Positions 1 through 64,000 of a stretch of DNA of 64,000 nt are shown in pieces. This DNA comes from Chthoniobacterales bacterium. GTDB lineage: Bacteria > Verrucomicrobiota > Verrucomicrobiia > Chthoniobacterales > Chthoniobacteraceae. The stretch lies in assembly GCA_038207335.1 (NCBI GenBank), contig JBBQZX010000026.1, positions 22,217 to 86,216 of the forward strand, read 5' to 3'. Under the pieces are notes generated by a model that worked only from the letters and a program-made list of their open reading frames with translations, was not told where the DNA came from and did no database searches. The position numbers and the translations under genes are program-made. Position 1 is the stretch's first letter; every line of letters starts with the position of its first letter.

Positions 1-359
1 TAGCTGATGTCGGTGTCCCGGACGGGGGCGTCGAAGCGCGCGGCGCTGACCTTTTCGGTGCCGCCGCGGGTGATTTCCTCGAGCCGGGAGCTGCGGTCGA
101 GGAGGCGGAGCTGGATGGTCTGGGGGGGGGTGGTGAATTCGTAGCGGATGGTGGTGCCGTCGATGACCATGCGGAAGGGAAGGACCTTTGAGCCGTTGCG
201 AAGGCGGCCGTTGAGGGTCTGGTGCTGGGCGGCCTGGGCCATGCGGACGGTCTTGAGGATTTCGCGCGCGTCGGGCGTGGGCTCGGCGACCGCGAGGCCG
301 CTCAGGCACAGGCCTGCGAGGAAAAACAAACGCTGCTTTACAGCGCGGTGAGTGCTCAT
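1..359 (-). CDS. Partial CDS (runs off window start): secreted LolA-like / outer membrane lipoprotein-sorting protein
   Basis: Manual translation from ATG at 359: MSTHRAVKQRLFFLAGLCLSGLAVAEP...FDAPVRDTDISY. Signal peptide plus a TDISY(ED)-like motif typical of this family. Not in the ORF track because it is open-ended. Confidence 0.55.
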   Translation of the reverse strand, partial: MSTHRAVKQRLFFLAGLCLSGLAVAEPTPDAREILKTVRMAQAAQHQTLNGRLRNGSKVLPFRMVIDGTTIRYEFTTPPQTIQLRLLDRSSRLEEITRGGTEKVSAARFDAPVRDTDIS

Positions 360-386
360 AACGTCGGGACACTCCGCCATTCCCGA

Positions 387-1064
387 ATGGACCAAAAGCT
401 CCTTTTTCTCATCAATCGCGAGTGGATAAATCCGACGCTCGACCGGGTGATGACGATCGCTTCGAGCTTCGATGTGTGGCTGCTGCCGCTGCTTGTGCTC
501 TTGGTGTGCGTGGGATGGCTTGGGGGTTTCACGGCACGGGCGTTTTTGATCACGGCGGCGCTGGTGGTGGCTGTGAATGACGGGTTGGTGTCGAACACTT
601 TGAAGAAGCTGGTGGATCGGCCGCGGCCATTCCAATCGCACAATGATGTGCGGCAACTGGATCTGGCGAAGGCGCGGCCGCGCATCCTGGCGCTGGGTGC
701 GCCGCTGAAGATCAAGCTTTCGCGTGCGAATCTGGACGACGTGGATGGCCGGAGTTTTCCCTCCTCGCACACGATCAACAACTTCTCGATTGCCACGATT
801 TGCGCGGCATTTTACCGGCGTTGGGGCTGGCTGGCGTTTTTCCCCGCGGCGGTCGTCGGCTACTCGCGCATCTATACTGGCGCGCATTGGCCGAGCGATG
901 TGCTGACCACGATCCCCCTCGCGATCGGCTCGACGCTGCTGCTGCTGGCGCTCTCAGAATGGCTCTGGCAAAGGATCGGCGGGCGATGCCTGCCGCGCGT
1001 GGCCGCAGAGCACCCGTCACTTTTCCACCGCGAGGCATCGCTGAATCGGAGCGCTGCAGTATGA
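387..1064 (+). CDS. PAP2-family phosphatase (undecaprenyl-PP/lipid A phosphatase-like)
   Basis: Motifs KKLVDRPRP, SFPSSH and SRIYTGAHWPSDV; start at MDQKLLFL; ATGA overlap with the next gene. Confidence 0.9.
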   Translation: MDQKLLFLINREWINPTLDRVMTIASSFDVWLLPLLVLLVCVGWLGGFTARAFLITAALVVAVNDGLVSNTLKKLVDRPRPFQSHNDVRQLDLAKARPRILALGAPLKIKLSRANLDDVDGRSFPSSHTINNFSIATICAAFYRRWGWLAFFPAAVVGYSRIYTGAHWPSDVLTTIPLAIGSTLLLLALSEWLWQRIGGRCLPRVAAEHPSLFHREASLNRSAAV

Positions 1065-2761
1065 CCCCGCGTCGCTGGCTTTTCCTCTTTCTCGCGCTGC
1101 TCACGGCGCTGCGGCTGGTCTTCATCGCGCAGGCGGAGCTGACTCCCGACGAGGCGTATTACCAGATGTGGAGCGAGCGGATGGACATTTGCTTTTACAG
1201 CAAAGGCCCCGGCGTGGCGGCGACCATCTGGCTGGGGACGCATCTTTTCGGCGTGAATGAATTCGGCGTTCGCGTCTTCAGCCCGCTGCTCGCGCTGGGC
1301 ACTTCGCTGCTCATGTTCTCCTTCGCCCGCCGGCTTTACGGCGAGTCCGTCGGCATCTGGACCGCGCTCGCGATCAATGCCGTGCCGATCTTCAACGCCG
1401 GCAGTCTGCTGATGACGATCGACCCGCTCTCGATCTTTTTTTGGACTGCGGCGCTCTACACATGCTGGCTGGCGCTGGAGCGAAGTCCGGAGTTCAGCCG
1501 CTGGTGGCCGATTACCGGTGGGCTGATCGGGCTGGGGTTTCTCTGCAAATATACGAACGCAATGGAGCTGCTCAGTATCCTGCTCCTGCTCGCGTTCACG
1601 CGGAAATTCCGCCGCGAGCTCGCGCGCCGCGGCTTCTATACGATGCTCGCGGCATTCGTGCCCTTCACGCTGCCCCCAATCATCTGGAATGCCCGGCACG
1701 ACTGGATCACGCTCTCGCACCTGAGCGCGCGCGGTGGCTTGCAGAAGGCGTTTCACCTCGATCCCAAGGAGTTCTTCAGCTTCTTCGGGGTCCACTACGG
1801 CGCTTACTCACTACTCCTTTTTTCCGCGATGATCTTCGCTGTGATCTGGGCGTTCCCGCAGGCCAAACATCACTTCAAACCGCGTTTCCTTCTCGCCTTC
1901 ACGCTTCCGCTATGGGTCCTGTATCTATGGCTCTCGCTCAAGCAAGCGGGCGAGGCAAACTGGACTGCCCCCGCGATGGTGAGTCTTGTGATACTCACTG
2001 TGGCAGGATGGCGTGAGGTCGTGAAACGAGCCGTACTCATGAGTGCCATTCTCTTAATCGGAGGCGCTGGCGTGGCTCTCTTCAAATTGCCGATTCAGAT
2101 GGGGGCGACCGTCTCAGTTATTGCGTGTGGCTGCGCCTACCTCCTTGCTTCCATCCGAGATCGGGAAGGACTGTCTGCGTTTGTCGCGCTATCGGTGGGG
2201 ATCGTTCTTTCAGTGCTCGCGCTCGACACGGACTTGCTGCGAATCGCCGGGGTCCCGCTTCCGTACAGCGCCGACCCGAGCAAACGGTTGCGCGGTTGGC
2301 GCACTTCGGCGGGGGAAATCGAGCGGGTGCGCGCTGAATTCGAGGCGAAGACCGGCAAGCCCGTGTTCATGATTGCGAACACGTATGGCGTCGCGGCCGA
2401 CCTCGCTTTTTATCTCAAAGACAAACGCGCCGAAGGGCCGGGGCATCCGCCGATTTACTTTCCGGAATCGCCGGCGATAGAGAACCAGTTCTCGTTTTGG
2501 CCGCGCTACGACGAGTTCATCAGCGTGCCGCGCGATCAGCTCCCGGACTCGTATTACACGGAGGAGCAGGGGATCAATCCGTTCCACGGGCGCACTGCGC
2601 TTTACGTCACCGACCGGGCCGAAGAGCGCGTGCCATCGACGCTGAAGAGCGGCTTCGAGCGAACAGAGATGATCGCGTGCATTGATCAGTCTCGGCGGGG
2701 GCTTCCGCTGCGGCAGTGGCGTGTCTTCGCGTGCTACAACTATCGCAGCGCGTCGTTGTGA
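1061..2761 (+). CDS. ArnT/GT39-like integral membrane glycosyltransferase
   Basis: PDEAYY and SKGP motifs, many TM segments, GLGFLCKYT; coupled to the PAP2 gene. Confidence 0.85.
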   Translation: MTPRRWLFLFLALLTALRLVFIAQAELTPDEAYYQMWSERMDICFYSKGPGVAATIWLGTHLFGVNEFGVRVFSPLLALGTSLLMFSFARRLYGESVGIWTALAINAVPIFNAGSLLMTIDPLSIFFWTAALYTCWLALERSPEFSRWWPITGGLIGLGFLCKYTNAMELLSILLLLAFTRKFRRELARRGFYTMLAAFVPFTLPPIIWNARHDWITLSHLSARGGLQKAFHLDPKEFFSFFGVHYGAYSLLLFSAMIFAVIWAFPQAKHHFKPRFLLAFTLPLWVLYLWLSLKQAGEANWTAPAMVSLVILTVAGWREVVKRAVLMSAILLIGGAGVALFKLPIQMGATVSVIACGCAYLLASIRDREGLSAFVALSVGIVLSVLALDTDLLRIAGVPLPYSADPSKRLRGWRTSAGEIERVRAEFEAKTGKPVFMIANTYGVAADLAFYLKDKRAEGPGHPPIYFPESPAIENQFSFWPRYDEFISVPRDQLPDSYYTEEQGINPFHGRTALYVTDRAEERVPSTLKSGFERTEMIACIDQSRRGLPLRQWRVFACYNYRSASL

Positions 2762-2811
2762 GCCGCCGCCAAACCGCTTCCATTCTCGGCGCGCGCCGAT
2801 AAAAACAGCGG

Positions 2812-3519
2812 ATGATTTCCGTCGTGATTCCGCTCTACAACGAGGAGGACAATGTCCGCGCACTCCAGCAGGAGCTCACCTCCGCGCTCGCCGGAATCCC
2901 GCACGAGATCATCCTCATCGACGACTGCTCCAGCGACCAGACTCTCGCGCGGATCGAGCGCACGCCAGAGACTCGCGTGCTCGAGTTTGAAAAGAACACC
3001 GGCCAGAGCGCCGCGATGTTTGCCGGAATCCGCGCTGCTCGCGGCGAGGTGATCGTGCTGCTCGATGGCGATCTGCAAAACGATCCCGCCGACATCCCGC
3101 GAATGCTCGCCGAAATCGAGCGCGGCGCGGACCTCGTCTGCGGCTATCGCGCGAACCGCAAGGACACGCTTTCAAAAAAGCTGACGAGCCGCGTGGCAAA
3201 TGCGGTGCGAAGCCGGTTCACGCGCGACGGCGTGCGCGACACGGGCTGCACGCTGAAGGCAATGCGGACCGTATGCCGCGAGGCGCTCGTGCCATTTTAC
3301 GGGATGCACCGCTTCATCCCCGCGCTCGTGAAAGGGCTCGGGTACAAGCTCGTCGAGATGCCGGTAAATCATCGCCCGCGCACCGCCGGCGTGAGCAAAT
3401 ACGGGTTCGGCAACCGCGCAATCAAGGCGACGATGGACATGTTCGCCGTCCGCTGGATGCTTTCGCGCCAGCTCAAAATCCGCATCAAGCCGGAAGCCGA
3501 ACTCAGCAGCCCGGGCTGA
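2812..3519 (+). CDS. GT2 glycosyltransferase (ArnC/polyprenol-phosphate sugar synthase-like)
   Basis: SVVIPLYNEE, DDCSSD, DGDLQNDP, DTGCTLKA, HRFIPAL motifs. Confidence 0.9.
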   Translation: MISVVIPLYNEEDNVRALQQELTSALAGIPHEIILIDDCSSDQTLARIERTPETRVLEFEKNTGQSAAMFAGIRAARGEVIVLLDGDLQNDPADIPRMLAEIERGADLVCGYRANRKDTLSKKLTSRVANAVRSRFTRDGVRDTGCTLKAMRTVCREALVPFYGMHRFIPALVKGLGYKLVEMPVNHRPRTAGVSKYGFGNRAIKATMDMFAVRWMLSRQLKIRIKPEAELSSPG

Positions 3520-4627
3520 CGATCCGCGCCACGCGGCGACCGATGCCGGTGAAGATTTCCCACGGGATGGCCCCGGCTTTTTGCGCGAGTTCCGTCGCGG
3601 AAATCTCGTCGTTGCCATCGCGCCCGAGCAGCACGACTTCCTCTCCCGCCTGCACCCCGGTGAGGCCGGAGCAATCGACCATAATTTGATCCATGGTGAC
3701 GCGACCAAGCACGGGGCAGCGTTTGCCGCGAATGAGCACCTCCGCATCGCGCCCCGTGAGGTGCCGCTGATAGCCGTCCGCATACCCAACGGCGAGTGTC
3801 GCAACGTGCATGGGATGCTTCGCCGTGAAAGTGCGCCCGTAGCTCACCGTGCGACCCGCGCCGATCTCGCGGACGAGCGTGACGCGGGTCTTCCATGTCA
3901 GCACGGGTTGCAGGCGCGGCTGAAATTCTGCGCGCGGGGAGCACCCGTAAAGCATGAGTCCGGCGCGCACCATGCCGCCGCTCTCCGGGCCGAATACGAT
4001 GAGCCCCGCGCTGTTCGCGATGTGGCTCACCGCCCCGGAAACCCCGCCAGCACCGCATTCCGAGAGCAACGCGCAGAAGCGCGCGTGCTGCGTCTCGGTG
4101 AAACGATCATCTTCATCGGAGACCGGAAAGTGCGAGGCGATGCCGGTGACTTCGATCCCCGGCATCGCGACGATTTCTCGCAGGGCCGCGAGCGCCTCCG
4201 CCTGCCAGACGCCAATGCGGCCCATGCCCGTATCGATGTTGAGGTGAACCGGCACCCGCTTCCCTGAAGCAGCGAGCGCGCTGAAAGCAGCGGCTTCCTC
4301 GACAGTCGAAATCGACGGCAAAAAGCCGCGCGCTACGATATCCGCGCGCTCGGCGGGCAGTGCGGGGGAGAGAAGATGGATCGCGCGCGAACCAGCCTCG
4401 GCGCTGATCTCGCAGGCCTCCTCGAGATTCGCGACGCCGAACATTTCCACTGAATCCACGAGCGCGCACACCACCGGCAGCACGCCGTGGCCGTAAGCAT
4501 CGGCCTTCACGATCGCCATAATTTTCACCACCCCCCCGACGCGCGCTCGGACGGCGGCAGCATTGTGGCGCAGTGCATCCAGATCAATCTCGGCCCAACA
4601 GCGGTGATTCGTGGCGGAGATCTTCAC
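3503..4627 (-). CDS. alr: Alanine racemase
   Basis: PLP-lysine motif AIVKADAYGHG, IDTGMGRIG, VSYG, GYADG, GRVTMDQ; GTG start at 4627 inferred. Confidence 0.95.
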   Translation of the reverse strand: MKISATNHRCWAEIDLDALRHNAAAVRARVGGVVKIMAIVKADAYGHGVLPVVCALVDSVEMFGVANLEEACEISAEAGSRAIHLLSPALPAERADIVARGFLPSISTVEEAAAFSALAASGKRVPVHLNIDTGMGRIGVWQAEALAALREIVAMPGIEVTGIASHFPVSDEDDRFTETQHARFCALLSECGAGGVSGAVSHIANSAGLIVFGPESGGMVRAGLMLYGCSPRAEFQPRLQPVLTWKTRVTLVREIGAGRTVSYGRTFTAKHPMHVATLAVGYADGYQRHLTGRDAEVLIRGKRCPVLGRVTMDQIMVDCSGLTGVQAGEEVVLLGRDGNDEISATELAQKAGAIPWEIFTGIGRRVARIVSPGC

Positions 4628-4817
4628 GAAGCGAGTGATTGAGCGGACGGGCGGAGGAGAATTGCGTGCAAAATGATCGTAAAATCGATGCGGCAGGTCC
4701 GCGAAAGGCATGTCATTTCAACAATTCGCGCGATCTTCAATCCCGTTCCCGCGAGCTCTGTGCTTGAATTTCGCGTGCCTGCTTCTATCAACGCACGCCG
4801 ACTTTCTCATTCGTATT

Positions 4818-5561
4818 ATGCCGAAACATTGCTTCTCACTACTCGCCGCGCTTCTGCTCACGAGCGTCGCCACTTTCGCTGCGGAGACCGCGCCCCAGAC
4901 GCCAATGCTTCTCGCGAAAAACACGATGGCGTCCGCAACTCCGAGTGAAAGCGACGCACCGAAAAAGCCTGGGTTTTTCAAGCGCGTCTTCGGCGCGAAG
5001 CCTGTAGCGACGCCGATTCCCATCGAGAAAGCGACGCCGAAGCCGCAGCGGACAACGCGCAAAACGCGCCCTACGCCAGCTGCGCACAATGACGAGGAGG
5101 ATGCGAAGCCGACGGTGGAAAAGGATGACAAGAATGAGGATAAAAAGGGCGCGGAGTCCGCTGACTCCAAACCGCCAGAACCGGAGAAGCCTGCACCGTC
5201 CGCGCCGGAAGACGCCAAGCCGCCTGCGCCGGAGAAGCCACCTGTCGAATCCAAGCACGGCAAAAAAGGCGCGCCTCCAGTGGCGAAGAAGACCGGGAAC
5301 ACGCCTCCTGAAGGATTGGATGCCGAGGGCTTGGAGAAGTGGAAATACAACGATGCGAAAGCGAAAGCACTCGAAGATCCCGAGATCGTGGAATTGAAAC
5401 ACAAAGCGGACGCGACGCCGGATGAAGCAGAAGGCCGGAAAGCCCTGCGCGCCTACAATCGCGCGCTTTACAACAAGATGCGTCGGATCGATCCGAGCAT
5501 CAAAGACCGCATCGACCGGATAGAAGCGGGTGTGATGAAACGCCTCGGCGGCACGGAGTAA
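4818..5561 (+). CDS. Secreted Pro/Lys-rich hypothetical protein with helical C-terminal domain
   Basis: Signal peptide MPKHCFSLLAALLLTSVATFA, low-complexity P/K/E middle, helical C-terminus. Confidence 0.7.
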   Translation: MPKHCFSLLAALLLTSVATFAAETAPQTPMLLAKNTMASATPSESDAPKKPGFFKRVFGAKPVATPIPIEKATPKPQRTTRKTRPTPAAHNDEEDAKPTVEKDDKNEDKKGAESADSKPPEPEKPAPSAPEDAKPPAPEKPPVESKHGKKGAPPVAKKTGNTPPEGLDAEGLEKWKYNDAKAKALEDPEIVELKHKADATPDEAEGRKALRAYNRALYNKMRRIDPSIKDRIDRIEAGVMKRLGGTE

Positions 5562-5564
5562 AAG

Positions 5565-6272
5565 TCAGCGCGCGGCGACCGCGATTGCCGGCTTGGCCGG
5601 GCCAAATCGCTGCGTTTGCACGGCGTCGGCGATCGCGCCGGCGAGCTTTTCCCGGTAGCTGCCGACCGAGCATCGGCGGCCCTCCGCGGGATTGCTGAGG
5701 TATCCGCACTCGACGAGGACCGCCGGGAATTCGTTCAGTTTCAGCACGCGGAAATTTGCGAGCCGGATGCCGCGCGACGACGCACCCGGCACTGCCGAAA
5801 CGCTCGCGAGAATCCGTCGCGCGAGATCGTGCGAGGCGGGCGATTTGTAATAGACCTCCGTGCCATGGATCGCGCGCGCCGGAGAGTCGTTGAAGTGGAT
5901 GCTCACAAAAATCGCGTTATTCTGCCGATTCGAGATGCGGGCGCGCTGGTTGAGTTCGATGAATTCATCCCGACTTCGAGTGAGCACAGTGCGAAACCCA
6001 TCCGCGCGCAACTTCACATCTAGCTGCCGTGCAACTTCCAGTGTCGCGTCCTTCTCTGCGCCGCTCCACCGTGACCGCGTGCCTGAGTCATGCCCGCCGT
6101 GACCGGCATCGATGACGACGGTGTGAAAAGTGTGGCTCGTGTCCTTCACCTGCGTCCCCGCGCAACCGCTCATCAGCGCCGCGCCGAGCATCGCTAATGC
6201 GAGGGCGAGGCGGCTCCGCTTGCTATCGCCGGATGCGTCCGGGATCTTCGCTGCGATGATCGATGGCTTCAT
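5565..6272 (-). CDS. N-acetylmuramoyl-L-alanine amidase (Amidase_3), probable lipoprotein
   Basis: [32 protein letters not shown]; lipobox-like LMSGC; start uncertain. Confidence 0.9.
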
Positions 6273-6279
6273 TTTCAGG

Positions 6280-8493
6280 ATGTGGAAATTTGCGGTCTTA
6301 CTCATCGCAGCCGCGATAGCATGTCAAGCGGTCGAACCCGCAAAGCCCATGAATACAGCATCTCCAGCCGCCCACACGAATCATCTCGCGGGCGAGAAGT
6401 CGCCGTATCTCCTTCAACACGCGCAAAATCCTGTCGATTGGTATCCGTGGGGGCCGGAGGCCTTTGACAAGGCGCGCCGGGAGGAAAAGCCGATCTTTCT
6501 CTCGGTCGGATATTCGACCTGCCATTGGTGCCACGTCATGGCGCACGAGTCATTTGAAAACCCGGAAACCGCGGCGCTGATGAACGAGAGCTTCGTGAAC
6601 ATCAAAGTGGATCGCGAGGAGCGGCCCGACGTGGATCGTGTTTACATGACTTTCGTGCAGGCAACGACAGGCGGCGGCGGCTGGCCGATGAGCGTTTTTC
6701 TCACGCCAGATTTGAAGCCGTTTCTCGGCGGCACCTATTATCCGCCCGAGGATCGTGGCGGGCGCCCGGGTTTCCCGACCGTGCTAAAACGCATCGCCAC
6801 AGCGTGGAAAAGCGACCGCAAAAACATCATCGAGCACGGCAACACAGTGGCTGAGCAGCTCCGTGAATATGCGGGCGCGAGCGCTCCAACGGAGACGCTC
6901 GAGGCAAAGGCCGCGATGGCTGCAGCGCTGGATCAGCTCGCGAAATCTTTCGACGATGAGTGGGGCGGCTTTGGCGATGCTCCGAAATTTCCGCGCCCGG
7001 TTGCACTCAATTTTCTCTTCCGCGCTTTTGCTCGTGAGGGCGCCGATTCGCGCGATGGAAAAGCCGCGCTTGGGATGGCGACGGAGACGCTGAAAAAAAT
7101 GGCTGAGGGCGGGATGCACGATCATCTCGGAGGCGGATTTCACCGCTACTCAGTCGATCGTTTCTGGCACATCCCGCACTTTGAAAAAATGCTCTACGAT
7201 CAGGCGCAACTCGCATCGTCGTATCTCGACGCGTTCCAAATCACACACGCGCCGGACGATAAAAAAGTCGCGCGCGACATTCTCGATTACGTGCAGCGTG
7301 ACATGACGGACAAAGGGGGCGGATTTTACTCCGCAGAGGATGCCGACTCGATTCTGGAGCACGGAAAACCGGAGCACGGCGAGGGTGCGTTCTACGTTTG
7401 GACGAAGTCCGAAATCGACCGCGTGCTCGGCCCCGATGCCGCGTTATTCGATCGTTTCTACGGCGTGGAGCAGGATGGCAACGCGCCGCGCGGCAGCGAT
7501 CCGCTCGGCGAATTCAGTGGGAAAAACACGCTCATCCAGCGGCTCACGGTCGCCGATGCGGCGAAGCTGTTTCGGAAGTCGGAGGAGGAGATTTCCAAGT
7601 CGCTCGCGGAGAGCCGGAAGAAGCTCTTCGACGTGCGCGTGAAGCGTCCTCGGCCGCATCTCGACGACAAGATCATCACGTCGTGGAATGGGCTGATGAT
7701 CTCCGCTTTTGCCCGCGCGGCGCAGATTCTCGAAGACCCGCGGTATCTCGAATCGGCGCAGCGCTCGGCGAAATTCATCCGCGAGAATCTGTGGAAAGGT
7801 GGCGCGCTGCTCCGCAGTTTTCGCGACGGTGCCGGCGATGTCGGCGGATTTGCGGACGACTACGCGGCGCTGACCCAAGGGCTGCTTGATTTGTATGAAG
7901 CCGACTTCGATGTCGCGTGGCTGCAATGGGCGATGGAGCTTCAGAAAAAGCAGGACGAGCTTTTCCTCGACAAGAAAAACGGCGGCTACTTTGGCGTGCA
8001 GGCGGACGCGCCGCACATCCTCATTCGCATGAAAGAGGACTACGATGGCGCGGAGCCTTCGCCGAATTCCATAGCCGCGATGAACCTCCTGCACCTCGCA
8101 CAAATCACCTCCGATTCCGCGCTCCACGAGCGCGCGATGAAAACCATCGGAGCCTTTGCCGATCAGCTTTCCCGGGCGCCGACCGCGCTGCCGCAGATGC
8201 TTTGCGCCGTCGATGCGTCGCTTTCAAAGCCGAGGCAAATCGTGATTGCCGGAGCGCGTGACGACGCGGGGACGCACGCGCTTTTGCGTGAAGTCCACGC
8301 GCACTACATCCCGAACAAACTCGTCCTTTTCGCGGACGGTGGCGCGGGGCAGAAGTGGCTCGGCGAGCGGCTGGAATTCATCCAGACCGTCGCACCGATC
8401 GACGGAAAATCGGCGGCGTATGTTTGCGAGAATTTCGTCTGCCAGCTCCCGACGACGGACGCGGAAAAGCTCCGCGAGCTGCTGTCCAAGTAG
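6280..8493 (+). CDS. Thioredoxin-domain protein, YyaL/SSP411 (DUF255) family
   Basis: [48 protein letters not shown]; start uncertain (6280 or 6349). Confidence 0.92.
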
Positions 8494-8510
8494 CTGAGTC
8501 CAGTGCGCGG

Positions 8511-9470
8511 CTACCGCGGCGGACCGCCGACGTAGTTCACGCTCGCCGCGACTTTCAGAGCGGTCGCCGCGCCGTCCTCGATTTGCGGCGCGCCGAGGAA
8601 TGTCCGATAAAACAAGACGCCCGCGTTTTTCAGGGCGCCGGTGACTGCGGGTTTTCCGCGGATGATCGGCACAGCAGCCGCGTAACTGAGCAGAGGGATG
8701 CGACGCGGTGCCTCACCCTGCACACCCGCGATCACGATTTGCGGCGTGATATTCAAAATGAGCGCGCCTCCTGCCAGCTCAGCGCTCAACCGCAGCTCCG
8801 TCCCCGCCGCGCTCCACGCGGGCTCCGAATTGTCGATCGCGTGCGACTTTAGTGCCAGCGCCCGGAGCGCACCGATATCCGTGACCTCCCGGACCACCGG
8901 CACATCGACTGGCTTGCCGACCACTAGCGATGCTGAGACCCGCCGCGCGACTGCGTTCTCCTGCCGCCGTTCCACAATCTCGGACCCCACATCCGAGCCG
9001 ACCGGGCGCGGACGGTCGAAATGCGGTGTGCTCGGGATGACCGTCACGCCACCCGATCCGTTCGCGATGATACGCGGCGGATCGTATCGCGAGGGCACCG
9101 GGATTCCCGTCTCCTCCGATGGCGTACGCGGCGCGGGACGCCGCACCGTGCGCTCCGTGAACGTGAGGAAATTCAACTCGACCGGCACGAGTGCGGGGGC
9201 CATTTCCAACTGCGTGAGCACGCGCCGGGCGGCCTCGATATTCGCGGGCGTGTCCGTGATACGCACCGGCCCATCGACACTCACGTATCGAAATGTCCCC
9301 TGCGGTGAAAGTGCCTTGCGGACCGCAGGCGCAACCCAGCCGAGCGGCAGAAATCCGACCTGCACGTCCTCCGTTCGCACGGGTGCCGCCCCGTTTCCGG
9401 CCACCGTCAGGCTGCAGAGAGCGGACGCGAGCAGCAGCGGGAGCGCATTCATCCGTGAAGGTTTCGTCAT
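8511..9470 (-). CDS. Secreted hypothetical protein with a secretin N-domain (NolW-like) segment
   Basis: Signal peptide; segment LSPQGTFRYVSVDGPVRITDTPANIEAARRVLTQLE resembles secretin N3 domains. Confidence 0.5.
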   Translation of the reverse strand: MTKPSRMNALPLLLASALCSLTVAGNGAAPVRTEDVQVGFLPLGWVAPAVRKALSPQGTFRYVSVDGPVRITDTPANIEAARRVLTQLEMAPALVPVELNFLTFTERTVRRPAPRTPSEETGIPVPSRYDPPRIIANGSGGVTVIPSTPHFDRPRPVGSDVGSEIVERRQENAVARRVSASLVVGKPVDVPVVREVTDIGALRALALKSHAIDNSEPAWSAAGTELRLSAELAGGALILNITPQIVIAGVQGEAPRRIPLLSYAAAVPIIRGKPAVTGALKNAGVLFYRTFLGAPQIEDGAATALKVAASVNYVGGPPR

Positions 9471-9613
9471 CGCGCCGCGTCGGTCAAATTTCGAAGTCAG
9501 ACTCACTCAGCTTGCCGATGGGAAGAGTTGTATCACGGCTCGGAGCTCGCGGTTGCAACGGAGCTTGTGCTTTTCCCGGTTGCCGGGCAGAAAACCGCTC
9601 CCCAATCCCCATT

Positions 9614-10366
9614 ATGAAATCCCACGCGTTCGTCGTTGCCTCATGTCTCCTCACTGCCGTCGCTTTTGCGGCGGAGCCGCCCGCAATCCCTGCGGAGCCG
9701 ATCGCGAAAAAGAAGGAGCTGCTTTTCTCGGATGATTTCGAGGGGACGACGACGGATAAGCGGTGGCATAAGGTGGTGGCGACTTTCGCGGTGGAAAATG
9801 GGGCGTTGAAGGGGACGCAGACGCGGACGGAGAATGTGCCGGCGACCGATGGCAAGCCGGAAGTGACGGCGCATGCGGCCGTGCATGGGCTGGAGCTGCC
9901 GACGAAGAATAGTGTGGTGGAGGTGAAGATTCGCTTCGAAGGAGCATCGATGATCGATGTGGAGTTCGACGACCGCGCTTTTACCGGATCGCACTACGGG
10001 CATCTGTGCCGGGCGCAGGTGCGGCTGGACAAGGTGACGATCGTCGATGAGCGGGACGGCTCGCAGAGCAATGCGCTGATCGAGTTGAAGAAGGATGCGG
10101 TGGCGAACAAGGCGGCAATCGGCAAGCTGTATGCGGAGCACAGCGCGAGTTTCCCGGCGAAGTTGGAGGCGGGGAAATGGTATACGATGGGGGTGGAGGT
10201 GGCGGGGGATGAGATGCGGGTGACGATCGATGGGAAGCCGGCGGGGTTCTTGAAGTCGGCGGGGATTGGCCATGAGACGAAGTCGAAGATCGAGCTGGGA
10301 GTGGCGGGGCACGATGGGCTTTTCGACGATATAAAGGTCTGGAACGCAGAGCCGGTGAAACCCTAA
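9614..10366 (+). CDS. Secreted concanavalin/DUF1080-like beta-sandwich protein
   Basis: Signal peptide, ELLFSDDFEG, GKWY...VEV.GD, FDDIKVW. Confidence 0.65.
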   Translation: MKSHAFVVASCLLTAVAFAAEPPAIPAEPIAKKKELLFSDDFEGTTTDKRWHKVVATFAVENGALKGTQTRTENVPATDGKPEVTAHAAVHGLELPTKNSVVEVKIRFEGASMIDVEFDDRAFTGSHYGHLCRAQVRLDKVTIVDERDGSQSNALIELKKDAVANKAAIGKLYAEHSASFPAKLEAGKWYTMGVEVAGDEMRVTIDGKPAGFLKSAGIGHETKSKIELGVAGHDGLFDDIKVWNAEPVKP

Positions 10367-10390
10367 GGCGCACTTTTTCCTCTCACTGTC

Positions 10391-11290
10391 ATGAATATCC
10401 AGACTCGCCGCAGTTTCCTCGGGCTCACTCTCGCCGCGCTGCCGGGTTCCGCGCTGTTATCTTCTGCTAGCCGCCTCCTCGGCGCGGATTCGGCTGCGAA
10501 GCCGGACTCGAAATTTGCCGGAGTGCAGATCGGAATCAATGTGCCCTACAGCTTCGCGAATGCGAAGATGAGCGGAGACGAGATTTTAAAAGATGTCGTG
10601 CAGCTCGGGCTGAGCGGGGTGGAGCTGCGGACGCAGCCGGTGGAGGCGTTTCTGGGAGCGCCGGAGGGGAAGCGCAGTGACTGGCGGAAGTCGATGTCGA
10701 TGGATCGCGTGAAGGAGTTTCGCACGCAATGGGAGACGGCCGGCGTGCTCATCCAGATCGTGAAGGTGGACGGGGTTTTCAAGATGTCGGACGACGAAAT
10801 CGACTACGCTTTCAATCTCGGGAAGGCGCTGGGGGCGCGTGCGCTGTCATCGGAAATCTCGCACACGGAGGCGGAGCTGAAACGGGTGGGGAGTTTTGCG
10901 GACAAACACGAGATGCTGATCGGGTATCACGGACACGGAACGACGAAGCCGGAGGATTGGGAGAAGGCGTTTGCTGTAGCGAAATACAACGGGGCGAATG
11001 TCGATCTCGGGCACTTCGTGGCGGGAAACAACACGTCGCCGGTGCCGTTCCTGAAGAAGTATCACGAGCGGGTGACGCATGTGCATTTGAAGGATCGGAA
11101 GTTCAACAACGGGCCTAATACGCCGTTTGGGGAAGGGGATACGCCGATCGTGGAGGTGCTGCGGCTGATCCGGGATGAGAAGTGGCCGATTCAGGGGACG
11201 ATCGAGTTTGAATACAAGGTGCCACCGGGCTCGGACCGGATGAAGGAGATCGCGCGGGCGATCAATTACTGCCGCGAAGCACTGGTGTAA
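10391..11290 (+). CDS. Tat-exported sugar phosphate isomerase/epimerase (xylose isomerase-like TIM barrel)
   Basis: TRRSFL twin-arginine signal; YHGH, DLGHF, HVHLKDR, IEFEY. Confidence 0.85.
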   Translation: MNIQTRRSFLGLTLAALPGSALLSSASRLLGADSAAKPDSKFAGVQIGINVPYSFANAKMSGDEILKDVVQLGLSGVELRTQPVEAFLGAPEGKRSDWRKSMSMDRVKEFRTQWETAGVLIQIVKVDGVFKMSDDEIDYAFNLGKALGARALSSEISHTEAELKRVGSFADKHEMLIGYHGHGTTKPEDWEKAFAVAKYNGANVDLGHFVAGNNTSPVPFLKKYHERVTHVHLKDRKFNNGPNTPFGEGDTPIVEVLRLIRDEKWPIQGTIEFEYKVPPGSDRMKEIARAINYCREALV

Positions 11291-11380
11291 TTTTCGCCGC
11301 GGGCTGGAGGCTCTCGCGGCAGATGAGCGTTTTGAGCGCGTTCGCGCCAAAGCGAATCGATCGCGGTGCTGCAGATTTTT

Positions 11381-11406
11381 TGTAACCTCGTCTGCGCCGC
11401 TCGTCA
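11381..11406 (+). promoter_or_regulatory. Putative ECF sigma promoter upstream of the kinase-ECF operon
   Basis: TGTAAC (11381-11386), 15 nt, CGTCA (11402-11406), shortly before ATG 11419; matches the generic ECF AAC/CGT pattern. Confidence 0.45.
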
Positions 11407-11418
11407 GGAAGCGGGTGT

Positions 11419-14229
11419 ATGCAAAACTCTCCCGAAATTTGTCCGCACTGCCGCGCGCCGATTCCCGCCGATGCGCCGGGCGGCTTGTGCCCGTCATGTG
11501 TGCTGTTCGCCGCGGCGCAAACTGGCGATGCAGGCCCAGCCGGCACTGCTCCGACGCTGGAGGAAATCAGCGCGGCCTTTCCTGAACTTGAGATCCGCGA
11601 ACTGCTAGGGCTCGGCGGCATGGGCGTCGTGTTTCAGGCACGCCAGCCGCGACTCGAGCGGCTCGTCGCGCTGAAGATTCTGCCGCCGACGCTCGCGCTA
11701 CAGCCGGGCTTTGCCGAGCGCTTCACGCGTGAGGCGCGGGCGCTGGCGCGGCTTAATCATCCGCACATCGTAGCGGTGTACGATTTCGGAGAACGTGCCG
11801 GTTTTTACTACCTGTTGATGGAGTATGTGAACGGCGTGAATCTGCGGCAGGCGATGCGCGTGGGCGTGACGCCGGAGCAGGCATTGTTGCTCGTGCCGCG
11901 CATCTGCGAGGCGCTGCAATTTGCGCACGACCACGGTGTGTTGCATCGCGATATCAAGCCGGAAAATATCCTGCTCAGCACCAATGGCGTGCCGAAGCTC
12001 GCCGATTTCGGCATCGCGAAAATCGCCGGCGAAGTGGCTGGCGTCACCGGGCTCACGGCCAGCGGCGCGCAGCTCGGTACGGCGGCTTACATGGCTCCCG
12101 AACAGATCGAACATCCCTCGACGGTCGATCACCGCGCGGACATCTACAGCCTCGGCGTGGTGCTTTACGAAATGCTGACGGGAGAACTCCCGCTCGGTCG
12201 ATTTGCGGCGCCTTCGGCAAGATCGGCAGTCGGACCAGACGTGGACGACGTGGTCCTGCGCGCGCTGGAAAAAGAGCGCGAGCTCCGCCAGCAAAGCGCC
12301 ACGGAGATGAAGACCGAGGTCGAGCACGCGAGCGCGGACGAAAAGAAGCGCACGCCCGCGTTGCCCTTGATGCAGTTGCCGTCGAGAGACCTCCCGTGGT
12401 CGCGTGCAGCGATGTGGGGCGCAGCGCTCGTCGCGGCCAGCATCCCCGTTGGCGGCATCATCGGCGCGATCGTTCGCAGCATCGTGAATCCATCCATCGA
12501 CAGCGGGAGCCAGCTCAATGGCCCGATGGCAGGCAACATAATCATCTTCGGCTTCGTCTTCGGGCTCGCTGGCACGATTCTCGGCTGGAAGGCCGTGAGT
12601 GATGTGCGCTATCACCGCGGCCAACTTCGCGGCGGCGGCACGGCAGTTTTTGCGTCGCTCGCGCTGCCGGTGCTCGCGTTGCTAGTGACGGTCTTCGCAA
12701 ATTTCACCGACATCCAGAAGGCGATCAGTCCCGGCGAGGATCGTCTGGCCGGCACCATCGTCGCCATCCTGGCCGTCATTGCTGCTTTGATCGCCTCCAT
12801 TTTCGCCGTGAAGGCCTTGTGGAGTTCCGTCCACGGCGGCCCGATAGGCGGGCCGCTGCGGCGGGACTTTGGATTGCGAGGAGAGGACGTTAGCGCCTCG
12901 CAAGTCGGGCATTTTCCCAGCACTTCCCCGGCCGCCGGGAACATCTGGTCGCACCGGCTGCTCTTCCTGATCATCGGGCTGGTGGCGCTGCCATTCGTCG
13001 CCATCATGGTGTCATTGATCGCGTGGCGGCTCACTAACTTGAGCAACGAACTCGGTGCAATGCAGAGCCGGATGCTGATGACGGGCTTCGCGCTTCTCCC
13101 CCTCCTCATCGGCGCGACGATCTGGTTTCTCTATCGCCGCACCCGCCCGCGGCCTCCGGCGCCGGGCGAAGCCGCGCTTCTGAGTCCATGGCCGAAGCGC
13201 ATTTTCCTGCTCATCGTGGCACTCGTGGTCGTGCCCGTCGCCTTCATCCTGCTTTGGCTCGTTGTCCCCTATTTTGCAATGCGAGGCGCTCCGATGCCGA
13301 CGACGACCATGCCCGTGGACGCCGCTTCGGTGGACGTGCATTACGGCAAGCCCGATCCCAGCGCCCCGGGCGTGCACAAAGTCACGCTCAATTCCCGCAC
13401 GCCCTACGGATGGGTCACCGATTTTTCCTTTCGCATCCGTGACGAGAAAGGCGAACGCGAGTTGCCCGCTGCAAGCGAGATCGTCGCCCAACCGCAGGCA
13501 TCCCAATCTCGCCATGCAGCGGAGGGAAATGGCGAGGTGGAGTTGGCATACTCCGTCCGCGATATGAAAGACGGGTACTTTCGACTCGACGCCAAAGTGA
13601 GCAGGGGCCACGCCGACCTGGTTTCCAGCGGATTTTCGAGTTCTACTCCTTTCCAGTGGGCGGCAAGTCCGGCGCGAACCGAGGCTTACGGCTTCCAAAT
13701 CGCCGCAACGCCATTGCGAGTCGCCTTCCTCCGCGGGCTGCCCTCCGCAGCCGAAGGTGCGACCAAGCCCGAAGCGGAAATGTTCATCATGGTGAAATCC
13801 CGCCCGATGAACGTCCGCGAGAAGTCCGAAGGTTTCCGGGTATTCAACGGCGAGGATCGCTTTGAAAAACTCATCCCCTTGCGAGTGCGGCAGGACGAAG
13901 CCATCCAGCGCACCGAACAGCAGCTCGATGAAACCCGCGCGCGCATCAAGGCTGGCATTCCGACCACGAAGTCGTTGAAAACCGCGGAAATGGACCTCGC
14001 CATCGCCGAAGCCCGCGGCGACGAAGTGAAGATCGCGGAAACACGAGTGAAATTTGCGACGTTGGAACTCTCCCTCGCGAAAGCGGAGGTAGAAGCAGGT
14101 AAGAAGGCTCCATCCGTGGCGCTCGAAGCGGAACAGGTGCTCAACGCCGCGCGTCTGCAACTTGAGCAAGCACGCAAAAAATTCCGCGTAGCAGATGACG
14201 CTGCTTTGGAAAGGCCGACCGCCAGATGA
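11419..14229 (+). CDS. Membrane-bound Hanks-type Ser/Thr protein kinase
   Basis: N-terminal CPHC...CPSC, GLGGMGVV, VALK, HRDIKPEN, DFG, YMAPE; several TM helices; C-terminal coiled-coil region. Confidence 0.95.
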   Translation: MQNSPEICPHCRAPIPADAPGGLCPSCVLFAAAQTGDAGPAGTAPTLEEISAAFPELEIRELLGLGGMGVVFQARQPRLERLVALKILPPTLALQPGFAERFTREARALARLNHPHIVAVYDFGERAGFYYLLMEYVNGVNLRQAMRVGVTPEQALLLVPRICEALQFAHDHGVLHRDIKPENILLSTNGVPKLADFGIAKIAGEVAGVTGLTASGAQLGTAAYMAPEQIEHPSTVDHRADIYSLGVVLYEMLTGELPLGRFAAPSARSAVGPDVDDVVLRALEKERELRQQSATEMKTEVEHASADEKKRTPALPLMQLPSRDLPWSRAAMWGAALVAASIPVGGIIGAIVRSIVNPSIDSGSQLNGPMAGNIIIFGFVFGLAGTILGWKAVSDVRYHRGQLRGGGTAVFASLALPVLALLVTVFANFTDIQKAISPGEDRLAGTIVAILAVIAALIASIFAVKALWSSVHGGPIGGPLRRDFGLRGEDVSASQVGHFPSTSPAAGNIWSHRLLFLIIGLVALPFVAIMVSLIAWRLTNLSNELGAMQSRMLMTGFALLPLLIGATIWFLYRRTRPRPPAPGEAALLSPWPKRIFLLIVALVVVPVAFILLWLVVPYFAMRGAPMPTTTMPVDAASVDVHYGKPDPSAPGVHKVTLNSRTPYGWVTDFSFRIRDEKGERELPAASEIVAQPQASQSRHAAEGNGEVELAYSVRDMKDGYFRLDAKVSRGHADLVSSGFSSSTPFQWAASPARTEAYGFQIAATPLRVAFLRGLPSAAEGATKPEAEMFIMVKSRPMNVREKSEGFRVFNGEDRFEKLIPLRVRQDEAIQRTEQQLDETRARIKAGIPTTKSLKTAEMDLAIAEARGDEVKIAETRVKFATLELSLAKAEVEAGKKAPSVALEAEQVLNAARLQLEQARKKFRVADDAALERPTAR

Positions 14230-14972
14230 ATCCGAGCGCACGCACGTCCGCCTTTGCCGTCACGCGCTGGACCCTCGTTGCGCAGGCGAAGGGCGATGAC
14301 GCGGGCGCACGGAACGCACTTAGCGAACTGTGCGCTGCGTATTACGAACCCGTTGTCGCTTTTCTCCGCGCCGAGGGCCGCTCGGACGATGTCGCGCGCG
14401 ATCTCGCGCACGGTTTTTTTGCCCGCGTGCTCGCGGGAAAATCGCTCGCTGGTGCGGACTCGGCGCGCGGGCGATTTCGCAGCTACCTACTCGGAGCGGT
14501 GAAACATTTTCTCGGAAACGAGCGTGCATCTGCCGCGGCGGAGAAGCGCGGAGGCGGCGCGGAACCTGTTCCACTCGAGCGCGACGAGTCGGAGGAAAAC
14601 GACGGAAGCGTCGAAATCCCAGCGCCGCCGGGCGTGCGCGCGGATGAGGCATTCGAGCGCCAGTGGGCGTTGACGATCATCGCACGCGCTCTCGAAATCG
14701 TCGGAGATGAGATGCGCGCGGCGGGGAAGAGGGCGCATTTCGACACGCTCAAGCCGTGGCTCGTCGGCTCAGGCGCCGATACGCCTGCGCTTTCGCAATT
14801 GACCGTTGCGCAAGCACTGGGGCTGAGCGAGGGCGCGGTGAAGGTCGCGATACACCGTCTTCGCCAGCGTTTTCGCGCAGCGGTGAAATCCGAGATCGCG
14901 CAGACCGTCCCCGCGGATGCGGATGTGGACGACGAACTGAATCATCTCGTCGCGGTGCTCGTTCGCGGGTAG
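14226..14972 (+). CDS. ECF sigma-70 factor of the kinase-associated type
   Basis: N-terminal FAVTRW, RGRFRSYLL (region 2), LGLSEGAVKVAIHRLRQR (region 4); ATGA overlap with the kinase. Confidence 0.9.
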   Translation: MNPSARTSAFAVTRWTLVAQAKGDDAGARNALSELCAAYYEPVVAFLRAEGRSDDVARDLAHGFFARVLAGKSLAGADSARGRFRSYLLGAVKHFLGNERASAAAEKRGGGAEPVPLERDESEENDGSVEIPAPPGVRADEAFERQWALTIIARALEIVGDEMRAAGKRAHFDTLKPWLVGSGADTPALSQLTVAQALGLSEGAVKVAIHRLRQRFRAAVKSEIAQTVPADADVDDELNHLVAVLVRG

Positions 14973-15061
14973 CGATAACGAAGATCGTCGGCTAACGGTT
15001 GCACGATACAACACGACCGATCATGCCAATGATCCACGCAGATCGGTCGCACGGTATATTG

Positions 15062-15442
15062 CTACTTCCCCTTCACGATCGTCGGCACGAAATCCACGAC
15101 GATCGCGCTGTCGAGAATCGGGCCGAGCAGCGCAACGAATGCCTTGTGCGCCGGGTGCACTAGATACGCATCGCGGTCGGCGGCGTTCTTGAAGGTCGCG
15201 ATCCAGCAATGCGTGTAGCCCTCGTCGTGGCCTTCAGTGCTCACGTTTGTGCCATATTCCAGCGACTCGACGACCGGGATCTTCCCGCCAAGCGCGGCGA
15301 ATTCATCGACGATCTGTTTCACCTGCTCCGCCGTGGCGTCGGCTTTGAATTTGAAATGAACGACGTGTCGGATGGGACCGTCGGCGGCGAGAGCTGAGGC
15401 TGATATCATGGCGATGGCGGCGAGGAGGGTGAGGAATTTCAT
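15062..15442 (-). CDS. Dabb family (stress-responsive A/B barrel) protein with signal peptide
   Basis: IRHVVHFKFK, GYTH, RDAYLVHPAH, VVDF; start at MKFLTLL. Confidence 0.9.
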   Translation of the reverse strand: MKFLTLLAAIAMISASALAADGPIRHVVHFKFKADATAEQVKQIVDEFAALGGKIPVVESLEYGTNVSTEGHDEGYTHCWIATFKNAADRDAYLVHPAHKAFVALLGPILDSAIVVDFVPTIVKGK

Positions 15443-15500
15443 GGAGCAGGTGTTGCGGGAAGCCGTTCCGCTGGCAAGGCATTCCGCGATACTCCGAAAC

Positions 15501-15535
15501 TTCGATGTTCGTCGTTCGCCATTCGATGCTCGATG
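15501..15535 (+). repeat. Five imperfect tandem heptamers (TTCGATG consensus)
   Basis: TTCGATG TTCGTCG TTCGCCA TTCGATG CTCGATG; the last unit supplies the ATG at 15533. Confidence 0.7.
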
Positions 15536-16570
15536 CTTCCACACGTGCAACATCTCACCGCCATCCCCGCTACTGACCCGCTCGAAATCTACCGCGCCCG
15601 CGACGGCATTTATGGCGTCGATCTCCTCGCCGCCGGTATCGCGCATCTCGATTTTTTCACATGGCTCGCCGATCACCCAGCGACGCTCGGTTCGCTGTGC
15701 GCGCATTTTGAAATCAAAGTTCGCCCCGCGGACGTGATGCTCACGCTCTTCACCGCGATGGGTCTGGTGACACAGGCGGGCGGCTGCTTTCACCTCACGC
15801 TCCGCGCACGCGAGCATCTCGTCGCCGGCTCGCAGTGGTATCTCGCGCCCTACTACGCCGCGTTGAAAGACCGTCCGCAAACGCTCGACATGCTGCGCGT
15901 CCTGCGCACCGGCAAGCCCGCGAACTGGGGCAGCTACGACGCAGACGCATGGGCGCAGGCGATGGAAAAACCCGAGTTCGCGGCGCAGTTCACCGCCGCG
16001 ATGGACTGCCGCGGCGTCTACCTCGGACAGGCGCTCGCGAAAAAGGTGGACCTCTCGGAGAGCCGTGCGCTGCTCGATATCGCGGGCGGCTCAGGCATCT
16101 ACGCGTGCTCACTCGCCGCGCATTTTCCCGAGTTGCGCGCTACCGTTTTCGAGAAGCGGCCTGTCGATCGCATCGCCCGCGAAGCCATTGCGAGACAGGG
16201 TTGCAGCGAGCGCGTCGATGTGGTCGCGGGCGACATGTTCGCGTGCGAGCTGCCCGGCGGCTTCGACACGCATCTCATCTCGAATGTCCTTCACGATTGG
16301 GACGAGCCGGTGGTCCGCGACCTCCTCGCGAAATCTCACCGCGCACTCGGGCCAGGCGGTTTGCTCGTCGTCCACGACTGCCACATCAACAAAGAAAAGA
16401 CTGGCCCGCTACCGGTCGCGAACTACTCCGCGCTGCTGATGCACTCGACTGAGGGCAAATGCTATTCGCTCGGTGAAATGGCCACGTATCTCAACGACGC
16501 CGGATTCGAGTGGATCAAATTCGAACCGACTGCTGCCGACCGTAGCTTCATTCTTTCGAGGAAAATCTGA
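15533..16570 (+). CDS. Class I SAM-dependent O-methyltransferase (Methyltransf_2 with dimerisation domain)
   Basis: LLDIAGGSG, AGDMF, SNVLHDW, LGPGGLLVVHD. Confidence 0.9.
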   Translation: MLPHVQHLTAIPATDPLEIYRARDGIYGVDLLAAGIAHLDFFTWLADHPATLGSLCAHFEIKVRPADVMLTLFTAMGLVTQAGGCFHLTLRAREHLVAGSQWYLAPYYAALKDRPQTLDMLRVLRTGKPANWGSYDADAWAQAMEKPEFAAQFTAAMDCRGVYLGQALAKKVDLSESRALLDIAGGSGIYACSLAAHFPELRATVFEKRPVDRIAREAIARQGCSERVDVVAGDMFACELPGGFDTHLISNVLHDWDEPVVRDLLAKSHRALGPGGLLVVHDCHINKEKTGPLPVANYSALLMHSTEGKCYSLGEMATYLNDAGFEWIKFEPTAADRSFILSRKI

Positions 16571-16632
16571 GACGCGCCCGGCTCTTGATCTTCCATCCAA
16601 GCCGAATGACTCTCCCGCTACTGATCCACCGT

Positions 16633-17928
16633 ATGAAACGCGTTTTCGTCTCGTTTGCCGTTCTCCTTGCCATCTCCTCCACCACACTCGCGGCGATCAA
16701 GTCGGAGGCTCCCGACTACTTCGCCCGCGCTCAGGACGCGATCTCGCGTCGCGACTTCGATTCTGCCCTGAACGCGCTCGATTCCGCTTTGAAAGAAGCG
16801 CCGGACAACGCCACGGCGCGGCTCTGGCGCGGGCGTTTGCGCGCGGATCGCGGCGCATTCGATCGCGCGCTGGAGGACTTGGACGAGGCTGTGCGACTCG
16901 CTCCGCAAAGCGCGGAAGCGATCGCTGCACGCGGATTCGTGAAGCAAAAAAAAGGGGACGCCGACGGCGCGCTCGCCGACTTCGACAGCGCGCTGCGAAT
17001 CGATCCCGCGAACGATCTAGCGCTCTACTGCCGCGGCCTGCTGCACGGTGGTGCGGGGCAGTTGCAGGCCGCGCTTGGTGATCTCAATGCCGCGCTCGCC
17101 GCGAATCCGCGTAACTCTGCGGCGCTTGCGTCACGCGGCCAAATCCACCTCATGCGCCAGGAGATCGACGAAGCGACTGCGGACTTTGAGGCGTGTCTCG
17201 AAATCGATCCGAAGGATCCCGCCGGATTCACCGGCCGCGCTGCGGCGGAATTTGCAAACGGCGACTACGAAAAAGCAGCCACCGACTACACGGAGGTCAT
17301 CCGGTTGCTGCCCCAGGATTCGCGTCCCCTTGCGCAGCGCGGCTACGCGCGAGCGGCTCTAGAGCAGACCGACAAAGCGCTCGAAGACTTCGACGCCGCC
17401 TTGAAACTCGACCCGAAAGACACCGCCGCGCTGATCGGGCGCGCCGGGATTCGTCGCGTACAGAAAAAGCTCCCCGAGGCGGTCGCGGATTACACCACGA
17501 TCCTCGCCAGCGACGCCCGCGACCTGGGCGCTCTCATGGGCCGCGCCTCCGCGTTCTATGTGATGGGCGAACTCAAAAAAGCGACCGACGACTATGCCGT
17601 CGCTATCAAGTCCCGCCCGGACTTTCCGCAGGCATGGAACGACTACGCATGGCTCCTCGCCACGGCGAAAGACGACGCCGCGCGCGATGGGAAAACCGCC
17701 GTCGAATACGCGACAAAAGCCTGCGAGCTGACCGACTGGAAAAACGGCGCATATCTCGACACGCTGGCCGCCGCAAACGCCGAGAAGGGCGACTTTGAAG
17801 CCGCGCTAAAGTGGCAAAACGAAGCCGTATCCGCCTCCGGCACCGAGCTCGAAGAAGTGCAGGCGGAAATCAAAAGCCGCATCGAACTTTACCAACAGAA
17901 AAAGCCCTACCGCGAAGAGCCGAAGTAG
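16633..17928 (+). CDS. Secreted TPR-repeat protein
   Basis: Signal peptide, multiple 34-aa TPR repeats, C-terminal NDYAWLLAT...LDTLAAA motif. Confidence 0.9.
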   Translation: MKRVFVSFAVLLAISSTTLAAIKSEAPDYFARAQDAISRRDFDSALNALDSALKEAPDNATARLWRGRLRADRGAFDRALEDLDEAVRLAPQSAEAIAARGFVKQKKGDADGALADFDSALRIDPANDLALYCRGLLHGGAGQLQAALGDLNAALAANPRNSAALASRGQIHLMRQEIDEATADFEACLEIDPKDPAGFTGRAAAEFANGDYEKAATDYTEVIRLLPQDSRPLAQRGYARAALEQTDKALEDFDAALKLDPKDTAALIGRAGIRRVQKKLPEAVADYTTILASDARDLGALMGRASAFYVMGELKKATDDYAVAIKSRPDFPQAWNDYAWLLATAKDDAARDGKTAVEYATKACELTDWKNGAYLDTLAAANAEKGDFEAALKWQNEAVSASGTELEEVQAEIKSRIELYQQKKPYREEPK

Positions 17929-17960
17929 CACCGGGTGGCGCACTCGGGACGCATCCTTTC

Positions 17961-18422
17961 CTAAAGAGGTAACCTTTGTGCCTGACGGCAGCCCATCGTG
18001 AGCAACACGTTGGCCCAGAGGGATTGGTCGCCGGTTTGGATTGTGAGGACGTGATCGGGGGACTCGACGAATTTGTAGAAGTCCCATTTCAGGATCGGCT
18101 CGAGCGCGAGTGTGACGCCCGCTTCGCTGAGGACGGTGCGGTATTCGTTCCAGACTGGCGGCTCTCCCGCGGCTGCGTAGGAGTCATCGGGCGGGATGCC
18201 CATCGTGTTCACACGGTCGATCGGAACGGCGCTCAGAATCGCGCGGAGGACTTGCGCGCAGGTCACCAAGCCGGGTGAAAGATTGAGGCAGACGACCTCG
18301 GAATTCGGTCCGCGCTTTGTGGACGCGGGGTAATTTCCATCGGCGATGAGGATCGCGGAATGATGCCCGGCGCGGCCGAGCACGTCGTTGATTTTCGGAT
18401 GAATGAGCTGGTGCTTGAGCAT
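17961..18422 (-). CDS. RbsD/FucU family pyranase/mutarotase
   Basis: MLK..LIHP, GHH.AILIADGNYP, FY, IQTGD...WANVLLTMG. Confidence 0.9.
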   Translation of the reverse strand: MLKHQLIHPKINDVLGRAGHHSAILIADGNYPASTKRGPNSEVVCLNLSPGLVTCAQVLRAILSAVPIDRVNTMGIPPDDSYAAAGEPPVWNEYRTVLSEAGVTLALEPILKWDFYKFVESPDHVLTIQTGDQSLWANVLLTMGCRQAQRLPL

Positions 18423-18424
18423 GG

Positions 18425-19231
18425 TCAGTGGCCGCGAACGTAGTGTGCAAAAGCTTTCGCGGTCTGCGCGGCGGCGGCGTGAGAGTCGGGAAGAGGAAGA
18501 ATTTCGGCGGAAAGGTAACCGTCGTAACCGATGTCGTGGAGCGCTTGCATGATCGGCGCGACATCGGTGTGGCCGAACCCGATCGCTCGACGGTTGCTGT
18601 CGGCAAAATGCACATGTCCGATGCGTTTCGCGGCGACTCGGAATGCGTCCGGAATTGACGATTCCTCGATGTTCATGTGAAAGAGGTCGGCGAGCAGTTT
18701 GACGTTCGGAATGCCTGACTCGTCGAGGAACGCAGCCGCGTCTGCGACGCGATTAAAGAGGTTCGTTTCGTAGCGGTTGAGAGGCTCGAAGAGCAGGGTC
18801 GTGGTGCTGGCAGCGAGATCGGTGAGTGCGCAGCGAAGCCAGTCCATCGCTTGATCGCGGGACACCTCCGGTTCCACGCGGCCCTGCATCGAGCCGATGA
18901 TCGCTGGGGCATGGAACTGCGCCGCAATCTCGATGATCGAGCGGATGAAATCGCGAGCCTGCGTACGGATCGCCGCGTCGGGATGGCAAAGGTGCCACTT
19001 GTTCACGACCCAGCCGCCGCCTGTACCGATGGCCGCGACGGCAAGCCGATACCGCTCGCACAGCGCGCGGATTTCATCGACCGGAATCGCGGAGGCGGAG
19101 GCGGGGAAAATCTCGACGGCATCGAAGCCGAGCGCGGCGGCTTGCGCGAACGCATCGGCAAGTCCGTCCCAAAAAACGAACGGTCCGCCTTTCGCCTGCG
19201 GCACGAGCGAAACCGTGATCGCCGACTTCAT
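18425..19231 (-). CDS. Sugar phosphate isomerase/epimerase (D-tagatose 3-epimerase/IolO-like)
   Basis: FEPLNRYETN, DLFHMNIEE, HVHFADSNR, GFGHTD; start at MKSAITVS. Confidence 0.88.
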   Translation of the reverse strand: MKSAITVSLVPQAKGGPFVFWDGLADAFAQAAALGFDAVEIFPASASAIPVDEIRALCERYRLAVAAIGTGGGWVVNKWHLCHPDAAIRTQARDFIRSIIEIAAQFHAPAIIGSMQGRVEPEVSRDQAMDWLRCALTDLAASTTTLLFEPLNRYETNLFNRVADAAAFLDESGIPNVKLLADLFHMNIEESSIPDAFRVAAKRIGHVHFADSNRRAIGFGHTDVAPIMQALHDIGYDGYLSAEILPLPDSHAAAAQTAKAFAHYVRGH

Positions 19232-20481
19232 TCGCCGATGAAAAGCGGCCGTAAGTGGCGTTGGTACAAGTTCTCCGTGACATTGCGCGCGACGACTTCC
19301 TCGTTGGCCTTCAGCAGATCGAGGTAACGCGCGCCTGCCTTCGCCGCGAGTTTGAAGGAAACGTGGAGCAGTTGCCGGAAGCTGGCGTTGAAGAGCGGAT
19401 GCTGCTGATCGTGTCGGAGCGCGCCGGTGTATTGCTCGCTCGTCCAGCCGGCGACTTCGTCCGCGGTCGGGAGTCTTGCGCGGTTGATGTCGATCACGGA
19501 CGCGTACGGCGCGGTTAGCTCGTCCACATGCTCGATCGCGTAGGCGTAGATTTCTTTCGCGAAACCGAGCGCGTCGCCGCCGGCTTCGGCCAGACCGATG
19601 AGCTCTTCGAGCCATGTCGTTCCGGCGGTTTTGAGATGCAGCCCGGCGTCGAAATCCGAGAGCGCGTGGCGGATGATCGGGTAGAGCGAAAACTTGTCGC
19701 TGCCGGAGTGGACACTGAGTTTCAGCGTCGCGGGCAGGCCGTATTTTTCGATGGCAAATGCGATGACCGCGAGGTCGTCATGGAACTCTTTTTCGAACTG
19801 CGCGAGGTCGCCGACGTAGTCTACGCCTTTGTTGAATCGACCCGTGAATTTCGGCGCGATGGTCTGCGCCGGGATGCCTTCGTCGGCGATCGCGGCGAGG
19901 ATCACCAGCAGCTCCGGCGGCGTCTGAGGTGAGTCGGTTTCATCCATTGAAACCTCGGCAATCATCGCGTCCACGCCTTTCTGCTCGACGACGTGGCGGT
20001 AGATTTTTCCCGCGTCCTGGACGGCGAGGAGGAACTTCTCCGCGATGCGCTGCACCTCCTGGCGCGTCGTGTGAAAAGGCGTAGCAATTTTCGGAATCTC
20101 AATCGTCCCGATCAGCTCGGGATGCCGATCCACAAAGGCTTTCACGGCTTCCGCACTCGCGGGCTGCCCGATGGAATCGGCGACATCGAGCGTGAAGAAA
20201 TCCGAATGCGGAATGAAGCGATCGACGGTCTCCAGTCGGATATGGTCGGCATCGACGTGCCATCCTTTTTCCCAGTCGAGCGCCTCCACCGCAACCCGCG
20301 CGGCGACGAGCACGGATGCCGGCTCGGACCCGATGAACGTGTGCTCGCGATTCGATTTATTCCAGACGGGCACCACCTCGACGCCGTCTTTCGAGAGAAG
20401 CTGGCACGCGCGAAGTTGGGCTTTCGCCTGATGAGCAAAACGGTCGCCGACGCCAATCGAGAATTTTTCGAGCGCCAGCAT
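19228..20481 (-). CDS. uxaE: Tagaturonate/fructuronate epimerase UxaE family
   Basis: SIGVGDRF, VDADHI, EVSMDET, APKFTGRFNKGVDY, LSVHSGSDKF, HLKTAGTTWLE. Confidence 0.88.
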   Translation of the reverse strand: MLALEKFSIGVGDRFAHQAKAQLRACQLLSKDGVEVVPVWNKSNREHTFIGSEPASVLVAARVAVEALDWEKGWHVDADHIRLETVDRFIPHSDFFTLDVADSIGQPASAEAVKAFVDRHPELIGTIEIPKIATPFHTTRQEVQRIAEKFLLAVQDAGKIYRHVVEQKGVDAMIAEVSMDETDSPQTPPELLVILAAIADEGIPAQTIAPKFTGRFNKGVDYVGDLAQFEKEFHDDLAVIAFAIEKYGLPATLKLSVHSGSDKFSLYPIIRHALSDFDAGLHLKTAGTTWLEELIGLAEAGGDALGFAKEIYAYAIEHVDELTAPYASVIDINRARLPTADEVAGWTSEQYTGALRHDQQHPLFNASFRQLLHVSFKLAAKAGARYLDLLKANEEVVARNVTENLYQRHLRPLFIGE

Positions 20482-20483
20482 TT

Positions 20484-21824
20484 TCAGAGCGGTTTGATCG
20501 ACACGTCGCGAAACATCACGGGATCGTTGTGCCCCGCGAAGCCGAAGAAGCCGCTGGTGCGGTCTTTGCCGGGATGGGCGCTGTGGGCCATGACGGCGGT
20601 CATGTCCACGGTGCTCAGGTCGGTGTCGAGGATGACGGTGCCGTTGAGTTCGACGCGGATGGTCGAGCCTTTGATCGTCACTTCCTGGAAATTCCAGTCG
20701 CCGATTGGATGCTGGTATCCGCGTTGCGCGGCGACCATTCCGTAGGCCGAACCGTGGGCCTGCCGGGGGTCGATTTTGCCGCGCACTTTTTCGTAATTGT
20801 CGTCGAGCACCTGCAGCTCGCACATGCCCTGATAGGCGGTGTCCCCATTGAGCGCGCAGCGGATGGCGAGGCCGTTGTTTCCGCCGGGCGGAACCTTGAA
20901 TTCCAGCCGTGCGACGAAGTCCGCGTATTCGTCCTTGGTCAGCAGATTTCCACCTTTGCCGGGTTTGCAGCCGATCGCGCCGTCGCGAACTTCGTAATTG
21001 TCCACGGCACCCTGCCAGCCTGCGAGGTCCGTGCCATTGAAGAGCGATTTGAAGCCCGCATCCGCGCCGTGGCTGGCGAGGATTTTGTTCGCTTCGTCGC
21101 TGCCGATTTCGCGGATGAAAATGTTGCGCCATTTGATCGAAGCGCCGTGCGTTTGCAGGCAGATCGGACCGCGCGGAAGGATCGGAGTTTTGCGGTCGTA
21201 GTAATTTTCGAGGGTTGCGTGATCGACGACGAGTTGGTCGTTCAGCCAGACGCTGACGCGCGCTCCGACCATGAGCACGCGGAAGTGGTTCCACTCGCCG
21301 GATGGCTTGTCCGCGAGCACCAGCGGATCTTTACCCGGCGCGCCGGGCGAGTTGTTCCAGAGCCCGCCGCTTCCTTTGTCCGCGCCGTTCTTGAATTCGC
21401 GGGCGTTGGTGTGATCCCAAATCTGCACCTGCGGGACGTTGCGGAGATAAATTCCCGAGTCGCCGAGCGGGGCCATGTTGTAATCCACGAACAGCTCGAA
21501 GTCGCCGTATTCCTTCTCGGTCGTCGCGTAGTCGCCCTTGCCGTCGTTGAGCAGTTCACCGCCTTCCGCCTTCCAGTGTTCGTGCATCGTCGCGGTCCAT
21601 TTTTCGATCTGCGCGGCACGGGTGGCGTCGTCCATCGCCGCGAGTTTCCGTGGATCGAAGGTGCTGCCGCCCCGCCAGCCGGTGAGGTCGGTGCCGTTGA
21701 AAAGCGCGGTGAAGCCCGCGGGTGGTGCGGTCTCCGCGCGGACTGAAAACTGCAGCGAAACCACTGCCAGAGCGGTGGCGAAAACATGGGAAACGAAACG
21801 GCGACGGAGCAGGGGAATTTTCAT
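20484..21824 (-). CDS. Secreted tandem DUF1080 (3-keto-disaccharide hydrolase) protein
   Basis: Two LFNGTDL.GW repeats, DSGIYLR/NNGLAIR, GEWN/GDWN, FRDVSIK. Confidence 0.88.
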   Translation of the reverse strand: MKIPLLRRRFVSHVFATALAVVSLQFSVRAETAPPAGFTALFNGTDLTGWRGGSTFDPRKLAAMDDATRAAQIEKWTATMHEHWKAEGGELLNDGKGDYATTEKEYGDFELFVDYNMAPLGDSGIYLRNVPQVQIWDHTNAREFKNGADKGSGGLWNNSPGAPGKDPLVLADKPSGEWNHFRVLMVGARVSVWLNDQLVVDHATLENYYDRKTPILPRGPICLQTHGASIKWRNIFIREIGSDEANKILASHGADAGFKSLFNGTDLAGWQGAVDNYEVRDGAIGCKPGKGGNLLTKDEYADFVARLEFKVPPGGNNGLAIRCALNGDTAYQGMCELQVLDDNYEKVRGKIDPRQAHGSAYGMVAAQRGYQHPIGDWNFQEVTIKGSTIRVELNGTVILDTDLSTVDMTAVMAHSAHPGKDRTSGFFGFAGHNDPVMFRDVSIKPL

Positions 21825-21924
21825 AAGTCGGCAAAAGGTTGAACGCCCCGCGCCGTCCCCGGCGAGCAAATTGAAGAGAGCCAGCCGCTTCGCAAAATAT
21901 GGGAGCAGCTAAGCTTCAAAGCTT

Positions 21925-22023
21925 ATCATTCTGAGTGCCTACGAAGAATCTCCAGCCTCTGTCTTTCTCACGCGCTCGAAGTGAAAGGTACAGAATTGCG
22001 ATCTTTCGCTGGCTCAAGATGAC
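21925..22023. repeat. Degenerate REP/MITE-like palindromic element
   Basis: Arms TCATTCTGAGTGCCTACGAAGAATCTC and GCGATCTTTCGCTGGCTCAAGATGAC are imperfectly complementary. They resemble the widespread GTCATTCTGAGCG..GCGAAGAATCT repeat family. Confidence 0.55.
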
Positions 22024-22123
22024 GGGCTTTTCCAAGTGAGCCATCACCAGTTCCGGCGAGTCCGCGCCCGCTTGCCCGACTCCACGTCCGCACGGAGCTC
22101 ACGCCGGCCTCGCCGCCGCGCGA

Positions 22124-25100
22124 TCAAGCCACTTCGACCGCGTGAACGTCGGGAGTCGGTCCGACGGCAAAGGAGTCCTGGACGGCAGTTTTGCTGCTGA
22201 ACGCGAATTTTGTGCTGCCGACTTTGAGGGAGCCGATCTGCTGGGCGCTGAAAAGAAATGTGCTGCCTGGGACCGCACCGGGCGCGCCCGAGATGCCGGC
22301 AGTCACGCTGATGCTGGCGATGCGGGAAACGATGGCCGCATTCACGTCGGCAATCGCGGTGCCGTCGGGCTTCACGCCGGCGAGGACGTTGCTCCGCGAC
22401 CAACTTCCTTTCGCCACCACCGCGCCGATTTGCACGTCGGAGCGGAGCGGCGAAAGGCTGGTGCTGTAGCCGGCGAGGAGGTCGAGGCGGGACACGTCGC
22501 CGCTGACGGTGAGCGATTTGATCGCGTTGGCTTTCGACGAGGACGCCGGCGCGGCCAGACCTTCGGCGACTATGTGGACATTCGCGGTGGCGGCGCCGCG
22601 CACGTCGCCGGTGATCTTGATCGAACTTAGCGTGGAGCCGCTGAAGATGCCGGTGAGCGTGTTGCTCCCGCCGAAGAGCGAGCCGCTGATCGTGATCGCG
22701 CCGATGGTGCCGAGGTCGCTCATGCCGAGGTCGGCAAAAATGGACCCGGCGTAGTCTCCCGAGCCGCCGATCAAGTCGCCGCTGATTTTGACCGACGCGA
22801 TGTTCCCACCCGCCGTAATGCTGCCGGACTGCACGCCGCTGCCACCGTAAACGCTGCGGCCGATCGTCACCTTCCCGATGCTGGTCGGGCTCTCGATGTT
22901 GCCCGTGTCCGGGCCGGAGCCGCCGTAAAGCGAGCCGCTCACGGTGATGTTGCCGATCTTGCCGAGCGCCGCGACGCAGGCGGAATCCTCCACGGTGCCG
23001 CCGCGGACATCGCCCTTGATGGTGACGCGGCTGAGATCGACCGTGGCGCTGAGCGCGGCGGCGTTGCCCAGACCGATGATCGAGCCGCCGATCGTCGCCT
23101 TGGCGAGCGTGCCGAAGACAGCGAACCCGACGCCATTCACGTCGGTCGCGACGGTGAGCTTCGAGACTTTCCCGAACAGGTTGCTCTGCGGCGAAGTCGC
23201 TCCAGTGCTTGATCCGCGGCCCCCGAGCGAATGCAACGTGAGCGTGCCGACCGCCGCCACCGTCGCGCTACTGCTGCCGCCTGCGATCACGCCCACGTCG
23301 CCGGGCGTCGTCACTTTCGTAAGATCGACGCCCGTGAAATCGATCGCGCCGATATCCACGAACCCGTCGCCGCCATTCGCCGAGCTGCGCGCCGCAGTGA
23401 TCGTGAGGCTCGCCTTCTTCCCATTGAAATCCGCGTCGTTGGCGAGATTGATCCGCCGGAGCTGCCCGCTGGTCGCGTCGGGGAATTCAAAGTTCGCGAG
23501 GTCGAACTTGCCCTTGTCCGTCTTGATCGTCACGAGGTCGCCGTCCACGTCGGAGAAGGTGAAAGTCTTGCCGTCGGCGGAAAGGACGCGCTCGCCACCG
23601 ATGAACGGCGTGAAAGCGACGGGCGGGAGCGGCGCAGCAGCGTCGAGCTCACGCACCCGGAGGTCGAAAGTCGCGCCGACGTTGAACTCATCCTCAGCCG
23701 TGTTCGACGCGGTCGTCTTCGTCAGCGGGAAGGTCGCCTTGCCGACCTTCAGCGACCCGATTTGCTCCGCCGTGAAGGCGTAGCGATCCGAGCCGCCGTC
23801 CGTCCCGCGAGCTTCGCCGGTGATCGCGATGCTCGCGATTTTCGTGAAGATGGACGCGCTCACGCCGGCGATCACGCTGTCGTCGGGCGTGCCAAATTTC
23901 CCATCCATGCCCGGGTTCACGCCCGCCGAGATCGAGCCGCCGATCCAGTCGCCTTTCACCACGACTTTTCCGATCTGCGCGTCGGCGACCAGCGCCGCAC
24001 CCGCCGTGTCAAAGCCCGCGATGACTCTGGCAAAATGCACGCTGCCGGTGACGGTGAGACTCTTCAGCGTGGAAGACTTGGCGTCCTTGCCGGAGCTGAT
24101 GAATGCAGGGTTCGCAGCCGATCCGAAGACGCTGCCGCCGACCGTCACCGCGCCGAGCGAGCCGCCCGCAAAGACGCCCGTGCGCCCGCTCGTGCCGCCA
24201 TCGAGATTGCCGGAAATGGTCACGTTGCCGATCGCGCCGAGCGACTTCACCGAGCCGGAAAAGTCCCCCGCGCCGCCGATCAGATTGCCCGTGATCTTCA
24301 CCGAACTGATCGCGCCCATCGCCGAGATGCCGCCGCTCGCGGTCCCGCCGTGCACGTCGTGCGAGATAGTCACCGCGCCGATCGTCGAGCCCGAGATGAG
24401 CGTCGCGCTATTCGCCCCAGTCCCGCCGAAGATCGACCCGCTCACCTTCACCTTGCCGATCGACGCACCCGTGATCGATGCCGAGCCCGCGCCCACGCCG
24501 CCGAGCAGATTCCCACCGATCGTGGTCGTCCCGATCGAGCCTGCCGCGATGACCGACCCGCTGTTCGCCGTCGCGCCGCCGATGAGCGAGTGACTGACCG
24601 TCAGCGTCCCGATCTTGCCATTCACCCCCGTCACATTCACGAACGCCCCGTCGATATCCGTCGTCACCGCGAGCTTCGTCAGCGGCCCGTTGATATCACT
24701 CTCCAGCGACCCGCCCACGCCCTGCGTCGTGAGCCCGTAGCGCCCGAGCGAATTCACCGTCAGCGTCGTGATCGCCGCCTTCGTCGAGCCCGTCCCCGCG
24801 TCGATCTGCCCGAGATCGCCCGACACCGTCACCTTCCCGAGATCGATCCCGTGCGCGTCGATCGCCCCCACATTCACCAGCCCGTCCCCGCCCAGCGGCC
24901 CCGGCTTCGCAGTGATCGTGATCGTCGCCCCCGTGTTGTCGTAGTCCGCGACCCCATTCCCCAGGCTCAGGTTCAAAAGCTGGAGCTGCTTCCCGCCCAG
25001 CACCGCCCCCGGCGCGCTCGCGAGCAGGAATTCCGCGGGGTCCAGTTTCCCCTTCGTCGTCTTCACCGTCACGATGTCGCCGTCCACGTCCGTGTAGGTG

Positions 25101-26656
25101 AAAGTCTTCCCGTCCGCCGACCCGCTCAGATTCGTGCCGAGGACGATGAAAGCCTTCTCCGCGACCTGCCCGCTCGGCGGGATCCACGCCGCGTCGTCGA
25201 GCCCGTCGCCGTTGATGTCCCCGATGAAGTTGAAGGTGCCGTAATTATGCAGCGTCGGCGTGATGTCCGGGCGAAAGAGATACGTCCCGCTGCCCTTCGT
25301 GCTGTTCAGGGTGTAGAGGCCGCTCTTCTGCGTGCCGTTGTAAATGGCGAGAGTCCCCGCGCCGTCCAGATACGCCAGGTAATCCGTCACGCCATCGCCA
25401 TCGAAATCGCCCGGATCGTAGAACAAGTCGGAGATGCCCCCGTTGCCGTAGGGATTCCTGCCGTCCGGCCCGACCAGCACCTGCCGCGTCAGTGTCTGCG
25501 GCTTGGTAAAAGGATTCGTCGAAAAGCCCGACCCGCTGTTCTTCGCCCACACGAAGCCCTCCGTCTTTTCGGGAAAGCCGAAATTGAAAGGAATCCCGAG
25601 ATCGAGCTTCCCGTCGCCGTCGATGTCACGCAGCACGACCTTGCTCCCCACGAAATATTGGTGCGGCGTCGTCACCGTCGGGATGTCAAAGCCCTGCGCC
25701 GCCGTGAGCGTCACCACATTCAGCACCGCCGTGCTCGTCGTCTGGCCGAAGACCACCGTCGTGTGCAGCGTCCCCCCATTGGGCAGATTCCCCACGCCAA
25801 TGTCGTCGCGACCGTCCTGATTCACATCGCCGATGAAGCCCACGCTGGCCCCGATCCTGTCGTTCGACTTACTCGACGCGATCAGAAAGCCGTTCGTGCC
25901 ATTGAGCGACGCCGTCGAGAGCGTCGGCGTGAAAGCGCCCGTATGCCCGAAGATCACGAACACCCCGCCCCCGCCCGTCTGCACGAATGCCGACACATCC
26001 GGCGCGCCCACCAGGATATCCGCAAAGCCATCACCATTGTAATCGCCGCCCTGTCCCTCACCCAGCAGCACGCGCCCGCCCACCACCGTGCCCACCCCGC
26101 CCGGGAAGCTGCGATCGTCCCCCGCGATCTTAAAGCCATTCGTCCCATTGAGCCCCCCGATATTCTGCGTGGCCGGCAGCGCCGCGCCGCCAAAGAACAC
26201 ATACACCTCCCCATCCCCGCCGCTCCCAGTCGATGACGCACCGATCACGATGTCATCGAAGCCGTCCCCATTCACATCCCCCGCGCTCGCCACCGCCTTG
26301 CCAAAGCCGCCGCCCTTCCCACCGATCAGCACCCCGCTCGTCCCCAGCGCATCGAGATTGATATTCACCGGAAACCCACCCGGACGCCCCCAGATCACCG
26401 CCACCAGCCCCTGATTCCCGGGGCTACTATCCGCATGACCGGTATCCGAGCCGATGAGAAGATCATCGTATCCGTCCCCATTCACATCCCCGCCATTGGC
26501 GATCGCCGTATAGCCCGGTTGAAACGCCTGTGTATCCACGCCCCCAGTCACCGTGAAGCCATTCGAGCCATTGAGCCCGAGTAGCGAGAAAGTCGTAAAA
26601 GCCGGAGCGATACGGGTCTCGAGAGGTTCGATAAAAGTGCGGCGGCGTTGGATCAT
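22124..26656 (-). CDS. Large (~1510 aa) surface protein with LEPRxLL-type N-terminal motif, FG-GAP repeats and Gly-rich beta-helix-like repeats
   Basis: IEPLETRIAPA; GDVNGDG.DD repeats; two DGKTFT..DVDGD.VT.KT.KG modules; repeated IG.VTI.G.L.GG.G units. Confidence 0.85.
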   Translation of the reverse strand: MIQRRRTFIEPLETRIAPAFTTFSLLGLNGSNGFTVTGGVDTQAFQPGYTAIANGGDVNGDGYDDLLIGSDTGHADSSPGNQGLVAVIWGRPGGFPVNINLDALGTSGVLIGGKGGGFGKAVASAGDVNGDGFDDIVIGASSTGSGGDGEVYVFFGGAALPATQNIGGLNGTNGFKIAGDDRSFPGGVGTVVGGRVLLGEGQGGDYNGDGFADILVGAPDVSAFVQTGGGGVFVIFGHTGAFTPTLSTASLNGTNGFLIASSKSNDRIGASVGFIGDVNQDGRDDIGVGNLPNGGTLHTTVVFGQTTSTAVLNVVTLTAAQGFDIPTVTTPHQYFVGSKVVLRDIDGDGKLDLGIPFNFGFPEKTEGFVWAKNSGSGFSTNPFTKPQTLTRQVLVGPDGRNPYGNGGISDLFYDPGDFDGDGVTDYLAYLDGAGTLAIYNGTQKSGLYTLNSTKGSGTYLFRPDITPTLHNYGTFNFIGDINGDGLDDAAWIPPSGQVAEKAFIVLGTNLSGSADGKTFTYTDVDGDIVTVKTTKGKLDPAEFLLASAPGAVLGGKQLQLLNLSLGNGVADYDNTGATITITAKPGPLGGDGLVNVGAIDAHGIDLGKVTVSGDLGQIDAGTGSTKAAITTLTVNSLGRYGLTTQGVGGSLESDINGPLTKLAVTTDIDGAFVNVTGVNGKIGTLTVSHSLIGGATANSGSVIAAGSIGTTTIGGNLLGGVGAGSASITGASIGKVKVSGSIFGGTGANSATLISGSTIGAVTISHDVHGGTASGGISAMGAISSVKITGNLIGGAGDFSGSVKSLGAIGNVTISGNLDGGTSGRTGVFAGGSLGAVTVGGSVFGSAANPAFISSGKDAKSSTLKSLTVTGSVHFARVIAGFDTAGAALVADAQIGKVVVKGDWIGGSISAGVNPGMDGKFGTPDDSVIAGVSASIFTKIASIAITGEARGTDGGSDRYAFTAEQIGSLKVGKATFPLTKTTASNTAEDEFNVGATFDLRVRELDAAAPLPPVAFTPFIGGERVLSADGKTFTFSDVDGDLVTIKTDKGKFDLANFEFPDATSGQLRRINLANDADFNGKKASLTITAARSSANGGDGFVDIGAIDFTGVDLTKVTTPGDVGVIAGGSSSATVAAVGTLTLHSLGGRGSSTGATSPQSNLFGKVSKLTVATDVNGVGFAVFGTLAKATIGGSIIGLGNAAALSATVDLSRVTIKGDVRGGTVEDSACVAALGKIGNITVSGSLYGGSGPDTGNIESPTSIGKVTIGRSVYGGSGVQSGSITAGGNIASVKISGDLIGGSGDYAGSIFADLGMSDLGTIGAITISGSLFGGSNTLTGIFSGSTLSSIKITGDVRGAATANVHIVAEGLAAPASSSKANAIKSLTVSGDVSRLDLLAGYSTSLSPLRSDVQIGAVVAKGSWSRSNVLAGVKPDGTAIADVNAAIVSRIASISVTAGISGAPGAVPGSTFLFSAQQIGSLKVGSTKFAFSSKTAVQDSFAVGPTPDVHAVEVA

Positions 26657-26803
26657 GAGGGTAGTGTTTTGGGGGTTTTGAGAAAAATTCGCACGATCCT
26701 GAGAGCGAAGCGGCCGCAGGAATCGGCGCGACTTAGGCGAACCGAAAGCCCATGTCAACGGGGACTGTCCACGCCGGGTGTCCTGTCCTCCATTCTGGCC
26801 CGG

Positions 26804-28414
26804 CTACCCTGCCGTGAGGGCGGCGCGCTCGTTGCCGGTGGTGCCGGTCTTTTCGAGGAAATAGTCGTAGCCGCCGGAGTACGGGGTGACTTGCCCGGCG
26901 TTCACATGCAGCACTTTCGTCGCGAGTTTTCGGATGAAATGCACGTCGTGCGAAATGAACATGAGCGTGCCTTCGTACCGCTCCAGTGCGAGGATGAGCG
27001 ACTCGACGGTGTGGATGTCGAGGTGCGTCGTCGGCTCGTCCATGAGCAGCAGATTCGGCGGATCGACGAGAAATTTGATGAGGTTCAGCCGGCTCTTTTC
27101 GCCGCCGCTGAGGACGCCCGTTTTTTTGTAGATTTCCTCTTTCCGAAAAAGGAACGACCCGAGAATGCCGCGCGCCTCTTCCTCTCGGATCGTCGGCGCG
27201 CTCGCCATCACCTCCTCAAGCACGGTTTTGTCGGCGTCGAGGGTCTCGGAGCGGTGCTGGCTGAAATATCCGATTTTCGCGTTGTGCCCGAGTTTGCGTT
27301 CGCCTTTTTGAAACTCGACGACGCCGGCGAGGATTTTTAGCAGCGTCGATTTTCCCGCGCCGTTTGGTCCGACGAGGACGGTGCGTTCGCCGCGTTCGAT
27401 CGTGAGGTCCAGGCCCGCATAAACTTTGTTCGCGCCGTAAGCCATGTGGATGCCTTCGAGCGAAATTGCGCGCTGACCGCCGCGCGGCGGCTGCGGGATT
27501 TGGAAGCGGAACGGCTTGCGCGGCGGCGTCGGTTTTTCGATGAGCTCCATGCGCTCGATTTGTTTGAGCTTGCTCATCGCCTGCGACGCTTTCGACGCGA
27601 CCTGCCGGAAGCGGTCGTAGAATTCGCGCAGCGCGGCGATCTCCTTTTGCTGGTTTTTGTAGGCGGCGTTCTGCTGTTCGTAGTTCGCCTCTTTTTTCTC
27701 GAGAAAGGCGGAGTAGTTGCCGGTGTAGGGCACCAGTTTTTGCTCCGCGATCTCGTGCACGCTCTCGACGATTTCGTCCATGAACTGCCGATCGTGCGAG
27801 ATCATCAAAATCGCGCCGGAGTAGGTCTTGAGATATTCCTGGAGCCAGAGGAGTGACAGGAGGTCGAGGTGGTTCGTGGGCTCGTCGAGCAGGAGAAGAT
27901 CGGGTTCCATCACGAGCAGCCGCGCGAGGTGCGCGCGCATGATCCAGCCGCCGCTGAGCTCCTTGGCTTTTCGTGAAAAATCGGTTTCGCGGTATCCGAG
28001 GCCGCGCAGGATTTTCTTCGCCTTCGCCTCGACTTCCGGGTTGCTGAGCGCCTCGTGCTTCGCGTGAGCCTCGAGATATTCCGGCCCATCGACGGTGCCG
28101 GCTTTTTCGAGTTCGTGCAGTTTGGTTTCGAGCGCCTGCAGGTCGCCCGCGCGGCCGGTCGCGACATCCATCACGGTTTCTTCGCCGACGGTTTCACTCT
28201 CCTGCGGAAGATATCCAACCATCGTCCACTCGTCGCGCTCGATCGCGCCGGAGTCGGGCTCGTCGGTCTTTAGAATGAGGCCGAAGAGCGTAGATTTTCC
28301 CGCGCCATTCGGCCCAACGAGCGCAACGCGTTCGCCGTAGTTGACGGTGAGCGTGGCGTTTTCGAAGAGCGTGCGGCCGCCGATGGTTTTGCGTAGATCG
28401 CGGATCGTGAGCAT
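26804..28414 (-). CDS. ABC-F family ATP-binding protein (translation factor-like)
   Basis: Two GPNGAGKS Walker A motifs, LSGGW/LSGGE, LDEPTNHLD, no TM segments. Confidence 0.93.
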   Translation of the reverse strand: MLTIRDLRKTIGGRTLFENATLTVNYGERVALVGPNGAGKSTLFGLILKTDEPDSGAIERDEWTMVGYLPQESETVGEETVMDVATGRAGDLQALETKLHELEKAGTVDGPEYLEAHAKHEALSNPEVEAKAKKILRGLGYRETDFSRKAKELSGGWIMRAHLARLLVMEPDLLLLDEPTNHLDLLSLLWLQEYLKTYSGAILMISHDRQFMDEIVESVHEIAEQKLVPYTGNYSAFLEKKEANYEQQNAAYKNQQKEIAALREFYDRFRQVASKASQAMSKLKQIERMELIEKPTPPRKPFRFQIPQPPRGGQRAISLEGIHMAYGANKVYAGLDLTIERGERTVLVGPNGAGKSTLLKILAGVVEFQKGERKLGHNAKIGYFSQHRSETLDADKTVLEEVMASAPTIREEEARGILGSFLFRKEEIYKKTGVLSGGEKSRLNLIKFLVDPPNLLLMDEPTTHLDIHTVESLILALERYEGTLMFISHDVHFIRKLATKVLHVNAGQVTPYSGGYDYFLEKTGTTGNERAALTAG

Positions 28415-28475
28415 GTGACTTGGGATTAAAAAACGGGCGGGTTCGTTAGCGTCGGATCGGTCGGAGCGCCAGCGA

Positions 28476-29435
28476 TTATCCCGCGTGGTCGCTGAGGAAC
28501 TCGACAACGCGGCGTTCGGAGTAGCGTTCGAGGCCGTTTTTTAAATCGAGGAAACCGACGTGGCCGCCGGATGCGGGCGCTTCGAGATAGAAAGCGGAAC
28601 TCGCCTCGGCTTCCGGAAATGGGAAGCACTCGGGCGCGAGGAACGGGTCGTTGGCGGCGTTGAGCAGCAACGTCGGCAGGGTAATTCGTTTCAGAAACTG
28701 GCGCGCGCTGGACTGCGCCCAATAATCGGCGGCGTCGCGAAATCCGTGCAGCGGCGCGGTGTAGCGGTCGTCGAATTCCTGAAAGCTGCGAATCTTCCGC
28801 GCGCCAGCGGCATCGACTTCGCCGGGAAAACGAAGCGCCTTCGCTTCGATTTTCGCGACGAGCGTAGTGAGGAATCGCCGCAGATAAATGCGGTTCGCCC
28901 ATTCGCGATCAAGCTTTCGCGCGCTGGCGGCGAGATCGACGGGCGCGGAAATTGCGGCTGCGGTGACGACCGCCGGATGAGGCGGAGATTCGCCGAGATA
29001 TTTCAACGTGAGATTTCCGCCGAGACTGAAACCGACGAGCGCGATGCGCGAATACGTCGCAGCCGTGGCTTCAATGACGAGACGCAGATCACTCGTCGCG
29101 CCGCTGTGGTACAAGCGCAGCAGGCGATTAGGCTCGCTACCGCAACCGCGGAAATTCCAGGCGAGGACATCCCAGCCGGCTTTTGAGAGAGCCGCCGACA
29201 TTCCGCGGACGTAGTCATTTTCCACCGATCCCTCTAGGCCGTGAGAAAGGATCGCGGTGCGTGCGTGGCCACCGCGGAGCCAGTGCAGATCGAGAAAGTC
29301 GCCATCTTCCAACTCCATCCGCTCGCACTGGAAAACGACTGAAAGACGGCGCGGCAGTAAGACGGGCAGGATCGTCTGGACGTGTCCATTCAAGAGAAGT
29401 GCGGGCGGGTGAAATCGGGAGCGGATGACGGGCAT
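28476..29435 (-). CDS. YheT-like alpha/beta hydrolase
   Basis: NGHVQTI, HGLEGS, NFRGC, YHSG, GFSLGG, NAANDPF, GGHVGF. Confidence 0.9.
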   Translation of the reverse strand: MPVIRSRFHPPALLLNGHVQTILPVLLPRRLSVVFQCERMELEDGDFLDLHWLRGGHARTAILSHGLEGSVENDYVRGMSAALSKAGWDVLAWNFRGCGSEPNRLLRLYHSGATSDLRLVIEATAATYSRIALVGFSLGGNLTLKYLGESPPHPAVVTAAAISAPVDLAASARKLDREWANRIYLRRFLTTLVAKIEAKALRFPGEVDAAGARKIRSFQEFDDRYTAPLHGFRDAADYWAQSSARQFLKRITLPTLLLNAANDPFLAPECFPFPEAEASSAFYLEAPASGGHVGFLDLKNGLERYSERRVVEFLSDHAG

Positions 29436-29557
29436 GCAGTGAGGCGAGAGTGTGAGCGCGAGGTGAGGACTCTCGACGAGGCGCGGCGGACCGGGAGTAG
29501 AATTTGGTCCGCGACGCTTTTATTTCCTGAAGTTTTGCTCCACTCTCGCTGCAGAAC

Positions 29558-31570
29558 ATGCCTGCCACTTCCCCCGAACGGCTCCGTGTCCTCTTGATCG
29601 AGGACGATCCGGGAGATGGTTTTCTGCTTCGCGAAATGGTGGAGCACGAGCCGCTCTCGCGCTTTCGCGTGACGCAACACGTCGAGCAACTCGCGCCCGG
29701 GATCGAGTTCTTGAAAGCTGGACTGGCGGACATCGCACTGCTCGATCTTTCGCTACCGGACAGCCGCGGGCTCGAGACTTTCCGCCGCGCGCACGACGCC
29801 GCGCCACACGTGCCGATCATCGTGCTGAGCGGGCTCGACGATGAGGAAATGGCGCTGCAGACCGTCCATCTCGGCGCGCATGAATATCTCGTGAAAGGGC
29901 GCATCGATGGCTATTTGCTGCATCGCGCGATGCGATACGCGATCGAGCGGGCGCGTGCCGAAGCGGCTCTGGCAAAGGAGCGTGAACTTTTTCGCACTCT
30001 CTTCGACAACTTGCCGGACCGCATTTATTTCAAGGACGAGAAGAGCCGATTTCTGCGGATCAACCGGGCAATGGCGGCGCTTTTCAATGTGAGCAACGTC
30101 GAGGATGTGAACGGGAAGACGGACGCGGATTTTTTTGGCGGAAACCACGCGGAGGAGGCACTGCTCGACGAGATGCAGGTGATGGCAACGGGCGATCCGA
30201 TGTTCAACAAGGTCGAGTTTGAATCCACCGCGACGGGGGCGCGCTCGTGGGTGCTCACGACGAAGCTGCCGCTGCGTGATCACGAGGGACAGGTGATTGG
30301 GACGTGCGGGATCTCACGGGAGATCACGCAGCTCAAGGAGATGGAGGAGCAGCTCGCATCCGAGCGGAATTTACTGCGGAGCTTCATCGATAACCTGCCC
30401 GACCTCGTCTATTTGAAAGACGCGCAGGGCCGGTATTTGCTGGATAATCTGGCGCATCAACGATGGCTCCAGGCGAGCGATGAGAGGGAAGTGCGAGGGC
30501 GCACGGTGTTCGATTTTTACCCGGACGAGATCGCGCGCGCTTTCCAAGAGGACGACGAGAGAATCCTGCAATCGAACGAGCCGCTGCTGAATCGCGAAGA
30601 GCGAATCATCGGACCGGATGGGAGCCAGCGATGGATGCTCACGGCGAAGGTGCCATGGCGCGGCGAGGACGGCTCCGTGCACGGACTCGTGTGCATCTCG
30701 CGCGATGTGACGGAGCAGAAGAAGGCTGAGGAAGAGCTTCGCCAGGCTTACGCGGAGCTCGCTCTCGGGCGCGAAGAAGTGCTCGCAGCGATGGAGAAGA
30801 TGCAGTCGGCACACCAGGAATTGCACGAGGTGCAGCTCCAGCTCATCGAGGCCGAGAAGATGAAATCCATCGGGCGGCTCGCAGCCGGCATCGCGCATGA
30901 GGTGAAAAATCCGCTCGCGGTGCTCGGCATGGGTGTCGAATTCCTCGACTGTCAGACTTTCGCGGAAGATCCCTCAGTGCGCGCGACGCTCACGGACATG
31001 GCGGACGCGGTGCGCAGGGCGGATTTGGTGATTCGCGGGTTGCTCGATTTTTCCGCGCCGAAGCGGCTGGAGGTGAAGCCCGAGGATTTGAATGTCATCA
31101 TCGACCGCGCGCTCACGCTGGTGCGGGGCGAGATGAAAGGAATCGAAGTCATCCGCGAGGCGCAGCCGACTCTGCCGCCGCTGAATGTCGATTCGGGCAA
31201 GATTGGGCAGGTGTTCATCAATCTGCTCACGAATGCGATCCACGCGATGCCCGACGGCGGGACGCTCACCGTGCGCACATATTCAAAGCAGCTCACTGGC
31301 ATCGGTGCGAATATCGGACAGGGACGTGGCGACTGGTTTCGCGTCGGGGAGTCGATCGTGGTGGCGGAGATCGACGACTCCGGGCACGGCATTCCCGATG
31401 AGACCCTCACGAAAATTTTCGAGCCGTTCGTCACCACAAAGCCGACAGGCAAGGGGAGCGGGCTCGGGCTTTCTGTCGTGAAGACCATCGTCGGTCTGCA
31501 TCACGGCACGATCGATATTCGAAATCTGCCGGAGGGCGGCGTGCGCGCGACGGTGATGTTTCAGGCTTGA
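29558..31570 (+). CDS. Cytoplasmic hybrid histidine kinase (REC-PAS-PAS-HisKA-HATPase)
   Basis: LLIEDD/LLDLSLPD receiver, two PAS repeats (DNLPD.IY.KD), AHEVKNP, NLLTNA, DSGHG, GSGLGL. Confidence 0.93.
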   Translation: MPATSPERLRVLLIEDDPGDGFLLREMVEHEPLSRFRVTQHVEQLAPGIEFLKAGLADIALLDLSLPDSRGLETFRRAHDAAPHVPIIVLSGLDDEEMALQTVHLGAHEYLVKGRIDGYLLHRAMRYAIERARAEAALAKERELFRTLFDNLPDRIYFKDEKSRFLRINRAMAALFNVSNVEDVNGKTDADFFGGNHAEEALLDEMQVMATGDPMFNKVEFESTATGARSWVLTTKLPLRDHEGQVIGTCGISREITQLKEMEEQLASERNLLRSFIDNLPDLVYLKDAQGRYLLDNLAHQRWLQASDEREVRGRTVFDFYPDEIARAFQEDDERILQSNEPLLNREERIIGPDGSQRWMLTAKVPWRGEDGSVHGLVCISRDVTEQKKAEEELRQAYAELALGREEVLAAMEKMQSAHQELHEVQLQLIEAEKMKSIGRLAAGIAHEVKNPLAVLGMGVEFLDCQTFAEDPSVRATLTDMADAVRRADLVIRGLLDFSAPKRLEVKPEDLNVIIDRALTLVRGEMKGIEVIREAQPTLPPLNVDSGKIGQVFINLLTNAIHAMPDGGTLTVRTYSKQLTGIGANIGQGRGDWFRVGESIVVAEIDDSGHGIPDETLTKIFEPFVTTKPTGKGSGLGLSVVKTIVGLHHGTIDIRNLPEGGVRATVMFQA

Positions 31571-31624
31571 GCCTGAGCGAGCACGGCCCTTCCATCCTCA
31601 CCCGGCGCTCAACTCACCCTCACT

Positions 31625-31999
31625 ATGGAAAAGAAACGTGTATTTATCGTTGACGACGAATCGGGCTTCACGCGGCTCATCAAACTCACGCTCGAAAAAT
31701 CGGGCAAATATACCGTGCTTGAGGAAAACGACGGGACGAAAGCCTGGCTGGCGGCGCGGGAATTCAAGCCAGATATCATCTTTCTCGACATCGTGATGCC
31801 GAAGATCGACGGCGGCGACGTGGCGCAGCAGATCAAGTCGGACCCCGCGCTGGCGCATGTGCCGATCGTATTTCTCACCGCGATCGTTTCTGAAAAAGAG
31901 GGCGGCCACACAATCGGGGGATTTCCGTTTGTCGCAAAGCCGGTGAGCATTGCCTCAATCACGAAGTGCATCGCGGAGCAACTCGGCGAGTCGGTGTAA
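31625..31999 (+). CDS. Single-domain response regulator
   Basis: IVDDE, FLDIVMP, FLTA, AKPV. Confidence 0.93.
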   Translation: MEKKRVFIVDDESGFTRLIKLTLEKSGKYTVLEENDGTKAWLAAREFKPDIIFLDIVMPKIDGGDVAQQIKSDPALAHVPIVFLTAIVSEKEGGHTIGGFPFVAKPVSIASITKCIAEQLGESV

Positions 32000-32209
32000 G
32001 CCGGGATCGCTGATCCCATCACGGTTTGCGGGCGTTGCGCTTTCCCGGGATTCGCCGAAAATCGCATCTCTCGTGTCGCAGTCCACGTCTCGCCGGCACG
32101 CGGCACATATCAACGCCGCACCCGCGTTTCTCGCGACCCTCTCCAGCAACCTGCGGCCCGGATGTTTCTAACATTGCACGGGCCGCGCGCTTTGCTCTCG
32201 CACCCAATC

Positions 32210-33496
32210 ATGAAAACCCCAGCACTGCAGCGCGTTGTCCCCCCAGTCACCGTAGCCTTTTTCGCCATCGTCCTCGGCGGCATTTCCGCGCTCGCCGCGG
32301 AGCCTGCGCTCACATTGAAAGACAACGACGTGTGGGTCATGGCCGGCGACAGCATCACGGCGCAGCGCCAGCACACGAATTTCATCGAGGCCTACTACCA
32401 GACGCGCTACCCCGCGCTGCATCTGCATTTCCGAAACTCCGGTATCGGTGGCAACCGCACCGGAAATATCCTCCAGCGCTTCGACTACGATGTCGCCGCG
32501 TGGAAGCCGACGATCGTCAGCATCGAGCTCGGCATGAACGACGTGAACAACGGCGACGACCCCGCCGCCTACATCGCCGGTATCCGCGAACTCATCGGTA
32601 AAATCCGCGCAATCCCCGCGCAGCCGGTGCTCATTTCCTCGAGCCCTGTCGATGACGGGAGCTTGATGGACGATTGGAAATCCGACCGCTGCCGCCGCCT
32701 GCATCCTTACACCGAAGCGCTTCAAAAACTTGCTGCGGAGGAGAAAATCGTATTCGCCGATCAGTACCATCCGCTGCTGAAGGTGTGGGGCGAGAATCGA
32801 AAAGCCGGTGCGGAAGCGGCGGCGAAAGCGGCGACTGGAACTCCGGCCCCCGCGACGGTGGATGCGAAAGGCAAGCCAGTCATCCCGGCATCGCTGATTC
32901 CGCTCGGTGGGGATACGGTGCATCCTGGACCGGTCGGGCAATACACGATGGCCTCGGTGATTTTAGAGGGGCTGAAGGCGACTGGCGACGTGAGCTCCGC
33001 GGAGCTTCATGCGGATGGCAAAGTGGTCTCTTCGAAAGGGTGCAAGATCAGCGATGCGAAAGCGGCTGCGGGCAAATTGAGCTTCACGCGCCTTGATGAA
33101 ACGGGGCCGTGGCCGATCCTGCCCGCCGCGAAACCGGCGATCAAATTGCGCCCGGAAATCCTGTCGCGTTCCCACTACATGCTGCGCGTCTCGGGACTTC
33201 CCGATGGCGGCTACCGCGTGAGCATCGACGGAAAGCCGGCGGGCGTCGTCGATGCAAAAGAACTCGCGGCTGGGTGGAACATGACCACGGCATTCGACGA
33301 CCGCTCAACTGCAATTCTCGCACTGATCGGGAAGTTGCAGGGCAAACTCAACACCGATTGGCGCGATGCGAGCAAGACGAAGGACCCGGACAAACTCGCG
33401 GCCGCACAGCAGGCCATCGATGCCTGCGAGGTGGAAATCCGCACGGCGTGCCAGCCCGCGCCGCTGCATTTCGAGATCGAAAAAGAGGCTCGCTGA
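32210..33496 (+). CDS. Secreted SGNH/GDSL hydrolase
   Basis: AGDSIT, NSGIGG, LGMND, DTVHP; signal peptide. Confidence 0.88.
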   Translation: MKTPALQRVVPPVTVAFFAIVLGGISALAAEPALTLKDNDVWVMAGDSITAQRQHTNFIEAYYQTRYPALHLHFRNSGIGGNRTGNILQRFDYDVAAWKPTIVSIELGMNDVNNGDDPAAYIAGIRELIGKIRAIPAQPVLISSSPVDDGSLMDDWKSDRCRRLHPYTEALQKLAAEEKIVFADQYHPLLKVWGENRKAGAEAAAKAATGTPAPATVDAKGKPVIPASLIPLGGDTVHPGPVGQYTMASVILEGLKATGDVSSAELHADGKVVSSKGCKISDAKAAAGKLSFTRLDETGPWPILPAAKPAIKLRPEILSRSHYMLRVSGLPDGGYRVSIDGKPAGVVDAKELAAGWNMTTAFDDRSTAILALIGKLQGKLNTDWRDASKTKDPDKLAAAQQAIDACEVEIRTACQPAPLHFEIEKEAR

Positions 33497-34516
33497 CTAA
33501 TCGCGCGGAGTGACTCCGAGGCCGGGGAATGCCGATGGAGACAGGATTCCGCGGTTGAAGGCCCAGCCGCGAAATGGGTCGTCGCGAAGCAGCCACGCAC
33601 CGTCGAGATCAGCGAAATCCGTTTTCTGCGCCACTGCCGCGCCAGCCGCGATGAGGATGCTGCTTTCCAACATGCAGCCGACCATCGTCCGCAGTCCGAA
33701 TTCGCGTCCGCGCCGCGCCATCCGCACCGCGGGCGTGATTCCGCCACATTTCACGAGCTTGATATTGAAGCCGCCAAACCGCTCCGCGACGCGCTCGACA
33801 TCGGCATCCAACACGCAGCTTTCATCGGCGAAGATGGGCGGTCCGCCTGCGACTCTCGGGACGCGCGAATCGTTCTCGGGAAGGAACGGCTGCTCTATGA
33901 ACGCGACATTCAGCGCTCGCAATTCCGCCGCGAGCGCAGTCAAGTCGTGCGCGCCCCACGCGCAGTTTGCGTCGACTGCGATCACCGCGCCGCTCGCCGC
34001 GCGCACGCTTCGGATCGGTGTGAGATCGGCGGCTGCGTTTGATTTGATCTTGATCATCGGAAAGCCCCGCAGCTCGGCGATCTTCTGCTGAAGCTCTTCC
34101 GCGGTCGATAGGCCGATCGTGCAGAACGTCGGGATCGCGCGCGGATGCGCGCCCCACGCGAGTTCGCTGACGCTGATCTTCTCCCGTTGCGCGAGCAAAT
34201 CCCACAGCGCCAGGTCGATCGCGCACTGCGCCGCGCGGGACGGCGCGACGATCTCCCAAACCTCCTCCCACACGCGCGAAATATCCTCGACGGATACGAT
34301 TCGAACCTCGCTCACGAACTTCTCCGCAGCCGAGAGCGCGGCCAGCACGCTTTCCGCAGTCTCGTTGTAAAATGAGTTCGGCGACGCTTCGCCGCGTGCA
34401 ATCACGCCGTCGGATTCCAATTCGACGAAGACATTCCGTACCGCCGAACGCCGTGCCCGCGCGATCCGAAATTCCTGACGCGGATGAAGCTCTCGAATGG
34501 ACGCGCTGAATTTCAA
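33497..34516 (-). CDS. Dipeptide (L-Ala-D/L-Glu) epimerase, enolase superfamily
   Basis: KIK, VDANC, FIEQP, ADES, NIKLVKCGG, GCMLES, DLDG; TTG start. Confidence 0.9.
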   Translation of the reverse strand: MKFSASIRELHPRQEFRIARARRSAVRNVFVELESDGVIARGEASPNSFYNETAESVLAALSAAEKFVSEVRIVSVEDISRVWEEVWEIVAPSRAAQCAIDLALWDLLAQREKISVSELAWGAHPRAIPTFCTIGLSTAEELQQKIAELRGFPMIKIKSNAAADLTPIRSVRAASGAVIAVDANCAWGAHDLTALAAELRALNVAFIEQPFLPENDSRVPRVAGGPPIFADESCVLDADVERVAERFGGFNIKLVKCGGITPAVRMARRGREFGLRTMVGCMLESSILIAAGAAVAQKTDFADLDGAWLLRDDPFRGWAFNRGILSPSAFPGLGVTPRD

Positions 34517-34546
34517 GTGGGACGAGTTCCGGGAGAGGAGCGCGAG

Positions 34547-34618
34547 AGGCGGGGGGGGGAATCGAACCCCCGAATGCGGCTTTTGCAGAGCCGAGCCTTA
34601 CCACTTGGCTACCCCGCC
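34547..34618 (-). tRNA. tRNA-Cys (GCA), no encoded CCA
   Basis: GGCGGGGTAGCCAAGTGGTAAGGCTCGGCTCTGCAAAAGCCGCATTCGGGGGTTCGATTCCCCCCCCCGCCT; cloverleaf with U73 discriminator. Confidence 0.95.
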
Positions 34619-34718
34619 ATTTTTGCGAGCGGATGACGTACCCGACGTTCCCGCGCTCGTCAACGCGATTGCTGGCGCGATCCGCTTTCCCGGCCCATCT
34701 TCCCCGCTCCCCGGCCTC

Positions 34719-36437
34719 GTGAACGACTCCCACATTTCCACCCCGCGCCTCTTCCGCATACTCCTCTGGGTGCAGTGGCGCTCGTTGAAAGCACGGCTCG
34801 CCGGCATTCAGCGCGAGTCGCCGCTCATGCTCATCGTGCTAGCGTGTTTCGTCGCCGGGTATGTCGGCGTCGGCTTCTGGCTGCTGCGCTCGGGGCTCGG
34901 GCTGCTCTACCATTTCCCCATCGTCGGCAGCCTGCTTTCGCAGCGGATTCTCTTCCTCGTTTTCGCCTTCTTTTTCGTGATGCTCGTCTTCTCGAACATC
35001 GTCATCGGCTACTCGACGCTCTTCAAAAATCGCGAGACCCAGTGGCTCCTTTCGCTGCCCGTACCGCACCGAAATATCTACCGCTGGAAATTCCTCGAAG
35101 CCCTCTCCATCTCGAGCTGGGCGCTCATTTTCCTCAGCGCTCCGATGATGCTCGCGTATGGCCGCGTCCACGATGTCCCGCTCATTTTCTACGCGCAGGC
35201 TGCGCTCGTCTTCCTGCCATTCGTCACGATCCCCGCGCTGATCGGCTCGTGGATCATTCTCTTTTTCGTCCACGTCCTCGCGCGGCGCGGTGTGAAAAAA
35301 ATCGCCCTGGGCACCGGCGCGCTCGTCCTGCTGGTACTCATTTTTTCTGTGAAGCCCGCGAGCGACCTCGACGCCACGAGCGCGCAGGACGTCCTCTCGC
35401 TCGACCAGCTCCTCCGCCACACGCGCCTCAGCACGAACGCCTTCCTCCCGAGCGCTTGGATGGCCAAATCCGTCATCGCGTGGGGCGAGGGCCTCGGCAC
35501 GCAGGGCGCGTTTTATTTCCTCCTGCTGCTGAGCAATGCCCTCATGGGATTGCTCATCGGCTTCGAGATCATGGGCCGCTTCTTTTTCAAAAGCTGGACC
35601 GCCACGCTGAGCTCGCGCGCCGAGCGATTTCAGCGGCGCGCCGAGGCCATGCGCCTGCGCGGCGAACGGCGTTCGCTGCTTGAAATGGTCGCCGGCCTCC
35701 TCCGCATCTTCTCGCAGCCCACTGCCGCGCTCGTGCTGAAAGACGCCCGCCTTTTCTGGCGCGACCCCGCGCAGTGGATCCAGTTCATGATCTTCTTCGG
35801 CCTGCTCTGCATCTACGTGCTGAACCTCCGCAACGTCGCCTTCGATTTCCAAACCCCGTTTTGGGAAACCACCATCAGCTACCTGAATCTCGGCGCCTCC
35901 GCCCTCACGCTTTCCACGCTCACCACGCGCTTCGTCTATCCGCAAATCAGCCTCGAGGGCCGGCGCCTCTGGATCATCGGCCTCGCCCCGATGGGCTTGA
36001 AAAAGGTGCTCCTGCAGAAATTCTGGATGAGCTCCGGGGCCGCCATGTGCGTCACCGTGAGCCTCATGATCGCGTCGAGCGTCATGCTCCATCTGCCCGC
36101 GCTGAAGGTCGTCTTTTTCTCCGGCTCGATCGCCCTGATGAGCGTCACCCTGAGCGGCCTCGCGGTCGGCCTCGGCGCGCTCTTTCCGAACTTCAAGGAA
36201 GACAACCCCACGAAAATCGTCAGCGGATTCGGCGGCACGCTCTGCCTCGTCGTCAGCTTCATCTACATCGCGCTCTTCATCGCCCTCGCCGCCCTCCCCG
36301 ACCTCCGGCTCGTCATCAAAATCCCATTTCCGATGCCCGATTGCATCGCGATCTGCCTCGCGATCTTCCTCAGCGCCTGCGTGCTCATCCTCCCCCTCGG
36401 CGCCGCCATCCACCGCGTGCGCACGCTGGAGATTTAG
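34719..36437 (+). CDS. Putative ABC-2-type transporter permease (multi-pass membrane protein)
   Basis: Many TM helices; ETQWLLSLP, KDARLFWRDPAQW, RFVYPQISLEG; GTG start inferred because the longer ORF overlaps tRNA-Cys. Confidence 0.8.
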   Translation: MNDSHISTPRLFRILLWVQWRSLKARLAGIQRESPLMLIVLACFVAGYVGVGFWLLRSGLGLLYHFPIVGSLLSQRILFLVFAFFFVMLVFSNIVIGYSTLFKNRETQWLLSLPVPHRNIYRWKFLEALSISSWALIFLSAPMMLAYGRVHDVPLIFYAQAALVFLPFVTIPALIGSWIILFFVHVLARRGVKKIALGTGALVLLVLIFSVKPASDLDATSAQDVLSLDQLLRHTRLSTNAFLPSAWMAKSVIAWGEGLGTQGAFYFLLLLSNALMGLLIGFEIMGRFFFKSWTATLSSRAERFQRRAEAMRLRGERRSLLEMVAGLLRIFSQPTAALVLKDARLFWRDPAQWIQFMIFFGLLCIYVLNLRNVAFDFQTPFWETTISYLNLGASALTLSTLTTRFVYPQISLEGRRLWIIGLAPMGLKKVLLQKFWMSSGAAMCVTVSLMIASSVMLHLPALKVVFFSGSIALMSVTLSGLAVGLGALFPNFKEDNPTKIVSGFGGTLCLVVSFIYIALFIALAALPDLRLVIKIPFPMPDCIAICLAIFLSACVLILPLGAAIHRVRTLEI

Positions 36438-36780
36438 GGAAAGTCGGCCGCGCACGCCCTCGTGCGCGTTCGGAGTTTCGGAGGGATTTCGCGCGTGACA
36501 GGCGGTTTCGGAGGCGGGTAGGGTATTTCCGCAGAGATGCGGGAGGATTTTCAACATCGAGGTGGTCGAGCGGCTTTGCGCCCGGAGGGGTTCGCGATTT
36601 CCCCGGTTCGTTCCTGCGGGTCAGGTTGGCGATGTTTGGTCGGAATGCACCATCCTGCTCGGGAAAGATGCTGCCGTCCGAACGGATTTTGCGGTCCTGC
36701 TGGCGCGGTTTTCGCGATTATCCCGTTCACAAATGTAGGGTGATTTTGTGGGTTGAAGCGTAGGCGTCACTCGCCTGCGT

Positions 36781-36906
36781 TTACTTTGTCGGCTTCGCCT
36801 TCTGGCCGACTGGCTTGCTGACCTTCTTCGGCTTCGTCGGCTTAATCGTGAGCGCGCGGCGCATGATCTCGTCGAATCCAAGCGGTTGCGGTGTTTTTGA
36901 TTTCAA
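36781..36906 (-). CDS. Small basic peptide (41 aa) inside the IS
   Basis: TTG start; (M)KSKTPQPLGFDEIMRRALTIKPTKPKKVSKPVGQKAKPTK; followed by hairpin AGCGTAGGCG-TCACT-CGCCTGCGTT. Confidence 0.45.
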   Translation of the reverse strand: MKSKTPQPLGFDEIMRRALTIKPTKPKKVSKPVGQKAKPTK

Positions 36907-37027
36907 GAATTCAACATACCCGAAAGCTACGGCGGCTTCCACTTCAAACTGCGCTGCCCTCTCATTCCATGTGATACTGTTTTTTTTCTGCTTGCGTGCT
37001 ACTTCGGGGCAAGCTATTCGTGCTTCC

Positions 37028-37471
37028 GTGATCACTGCTGAAATTATCAAATCCGAAATTACCGAACTCGATCTGAAACTCTCCGCGATGGAGCCACTTC
37101 GGAAGCGCCGGGACGCGTTGAAGAACCTTCTGGAAACCTACGGCAACGACGAAACTCAACCTCGCTTGCTCGACGCTCCGAGCCTAGCGCCATCTGAACG
37201 CTACAAGTCGCTCGGAACGACACAAGCAATGATGGAGTTCCTGCGAGACTCGCCGGGCGCATATTTCAGCCCGCGTGACATCGGGAAGGCGATGCTGGCT
37301 GGGGGACACGAATCCAAGTCGCCGAACTTTTTCAACATCGTTTACACGATCTGCAAGCGAAAGGGTGAAGCTGGCGATTTCGAGGTTGCGGAACGCAAAG
37401 GGAAAAAAGTTTTCCGACTTCCATCTCAACCAGCCGCAACGACCTCGGCGCAACCACAGGAAGGAAGGTGA
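37028..37471 (+). CDS. IS cargo protein: N-terminal coiled coil plus putative winged helix-turn-helix
   Basis: GTG start; EITELDLKLSAMEPLRKRRDALKNLLE (heptad pattern); QAMMEFLRDSPGAYFSPRDIGKAMLAGG...IVYTICKRK...FEVAERKGKKVFRL (wHTH-like by eye). Confidence 0.6.
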   Translation: MITAEIIKSEITELDLKLSAMEPLRKRRDALKNLLETYGNDETQPRLLDAPSLAPSERYKSLGTTQAMMEFLRDSPGAYFSPRDIGKAMLAGGHESKSPNFFNIVYTICKRKGEAGDFEVAERKGKKVFRLPSQPAATTSAQPQEGR

Positions 37472-37517
37472 AACAACACGTATGAGCAACCAAGCATACG
37501 CAGAAATCTGCGAGCAC

Positions 37518-37685
37518 GGTGACGGCGACACGCCGCCGCCCCAACACCCGGCGCGATTGAGAGATCGACGCTGCGCGCCGGGAAAGAAACAGCCGATTGA
37601 CCTAAAGCAACTTTGAACGGCGCAATGGTCAATCGGCTGGAAACTCGGATCGTCGGGCGAGGGGAAACCCCGCCTTGAACCCTAA
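37518..37685 (+). ncRNA. Putative structured ncRNA/leader: four hairpins with A-rich linkers
   Basis: Stems at 37518-37540, 37547-37582 (9 bp perfect), 37590-37639 (13 bp perfect) and 37656-37674 (GAAA tetraloop). Confidence 0.55.
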
Positions 37686-37783
37686 GCAGGCGTGGCGCAA
37701 ATGGAAGACGCGGAGGACTTGGAATCCTCTGGGTGCCTCTGATCAGGAATACACCCATGCGAGTTCGACTCTCGTCGCCTGCA
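37686..37783 (+). tRNA. Atypical tRNA gene: Leu-type class II body, Pro anticodon TGG, 29-nt variable region
   Basis: Acceptor GCAGGCG/CGCCTGC plus A73; D-arm GGCGCAAATGGAAGACGC; anticodon arm GAGGA-CTTGGAA-TCCTC; T-arm GCGAG-TTCGACT-CTCGT. Confidence 0.88.
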
Positions 37784-37835
37784 ACCTCAACGTCGAATTT
37801 TAGCACTAAAAGTCAACGATGAATTGCAGCACGCT

Positions 37836-38816
37836 TCATTTCTGCTCCGCCAAAGGCTTGTATGTGAGGCGTTTGCCTTCGACTTTTTTCAGTCCGGCAA
37901 CCGTGCGCTCTCCGTCTGAAACCTTGCGGTGATTCCAGCGGAAATCGAATTCTGCAACGTATTTCGGCAGGTGCTTTTTGGAAATGTGGTGGAAATTTCC
38001 GGCGATTCCACGCCGCAAAAGGCTGAATGAGCTTTCCGCGTAGTTTGTCGTGACAACCTCGCCGTCCGCCTCGATGCGGTGATACTCTCGCTTGCCGCGC
38101 AGCTTTGCGTGACGCACTGACTTGTGGACGAACTCTTTCGGTAAATTGATGTATGGCCGACTCTCATCGGTGTTGACCGTCGATCCCGCTTCGACGTGAT
38201 CTTGCACGGCTTTGTGCAATCCCTTGGCCGTTACTCGGTCAAGAACGACGGTTCGCCGGGTTCCAGTGGAACGCTCCACAAGCGCCACAACGCATGATTT
38301 TTCGGCGTGCGCTCCCGGACCGCGAAACTTCGCTTTTGTGCCGATATAGCACTCATCGACCTCGACGATTCCCGAGAGTTTGCCCTCGAAAATTGGATCG
38401 GTCATTGCGTGCCGAATCCGATGCGACATGAACCACGCTGTTTTGTAGCTTCCGAGACCAAGATGCCGTTGAAGCTGCTTTGCGCTCATGCCTTTTTTTG
38501 CGCCGCAAATCAGATACCAAGCAACAAGCCAGATGTTGAGCGGCACATGCGAATCCTCGAAAATCGTGCCGACCGTCACGCGGAATTGTTTCGTGCATTG
38601 AGCGCATTGCCGAATCCCGACGCGGATTTTTTTTGCCGGATTTGATTTGAGATTCCAAAAGAGAAGCTGATCACTGTTTCCGCAATGAGGGCACACGACG
38701 CCATTCTCCCACCGAATCGACTCCAAATATTTGATCGCCGTCTCTTCTGTGGAGAAGCGCAACATGATTTGCGGGAGCGTCAAATCCTCTGGCGTTGGAA
38801 GCAATTTCGTCTTCAT
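37836..38816 (-). CDS. IS1595-family DDE transposase with N-terminal zinc ribbon
   Basis: RWENGVVCPHC...CAQC, GTIFEDSH.PL, YKTAWFM.HRIR, VEVDECYIG, TDE, TNYAESSFSLLRR, EFDFRWNHR. Confidence 0.95.
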   Translation of the reverse strand: MKTKLLPTPEDLTLPQIMLRFSTEETAIKYLESIRWENGVVCPHCGNSDQLLFWNLKSNPAKKIRVGIRQCAQCTKQFRVTVGTIFEDSHVPLNIWLVAWYLICGAKKGMSAKQLQRHLGLGSYKTAWFMSHRIRHAMTDPIFEGKLSGIVEVDECYIGTKAKFRGPGAHAEKSCVVALVERSTGTRRTVVLDRVTAKGLHKAVQDHVEAGSTVNTDESRPYINLPKEFVHKSVRHAKLRGKREYHRIEADGEVVTTNYAESSFSLLRRGIAGNFHHISKKHLPKYVAEFDFRWNHRKVSDGERTVAGLKKVEGKRLTYKPLAEQK

Positions 38817-38845
38817 GGAATCAAAATTCCATTTCTCTCAACATT

Positions 38846-38851
38846 TGTCAA
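38846..38851 (-). promoter_or_regulatory. Consensus -35 hexamer (TTGACA) in the IR upstream of the transposase
   Basis: Present only in this IR (the other reads TTCACA), about 30 bp upstream of ATG 38816; matching -10 is poor. Confidence 0.35.
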
Positions 38852-38998
38852 GGGGATAATCGCGGCGGTTTTGCAACGGTACGGCTGTAAGGGCAGAAAT
38901 CTGACACGACAACCGCACCAACACTCCTATTTCGTCATTTTTTCCCAAAAAAGCTGGCGAACCCGTGTGGTTTGATGTGCGCTATTTAGCCCCTTAAC

Positions 38999-39325
38999 GT
39001 GCGGGGAGCGGTGCTGTTGGCGCTGCCGATTGGATATGCTCGCGTATGTCTCGCGATACATCGGGCGAGTATGCTTAACGCCCCGTATGTGCATTTCTTT
39101 TATGTCTTCGGAGCGATGGAATGCTTCGTCTTCATCGACCCGATAACTGCGTCGCCTATCGGTGCGATTTTGTCGATCATTCCTTTGATTGTGGGGCCGC
39201 TAGTGATCTTAGCGAGTTCCTGCGTGATCTTCCGGCGGCACCGGAATTCCCGGTTTCACTCCGTTGCATTTTGGTGGGGAATGGCCTTATTTCACGATGT
39301 CCCTTCTGGAGGACCATGGCGCGTC
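38999..39325 (+). pseudogene. Probable decayed small membrane-protein gene
   Basis: Lower-GC stretch encoding hydrophobic segments; the ORF has no stop before running antisense through the cupin gene. Confidence 0.3.
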
Positions 39326-39328
39326 CTT

Positions 39329-39682
39329 TTACTCGAAGTAGGTGTCCTCGTGGCTGTAGGGCGGGGCGCAGGGACAGAGGAAGCGGAGGGGGGTGGTGGC
39401 GGTGATGGTGTGCCGGGCGCCGGGCGGGATGAGGATGGCGTCGCCCGGGACGACGGGGCGGTGTTCGCCGTCGAGCTCCATGGTGCCGGTGCCGCTGAGG
39501 AGGAAGTAGATTTCCTCGCTAAGCCGGTGGTAGTGCCGCTGTGTGGATGCGCCGGCGGGGAGGGTGGCCTCGGCAAGGCTCTGGTGGGCGACGGGCGCGT
39601 TGGTGTGGTCGAGGATGCTGCGGATGGTGGACCCATCGGCGGTGGTGAAGGGCGCCTGCTGGTCGATGAGGCGGATGGTCAT
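39329..39682 (-). CDS. Cupin domain protein
   Basis: SLAEATLP, HYH..SEEIY, PGDAILIPPG.RH, CAPPYSHEDT. Confidence 0.9.
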   Translation of the reverse strand: MTIRLIDQQAPFTTADGSTIRSILDHTNAPVAHQSLAEATLPAGASTQRHYHRLSEEIYFLLSGTGTMELDGEHRPVVPGDAILIPPGARHTITATTPLRFLCPCAPPYSHEDTYFE

Positions 39683-39726
39683 GGGAAGGCGCGTGATTTT
39701 CGACGGAGCTCGGGGTGGGCGGGACC

Positions 39727-39751
39727 GACACGCGGGACGCGTTGCGCTACC
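39727..39751 (-). repeat. GTAG-type REP-like half element
   Basis: Minus strand GGTAGCGCAACGCGTCCCGCGTGTC: GTAG foot followed by short palindrome ACGCG-TCC-CGCGT; intergenic. Confidence 0.45.
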
Positions 39752-39778
39752 GGAATTCCGCGGCTTGCACTATTAGGC

Positions 39779-40543
39779 TCACCGCGTGGGCGAGTAGTCG
39801 GTGGGCTTGAGGAAGAGGGATTTGACGCCGTCGGGGAGGGTGAGTGAGCCGCCGCCTTTTTGCTCGGAGGCGGCTTTGGCGGCGATCCAGTCGGAGTCGG
39901 CGCGGAAGTCGGCCCAGGATTTTGTGGCGGCATCGGCGCTGGCGTGGGCGATCATGTAAACGAGGGTGTCGGCGGCGGCGGGCTGGCCGGGGAGGAGCTG
40001 CCAGTAGAAGAGGTTGGTGATGCCGTGCTTCGCGAAGAGGGACATGGTGTGGTCGCGGAAACGGGCGTGGAGGAGGGGGAGGTTGTTCGGCGTGGTGGTG
40101 TAGATGCGGCGCTCGAAGACGCGATCTTCACCGGGTTTGGAGGGCTTGATCTCAGGCGAGAAGTCGGTCGCTGACATGAAGAGCTGATCGACTTTGGTGA
40201 CGAGCTTTCCACTGACCTCGGATGCGCTCTGGGCCTGCTTCCAGTCGGGGTCGGACATGAAGGCTTTCCATGAGACATCGCGCGCTTCGCGGCTGGGGTA
40301 GGCGAGGACGTAGATGAGGACGTTGTCGGTGTTCTCGATAGGGACCCAGTAGCCGATGTTGGTGATGCCGTGCTTTTCAAAGAGCGCCATCGTGTGGTCG
40401 CGGAAGCGGGCGTGGAGGGCATCGAGCTTGCCCTCGGCGGCGTGGTAGGTGCGCATTTCAAAGACGCGTGTGTCTTTGTCGGCGGCGACGAGGGAGGCGG
40501 TCGCGGTGAGGAGCAGGGCGGCGAGCAGGGCGAGGGATTTCAT
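39779..40543 (-). CDS. Secreted tandem NIPSNAP family protein
   Basis: Two repeats of FE.R.Y...LHARFRDHTM.LF.KHGI...YW; ends PTDYSP. Confidence 0.9.
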   Translation of the reverse strand: MKSLALLAALLLTATASLVAADKDTRVFEMRTYHAAEGKLDALHARFRDHTMALFEKHGITNIGYWVPIENTDNVLIYVLAYPSREARDVSWKAFMSDPDWKQAQSASEVSGKLVTKVDQLFMSATDFSPEIKPSKPGEDRVFERRIYTTTPNNLPLLHARFRDHTMSLFAKHGITNLFYWQLLPGQPAAADTLVYMIAHASADAATKSWADFRADSDWIAAKAASEQKGGGSLTLPDGVKSLFLKPTDYSPTR

Positions 40544-40617
40544 CGCCGTGATGATGCACGCCGGGCGCGGGCGAGGGAAGCGCCGCGGAGGGGAAAGGGA
40601 GGCGGAGCTTTACGGGC

Positions 40618-40959
40618 TCAGTCGAACCACTCGTCGGTGGGGTCGAATGCGGGGATGGGGATGTTGAGGACTTTCAACTTTCCAATGGCGCGGTGACGGC
40701 AGCCGGGCTGGATCATGATGGAGGTGAGGGGGCGCACGGGGATCATCTCGCCATCGAGCTCGAGGAAGCCTTCGCCTTCGAGGATGACGTAGAATTCGGT
40801 GAGCTTTTTGTGGTAGTGGGCGCGGGCGTCTTCGGCGATTTCGACGAGGTGGACGGTGGCGAGCGGATTCTCGGGAGTGGCGAATCCGCGGCGGCTCCAG
40901 CCGCAGGGACAGCGCACGGGATCGAGGGTGTCAAGCTGAGTGACGGTGTACGGTTTCAT
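40618..40959 (-). CDS. Cupin domain protein
   Basis: CPCG.SRR, HYHKKLTEFY, IQPGCRHRA, DEWFD. Confidence 0.88.
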   Translation of the reverse strand: MKPYTVTQLDTLDPVRCPCGWSRRGFATPENPLATVHLVEIAEDARAHYHKKLTEFYVILEGEGFLELDGEMIPVRPLTSIMIQPGCRHRAIGKLKVLNIPIPAFDPTDEWFD

Positions 40960-42977
40960 GGTGAAGTTTGGACGGCGGCGGGAGCGCGGGAATTCAGGTG
41001 CTGGATTTTCGGGAAGGTGCGGAGAGCGTGTTGGAGTGCGGCGGGTGGCGCCGGAGCGGGAGAGTAGCGGAGTTGAATATAGAGATGCGCGATTTTGCGA
41101 ATGGAATCGGCGTGGAGCGGGAGTGCGGTCGCGGCGCGGATGGAGAAGTCGAGGGGGCCTTCGCCGGGCGCGCGCGTGAGTCCTGCGGAGGCGAGCTTTT
41201 TACAAAAACGAGCATAGGCCCGCGCCGCGGCATCGGTGGAGGAGCGCGCGGGCAGGCGAAGCCAGAGCGCGATCGCGGCGAGGAAGCAAACGACGCCGAG
41301 CCCGCACCAGAGCAGGATCGCGGGCCAGTCGCGATCGGTGAAGCCGAGGAGGCCGAGGAAGCTGCGCTGGCTTTCGTCGTCGAAGTTCAGGACGTGGAGA
41401 TCCCATTGGTAGTTCAGGTTGTCCCATGTGAGCCGCAATGCGTTCAGAATCGCGCCGAGGCCGGGGGTGCGCGCGGCGAGATTCGGCGGGACGGCGGCGC
41501 TCGCGGGATGCGATTGGAGGAAGGATTCCATGCCTTCATTGAGGCGGTCGGGGGCGATTTGATTGAGCGCATCGATGCGCAACCAGCCTTCGCCGTTTCG
41601 CCAAACTTCGCACCATGCGTGGGCGGCGGACTGGCGGACGATGAGGTAGCTGCCCGCGACTTCGCCGCCGTGGTAGCCGATGACGATGCGCGACGGAATG
41701 CCGCCGAGCCGCATGAGCGTGGCAAACGCAGCGGCGTAGTGCTCGCAGAAGCCGGTGCGATTTTGGAAAAGGAAATCATCGAGCGACTCGCTGCGGCGGC
41801 TGCCGGGCGCGAGGGTGTAGGTGAAATCATGGTCCCGAAAATAGGCGAGACCGGCGCGGATGAATGTGGCGTCGTCGGGTGAATGTGCGCGCCAATCGGC
41901 GACGAGCGCGGCGAGCCGCGGGGAGACTATGGTGGGGCGCTGGAGCGCGGCACGGCGCTGCTCGGGGAAGAGCCCGGCCTCGTGATTTTCGGACCGTGAA
42001 GTCACTTCATAATAGAGCGAAGTGAGGATCGGTTTTTTGCTCTGCAAATAACCGCCCGGCTCGAAACTCATGTGCGCATCGCGTGTCGCGGGCCGATCGA
42101 GCGCGAAGATCCAGTGCGCGCCGTGCGGCTGGAGGACGATCTGCTGGCGGATCGGCGCGCCTTTCAACCGACCGGCAATGGGCTCCGCACGAGTGAGATT
42201 TCCACGCGTCCAGACGAGCCCTTCACCGTGCCAGAGGACTCCACCGCGCCAGTAAAGGTCGGAGATCGGAGGGGTATTTCCGTCTGGGAATGTGACGCGG
42301 AATGCCGGCTCGGGATTCATGGCGAGCGAGGCGACGCTGCCGGGCTCGATGTGGTCGCTCATGCCGGTTTCGTTGCCGAGACCGCGGCTGAAGGTGAACC
42401 CGACGCCACCGTAGATGCGCGGGAAAAAGAGGAAGAGCAGGAGAACGATCGGGAGTGCCTGCAGCATGAGCGTGGCGGCGAGGCGCGCGGCTTTTAGAAA
42501 TCCGCCCCGGCTCTCGCCACGGTGAAATCGGATGAGTGCGGCGATGAGAACGAGGCAGACGACGGCGGTGTAAAGCCAGACTTGGAAATCCTGCGCGAAG
42601 AAAAGTCCGCACAATCCGAGAAACCATCCGAGCAGGATGAGGACTTGGAAATCGCGAACGGTATTGGTCTCGAGGAGCTTTAGGGAGATGAGCAAAAGCA
42701 GGATGCCGAGCCCGGGCTCGATGCCGAGCATGGTGCCGTATGTGAGCGCGATGCCGGCGAGGCCGGCGCCGAGAACGAGGATTTTCACCGGCAGCGACGG
42801 AAGCGTGAGGTGGCGACGGTTGACGACGAGGCGCGCGAAAATCGCGACACCAAAAAGCGCGAGAGACCACGGTGCGACTTTGTCCGCGAGAGGGAGCGCG
42901 GCGAGGACGAGTCCGGCGCAGACGCCGAGCATCGGGGTCATTTCGATGAGGCTGCGGGGGGAGCGAGCGGGCTTCAT
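40956..42977 (-). CDS. DUF3488/transglutaminase-like membrane protein (TgpA-like)
   Basis: N-terminal TMs, LYWRG, GFCEHYAAAF, AHAWCEVW, DUF4129-like C-terminus. Confidence 0.9.
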   Translation of the reverse strand: MKPARSPRSLIEMTPMLGVCAGLVLAALPLADKVAPWSLALFGVAIFARLVVNRRHLTLPSLPVKILVLGAGLAGIALTYGTMLGIEPGLGILLLLISLKLLETNTVRDFQVLILLGWFLGLCGLFFAQDFQVWLYTAVVCLVLIAALIRFHRGESRGGFLKAARLAATLMLQALPIVLLLFLFFPRIYGGVGFTFSRGLGNETGMSDHIEPGSVASLAMNPEPAFRVTFPDGNTPPISDLYWRGGVLWHGEGLVWTRGNLTRAEPIAGRLKGAPIRQQIVLQPHGAHWIFALDRPATRDAHMSFEPGGYLQSKKPILTSLYYEVTSRSENHEAGLFPEQRRAALQRPTIVSPRLAALVADWRAHSPDDATFIRAGLAYFRDHDFTYTLAPGSRRSESLDDFLFQNRTGFCEHYAAAFATLMRLGGIPSRIVIGYHGGEVAGSYLIVRQSAAHAWCEVWRNGEGWLRIDALNQIAPDRLNEGMESFLQSHPASAAVPPNLAARTPGLGAILNALRLTWDNLNYQWDLHVLNFDDESQRSFLGLLGFTDRDWPAILLWCGLGVVCFLAAIALWLRLPARSSTDAAARAYARFCKKLASAGLTRAPGEGPLDFSIRAATALPLHADSIRKIAHLYIQLRYSPAPAPPAALQHALRTFPKIQHLNSRAPAAVQTSP

Positions 42978-43843
42978 GGGGGCTCCTTTTCAAATGTCGC
43001 GAGAGCGCGGAGGCATTCGTGAAAATGGGCTTCGTCGCGAGCCGCGGAGATGGTGCGAGAGCCGAGGCGCAGGCTGTAGGTCGCGCCGCGCCGCTGGGCC
43101 ACGACGATCCAACGTGCGAGTTGGCTGAGACGCGCCTCCCAAGCGAGATGCGCCAGGTCGTGCCAGTCGAAGATCAAGGTTTCATCGGCATCACCGGCCC
43201 ATTGCTTCACCAGCAGGGGCTGGCCGCGCGCAGCGGCTTTCCAGTCAATGTGGCGCTGCGATTCGCCGAGGCGGTAGCCACGCGTGCCTGCAAAATCGTC
43301 GCCTTCCACACGCAATCCATCGCGGAGCTGAAGTGCGGGATCGTGCGAGATGGGAAGGGGCAGCACACCCTCGGGCTTCGGATAAATGAAGTGCGGCTGA
43401 ACGACGGCAACATTTCGCAACGCGGTGAAAAAGCCGAGCGGGTAGAGCGTGCTCAGCTCTAAATTCAAGCCGGGAAGCAGGCCGCGCTCGATAGCGGGAA
43501 GATGCAGCTCCGCGGTCTGCATGAGCCCGGGTCGAACCTCGTCGAACGCTGTGCTGGAGCGGCTCCCGCGCGATTTGATCCTCAGCCCCGGATGGCTGCG
43601 CCGCTTGTGCGTGCGGGCGCGAAGCCGCACGCGAATTTCCTCGCCGGCAAAAACCGGCGCGATGGCTTCCGCAGTGATCGTGATCCCCCGCACGTTGCTC
43701 CACGCGTGGACAATCGATACCGCTGCCAAGCCCGCGAGCACGAAGCCGAGCAGGTATGCCGCCGCATTTCCCTGGCTCGCGCCCGCATACCACATGGCCG
43801 CGAGCAGCGCCGCGAGGCCGATGGTGTTGCGGTTGGGAAGCAT
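42974..43843 (-). CDS. DUF58 domain protein
   Basis: YPLGFF, DFAGTRGYRLGES.RHIDWKA.AR; lies between MoxR and the transglutaminase. Confidence 0.88.
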   Translation of the reverse strand: MLPNRNTIGLAALLAAMWYAGASQGNAAAYLLGFVLAGLAAVSIVHAWSNVRGITITAEAIAPVFAGEEIRVRLRARTHKRRSHPGLRIKSRGSRSSTAFDEVRPGLMQTAELHLPAIERGLLPGLNLELSTLYPLGFFTALRNVAVVQPHFIYPKPEGVLPLPISHDPALQLRDGLRVEGDDFAGTRGYRLGESQRHIDWKAAARGQPLLVKQWAGDADETLIFDWHDLAHLAWEARLSQLARWIVVAQRRGATYSLRLGSRTISAARDEAHFHECLRALATFEKEPP

Positions 43844-43850
43844 CGGGAAC

Positions 43851-43926
43851 TGGAGAGTTTCAGTTGAGTGTCGAGAGACTCGGGACCGCATTCTTTCTCT
43901 CAACTCTCAACGCAAAACTCTCAACT
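43851..43926. repeat. Inverted arrays of heptamer repeats (CTCTCAA/TTGAGAG)
   Basis: Left TGGAGAG..TTGAGTG TCGAGAG; right CTCTCAA CTCTCAA CGCAAAA CTCTCAA; intergenic between moxR and DUF58. Confidence 0.65.
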
Positions 43927-43930
43927 TTCC

Positions 43931-44842
43931 TCATGGAACCGCGACCGTTTTCAGCAGGCTGCGAGCAAGGGCGCGGCCGGTTTCGCCGGAGGATTCCAGA
44001 TCTTCGCCGAGGCGGTGCGCCATGACAGCGATGGCGATGGCCTGGAGGTCTTCGGGGAGCACCATGTCGCGGCCCTGCATGAGCGCCCATGCCTGCGAGG
44101 CGCGCAGGAGCGCCAGTCCGGCGCGAGGCGAGAGGCCGGTGCGATGGCGCGCGCGGCTGGCATCGAGAAGGTCTTGCAAATAATCGAGCAGGGCAGGGGA
44201 GGCGTGGACCTCGCGGACCGCGCGCTGGACTTCCGCGAGGGAATCGGCGGTGAGCACGGGCTCGAGCTGGCGCAGAAGTTCGCGCCGGTCGAGACCGAGC
44301 AACATCGCGCGCTCGCTGGTGCGGTCGGGCACGCCGAGTTCGATGCGCATGAGGAAGCGGTCGAGCTGCGATTCCGGGAGCGGAAAGGTGCCGATCTGGT
44401 GCTGCGGATTTTGCGTCGCGAGCACGAAGAACGGCTCGGGCAGCGCGTGCGTGACGCCATCGACGGTGACGTGATTTTCCTCCATCGCCTCGAGCAAAGC
44501 GCTTTGCGTTTTCGGCGTCGCTCGATTCACCTCGTCGATGAGGACGACCTGCGAGAATAGCGGGCCTGAGTGGAAAACGAAGCGCTGCTGCTCGCGGTCG
44601 AAGATCGAATTGCCGACGATGTCGGCCGGAAGCAGATCGCTGGTGAATTGGATGCGGCGAAAGTCGAGCCCGAGCGAGCGCGCGATGGCGTGAGAAAGCG
44701 TCGTTTTTCCCACGCCCGGGATGTCCTCGATGAGCAAATGCCCGCGCGCCAGCAGGCATGCGATTGCGAGCTGAATGGCCTCGCTTTTGCCGACGATGAT
44801 TTCGCTGATTTGTGACGCGAGCGCCTCGATGCGTGTTTTCAA
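43931..44842 (-). CDS. moxR: MoxR-family AAA+ ATPase
   Basis: EDIPGVGKT, RIQFTSDLLP, DEVNRATPKTQSALLEAM, ATQNP, LPESQLDRF. Confidence 0.93.
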   Translation of the reverse strand: MKTRIEALASQISEIIVGKSEAIQLAIACLLARGHLLIEDIPGVGKTTLSHAIARSLGLDFRRIQFTSDLLPADIVGNSIFDREQQRFVFHSGPLFSQVVLIDEVNRATPKTQSALLEAMEENHVTVDGVTHALPEPFFVLATQNPQHQIGTFPLPESQLDRFLMRIELGVPDRTSERAMLLGLDRRELLRQLEPVLTADSLAEVQRAVREVHASPALLDYLQDLLDASRARHRTGLSPRAGLALLRASQAWALMQGRDMVLPEDLQAIAIAVMAHRLGEDLESSGETGRALARSLLKTVAVP

Positions 44843-45049
44843 AAGGGGTTGGGGAATTTCCAGTCGGATGCGGCAGGTGTCGAGCCGTAGAGCGGACAGA
44901 ATACTTGGATATCAAGATTTTCGCCTGCGAGGCACAAACTCTCACCGCGGAATTTGCTGCCGAATCGTTTAGACCATACAAAACTGCGTGGAGATTGAGT
45001 TCCGATCTCCATTACGCGAATGGATGGAAAGGCCAGAACGCTCACAAAC

Positions 45050-45844
45050 ATGAATCTTCAACTAGAAAACAAACTCGCGCTTGTGACCGGATCGACGGCA
45101 GGCATCGGCTTCGCAATTGCGAAAATGCTCGCCGGCGAGGGGGCCCGGGTGATCGTCAATGGTCGCACTTCCGAGCGCGTCGAGGAAGCGACGGAACGGA
45201 TACGCAGCGAACATCGCGAGGCGAAACTAGAACCGCTGGCGGTCGATCTCTCCACCGCGGAAGGCGTCGAGGAAACCGTGCGTCGCTATCCCGACGTGGA
45301 GGTGCTGGTGAACAATCTCGGCATCTTCGAACCGAAGCCTTTCGAGGAGATTCCGGATTCAGATTGGTTCCGCTTTTTCGACGTGAATGTGATGAGCGGC
45401 GTGCGCCTCAGTCGTGCGTTTCTTTCCAAAATGAAGGCGCGGGACTGGGGCCGAATCGTTTTCATTTCGAGCGAATCGGGCCTGCAAATCCCGCTCGAAA
45501 TGGTGCATTACGGCATGACCAAAACGGCGCAGATCGCCGTCGCGCGAGGGATCGCGGAGGGGTGCGCCGGGACAGGCGTGACCTGCAATGCCGTGCTGCC
45601 GGGGCCGACCGGTTCGGAGGGTGTGAAAGAGTTCATCGGCACGATGGCCGAACAGAGCGGTCAGAGCTTTGAGCAGACAGAAGATGAGTTTTTTAAGACC
45701 GCGCGTCCGACTTCACTCCTCAAGCGTTTCGCCACGCCGGATGAAGTCGCGGCGATGGTGGTGTTCGTTTGCAGCCCGCTCGCGTCGGCAACGAACGGTG
45801 CCGCGCTCCGAGTGGATGGTGGCGTTGTGAAATCGCCATTTTGA
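45050..45844 (+). CDS. SDR family oxidoreductase
   Basis: TGSTAGIG, NNLG, YGMTK, LRVDGG. Confidence 0.93.
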   Translation: MNLQLENKLALVTGSTAGIGFAIAKMLAGEGARVIVNGRTSERVEEATERIRSEHREAKLEPLAVDLSTAEGVEETVRRYPDVEVLVNNLGIFEPKPFEEIPDSDWFRFFDVNVMSGVRLSRAFLSKMKARDWGRIVFISSESGLQIPLEMVHYGMTKTAQIAVARGIAEGCAGTGVTCNAVLPGPTGSEGVKEFIGTMAEQSGQSFEQTEDEFFKTARPTSLLKRFATPDEVAAMVVFVCSPLASATNGAALRVDGGVVKSPF

Positions 45845-45961
45845 GCGACGCAAGAGAATGGTGATCCTCACCCGCGATTGAATCCCGCATCTGCGTTTTC
45901 CAAGGTCCCCCTGTCCATCGTCTTGCCGCCCTCGCGCGATGCGCTAACTTCCGCGGCCGAA

Positions 45962-47365
45962 ATGCCCAAAGTTTTCCTCAAGACGTACGGCTGCCAGATG
46001 AATGAACGCGACTCGGAGCAGGTCGCGCGGATGCTCGTGGAGCGGGGCTACGAGATGATTGGGCACGAGCGGGATGCCGATGTCGTGCTGCTGAATACGT
46101 GCAGCGTGCGCGACATGGCGGAGCAAAAGGCGCTCGGAAAAATGGGCCTGCTCGCGCGGATGCGTACTGGGAAGCCGGAGATGGTTTTCGGGCTGCTCGG
46201 CTGCATGGCGCAGAGCCGCGGCGCGGAGCTGGTGCGCGATCTCGGGCACGTGGATCTGGTCGTCGGCACGCAGAAATTTCACAAGGTCGCGGAGTACGTG
46301 GATGAGCTCGTGCGGCGACGGATCGCGGTGCGCGATCAGCTCATGGATGACGTGCGATTTTCCATAGTCGATGTGGCGGAGGAAGTGGGCTCGCAGGAGA
46401 CGATCCGCGAGCATCTGGTGCGCGCGCGGCAGGCCACGGCGTTCGTCTCGATCATGCAGGGGTGTAATATGCACTGCACGTTTTGCATCGTGCCGAGCAC
46501 GCGCGGGGCGGAGCGGTCGCGGCGCATCGGCGAGATCGTGAGCGAGGTGCGCGGGCTGGTGGAGCGCGGGGTGAAGGAGGTGACGCTGCTCGGGCAGATC
46601 GTGAATCTTTTCGGGCGGCACGAATTCGAGCACCTCGGCGGCAAAAGCCCATTCGTGCAGCTTCTTGAGGCGGTGCATGAGGTGGAGGGACTGGAAAGAT
46701 TGCGCTTCACGTCGCCGCACCCGATCGGGTTTCGCGCGGACCTCGTAAACGCTTTCGCCGAGCTTCCGAAGCTCATGCCGCACGTTCATTTGCCGATGCA
46801 GTCGGGCTCGAATCGCATCCTGAAAGCCATGCACCGCGCCTACACGGCGGAAAAATATCTCGCGCTCGTCGAGGCGCTGCGCGCGGCTCGGCCGGACATC
46901 GCGATCACCACGGATGTCATCGTGGGATTTCCGGGCGAGACCGATGCGGACTACGCCGCGACGCGTGCTCTCGTGGAGCGCATCGGGTTTGATAACGCGT
47001 TCATTTTTCGCTACTCGAAACGCCGTGACACGCCGGCCGCCGAGATGGCGGAACAGGTGAGCGAGGAGGTGAAAGAAGCGCGCAACCAAGACCTCCTGCG
47101 GGTCATCGACGCGTCGGCGATTTCAAAAGGCGAGGCGCTCGTGGGGCGGAGCGTCCAAGTCCTCTGCGAAGGTCCGAGCAAGACGAATCCTGACACGCTC
47201 ATGGGCCGCACGCCGGGGAACAAAATCGTGATATTCGAGGGCGAAGGGCCTCACATCGGGAAGCAGATCGACGTGCGAATCGAGCGCTCGAGCGGGTTCA
47301 GTCTTTACGGCAAAGTAGAGGCGAATGCCGTGGCACTTCGCGCTGAAGTTGGGGCTAATTTTTAG
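45962..47365 (+). CDS. miaB: tRNA-2-methylthio-N6-dimethylallyladenosine synthase
   Basis: TYGCQMN..DSE, NTCSVR, GCMAQ, radical SAM CNMHCTFC, C-terminal TRAM domain. Confidence 0.95.
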   Translation: MPKVFLKTYGCQMNERDSEQVARMLVERGYEMIGHERDADVVLLNTCSVRDMAEQKALGKMGLLARMRTGKPEMVFGLLGCMAQSRGAELVRDLGHVDLVVGTQKFHKVAEYVDELVRRRIAVRDQLMDDVRFSIVDVAEEVGSQETIREHLVRARQATAFVSIMQGCNMHCTFCIVPSTRGAERSRRIGEIVSEVRGLVERGVKEVTLLGQIVNLFGRHEFEHLGGKSPFVQLLEAVHEVEGLERLRFTSPHPIGFRADLVNAFAELPKLMPHVHLPMQSGSNRILKAMHRAYTAEKYLALVEALRAARPDIAITTDVIVGFPGETDADYAATRALVERIGFDNAFIFRYSKRRDTPAAEMAEQVSEEVKEARNQDLLRVIDASAISKGEALVGRSVQVLCEGPSKTNPDTLMGRTPGNKIVIFEGEGPHIGKQIDVRIERSSGFSLYGKVEANAVALRAEVGANF

Positions 47366-50300
47366 CGGCGGAGTTCAGTTTGAGCTGATCGTTGAGGTAG
47401 GCCTGCAAATAGCGCAGCGGGTGGTCGCGGTCGTTCGATGCGGTTTTCAGAAACGACTTCAGATGCTGGATCGCTGAGGGGCGCGCGCGCACCGCTTCCA
47501 GCACGTCCGCGCGATTTTCCGCCTGCTCCAGCGCAGCGAAGATATTCGTGAGACGGACGGCAGCTTCGTTTTGCAAGTCCCGCTTCGCGCGGTCGTGCAA
47601 CTGCGGAATCGTGAGGTCGAGCGCGCCTCCCCAATCGCGCGTGCGCCAGAGCGTCATCGCGCGCAGATTTCGCGCGTCGGCGGCGTAGCGGCCATCGGGA
47701 TACTCGCGGTCGTAATCGTCGAGCGCGGCCAGGACGCGCTTCGGATCGAACGGCTCGGCCTGATACGACTTTTCGACTATGTCGAAGATGTCGTCCGCCG
47801 CGTTCGTTCCGGGCACGGGAATGCCGACTTCGCAAATGTACGGCCGCGAGAGTGCATGCACGGAGCGGGCGACGACGAACATCGCGGATTCGCGCTTTTT
47901 GCTGCGCGGATATTTGCGCAGAAAGTCGCGCGCCATCTTTTCCAGCGTCGCGTAGTCGCGCGATCTCACCGTGACCTTTGCGCCGTCGCCTTTTGGATCG
48001 ACGATGTCGGTTTGGAGTTCCGTGCGAGTGCCTGCGACCAGGCCGATGCGACTGAATTCGAGGTAATCCGCGACCGGCTGCATCGCGGGATTTTTCAACG
48101 CCTCGTCGATTTTCGCGCGGATTTCGTCGTCCCGCTTGACGGGCGGTTCCTGCCGGATGCCGGGCTCTTCCCAGCCGTTGCTCTGCAAAACCATGAACCG
48201 AATCTCGAGGTAGATTCGCTGCATCTCGCGGGTCAGATTCGGCTCCGATGAGAATTGCGCCAGATCGTCGAGAAAGTTGATTGCCGTCACGTCGCCGATC
48301 CAGCTCATCTCGCGCCGGGCCGCGGCGTCGAGATGGCGCACCTCGACCGCAAACTGTGCAGGCTCGGCGACCTCCGATTTTTTTCGCAGGCCCGAGATCC
48401 GCACCCGCAACTCCAAACCGAGTCCCTCTTCGTACGCGTCGACCCCTCCTCCGAAGGCGCCGTAGTCGGCCCGCGGGTAGCCCATGATGCGGGCATCACG
48501 GAGAACGCTTTCATCCCGATAAGGGGCTTCCGGGGTCGGGGCGGGCGGAAAGCTCCAGTATGCGGCGAGGCGTTTCGCTTCCACCGAATCTGGCGCTTCT
48601 TTTTGGAGTCGCGCGAAGATTTCACGCGAGACCGCTTCGCCTTTGATCTCCCGCGCGCGCTCTTCCGCGTAGTCGGAGGCGCGCGCGATTTTTGGCATCG
48701 CCTCCAGCGCTTTCCAGCGCGCCTGCGCGGCCAGCGGCGTGCCGGGATTTGCGCGCGCCGCCGCCAGCCACCAGCGCGCGGCGTGGCGCAATTCATCGCG
48801 CTGCTCCAGCTCCCGATCGATCTCGGAAAGATGAAGGGAGCGGCCATTTGCGCGGCGGACGAGGCCACTCAGCGGGCGGAAATACGGAATGAGCGCGATC
48901 TTCGTCTCGAGCGGCACGCGCAGCACCCTGCCGCGCGCCGCCGCCCAAGCGTCGCCGAGCCGCATCATTTCCGCCGCCGAACCGGTCGCGAGGGCGGTCA
49001 ATTTTTCCAACTCCGCCGCCACGAGCGCGAACCTCTCAGGAGGCATGAATTTCTTCGCCTCCTCGAAGTTTTCCTGTGCCAGATAGCGCTCCGCGATGAT
49101 GGCGCGGAGTTCCCGTTTTTCGGCTTCGCCAAAGCCGTCGCGCTCCGATGCCGCCGCGAGTTGGGAGAGCGGCGCAAAATTCAAGAGCGTGTCGATCGCG
49201 TCCTGAATTTGGTCAATGTTGGCGCCAGTGATGTTCGGGTAGACCGCGCTCTCCGGAAGGCTCCAATTTGCGGTGCCGCTCGGATATCCAAGCCCGCTCG
49301 TGTAGGGAAATTGGGTGATCGCGTGATTCCGGTCGCGACCGTTTTGCAGCAGGCCCAAGAACTCGATCAGCGCGCCGCCCGCGTCGTGGTCATCCTGCAA
49401 TGCAAACGCGAGCCGCAGCCGGACTCCGGGGGCGATCGGTGCGTCCGGAAAATTGCCGAGCAGCTTTCGAAAAGTCGTGATCGCATCCGCGCTCCGGCCC
49501 GCGCGTTGCAGGGCTATCCCGCGAACCAGCAGAAGATCGTCGCTGCGCTCCAGTGCGGCGGGAGCGAGATCGGTCAGTTGCAGCGCTTGCGCTTGATTTC
49601 CCTCCGCGCTCGCGGCCTGCGCGAGCAGCGACAGGTAACGCGGCTGCCAGTCACCATCTTTATACCGCTGCTTCTGCTTCACCACTTCCGCTGCGATCCG
49701 TGGCAGGATCGTGCGCCGCCATTTTTTCACATCGAGCGGCCGGTCGTATTTGCCGTCGTAGTTGTCCGCCTCGCGCGCGCTGAGCACTAGATACGTGAAG
49801 CCCATCGCGATTCGCGGATGCCGCGCGATCTGGGCAAAAGCGGCGCTGCCTTCCGGCGTAGCCGCGACCGCCGCGAGCGCGCGCTCGCACATGAAAATGG
49901 CCGATTTGAGCGTCTCGGGATGCCCCGGCGTTTCCGCTTGAGCGATGTAGCAGTCGAGCGCGTCCACGTATTTTCCGGCGTCGAATGCAAGCGCGCCGAG
50001 CCAACCGAGTGCATCCGACACGAAACGACCGCGCGGGTATTGTTTGCGATACCGCTCGAACAGTTCGGTCGCGCGTTTTTGCGCAGCGATCGATTTCTCG
50101 TCCGGCGGCGGCGGTTCGCCCAATGTCCAAGTTTTGCGCGTAGCGGAAAAGGCGCAGCGGGCATCCATGAAGAGCGCGATCTCAGCGCGCGGATGTTTTG
50201 GAAATTCGCGCACGACTCGCTGAAACCACTTGCGACACTCCTCGCGATCGCCCGTGCGGTAGAGTTCCGCGCCGCGCAAATACAGCCAGTGCGCGCGCAG

Positions 50301-50813
50301 CGGCCCGACCGTTTCGTCGGCGCGCTTTTCGAGATCCATCTCGGCGGCGTCAGCGGGCAAAGGTTCCGTGCCGCGCGAGACCGCGAAAAATCGGTCCTTA
50401 TTTTCGATCCGCCACTTGATGTAATCCGCTGCCGCCTTCCGGTCGTCCGCGGTGCCGGTGAGCACATCGCGCACATCGTGCAGCAGATTGCACCAGTCGC
50501 CCCCGCTCGAGTAGTGCTGGCGCGCCTTCGCCAGCAGTGCGTCCGCTTCCGGAAGAAGTTGCGCGGGCGATTTGGCTCCCAGCCGATCGGCGATTTCCAG
50601 GATTTCTTTTCCAAAATCGGGCGATTCGGAGTCCGCCGGCGTCTCGCCGGTTTCGAGGAAAATCTCGCCGAGCGATTTGCCGGGGAGGAAGTCCAGCGAC
50701 TCGCCGACCGTCACCGCTGGTACGTCGAAGTCGTCGCCGCCTGTCGCAAAAACGTGAACCGGCAACGCTGCCGCCAGCATCGCGAGGAGGATTACTTTTC
50801 GAGCGGCGTCCAT
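47355..50813 (-). CDS. Large secreted TPR/BamD-like helical repeat protein
   Basis: Signal peptide at MDAARKVILLAML; repeated Y..YP.GR motifs; overlaps the upstream DUF3142-like gene. Confidence 0.75.
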   Translation of the reverse strand: MDAARKVILLAMLAAALPVHVFATGGDDFDVPAVTVGESLDFLPGKSLGEIFLETGETPADSESPDFGKEILEIADRLGAKSPAQLLPEADALLAKARQHYSSGGDWCNLLHDVRDVLTGTADDRKAAADYIKWRIENKDRFFAVSRGTEPLPADAAEMDLEKRADETVGPLRAHWLYLRGAELYRTGDREECRKWFQRVVREFPKHPRAEIALFMDARCAFSATRKTWTLGEPPPPDEKSIAAQKRATELFERYRKQYPRGRFVSDALGWLGALAFDAGKYVDALDCYIAQAETPGHPETLKSAIFMCERALAAVAATPEGSAAFAQIARHPRIAMGFTYLVLSAREADNYDGKYDRPLDVKKWRRTILPRIAAEVVKQKQRYKDGDWQPRYLSLLAQAASAEGNQAQALQLTDLAPAALERSDDLLLVRGIALQRAGRSADAITTFRKLLGNFPDAPIAPGVRLRLAFALQDDHDAGGALIEFLGLLQNGRDRNHAITQFPYTSGLGYPSGTANWSLPESAVYPNITGANIDQIQDAIDTLLNFAPLSQLAAASERDGFGEAEKRELRAIIAERYLAQENFEEAKKFMPPERFALVAAELEKLTALATGSAAEMMRLGDAWAAARGRVLRVPLETKIALIPYFRPLSGLVRRANGRSLHLSEIDRELEQRDELRHAARWWLAAARANPGTPLAAQARWKALEAMPKIARASDYAEERAREIKGEAVSREIFARLQKEAPDSVEAKRLAAYWSFPPAPTPEAPYRDESVLRDARIMGYPRADYGAFGGGVDAYEEGLGLELRVRISGLRKKSEVAEPAQFAVEVRHLDAAARREMSWIGDVTAINFLDDLAQFSSEPNLTREMQRIYLEIRFMVLQSNGWEEPGIRQEPPVKRDDEIRAKIDEALKNPAMQPVADYLEFSRIGLVAGTRTELQTDIVDPKGDGAKVTVRSRDYATLEKMARDFLRKYPRSKKRESAMFVVARSVHALSRPYICEVGIPVPGTNAADDIFDIVEKSYQAEPFDPKRVLAALDDYDREYPDGRYAADARNLRAMTLWRTRDWGGALDLTIPQLHDRAKRDLQNEAAVRLTNIFAALEQAENRADVLEAVRARPSAIQHLKSFLKTASNDRDHPLRYLQAYLNDQLKLNSAAKN

Positions 50814-52156
50814 TCGTTTTGGTCGGTGCGGAGAATGCGAAAACGAACTTGCGAAAAATCTGCCCCGGGAGCGAGCCGGATCAACCCGCTTTGCAACGAG
50901 CGGCCCGCTCGCAATTGACTGAAGGAAAAGTTGAGGCGTGTAGCGAGGGGGAGCATGACGGCGCGCACTTGCGCGTCGCGCTCGACCTCGCCCTGCACGC
51001 GCCAAAAGTCGCCCTCTTCCGCCTCGCGAAAAATCGGAACGTCCGCCTCGATTTGCAGGGCGTATCCGGGCGGTGTGGACTCAAAGAGCGGAGCCAGGTC
51101 GCCGTCGCCTTCGTTCGTGAGTTCGAACCGGTCGGCGTCGTCTGCTTTCCTCAAAATGAGCCGCGGCCTCGCGTCGAGATGCTGGAGTTGCCTCAGCGAC
51201 CAGCCGCTGGTCGCGGACGAATCCGGCAGGCGAAAGAAAACCACCCCGCCCGCGGAACTCCTGCGCGCCGCGGCGACCAACTCGGCGAGCAAAGCGCGAT
51301 CTGGCGAGCGCACGACGAGTCGTTGATTTTCGTGGATCGGCGTGTTTCCGACGCGCGTCCCGGTGCGGGCGCGAAAGACCGTGACGCCGCGCTCCGTGGG
51401 CCGCTCCAGCGCGAGCGCTTCATTGAAAGCGACCGCATCCCAATTCCATTCGCGGACATTCCCGCGCGATTTTCCATCCGGATCGAACACCGTCAGTCGC
51501 GCGAAATTTGGCAGCCCGGCGCGCCATGGCGTCCGGCAGCGAGTCCATTCCTTCAGCCACGCGCCGCTCCTCTCCGGATCGATCAGCGGCACCGGGAACG
51601 CGCCGGCGGCCACCGGATCGGGAGCGAAATCATAGAGCATCGGAAACAGCTCGGTCACACTTTCGCCGAGTTGCGCGAGAGCGGGTTTGCGAATCCAGCC
51701 GGGGAGCGCGGTGATGCTCAAGCCCGGCACGCTTTTTCGCGCCTGCTTCAAGACCGCCGCATACTCGAGCAGCAGCCGGTCAGGGCAGTCGTAGTCGATC
51801 TGCAATCGGCCCCGCCCGCTAGCCGCCCCGGCTACGATTTCGAGCAATGAACGCGTCGCCTCCGGCGTGAACAGCGCGCGCTCGCGGGACTCCAAGCGCA
51901 GGACGGGAACGACCTCGAAACCCGGCGGAGCGGGCAATGAAAACCGCGCCTTCCACTGCCACGCGCCGCCCGCGTTTTCGAGAGTGCCGAGGTGCCAGTA
52001 AAGCGTCCTCACGCCCTGCGTCGAAAGCTCGGCGACGTCGCTTTCCGAGGGAGTCTCATTGCGCTGCCACGCCCAATAAGCAGTCTCGAATGGAGGTCGC
52101 GAACAGCTCGCGAGAAGAAGTGCCAGCGAGAGGATGAGCCGCGCGAGATGTTCCAT
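50792..52156 (-). CDS. DUF3142-like lipoprotein
   Basis: Lipobox LLLASC; YWAWQR, QIDYDCP..LL.EY, LSITALP.W, GVVFFRLP. Confidence 0.75.
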   Translation of the reverse strand: MEHLARLILSLALLLASCSRPPFETAYWAWQRNETPSESDVAELSTQGVRTLYWHLGTLENAGGAWQWKARFSLPAPPGFEVVPVLRLESRERALFTPEATRSLLEIVAGAASGRGRLQIDYDCPDRLLLEYAAVLKQARKSVPGLSITALPGWIRKPALAQLGESVTELFPMLYDFAPDPVAAGAFPVPLIDPERSGAWLKEWTRCRTPWRAGLPNFARLTVFDPDGKSRGNVREWNWDAVAFNEALALERPTERGVTVFRARTGTRVGNTPIHENQRLVVRSPDRALLAELVAAARRSSAGGVVFFRLPDSSATSGWSLRQLQHLDARPRLILRKADDADRFELTNEGDGDLAPLFESTPPGYALQIEADVPIFREAEEGDFWRVQGEVERDAQVRAVMLPLATRLNFSFSQLRAGRSLQSGLIRLAPGADFSQVRFRILRTDQNEWTPLEK

Positions 52157-52386
52157 CTTGGTGATTTTCTGCGACGCACTGCGGAGCTGCATTCCAGCGC
52201 CGAGCGCATCCTGAATGTCATCGATCGGATTGGCGACCACCGACGGTAGCGATGGGCAAAGTAGCGCGCAGCATTCACGCGCCGCAGCCGCTTTCGGGCG
52301 AATCATGCAACCGCCAGCGGCGGTCGCGACGATGAGGGAGCGACCTCGGGTCATCCCAGCTTTCACCGCCACACCGCCACACCGCC

Positions 52387-54483
52387 ATGCCCTCTAAACC
52401 GAACGCACCAAAGCCTGCCAAATCAAAACCCGCTCCGACGAAGACTGCGGAGCTGCATCAAACTGTCGAAAAGCTCGGGGATTCACTGACCACGAATCAC
52501 GGAATTCCGATCTCCGATAACCAGAACTCGCTCAAGGCTGGCGCACGCGGGCCGACGTTGATTGAGGATTTCGTGCTGCGAGAAAAGATCACGCACTTCG
52601 ATCACGAGCGCATTCCGGAGCGGATCGTGCACGCTCGCGGATCGGGCGCGCACGGATACTTTCAGGCGTACGAGTCGTGCGCGGATATCACGAAGGCGGC
52701 ATTTTTGCAGGACCCGAAAGTGAAGACCGAAGTCTTCGTGCGAATCTCCACGGTGGCGGGCGGCGCGGGCTCGGGAGACTTGGCGCGCGATGTGCGCGGC
52801 TTCTCGACGAAGTTTTACACGAGCGAGGGCAATTACGATTTGGTCGGCAACAACATTCCGGTTTTCTTCATCCAAGACGCGATGAAATGTCCCGATCTCA
52901 TCCACTCGGTGAAGATGGAGGCGGATCGCGGCTACCCGCAGGCGGCGTCGGCGCACGACACGTTTTGGGACTTCGTATCGCTTACGCCGGAGTCGGTTCA
53001 CATGCTGATGTGGGTGATGTCCGACCGCGCGGTCCCGCGCTCGCTGCGGATGATCGAGGGCTTCGGCGTGCATACTTTCCGGCTCGTGAATGCGCAGGGT
53101 GAATCGCGCTTCGTGAAGTTCCACTGGCGGCCGAAACTCGGGATGCAATCGGTGATCTGGGATGAGGCGGTAAAGATCAACGGGGCCGATTCGGACTTTC
53201 ATCGGCGCGATCTTTTCGAGGCGATCGAGAAGGGGGATTTTCCCGAATGGGAACTGGGTCTGCAGGTCTTCGACGAAGCGCAGGCAGCGAAGCTCGACTT
53301 CGATGTCCTCGATCCGACGAAGCTCATTCCCGAAGAAATCATTCCGCTGCGGATGGTCGGAAAAATGGTGCTCAACCGCAATGCGGACAACTTTTTCGCG
53401 GAGACGGAGCAGGTCGCGTTTCTCCCGTCGAACGTCCCGCCGGGCATCGAGTTTACAAACGATCCGCTGCTGCAGGGACGACTGTTTTCGTATCAGGACA
53501 CGCAGCTTTCGCGGCTCGGCGGCGCGAATTTTCACCAGATCCCGATCAACGCGCCGCGCTGCCCTTTTCACAATATGCAGCGCGATGGCATCCGGCAGAT
53601 GGAGGTGCCGAAAGGCCGCGCGAATTACGAGCCCAACTCGATCGACGGCGGCACGCCGCGCGAAAATCCGACGCGGGGCTTCACGAGCCAGCCGGAGGAA
53701 ATGGACGGCGTCAAAATCCGCAAGCGCACGGAGACTTTTGCGGATCACTATTCGCAGGCGCGGCTCTTTTTCCGCTCGATGACGAAGCCGGAGCAGACGC
53801 ACATCGTCAGCGCGTTCGCGTTCGAGCTCGGCAAGGTGCACATCAAGGCGATCCGCACGCGGATGCTCGGCCACCTCGCGAATGTCGATGCGGAGTTGCA
53901 CGCGAAAGTCGAGGAGGCGCTCGGGATGGAGGGGATGGCGGATAAGATCTCGCCGGCCGTGCCAGTGCGTGATCTCGCGCCGTCGCCCGCGTTGAGCATC
54001 ATCGGCAAAGCGCCGGCGACTTTGATGGGGCGAAAGATCGGCGTGCTGCTGACCGATGGGTTCGAGTCGTCGTTGCTCGCGGCGTTGCGCGATAGCGCGA
54101 AAAAAGAGAAGGCCACGCTCTTCATCATCGCGCCGAAAGTCGCGGGCGCGAAGGGTTCCGATGGCGAGATGGTCGAGGCGCAGGGCGCGCTTAGCGGACA
54201 GCCTTCGATCTTCTTCGACACCGTGGCGATCCTCGCCTCGGAGGACGGCGCGAAAAAGCTCTGCATGGAAGCCGGTGCGATAGCGTGGGTGGCGGATGCG
54301 TTCGCGCATTTGAAAGTCATCGGCTTCACCTCTCCGGCGCAGACGCTCCTCGATAAGGCGTGCGTGAAATCGGATGCCGGAATCGTCCCTCTCTCGAATG
54401 TCAAAAGCGTGGGCTCGTTCATCAAGACGGCGAAGTCCGGCCGCATCTGGGATCGCGAGCCGACGCTGCGCGGACCCGGTTAG
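52387..54483 (+). CDS. katE: Large-subunit (clade 2) catalase HPII with C-terminal GATase-like domain
   Basis: [42 protein letters not shown]. Confidence 0.95.
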
Positions 54484-54486
54484 CGC

Positions 54487-55497
54487 GTGGCGGCAATCGA
54501 TTTTTCAGAATGGGGTTTTGAGGCCGCGCTCGCCGATTTCCCGCGCCCGTTCCGCGACATCGCGACGGTGGGCACGGCGATGCGGCAATTGATGGGAGCA
54601 GGGCTCGCGGAGCTGTTGCCGCCTGGCAGCGGGAAAACTCTGGAGCGATGGCGGGCACTGTCGTCCGTCGCAGCGTTCGATCTTTCGCTCGCGAAAATCT
54701 ACGAGAGCCACACCGATGCGGTGGCGATCATGGCGGAGCTGGACGCTGGGGAGCCAGAAGGGCTTTGTGGCGTTTGGGCCGCGGAGTCTCCAGGGGCGCG
54801 CGTGCTTATCTCGGAAGACCGGCTCAGTGGACGGAAAGCGTGGTGCTCCGGGGCGCCAATTGTGGATTCAGCGGTCATCACGGCGTGGACTCCTGACGGC
54901 CAGGCCGTGCTCGCGCATGTGAGGCTGCGGCAACCGGGCGTGGCGGTGGAAAATCGCGGGTGGAATGCGGTGGGTATGGCCACGTCGCAAAGCGTGGCGG
55001 TCGTGTTTGAAAACGCTGAGGCGAAGATGATAGGTGACGCGGGGGACTACGTTGCGCGGCCCGGTTTTTGGCATGGTGGAGCGGGAATCGCGGCGGTTTG
55101 GTACGGCGCGGCGGCAGCCATCGCGGGGACGCTGGCCATTTCTCGGAATGTCGCGAGCGATCCGCACGCTGCGGCGCATCTCGGGGCCGTCGATGTCTCG
55201 CTGCGGGCCGCTCGTGCGCTGCTCATCGAGACAGCAGCGTGGATCGATGCGCACCCGCAGGCGGATGCGGCAGGCGCTGCTCTGCGCTTGCGCGCTTGCG
55301 CCGAGGCGGCCTCGAACGACGTGCTCTTCCGCACCGGACGCGCGCTTGGCCCCGGGCCGCTTTGCACCGACGCCGTCCACGCCCAGCGATGCGCCGATCT
55401 TCCGGTTTTTCTTCGGCAAAGTCATGCGGAGCACGATTTGGCTGCACTCGGGCGCATCGTCGCTGGCGATTGTGGTGGATGGAAATTGGAGTCCTGA
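54487..55497 (+). CDS. Acyl-CoA dehydrogenase-like protein
   Basis: DLSLAKIYESHTDA, GVWAAE, GRKAWCSGA, WNAVGM, DLPVFLRQ; 3 bp after katE. Confidence 0.8.
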   Translation: MAAIDFSEWGFEAALADFPRPFRDIATVGTAMRQLMGAGLAELLPPGSGKTLERWRALSSVAAFDLSLAKIYESHTDAVAIMAELDAGEPEGLCGVWAAESPGARVLISEDRLSGRKAWCSGAPIVDSAVITAWTPDGQAVLAHVRLRQPGVAVENRGWNAVGMATSQSVAVVFENAEAKMIGDAGDYVARPGFWHGGAGIAAVWYGAAAAIAGTLAISRNVASDPHAAAHLGAVDVSLRAARALLIETAAWIDAHPQADAAGAALRLRACAEAASNDVLFRTGRALGPGPLCTDAVHAQRCADLPVFLRQSHAEHDLAALGRIVAGDCGGWKLES

Positions 55498-55504
55498 CCA
55501 AGCC

Positions 55505-56671
55505 ATGAACGTGTTCGCACCTTCTGTCGTCTCGATGCCGAAAGACTCACGCGCGGCTTTGATCACTCGCGCATTGAATTTCTCGCTGCCGGCACCGCAT
55601 CCAAATCTGCGATCTTGCATCGTCGTTCCGGCGCGAAACGAAGAGGCGACTCTCCCCGCGCTCATCGCCGCGCTTGCCGATCAACGCGATCTTCATGGGG
55701 CGCCGCTCGACCCCGCTGCCTACGAAATCGTCGTCCTCCTCAACAACTGCACGGACCGCTCCGCGGAAGTCGGCGCCAACCTGTGCGCTAATTATCCGCG
55801 GCTTCATCTGCACATCGTGGAGATTTTCTTTGCCGCCGAAGAGGCTCACGTGGGTCGGGCGCGTCAGGCGCTTTTCGATGCTGCGTTTGTACGATTTGAG
55901 CTTCTCGAAAAGCTGGACGGGCTGATTCTCACGACGGATGCCGACTCGCGACCTGCGCCGGACTGGATCACACAAAACCGGGCGGAGATCGAACGAGGCG
56001 TGGACGGCGTCGGTGGCCGGATCGTCCTCGATGCCGATGAAGCCGCCATGCTTCCCGCCAGTGTCCGCCGCTTTCTGCTGCTCGATATCGGCTACCGCCG
56101 CGCGCTCGAGGAGTTGCGGTCACTTTACGCTCCTGAACAACACGACCCGTTTCCCCGACATCATCAGCATTTCGGTGGAAGCCTCGCAGTGACTGCATCC
56201 GCGTACGGAATGGCGGGAGGGATGCCGCTCCACCGGACGAATGAAGACGTCGCGCTCTATCGCGCCATTGTGGATTCGGGCGGACGGTTTCGTCACAGCT
56301 ACGCGTCGCGCGTGGTCACATCGGCGCGGATGATCGGGCGCGCGCAGGGCGGGCTTTCGGATGCGCTGGAGTGGTGGGATCAGCATGCACGCGAGGCCAC
56401 GCCGGTGATGGTGGAATGTGCCGAGGCCGCACATGCCCGCATCAGGAAGCTGGGGCTCTGGTGCGCCGCGAATCCCGGCACCGTTCCACCCGCCTTTCTG
56501 TCCATCACGCCAGAGCCGCCGGCTCCGGGGGAAGCCGCCGAGATTCACGTCACGCTCCGGGCACTGAGGGAGATCTGCGCCACGCTGTGGACGCATTCAC
56601 TGGAATCGCGCCTCCACCGGATTGGGCGCTATCGGTCCCCAGCGCCTGAGATTCACGAGGCCGCTGCGTGA
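55505..56671 (+). CDS. GT2 family glycosyltransferase
   Basis: IVVPARNEE, NNCTDRS, HVGRAR, TTDADS, EDVAL, V.TSAR..GRA.GG. Confidence 0.85.
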   Translation: MNVFAPSVVSMPKDSRAALITRALNFSLPAPHPNLRSCIVVPARNEEATLPALIAALADQRDLHGAPLDPAAYEIVVLLNNCTDRSAEVGANLCANYPRLHLHIVEIFFAAEEAHVGRARQALFDAAFVRFELLEKLDGLILTTDADSRPAPDWITQNRAEIERGVDGVGGRIVLDADEAAMLPASVRRFLLLDIGYRRALEELRSLYAPEQHDPFPRHHQHFGGSLAVTASAYGMAGGMPLHRTNEDVALYRAIVDSGGRFRHSYASRVVTSARMIGRAQGGLSDALEWWDQHAREATPVMVECAEAAHARIRKLGLWCAANPGTVPPAFLSITPEPPAPGEAAEIHVTLRALREICATLWTHSLESRLHRIGRYRSPAPEIHEAAA

Positions 56672-56677
56672 CGTTTT

Positions 56678-57442
56678 ATGCGCGAGGCAGCCCAACCAAA
56701 ATCACTGCTCGTGGAGCCGGAGCGACATCCGCTCAATCCTCCGGAAGCAGCCTCCACGCTTGGCTCCACGATGTTTTTCGCACCCCACCCGGATGACGAA
56801 TCACTGGGATGCGGCGGCCTTCTCGCGCTGCTCGGCGATGCGGGAGTCGCTGCCAGCGTCATCGTGATGACCGATGGCTCGCGTTCGCATCTTCACTCGG
56901 CGTCGCATCCGGCGGAGCGTCTCGCGGCGGTGCGCGAATGCGAGACGCTCGATGCACTCGACGCGCTTGGATGGACTGCCGACGACGCTCACTTTTTACG
57001 ATTTCCAGACTGCGGATTACCCCTTCCTGACACGCCTGCTTTTTCGGAAGCGGCGATGCGTTTGCATGAAATCGTCGCCGCATTTTCGCCCGATACGGTT
57101 CTCGTCCCGTGGCGCCGCGATCCGCACTGCGATCACGAAGCGACCTGGCGACTGGTCCGCGCGACTGTCGATGGAATGAGTCGCTGCCCGCGCTGGCTGG
57201 AGTATCCCGTCTGGGCTTGGCCCCGCGCCGACGACGAAGTTGCACCCCGACAGGACGAAGGCAGCGCATGGCGGCTCGACATTTCGCCAGTGCTCGACCG
57301 CAAGCGCCGCGCGATTTCCCAGCACCGATCGCAACTCGGCACGCTGATCCGCGACGACCCAAGCGGTTTCGTTTTGCAGCCCGAGATGATCGCGCATTTC
57401 ACACGGCCCTGGGAGCTTTTCATCGAACCCAGTGATGTCTGA
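56678..57442 (+). CDS. PIG-L/LmbE family deacetylase
   Basis: APHPDDESLGCGG, TDGSRSH, DPHCDH, HRSQ. Confidence 0.9.
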   Translation: MREAAQPKSLLVEPERHPLNPPEAASTLGSTMFFAPHPDDESLGCGGLLALLGDAGVAASVIVMTDGSRSHLHSASHPAERLAAVRECETLDALDALGWTADDAHFLRFPDCGLPLPDTPAFSEAAMRLHEIVAAFSPDTVLVPWRRDPHCDHEATWRLVRATVDGMSRCPRWLEYPVWAWPRADDEVAPRQDEGSAWRLDISPVLDRKRRAISQHRSQLGTLIRDDPSGFVLQPEMIAHFTRPWELFIEPSDV

Positions 57443-58049
57443 GCAAACTCCGTACATCGCTCCCTCACTCACGCCGAGCGGCTCGCTCGCGGCCCGATAT
57501 TTCGACCAGCTTTACGCGCGGAACGCCGACCCGTGGGAATTCGAAACCAGCTCGTACGAAGCCGCAAAATACGCCGCCACTCTCGCGGCCCTGCCGGGTC
57601 TGATTTACAAAAATGGACTCGAACTCGGCTGCTCGATTGGCGTGCTCACGAAGCTGCTGGCCTTGCGATGCGCGCGCTTGCTGGCGACCGATGTTTCCGA
57701 ATCCGCGCTCACGCTCGCCCTCGCCCGCTGCGTCGATCTCGAGAACGTTCATTTTGAGTGCTGCGACCTCGCGAGTCACTTTCCAGCCGGTTCGTTCGAT
57801 CTCATCCTCGTCTCGGAGGTCGGCTACTATTTCTCGGCATCGGATTTAGAAACGCTGCGAGGAAAAATCGCCCGCGCTCTGATCCCCGGCGGCCATTTGC
57901 TGCTGGTCCACTTCACCGGCGAAACCAATTACCCTCTCACGGCTGACGCCGTGCATAACGCCTTCATCGCCTGGCAAGGACGGGCGTGGACACGATTGAA
58001 GGCGCATCGCGAAGATTCGTATCGGCTCGATCTGCTGGTCCGCATCTGA
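57435..58049 (+). CDS. NodS-like SAM-dependent methyltransferase
   Basis: YF..LY...DPW.FETS.YE..KY, ELGCSIG, SEVGYY. Confidence 0.88.
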   Translation: MSEQTPYIAPSLTPSGSLAARYFDQLYARNADPWEFETSSYEAAKYAATLAALPGLIYKNGLELGCSIGVLTKLLALRCARLLATDVSESALTLALARCVDLENVHFECCDLASHFPAGSFDLILVSEVGYYFSASDLETLRGKIARALIPGGHLLLVHFTGETNYPLTADAVHNAFIAWQGRAWTRLKAHREDSYRLDLLVRI

Positions 58050-58149
58050 ATGCGCACGCGCAAGCCGGAAGCCGCTCTAAGCGAATTAGCGCGGCGACTT
58101 TACGCTTGTCCGCTCTGCTGCGCGCGGGTTCTGTTGCCGCCCATTTCGC

Positions 58150-58710
58150 ATGATTTACCACCTCTCGCTCGAGCTGATGCTGACTGTCGTCGGCTGGCTG
58201 CTGATCACCGCGCATGTCTTCATGCTCATCCGCGGAGACGCTGCGCAGAAGTGGCTTCGGAGCTTTCCGCGCTCGCGCCCGATCGGGTTCGTCCTGCTCG
58301 CGGTGGCGACGATTTGGGCGTGGCTTTTGGTCGCGAATATCGACCTCGGCGAGTTCAGCAACTGGCGCACACGCATCCTGATCGTGATCCCGTGCGCGGC
58401 CGTCCTGACGTGGTTATACGTCGATGAATTTCTCGCCGCCCGCGCGCTTGGGATGGTCGCGCTTTTGGCCGCCGAGCCGCTGCTGGATTCCGCATGGCTG
58501 CGCCCGGAATTGAGCCGACTCGCGCTAGTCACGCTGGCTTACGCGTGGATCGTTTTCGCGCTGTTTTGGATCGGGATGCCCTACACGTTGCGTGAGCAAA
58601 TCGCGTGGCTCACAGGCGAGGAGAAGCGGTGGAAAGTCGGGGCGGTTGCCGGTATCGCTTACGGCCTGCTGCTCGTTATTTTGCCCCTGACACTACATCG
58701 TTCAGCTTGA
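58150..58710 (+). CDS. Hypothetical multi-pass membrane protein
   Basis: About six hydrophobic helices; FPRSR, EFLAARALG, PYTLRE motifs. Confidence 0.7.
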   Translation: MIYHLSLELMLTVVGWLLITAHVFMLIRGDAAQKWLRSFPRSRPIGFVLLAVATIWAWLLVANIDLGEFSNWRTRILIVIPCAAVLTWLYVDEFLAARALGMVALLAAEPLLDSAWLRPELSRLALVTLAYAWIVFALFWIGMPYTLREQIAWLTGEEKRWKVGAVAGIAYGLLLVILPLTLHRSA

Positions 58711-59893
58711 AGATCGGCAGGAACATCGCGATGACGATGCCGCCTACGACCACGCCGAGAAAGACGATGAGCAGCGGTTCGATGAGAGAGGTGAGCGCGT
58801 CGAGGATCGCCTCGATTTCCTCGTCCCAGAAATCGGCCATTTTCTCGAGCATCGTGTCGATCTTGCCGGTCTGCTCGCCGGCGCCGACCATGCGAACCAT
58901 CATGGGCGGGAAGATCGGCTGACGAGCGAGTGAGGCGGTGAGGTGATCACCCTTTTCGACGTCCGATGAGACGCCTTTGATCGCGTCCTCGACCATGTGA
59001 TTTCCGGCGGTCTCGCCGACAATTTCCATGACCTCAAGAATCGGCACGCCAGCACGCGTGAGCTGGGCAAAAGTACGCGCGAAGCGGGTCATCGCGATTT
59101 TATGCACGAGCGGGCCGAAGATCGGGAGCTTCAGCTTCCACTTGTCCCAAAGCCGCGCGCCGCTGTCAGTGCGAACGAACGTGCGAATTCCAAAAAATGC
59201 CCCGACCGCTCCGCCGACTATGATGTACCAGTAGCCTGTCACGAAGGCGCTGAGATCGAGCAGGAACTGCGTGGGCGCGGGAAGATTTGCGCCGAAATCG
59301 GCGAAGATGCCGCCGAACACAGGCACGATTTTCACGATCAAAAACGTGGTGATGCCGAACGCGATCGTGATGACGATCACGGGATAGGTCATCGCGGATT
59401 TGACCTTCTTTTTCAGACGTGCGGATGCCTCGAGAAAGCATGCCAGGCGATCGAGAATCTCGGAGAGCAAGCCGCCGGATTCGCCCGCTTTCACCATCGC
59501 CACATAGAGTCGGCTGAACACCCGGGGGTGCTTCGAGATCGCTTCATTGAAGGCGTCGCCCTGTTGCACCAGCGCGCTGACCTCGCCCACGACGCGCCGA
59601 AGGCCGGCTTGTTTTCGAGGGTCGGATTGCTCGTAAAGTCCGGTCAGTGCGGAGACGAGCGGGAGCCCGGCATCGACCATCGTGGCGAGCTGCCGCGTGA
59701 AAAGAACGATGTCCGTGTCGCTGACTTTTCCACGCGGTCGGGTGGCTCGCGAGCCCGCCTTTTGCTGGATCGAGAGCACCATGAGGCCGCGCGTCATGAG
59801 CGTATTGATCGCGTTGTCTTCGTTGAGAGCCTCCTGGAGGCCGGAGGTGATCTTTCCCGCAGAATCGCGCGCCTGGTAAGCGTAGGTGAACAT
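58676..59893 (-). CDS. Type II secretion F / type IV pilus platform protein (PilC/GspF family)
   Basis: FTRQLATMVDAGLPL, AGESGG.L, KSAMTYP, GEQTGKIDTML, IEPLLIV. Confidence 0.93.
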   Translation of the reverse strand: MFTYAYQARDSAGKITSGLQEALNEDNAINTLMTRGLMVLSIQQKAGSRATRPRGKVSDTDIVLFTRQLATMVDAGLPLVSALTGLYEQSDPRKQAGLRRVVGEVSALVQQGDAFNEAISKHPRVFSRLYVAMVKAGESGGLLSEILDRLACFLEASARLKKKVKSAMTYPVIVITIAFGITTFLIVKIVPVFGGIFADFGANLPAPTQFLLDLSAFVTGYWYIIVGGAVGAFFGIRTFVRTDSGARLWDKWKLKLPIFGPLVHKIAMTRFARTFAQLTRAGVPILEVMEIVGETAGNHMVEDAIKGVSSDVEKGDHLTASLARQPIFPPMMVRMVGAGEQTGKIDTMLEKMADFWDEEIEAILDALTSLIEPLLIVFLGVVVGGIVIAMFLPIFKLNDVVSGAK

Positions 59894-59992
59894 GCCGAAA
59901 GAAGTTAGCAAAGTCAGTGCCACACGCGTGCCACGCTCGCTTTCTCCGATATTCGCTTTCATTTGGTGGACGCGTTCCTGTTCGTTGAAAAG

Positions 59993-62206
59993 ATGCGTTT
60001 TCTCCTCCTAGTCGCTATATTTTCCACACTCGCGTCGGCAGCTCCGACCACACCTCCGCCCGGCGACGACGGCCATGCTGCGCTTCTTCAAGGCGTGGCT
60101 GTGATTCATGCGCCGGGAGCTCCGGGCGGCGTCTGCGTGTTTGGCCCGCAGGCGTTTGCGGTCGTCGCGGGACGCGAGGGGAAGACGGCGATGCTGCCCG
60201 TGGCCGCCGCGGGGCGCTGTGAAAAAGGACGAGTCTTCGCCTTTGGTCACAACGGGTTTCTCACCGATTTTGCGGACAGCGGGACCGGCGCACTGCTCGT
60301 GAATGCCGTTCACTGGGCGGCACCGATGAAGGAGAAACCGCGAGTCGCCACGATCAACAACGCAGGGCTCGCGACGCATCTCAAAACACACGGTTTCGAC
60401 GCGACTGAATCCGGTGGGAAAGGCTGGAGCCGCAAGCTTACTGGAGTGGATGTGGTGTGCGTCGATGCGCACCGGCTCGCGGCGGAGGACGTCGAGACGC
60501 TCGTGAAATTCATCCGGTCGGGTGGGGGATTGATCACGGCCGCGACGGGCTGGGGCTGGCTCCAGGGAAAGGAACGGAGCCAGCTCGCCACGGAGTTTCC
60601 CGGGAGCCGAGTGATTCGGGAAGCGGGCCTCATTTTTACAGCCGGCACTCCGGGTAAAACCACTAGCGACGGCTACTCGACCGGCGGCGACCTCGCACTG
60701 CTCAATGCCGGAGCGGCGCTCGAAGCGGTTGTGGCGCATTCGATGAAAAAGTCGGCGCTGACCGCTCCGCAACTCTCACAGTGCGGCGCAACCCTCTCCG
60801 ATGCGCTGCGCGCGCTTCCGCCGGACGATAAGCTTTTCCTGCCCCGCCTCGCCGCGCTCACCACCACGCCCGGTACGACCGATTTTCCGCGTGCCGACAA
60901 GCCGCTCAATGCCAGTGACCCGCTCGCGCGGTTGATGTTCACCCGCACTCTCGAGGCGTTGCGCGATGCACCGCCGGAGCAGATCAAGGCGCATCCGGTC
61001 GCTGAGTTTTTCCCGGGCGCAGTTGCCAAAACTGCAGCGCGTATCGCGAGCCGCGCGGTCGCAATCGACACCAGCGTCCCGGCCTGGCACAGCACCGGCC
61101 TCTACGCCGCGCCGGGCGAGCTGATCCGCGTGCAATTTCCACCGGAGGCCGCTGGCAAAGGGTTTGGCGTCCGCATCGGCTGCCACACAGACGCGCTGTG
61201 GCACCTCGATCGCTGGCAGCGCTCGCCGGAAATCTCGCGCCGTGAGCCCGTGAAGCAGGCGCTCACGACTGCAGCGAATGCATTTGGCGGACTCATTTAC
61301 ATCGACGTGCCAGAGAGCGCGGGCGGCGGGAAAATCAGCGTCACGATTTCCGGCGCGGTCGAGGCACCGCGGTTCGTGCTCGGGCAGACGAGCCTGCTCG
61401 ATTGGAAAAATAAAATCCGCAACGCGCCCGCGCCGTTGGCAGAACTCGAGACCTCGAAAATCATCCTCAGCGTGCCATCCGAGAAAATCCGCCTGCTCGA
61501 CGATCCTGAGGCTTTGATGAAATTTTGGGACCAAGTCCTCGATGCCGAGGCCGATCTCGCCACGATCCCGCGCGAGCGCAAACGCCCCGAGCGCATTGTG
61601 CCAGACGTGCAGATCAGTGCCGGATACATGCACAGCGGCTACCCGATCATGACCTTCCTCGACAAATCCGTGGAGCACTCGCTCTCGCTCGCCGAGATGA
61701 AGCAGGGGAGCTGGGGCCATTTCCACGAACTCGGCCACAATCATCAGCAGAGCGATTGGACGTTCGCAGGAACCACCGAGGTGACCTGCAATCTCTTTTC
61801 GCTCTATTGCATGGAGACTCTGTGCGGAAAGCCGCCGGGTCAGGGTCACGACGCGATGGAGCCGACGAAAGTGGACAAGCGGCTCCGGGATTACCTCGCG
61901 GCAAGCGACAAATTCTCGCGCTGGAAAGCCGATCCATTTCTCGCGCTCACCATGTATCACCAGCTCCGCATGGGCTTCGGATGGGAGACCTACAAGAAAG
62001 TCTTCGCCGAATACCGCGCGATGCCAAAAACCGAGCGTCCGAAGAGCGACGACGAAAAACGAGACCAATGGATGACCCGATTTTCCAAAGCCGCGGGCAA
62101 AAATCTCGGCCCGTTCTTCGAGGCATGGGGCGTGCCGACGAGCAATGCCGCCCGGGATTCCATCAAAGAACTGCCCGCGTGGATGCCGGACGACTGGCCG
62201 AAATAA
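59993..62206 (+). CDS. Secreted M60-family (enhancin-like) metallopeptidase
   Basis: STGLYAAPGE, QISAGYMHSGYP, WGHFHELGHNHQ, TEVTCN. Confidence 0.92.
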   Translation: MRFLLLVAIFSTLASAAPTTPPPGDDGHAALLQGVAVIHAPGAPGGVCVFGPQAFAVVAGREGKTAMLPVAAAGRCEKGRVFAFGHNGFLTDFADSGTGALLVNAVHWAAPMKEKPRVATINNAGLATHLKTHGFDATESGGKGWSRKLTGVDVVCVDAHRLAAEDVETLVKFIRSGGGLITAATGWGWLQGKERSQLATEFPGSRVIREAGLIFTAGTPGKTTSDGYSTGGDLALLNAGAALEAVVAHSMKKSALTAPQLSQCGATLSDALRALPPDDKLFLPRLAALTTTPGTTDFPRADKPLNASDPLARLMFTRTLEALRDAPPEQIKAHPVAEFFPGAVAKTAARIASRAVAIDTSVPAWHSTGLYAAPGELIRVQFPPEAAGKGFGVRIGCHTDALWHLDRWQRSPEISRREPVKQALTTAANAFGGLIYIDVPESAGGGKISVTISGAVEAPRFVLGQTSLLDWKNKIRNAPAPLAELETSKIILSVPSEKIRLLDDPEALMKFWDQVLDAEADLATIPRERKRPERIVPDVQISAGYMHSGYPIMTFLDKSVEHSLSLAEMKQGSWGHFHELGHNHQQSDWTFAGTTEVTCNLFSLYCMETLCGKPPGQGHDAMEPTKVDKRLRDYLAASDKFSRWKADPFLALTMYHQLRMGFGWETYKKVFAEYRAMPKTERPKSDDEKRDQWMTRFSKAAGKNLGPFFEAWGVPTSNAARDSIKELPAWMPDDWPK

Positions 62207-62254
62207 ACCGCCCTTGTCCCGCCGTCGATTTTCGCGTTTCTTCCCGCCGCACCC

Positions 62255-62326
62255 GTCCCCGTAGCTCAACGGATAGAGCAAGCGTTTCCTAAACGCGAGA
62301 TGTGGTTTCGATTACCGCCGGGGACA
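62255..62326 (+). tRNA. tRNA-Arg (CCT), no encoded CCA, atypical T-stem
   Basis: GTCCCCG/CGGGGAC acceptor, GCTC/GAGC D-stem, anticodon loop TTCCTAA, T-arm GTGGT-TTCGATT-ACCGC. Confidence 0.9.
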
Positions 62327-62436
62327 TTTACCGCGGCCGGTCGCGTGGCGGCTCGTTAACCCGATCGCCCGTCCATTGCACCTTTCTCAATATCGGGAAA
62401 GCGTATTCACCGCGGCGCAGTCGATTCGTTTTCAAA

Positions 62437-63333
62437 ATGAATCCATCCACATCTGATCGCGCCGCCGGCTGCATCGTAGGCGCCTTCATCGGCGATGCCC
62501 TCGGCGTCGGCCCGCACTGGTATTACGACATCGAGGAAATGCGGCGCGATTTCGGCCAGTGGATCACCGGCTACACAACTCCAAAGCCCGGGCACTACCA
62601 CGATGGTCTCGAGGCCGGCGCACTTTCACAGACCGGGATCATCATAAAGATGCTGCTCGAATCCGTCGCCGAGCGCGGCGAGTACGACGAGGGCGCATTC
62701 ACCCAAATGCTCGATCAGCGACTCCTGCCAGCCCTCAACGGCGAGGCGAAGCATGGACCGGGCGGCTTCACCAACCACTCATTCCGCCAAGTCTGGCAAA
62801 ACCGCGTGCGCGATGGCAAACCGTGGGGCCAAACGTCCTCGCGGCCGTGATATCCGCGGCGAGCCTTTCGACGAAACGCTCTCTGGCAGGCTCATGCGCG
62901 ACGTGGCAAACGGCGAAGTGCCCTTCGTCGCAAAAAGCTCGATGGCCGGCAGCAGTGGCGACCGCACGCCGCTCGGCTTCGCCTCGCCTGACGCGCTCCT
63001 GCTGCCATCATGGATCGCCGAACACGCGATCCCCGCACTCAGATCGAACCGCCTTGGAAGGTGTCCATCGTCTATGGAATGTCCTGCTCGATCAATTTCG
63101 TTCTCCCAGCCGCTTACTATCTGGTTGCGCGATTTCCTGGAGATTTTGAAAACGCCGTGCTCCACGCCCTCAATGGCGGCGGCCAAAACATGTCCCGTGC
63201 CTGCCTCACCGGCGCGCTCGCCGGCGCCCAATGCGGCCTCGCCGCCATCCCGGAACGCTTCATCGAGAAGCTGCACGACGACCAAGAGATCGTGAAAGCC
63301 GCCAGGAAAATTGCCGCAGCGAGAGATCAATAA
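62437..63333 (+). pseudogene. ADP-ribosylglycohydrolase family pseudogene (three fragments)
   Basis: GAFIGDALGVGPHWYYD... stops at 62850; middle LSGRLM...FASPDALLLPS is in another frame; C-terminal NGGGQNMSRACLTGALAGAQ..IPERF is back in the first frame. Confidence 0.8.
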
Positions 63334-63620
63334 CCGGCGGTCCACTTCACGAAGGCCGAACCCTTCAACCCGCGCCGCAGATCGATCGTGCCGCCGTTCG
63401 CCAGTGAGGCGCGATGATGCACCGGAAGCCTGCCTGCGCTAACGCCGCCGGCGCAAGCCGAGAGCAGGGCGACTCCGCAGAAGCACAGGCTCAACGAACA
63501 TTGTCCGCCCGCTGCCGTGCCAGCGTAGGTGCCGGTTACACCGGTGAGGCCCGTCACTTTCGACCAGTCGTAGCCACCGAAACTCGACATCGCTCCAGTC
63601 GGCATCGCATTCAGCGCATA

Positions 63621-63845
63621 ATAACTTGTCCCGCTTTGGACTTCCAGAATTGCCATTTTACAGAGAAAATCCGGTGTCCGGTTCGCGGGCTTCGGAGGTG
63701 AGACAACTTATCAAACACGCTCCAAAGCGGGACAACTTATCCTCCTCACTTCTTCCTCTTTTTGGTGCCTTTTTTGGGCCTTTTTACAGAGGATTCAGCC
63801 CTTTTCTGGCTTGCTCGGCGATATTCGGCCCTGCGGGACAACTTA
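63621..63845. repeat. Array of GACAACTTA motifs including a 20-bp inverted repeat
   Basis: IR 63621-63640 / 63721-63740 (19/20); direct GACAACTTA at 63702, 63731 and 63837. Confidence 0.7.
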
Positions 63846-64000
63846 CCGACCAACTCTCACAGCGGGGCCGCGCGCGCCGTTCGTCCCATCCTCCGATTTT
63901 ATATGACACACAGTTAAAAGGTTGTCTAAACAACCGTTTTGAGGCGTGGAAGTGTAGTAGCGTGGAGTGGTTTGAGCGGTGAGGAATTGGCGAGCACTCA

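Follow-up and report, generated by a model that had tools for sequence, protein, structure and literature searches.

Which amino acid does a tRNA deliver when its body is that of a leucine tRNA and its anticodon that of a proline tRNA, and why should an insertion sequence carry it? This question is raised by one gene in the window, the 64,000-nucleotide stretch of DNA that was analysed.

37686..37783, plus strand: tRNA gene with a Leu-type class II body and a UGG anticodon (Rfam, cloverleaf fold)

The gene folds into a cloverleaf of 98 nt with the anticodon TGG at 37720-37722 in the loop CT-TGG-AA. Searching with the Rfam model RF00005 gave a score of 46.8 bits (E 7.8e-7) against a gathering cut-off of 29. 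ARAGORN with default settings made no call, and the folding z-score of -1.89 is modest taken alone. The perfect 7-bp acceptor stem with G1-C72 and discriminator A73, as described in the original prediction, was recovered; the second pair is C2-G71, and the acceptor branch is of the 7/5 type. The D-arm comprises a 3-bp D-stem, A15, G18G19, and A20a, the anticodon stem has 5 bp with A37, the 29-nt variable region ends in A47-U48, the T-loop reads TTCGACT, and CCA is not encoded. The earlier account of uniformly intact stems and a long arm holds for the overall cloverleaf and has to be corrected in detail: the T-stem has one G.U pair, and the variable arm is bulged. This is a genuine tRNA gene.

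Comparison with known identity elements was then informative for both amino acids. The E. coli Leu identity set consists of A73, A15-U48, G18G19, and A20a, with C2-G71 directed against SerRS (accessible part of PMC9976931). A73 and the combination of A15-U48, G18G19, and A20a, characteristic of bacterial tRNA-Leu, are present in the window tRNA. One unpaired variable-arm base precedes U48, as in the five host Leu tRNAs and not as in host Ser or Tyr tRNAs; the variable arm is longer than in the host Leu tRNAs (29 versus 13-17 nt). The A35 of Leu isoacceptor anticodons is replaced by G35. From the bacterial tRNA-Pro set, G35 and G36 are present, and C1-G72, G37, G15-C48, and the short variable loop are absent, their places being taken by G1-C72, A37, A15-U48, and the 29-nt arm. 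The Leu identity positions and the TGG at 37720-37722 thus bear out the assignment of a Leu-type body with a Pro anticodon.

The gene lies within a mobile element with the following parts.

36705..36712, plus strand: left target site duplication, 8 bp, sequence GCGGTTTT
36713..38864, no strand assigned: IS1595-family element, 2,152 bp (inverted repeats, target duplication)
36713..36743, plus strand: left terminal inverted repeat, 31 nt, 84% complementary to the right one
36781..36918, minus strand: tiny Lys/Pro-rich open reading frame (ORF) with an uncertain start, also present in related elements
37028..37471, plus strand: passenger ORF, 147 aa, predicted coiled coil and winged helix-like domain
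37482..37616, plus strand: leader ORF, 44 codons, Pro-Pro-Pro run, overlapping a hairpin
37590..37676, plus strand: two hairpins (37590-37639 and 37655-37676) between leader ORF and tRNA
37836..38816, minus strand: IS1595 transposase, 326 aa, intact (PF12762/PF12760, NF033547 above cut-off)
38834..38864, minus strand: right terminal inverted repeat, pairing with the left one
38865..38872, plus strand: right target site duplication, 8 bp, sequence GCGGTTTT

The direct repeat GCGGTTTT flanks the element on either side. Both hallmarks of the IS1595 family were found, namely terminal inverted repeats with an 8-bp target duplication and a transposase with Zn-ribbon and DDE_Tnp_IS1595 domains. The repeats, the duplication, and the transposase of this intact element confirm that the tRNA is IS1595 cargo. 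The element presumably belongs to the IS1595 subgroup with ISNwi1-like ends and passenger genes (a label taken over from Siguier et al. 2009). It is present in one copy in the assembly and has a G+C content of 53% compared to 62% for the genome; the nearest transposases come from Chthoniobacterales records (among the best 80 of 183 matches). The transposase gene and the tRNA gene are arranged tail to tail, with 52 bases between the tRNA and the transposase stop, and the tiny basic ORF is located at the far end of the element. The passenger ORF shares the strand of the tRNA and precedes it. It had no match in Pfam, NCBIfam, or PADLOC; 14% of the members of one Atlas cluster (at 0.92) carry HARE-HTH. 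The leader ORF is preceded by a strong ribosome-binding site, and the hairpin overlapping it has 13 bp. The two hairpins are a possible attenuator or processing signal, and the Pro-run leader with these hairpins could sense Pro decoding, both being candidate roles. A family-wide Pro-run attenuator was rejected, the leader being found in the window, L001, and L410 only. A promoter scan detected no promoter, and no RNA sequencing run was listed as containing the tRNA.

To place the tRNA in a family, two samples were used. The first consisted of 80 loci chosen by transposase alone (best 80 of 183); their Leu-body tRNAs had UGG (8), UUA (3), or CUA (1) anticodons, and 11 of these 12 served to train a tRNA model. 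The second came from scans of viral and metagenome contigs with patterns in which the D-loop (including A15) and the anticodon were fixed. The search for homologues outside this copy, suggested earlier, yielded at least 125 distinct Leu-body UGG sequences, the window's own counted. Among the matches listed, A73 occurred in 121 of 125 members and U48 in 124 of 125, both at positions left free in the pattern; G1-C72 was found in 106 and C1-G72 in 10, A37 in 97 and G37 in 28, an encoded CCA in 27, and all 17 stem pairs were formed in 101. The C13 of the window tRNA is rare (2 of 125 among these matches). A 12-row alignment revealed changes on both sides at 18 of 23 pairs, and pairing dropped to 36-45% in slid controls of this alignment. 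The stem pairs covary and the anticodon is constant; the stems therefore drift while the anticodon stays. Covariation among homologues, the absence of which had been named as an argument against a functional tRNA, is thus present. The view that the gene is no decayed pseudogene agrees with the at least 125 distinct members and their compensatory stem changes, and the same family and the 18 of 23 covarying pairs rule out that TGG arose by misassembly or by one recent change from TAG. The contigs of the sole sequencing run with the tRNA showed no alternative letter, an agreement that is not independent because the run may be the source of the DNA itself. Four UGG Leu-body sequences (L097, L266, L320, and L334) have U73, with an acceptor stem broken in two of them; L266 adjoins a SMODS/DncV-like nucleotidyltransferase gene.

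The codons of the neighboring transposases were compared in 188 distinct genes, 57 with a UGG tRNA and 5 with a UUA/CUA tRNA. The tRNA-less class comprised 89 genes with none detected in adequate flanks, genes with short flanks or odd tRNAs being left out. Two sites, both chosen after the alignment had been inspected, were considered: the linker, 8-10 residues past the HRIR motif, and, at the C-terminus, positions Y+2/Y+3 of RLTYxxL. CCA stood at one or both sites in 50 of 57 UGG elements compared to 9 of 89 tRNA-less elements, and 7 of the 57 had it at neither. Within the UGG genes, CCA accounted for 79 of 91 Pro codons at the two sites versus 65 of 411 elsewhere (core), a contrast that a gene-wide CCA bias would not give. 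The median identity of the compared UGG transposase proteins is 44%. The Y+3 codon is CCA in 29 and a Leu codon in 8 of 51 UGG elements; in tRNA-less elements, an in-frame Leu stands there in 24 of 68, and a Leu lies in the +1 frame in 35 of the other 44. In the UUA/CUA elements, TAG or TAA lies exactly at the motif Leu position (Y+3) in 5 of 5 cases; the reading frame stays open beyond it, and four of the five tails resemble one another. Read-through would add a basic tail of 22-33 aa overlapping the tiny ORF. Beside a Leu-body tRNA with an AGG anticodon, the transposase has only two CCT codons, at the linker and at Y+3. At the family level, the element tRNA thus matches codons of the element's own gene. 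This codon placement lends indirect support to Leu-for-Pro decoding.

The comparison has a phylogenetic side. The tRNA-less set was drawn largely from other clades, and a tree-aware test was underpowered, with only 7 supported independent pairs, about 4 concordant and 0 discordant (p 0.125). UGG-bearing elements are nevertheless dispersed over the tree, with 15 changes of this label, 8 of them forced by supported branches. At the protein level, where codons and tRNAs are not in view, Pro occupies Y+2 in 86 of about 105 close homologues. Renewed searching of 14 tRNA-less loci with filters off revealed no hidden tRNA. Among the genomes of 5 CCA-bearing tRNA-less elements, another Leu-body UGG tRNA was found in one (L449); in this genome-wide search for tRNA supply, 30 of 40 matches were seen as loci. 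In the tiny genes of the 14 UGG elements caught by the tiny-ORF finder, CCA was not enriched (23/110 vs 8/36). A role of the C-terminal CCA as a frameshift site in UGG elements was rejected, the +1 and -1 peptides not being conserved.

A separate observation concerns the tRNA-less elements. A +1-frame motif Leu was seen in L012, L016, L018-L020, L022, L027, L034, L035, L039, L041, L043-L045, L059, and others; in these mostly proteobacterial elements a short basic ORF starts from it, frequently at a Leu codon that is no start codon. Their 3' ends are candidates for a programmed +1 shift that would fuse the transposase to the tiny protein. In the related elements L415 and L416, a TGA is found at transposase Y+2, followed by a Leu codon; a nearby opal suppressor was not found.

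In the window copy, the sites concerned are as follows.

38790..38798, minus strand: CCA codons 7 and 9, N-terminal tail, common to close relatives
38394..38396, minus strand: CCA codon 141, linker between helix-turn-helix region and catalytic core, family-conserved
37851..37856, minus strand: C-terminal motif, Pro321 (CCT) and Leu322 (TTG), from codon alignment

The window transposase has four CCA codons (7, 9, 141, and 221). CCA 141 is common to seven tRNA-bearing close relatives and one relative without a detected tRNA, and it is absent from the tRNA-less relatives L003, L008, L412, L413, L415, and L416. Codon 321 (Y+2) is CCT in the window and CCA in most relatives. The motif Leu is hard-coded as TTG, which would leave CCA 141 of the linker and the CCAs near the N-terminus as targets here. 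In the predicted structure of the window transposase, codon 141 lies within a loop, and helix breaking by Pro141 is unsupported by this model. A predicted helix covers YxxL in a tRNA-less transposase and is absent from the window's, which has Pro at Y+2; the last ten residues have a pLDDT of about 73-75 in both models. A search for a solved IS1595 transposase structure retrieved distant integrase folds only. Because Leu is rare at the linker and codon 141 lies in a loop, the effect of recoding is the weakest step in this copy, where recoding may act on folding or speed and not by restoring a residue.

The reading that we lean towards, at a little above even chance, is that the element tRNA, charged with Leu, recodes CCA at fixed sites in the element's own transposase and that this recoding is likely activating. 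The tRNA would be co-transcribed with the upstream passenger gene, matured and supplied with CCA in the host, and leucylated by the host LeuRS. E. coli LeuRS disregards the anticodon. The charged tRNA would then compete with the host tRNA-Pro at the transposase CCA codons, giving a mixed transposase pool with an activity tied to the tRNA level, in which the Pro form would be the poorer and the Leu form the more active enzyme. As a side effect, host proteins would contain some erroneous Leu in place of Pro. Activating Leu insertion is favored by the Leu identity set, by the placement of the codons at a Leu-canonical position, and by the occurrence of UGG on non-Pro bodies described below. The original prediction had thought of general mistranslation, a decoy, or a processing tag; these have become weaker, and the likely target, the element's own transposase, had been missed.

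The direction of the effect might also be reversed, with Pro as the working residue and Leu, or stop read-through with its tail, damping the transposase as a means of self-limitation. Pro is near-invariant at the N-terminal tail, the linker, and Y+2 in the window's clade, the linker residue is usually not Leu (5 of 79 tRNA-less elements), and read-through in the stop class appends 22-33 aa of basic tail, all of which would suit damping. However, most tRNA-less elements have no Pro in the linker (29 of 80 have one) and have Leu encoded at Y+3, the stop-class product misses the Y+3 Leu unless suppressed, and the predicted C-terminal helix is lost with Pro. Damping is considered improbable.

Charging was considered from the side of the host. 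Its tRNA set includes a normal tRNA-Pro(UGG) and five Leu tRNAs, which rules out an altered host code or a lacking host tRNA. The host LeuRS is of the bacterial type and scored above its profile cut-off. The only ProRS is of the archaeal/eukaryote type (TIGR00408), and the host tRNA-Pro genes have C1-G72. Charging by ProRS had been dismissed on the basis of the missing C1-G72; the tRNA-Pro features are indeed absent, and this argument is weak here because the sole host ProRS is of the archaeal/eukaryote type. For the archaeal-type ProRS of Bacillus thuringiensis, G72C costs 9.6-fold compared to 135-fold for the usual bacterial enzyme, and a eukaryote-type tRNA is not charged (accessible part of PMC11229370). 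The host archaeal-type ProRS might thus charge the window tRNA, and dual charging with Leu and Pro is possible. Beyond the window, the same genome has a pair of initiator-like tRNA-like genes (G000:C6:28239-28312 and G000:C4:14135-14209) with unusual anticodon loops; ARAGORN calls one of these genes Leu(CAG) despite a short variable loop.

Carried further, the tRNA could be a cognate, long-armed tRNA-Pro that an archaeal-type ProRS charges via the anticodon, so that the transposase is made faster and the code is unchanged. The TIGR00408-type ProRS and the low cost of G72C would allow this, as would the members with C1-G72 (10 of 125) or G37 (28 of 125, both among the matches listed). Phage tRNAs with a Leu-like D-arm and a long variable arm (L113, L126, L129, L139, L143, L146, L181, L206, and others) have Asn, Gln, or His anticodons with matching discriminator bases; they are apparently class II versions of class I tRNAs and would provide a parallel. 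Several points make the cognate tRNA-Pro unlikely nevertheless: the archaeal-type enzyme is specific for G72/A73 tRNA according to the same part of PMC11229370, the complete Leu identity set is retained, the UUA/CUA sisters on the same body cannot be Pro tRNAs, CCA occupies a Leu-canonical position, and the host owns a tRNA-Pro(UGG), with CCA making up 14% of its Pro codons (long ORFs).

UGG anticodons were also found on other bodies beside IS1595 transposases. Class I tRNAs with UGG, a Thr-like acceptor, and U73, as in host Thr tRNAs, occur at four loci (L405:1905-1977, L406:2199-2274, L414:4953-5027, and L417:4237-4312), and the neighboring transposases carry the CCA pattern. Ala-like tRNA-like genes with G3.U70 and A73 (L028:4081-4152, L049:3251-3321, L401:4711-4781, and L413:1427-1526) have short D-arms and odd loops, that of L413 with a 30-nt insert within the anticodon loop; three have TGG, with transposase CCA at Y+2 or Y+3. 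UGG on Thr-like and Ala-like bodies beside CCA-bearing transposases fits a need for a non-Pro residue, and a residue other than Pro appears to be the factor shared across the UGG bodies. A scan of viral contigs with a Thr-body tRNA pattern gave no match.

Ser-body tRNAs were seen near IS1595 transposases as well: an AGG tRNA (L006:2030-2132) beside a transposase without CCT, an allo-type UAU tRNA (L015:1043-1128) beside a transposase with one ATA, and a UAU tRNA (L281:5205-5290) with several ATA codons in a second transposase. Tandem irregular tRNA-like genes lie upstream of a suppressor tRNA at L046:4237-4305, L047:4350-4419, L011:3975-4180, and L007:6124-6214 and resemble the polycistrons of Mukai et al.

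The neighborhoods of the UGG tRNAs were analysed as well. Among the matches listed, a transposase was recognized in 39 of the 70 metagenome loci parsed, many of which are short; for metagenome loci with 2 kb on either side the figure was 11 of 16, and for UGG loci on viral contigs 6 of 15. The tail-to-tail arrangement seen in the window element recurred in 42 of 60. In the viral 2-kb set, a transposase was found at 1 of 5 UGG tRNAs and at 2 of 31 long-arm tRNAs with non-Leu/non-stop anticodons. The gene upstream of the UGG tRNA mostly encodes a coiled-coil and winged-helix-like protein and occasionally DUF5343, NYN, P63C, or an HTH-peptidase; a viral scan with the passenger protein as the query gave no match. 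The tRNA might also be a toxic mistranslator restrained by the winged-helix protein and serving addiction or abortive infection, with the transposase codons secondary. Induced missense allo-tRNAs killed E. coli, and such allo-tRNAs lie close to toxin-antitoxin genes (accessible part of PMC5389517). The passenger-plus-tRNA unit is also found where no IS1595 transposase is close by, its neighbors there being restriction, NYN, and phage genes, and 2 of 18 passengers, one of them weakly, match PADLOC PDC-M34A. We doubt this explanation: it leaves the anticodon-matched codons at fixed transposase sites unexplained, the passengers are diverse and mostly without defense matches, and CCA in passenger genes is at background (39 of 252 Pro codons). 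It is compatible with transposase recoding, the two not being exclusive.

A non-translational role, as an uncharged decoy, an RNase P/Z processing tag for convergent transcripts, or a relic, would suit the extra-long variable arm and the placement of the tRNA gene, which ends 52 bases short of the stop codon of the convergent transposase gene; in E. coli, part of the allo-tRNA(UAU) molecules proved inactive (accessible part of PMC5389517). It is very unlikely, as the anticodon is constant while the stems covary and tracks the transposase codons across three anticodon types.

Should Leu-for-Pro recoding of the transposase prove correct, one sense codon would be read in two ways within the same cell, controlled by a selfish element of 2 kb, and programmed site-directed missense recoding would act as a regulatory switch. 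Many annotated IS1595 transposases would contain a wrong residue or a false stop, the soil-bacterial orphan suppressor and allo-tRNAs would receive a function, and the family would offer a natural range of suppressors, both missense and nonsense, that insert Leu. We further propose, with the chances evenly balanced, that each insertion sequence of a widespread class carries a mis-identity tRNA keyed to codons planted in its transposase, so that active transposase needs the tRNA operon. The bodies of such a private code would be Leu, Thr-like, Ala-like, or Ser-like; taken jointly with the programmed missense switch, this proposal could equally well fail or hold. Natural mistranslating tRNAs are known from bacteria; in this compact element a candidate for one comes with defined target codons, so that the question lends itself to direct testing.

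Parts of this arrangement have counterparts in known systems. Programmed frameshifting limits the transposase in IS1 and IS3. There, too, translational recoding gates the transposase, and some tRNA-less relatives of the window element seem to gain Leu in the +1 frame; IS1 and IS3, however, use an mRNA signal only, with no element tRNA and no amino acid swap. With passenger-bearing IS1595 elements, the window element shares the Zn-ribbon, HTH, and DDE domains, inverted repeats of about 30 bp, the 8-bp duplication, and passengers. Searches of the openly accessible literature, judged by search listings and the beginnings of abstracts, gave no account of tRNAs carried by IS1595 elements and matched to transposase codons. 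A UGG tRNA keyed to the transposase of its own element would be a form of element-encoded recoding, with an even chance that it constitutes a distinct regulatory system.

The irregular polycistronic tRNAs and allo-tRNAs of Mukai et al. 2017 (PMC5389517, accessible part) show a mismatch of identity and anticodon, as here, and missense tRNAs of a similar general kind work in E. coli. One allo-tRNA overlaps a transposon-related ORF; a coupling of codons to a transposase was not seen in that part of the paper. A supplement entry from soil metatranscriptomes, "tRNA2, tRNALeu (7/5)" with a UUA anticodon, resembles the UUA sisters, and these UUA Leu-body sister tRNAs are all that is already in print as far as this source extends. 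In a term search, the supplement had no entry with a UGG anticodon and no "transposase" or "IS1595". Allo-tRNAs have 8/4 or 9/3 branches and are Ser-type, whereas the window tRNA is 7/5 and Leu-type; membership was rejected because the 8/4 or 9/3 branch and the tRNA-Sec-like D-arm are absent (7/5 branch, 3-bp D-stem).

The Streptomyces tRNA-ProX/ProRSx pair (accessible part of PMC11415595) is similar in that a natural dual-identity bacterial tRNA mistranslates. It represents the reverse case, with a Pro body, an Ala, Asn, or Thr anticodon, and a dedicated synthetase, in contrast to the Leu body and Pro anticodon of the window element, which has no synthetase. Membership was rejected on structure, since a Pro body, an A34 non-Pro anticodon, and a linked ProRSx are missing. 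The closest logic is that of phage suppressor tRNAs with recoded late and lysis genes (accessible part of Borges et al., bioRxiv 10.1101/2021.08.26.457843), where a mobile element likewise supplies the tRNA for the genes that it gates. Phage recoding concerns stop codons and many genes, whereas here it would concern a sense codon at a few fixed sites in one gene of a 2-kb insertion sequence.
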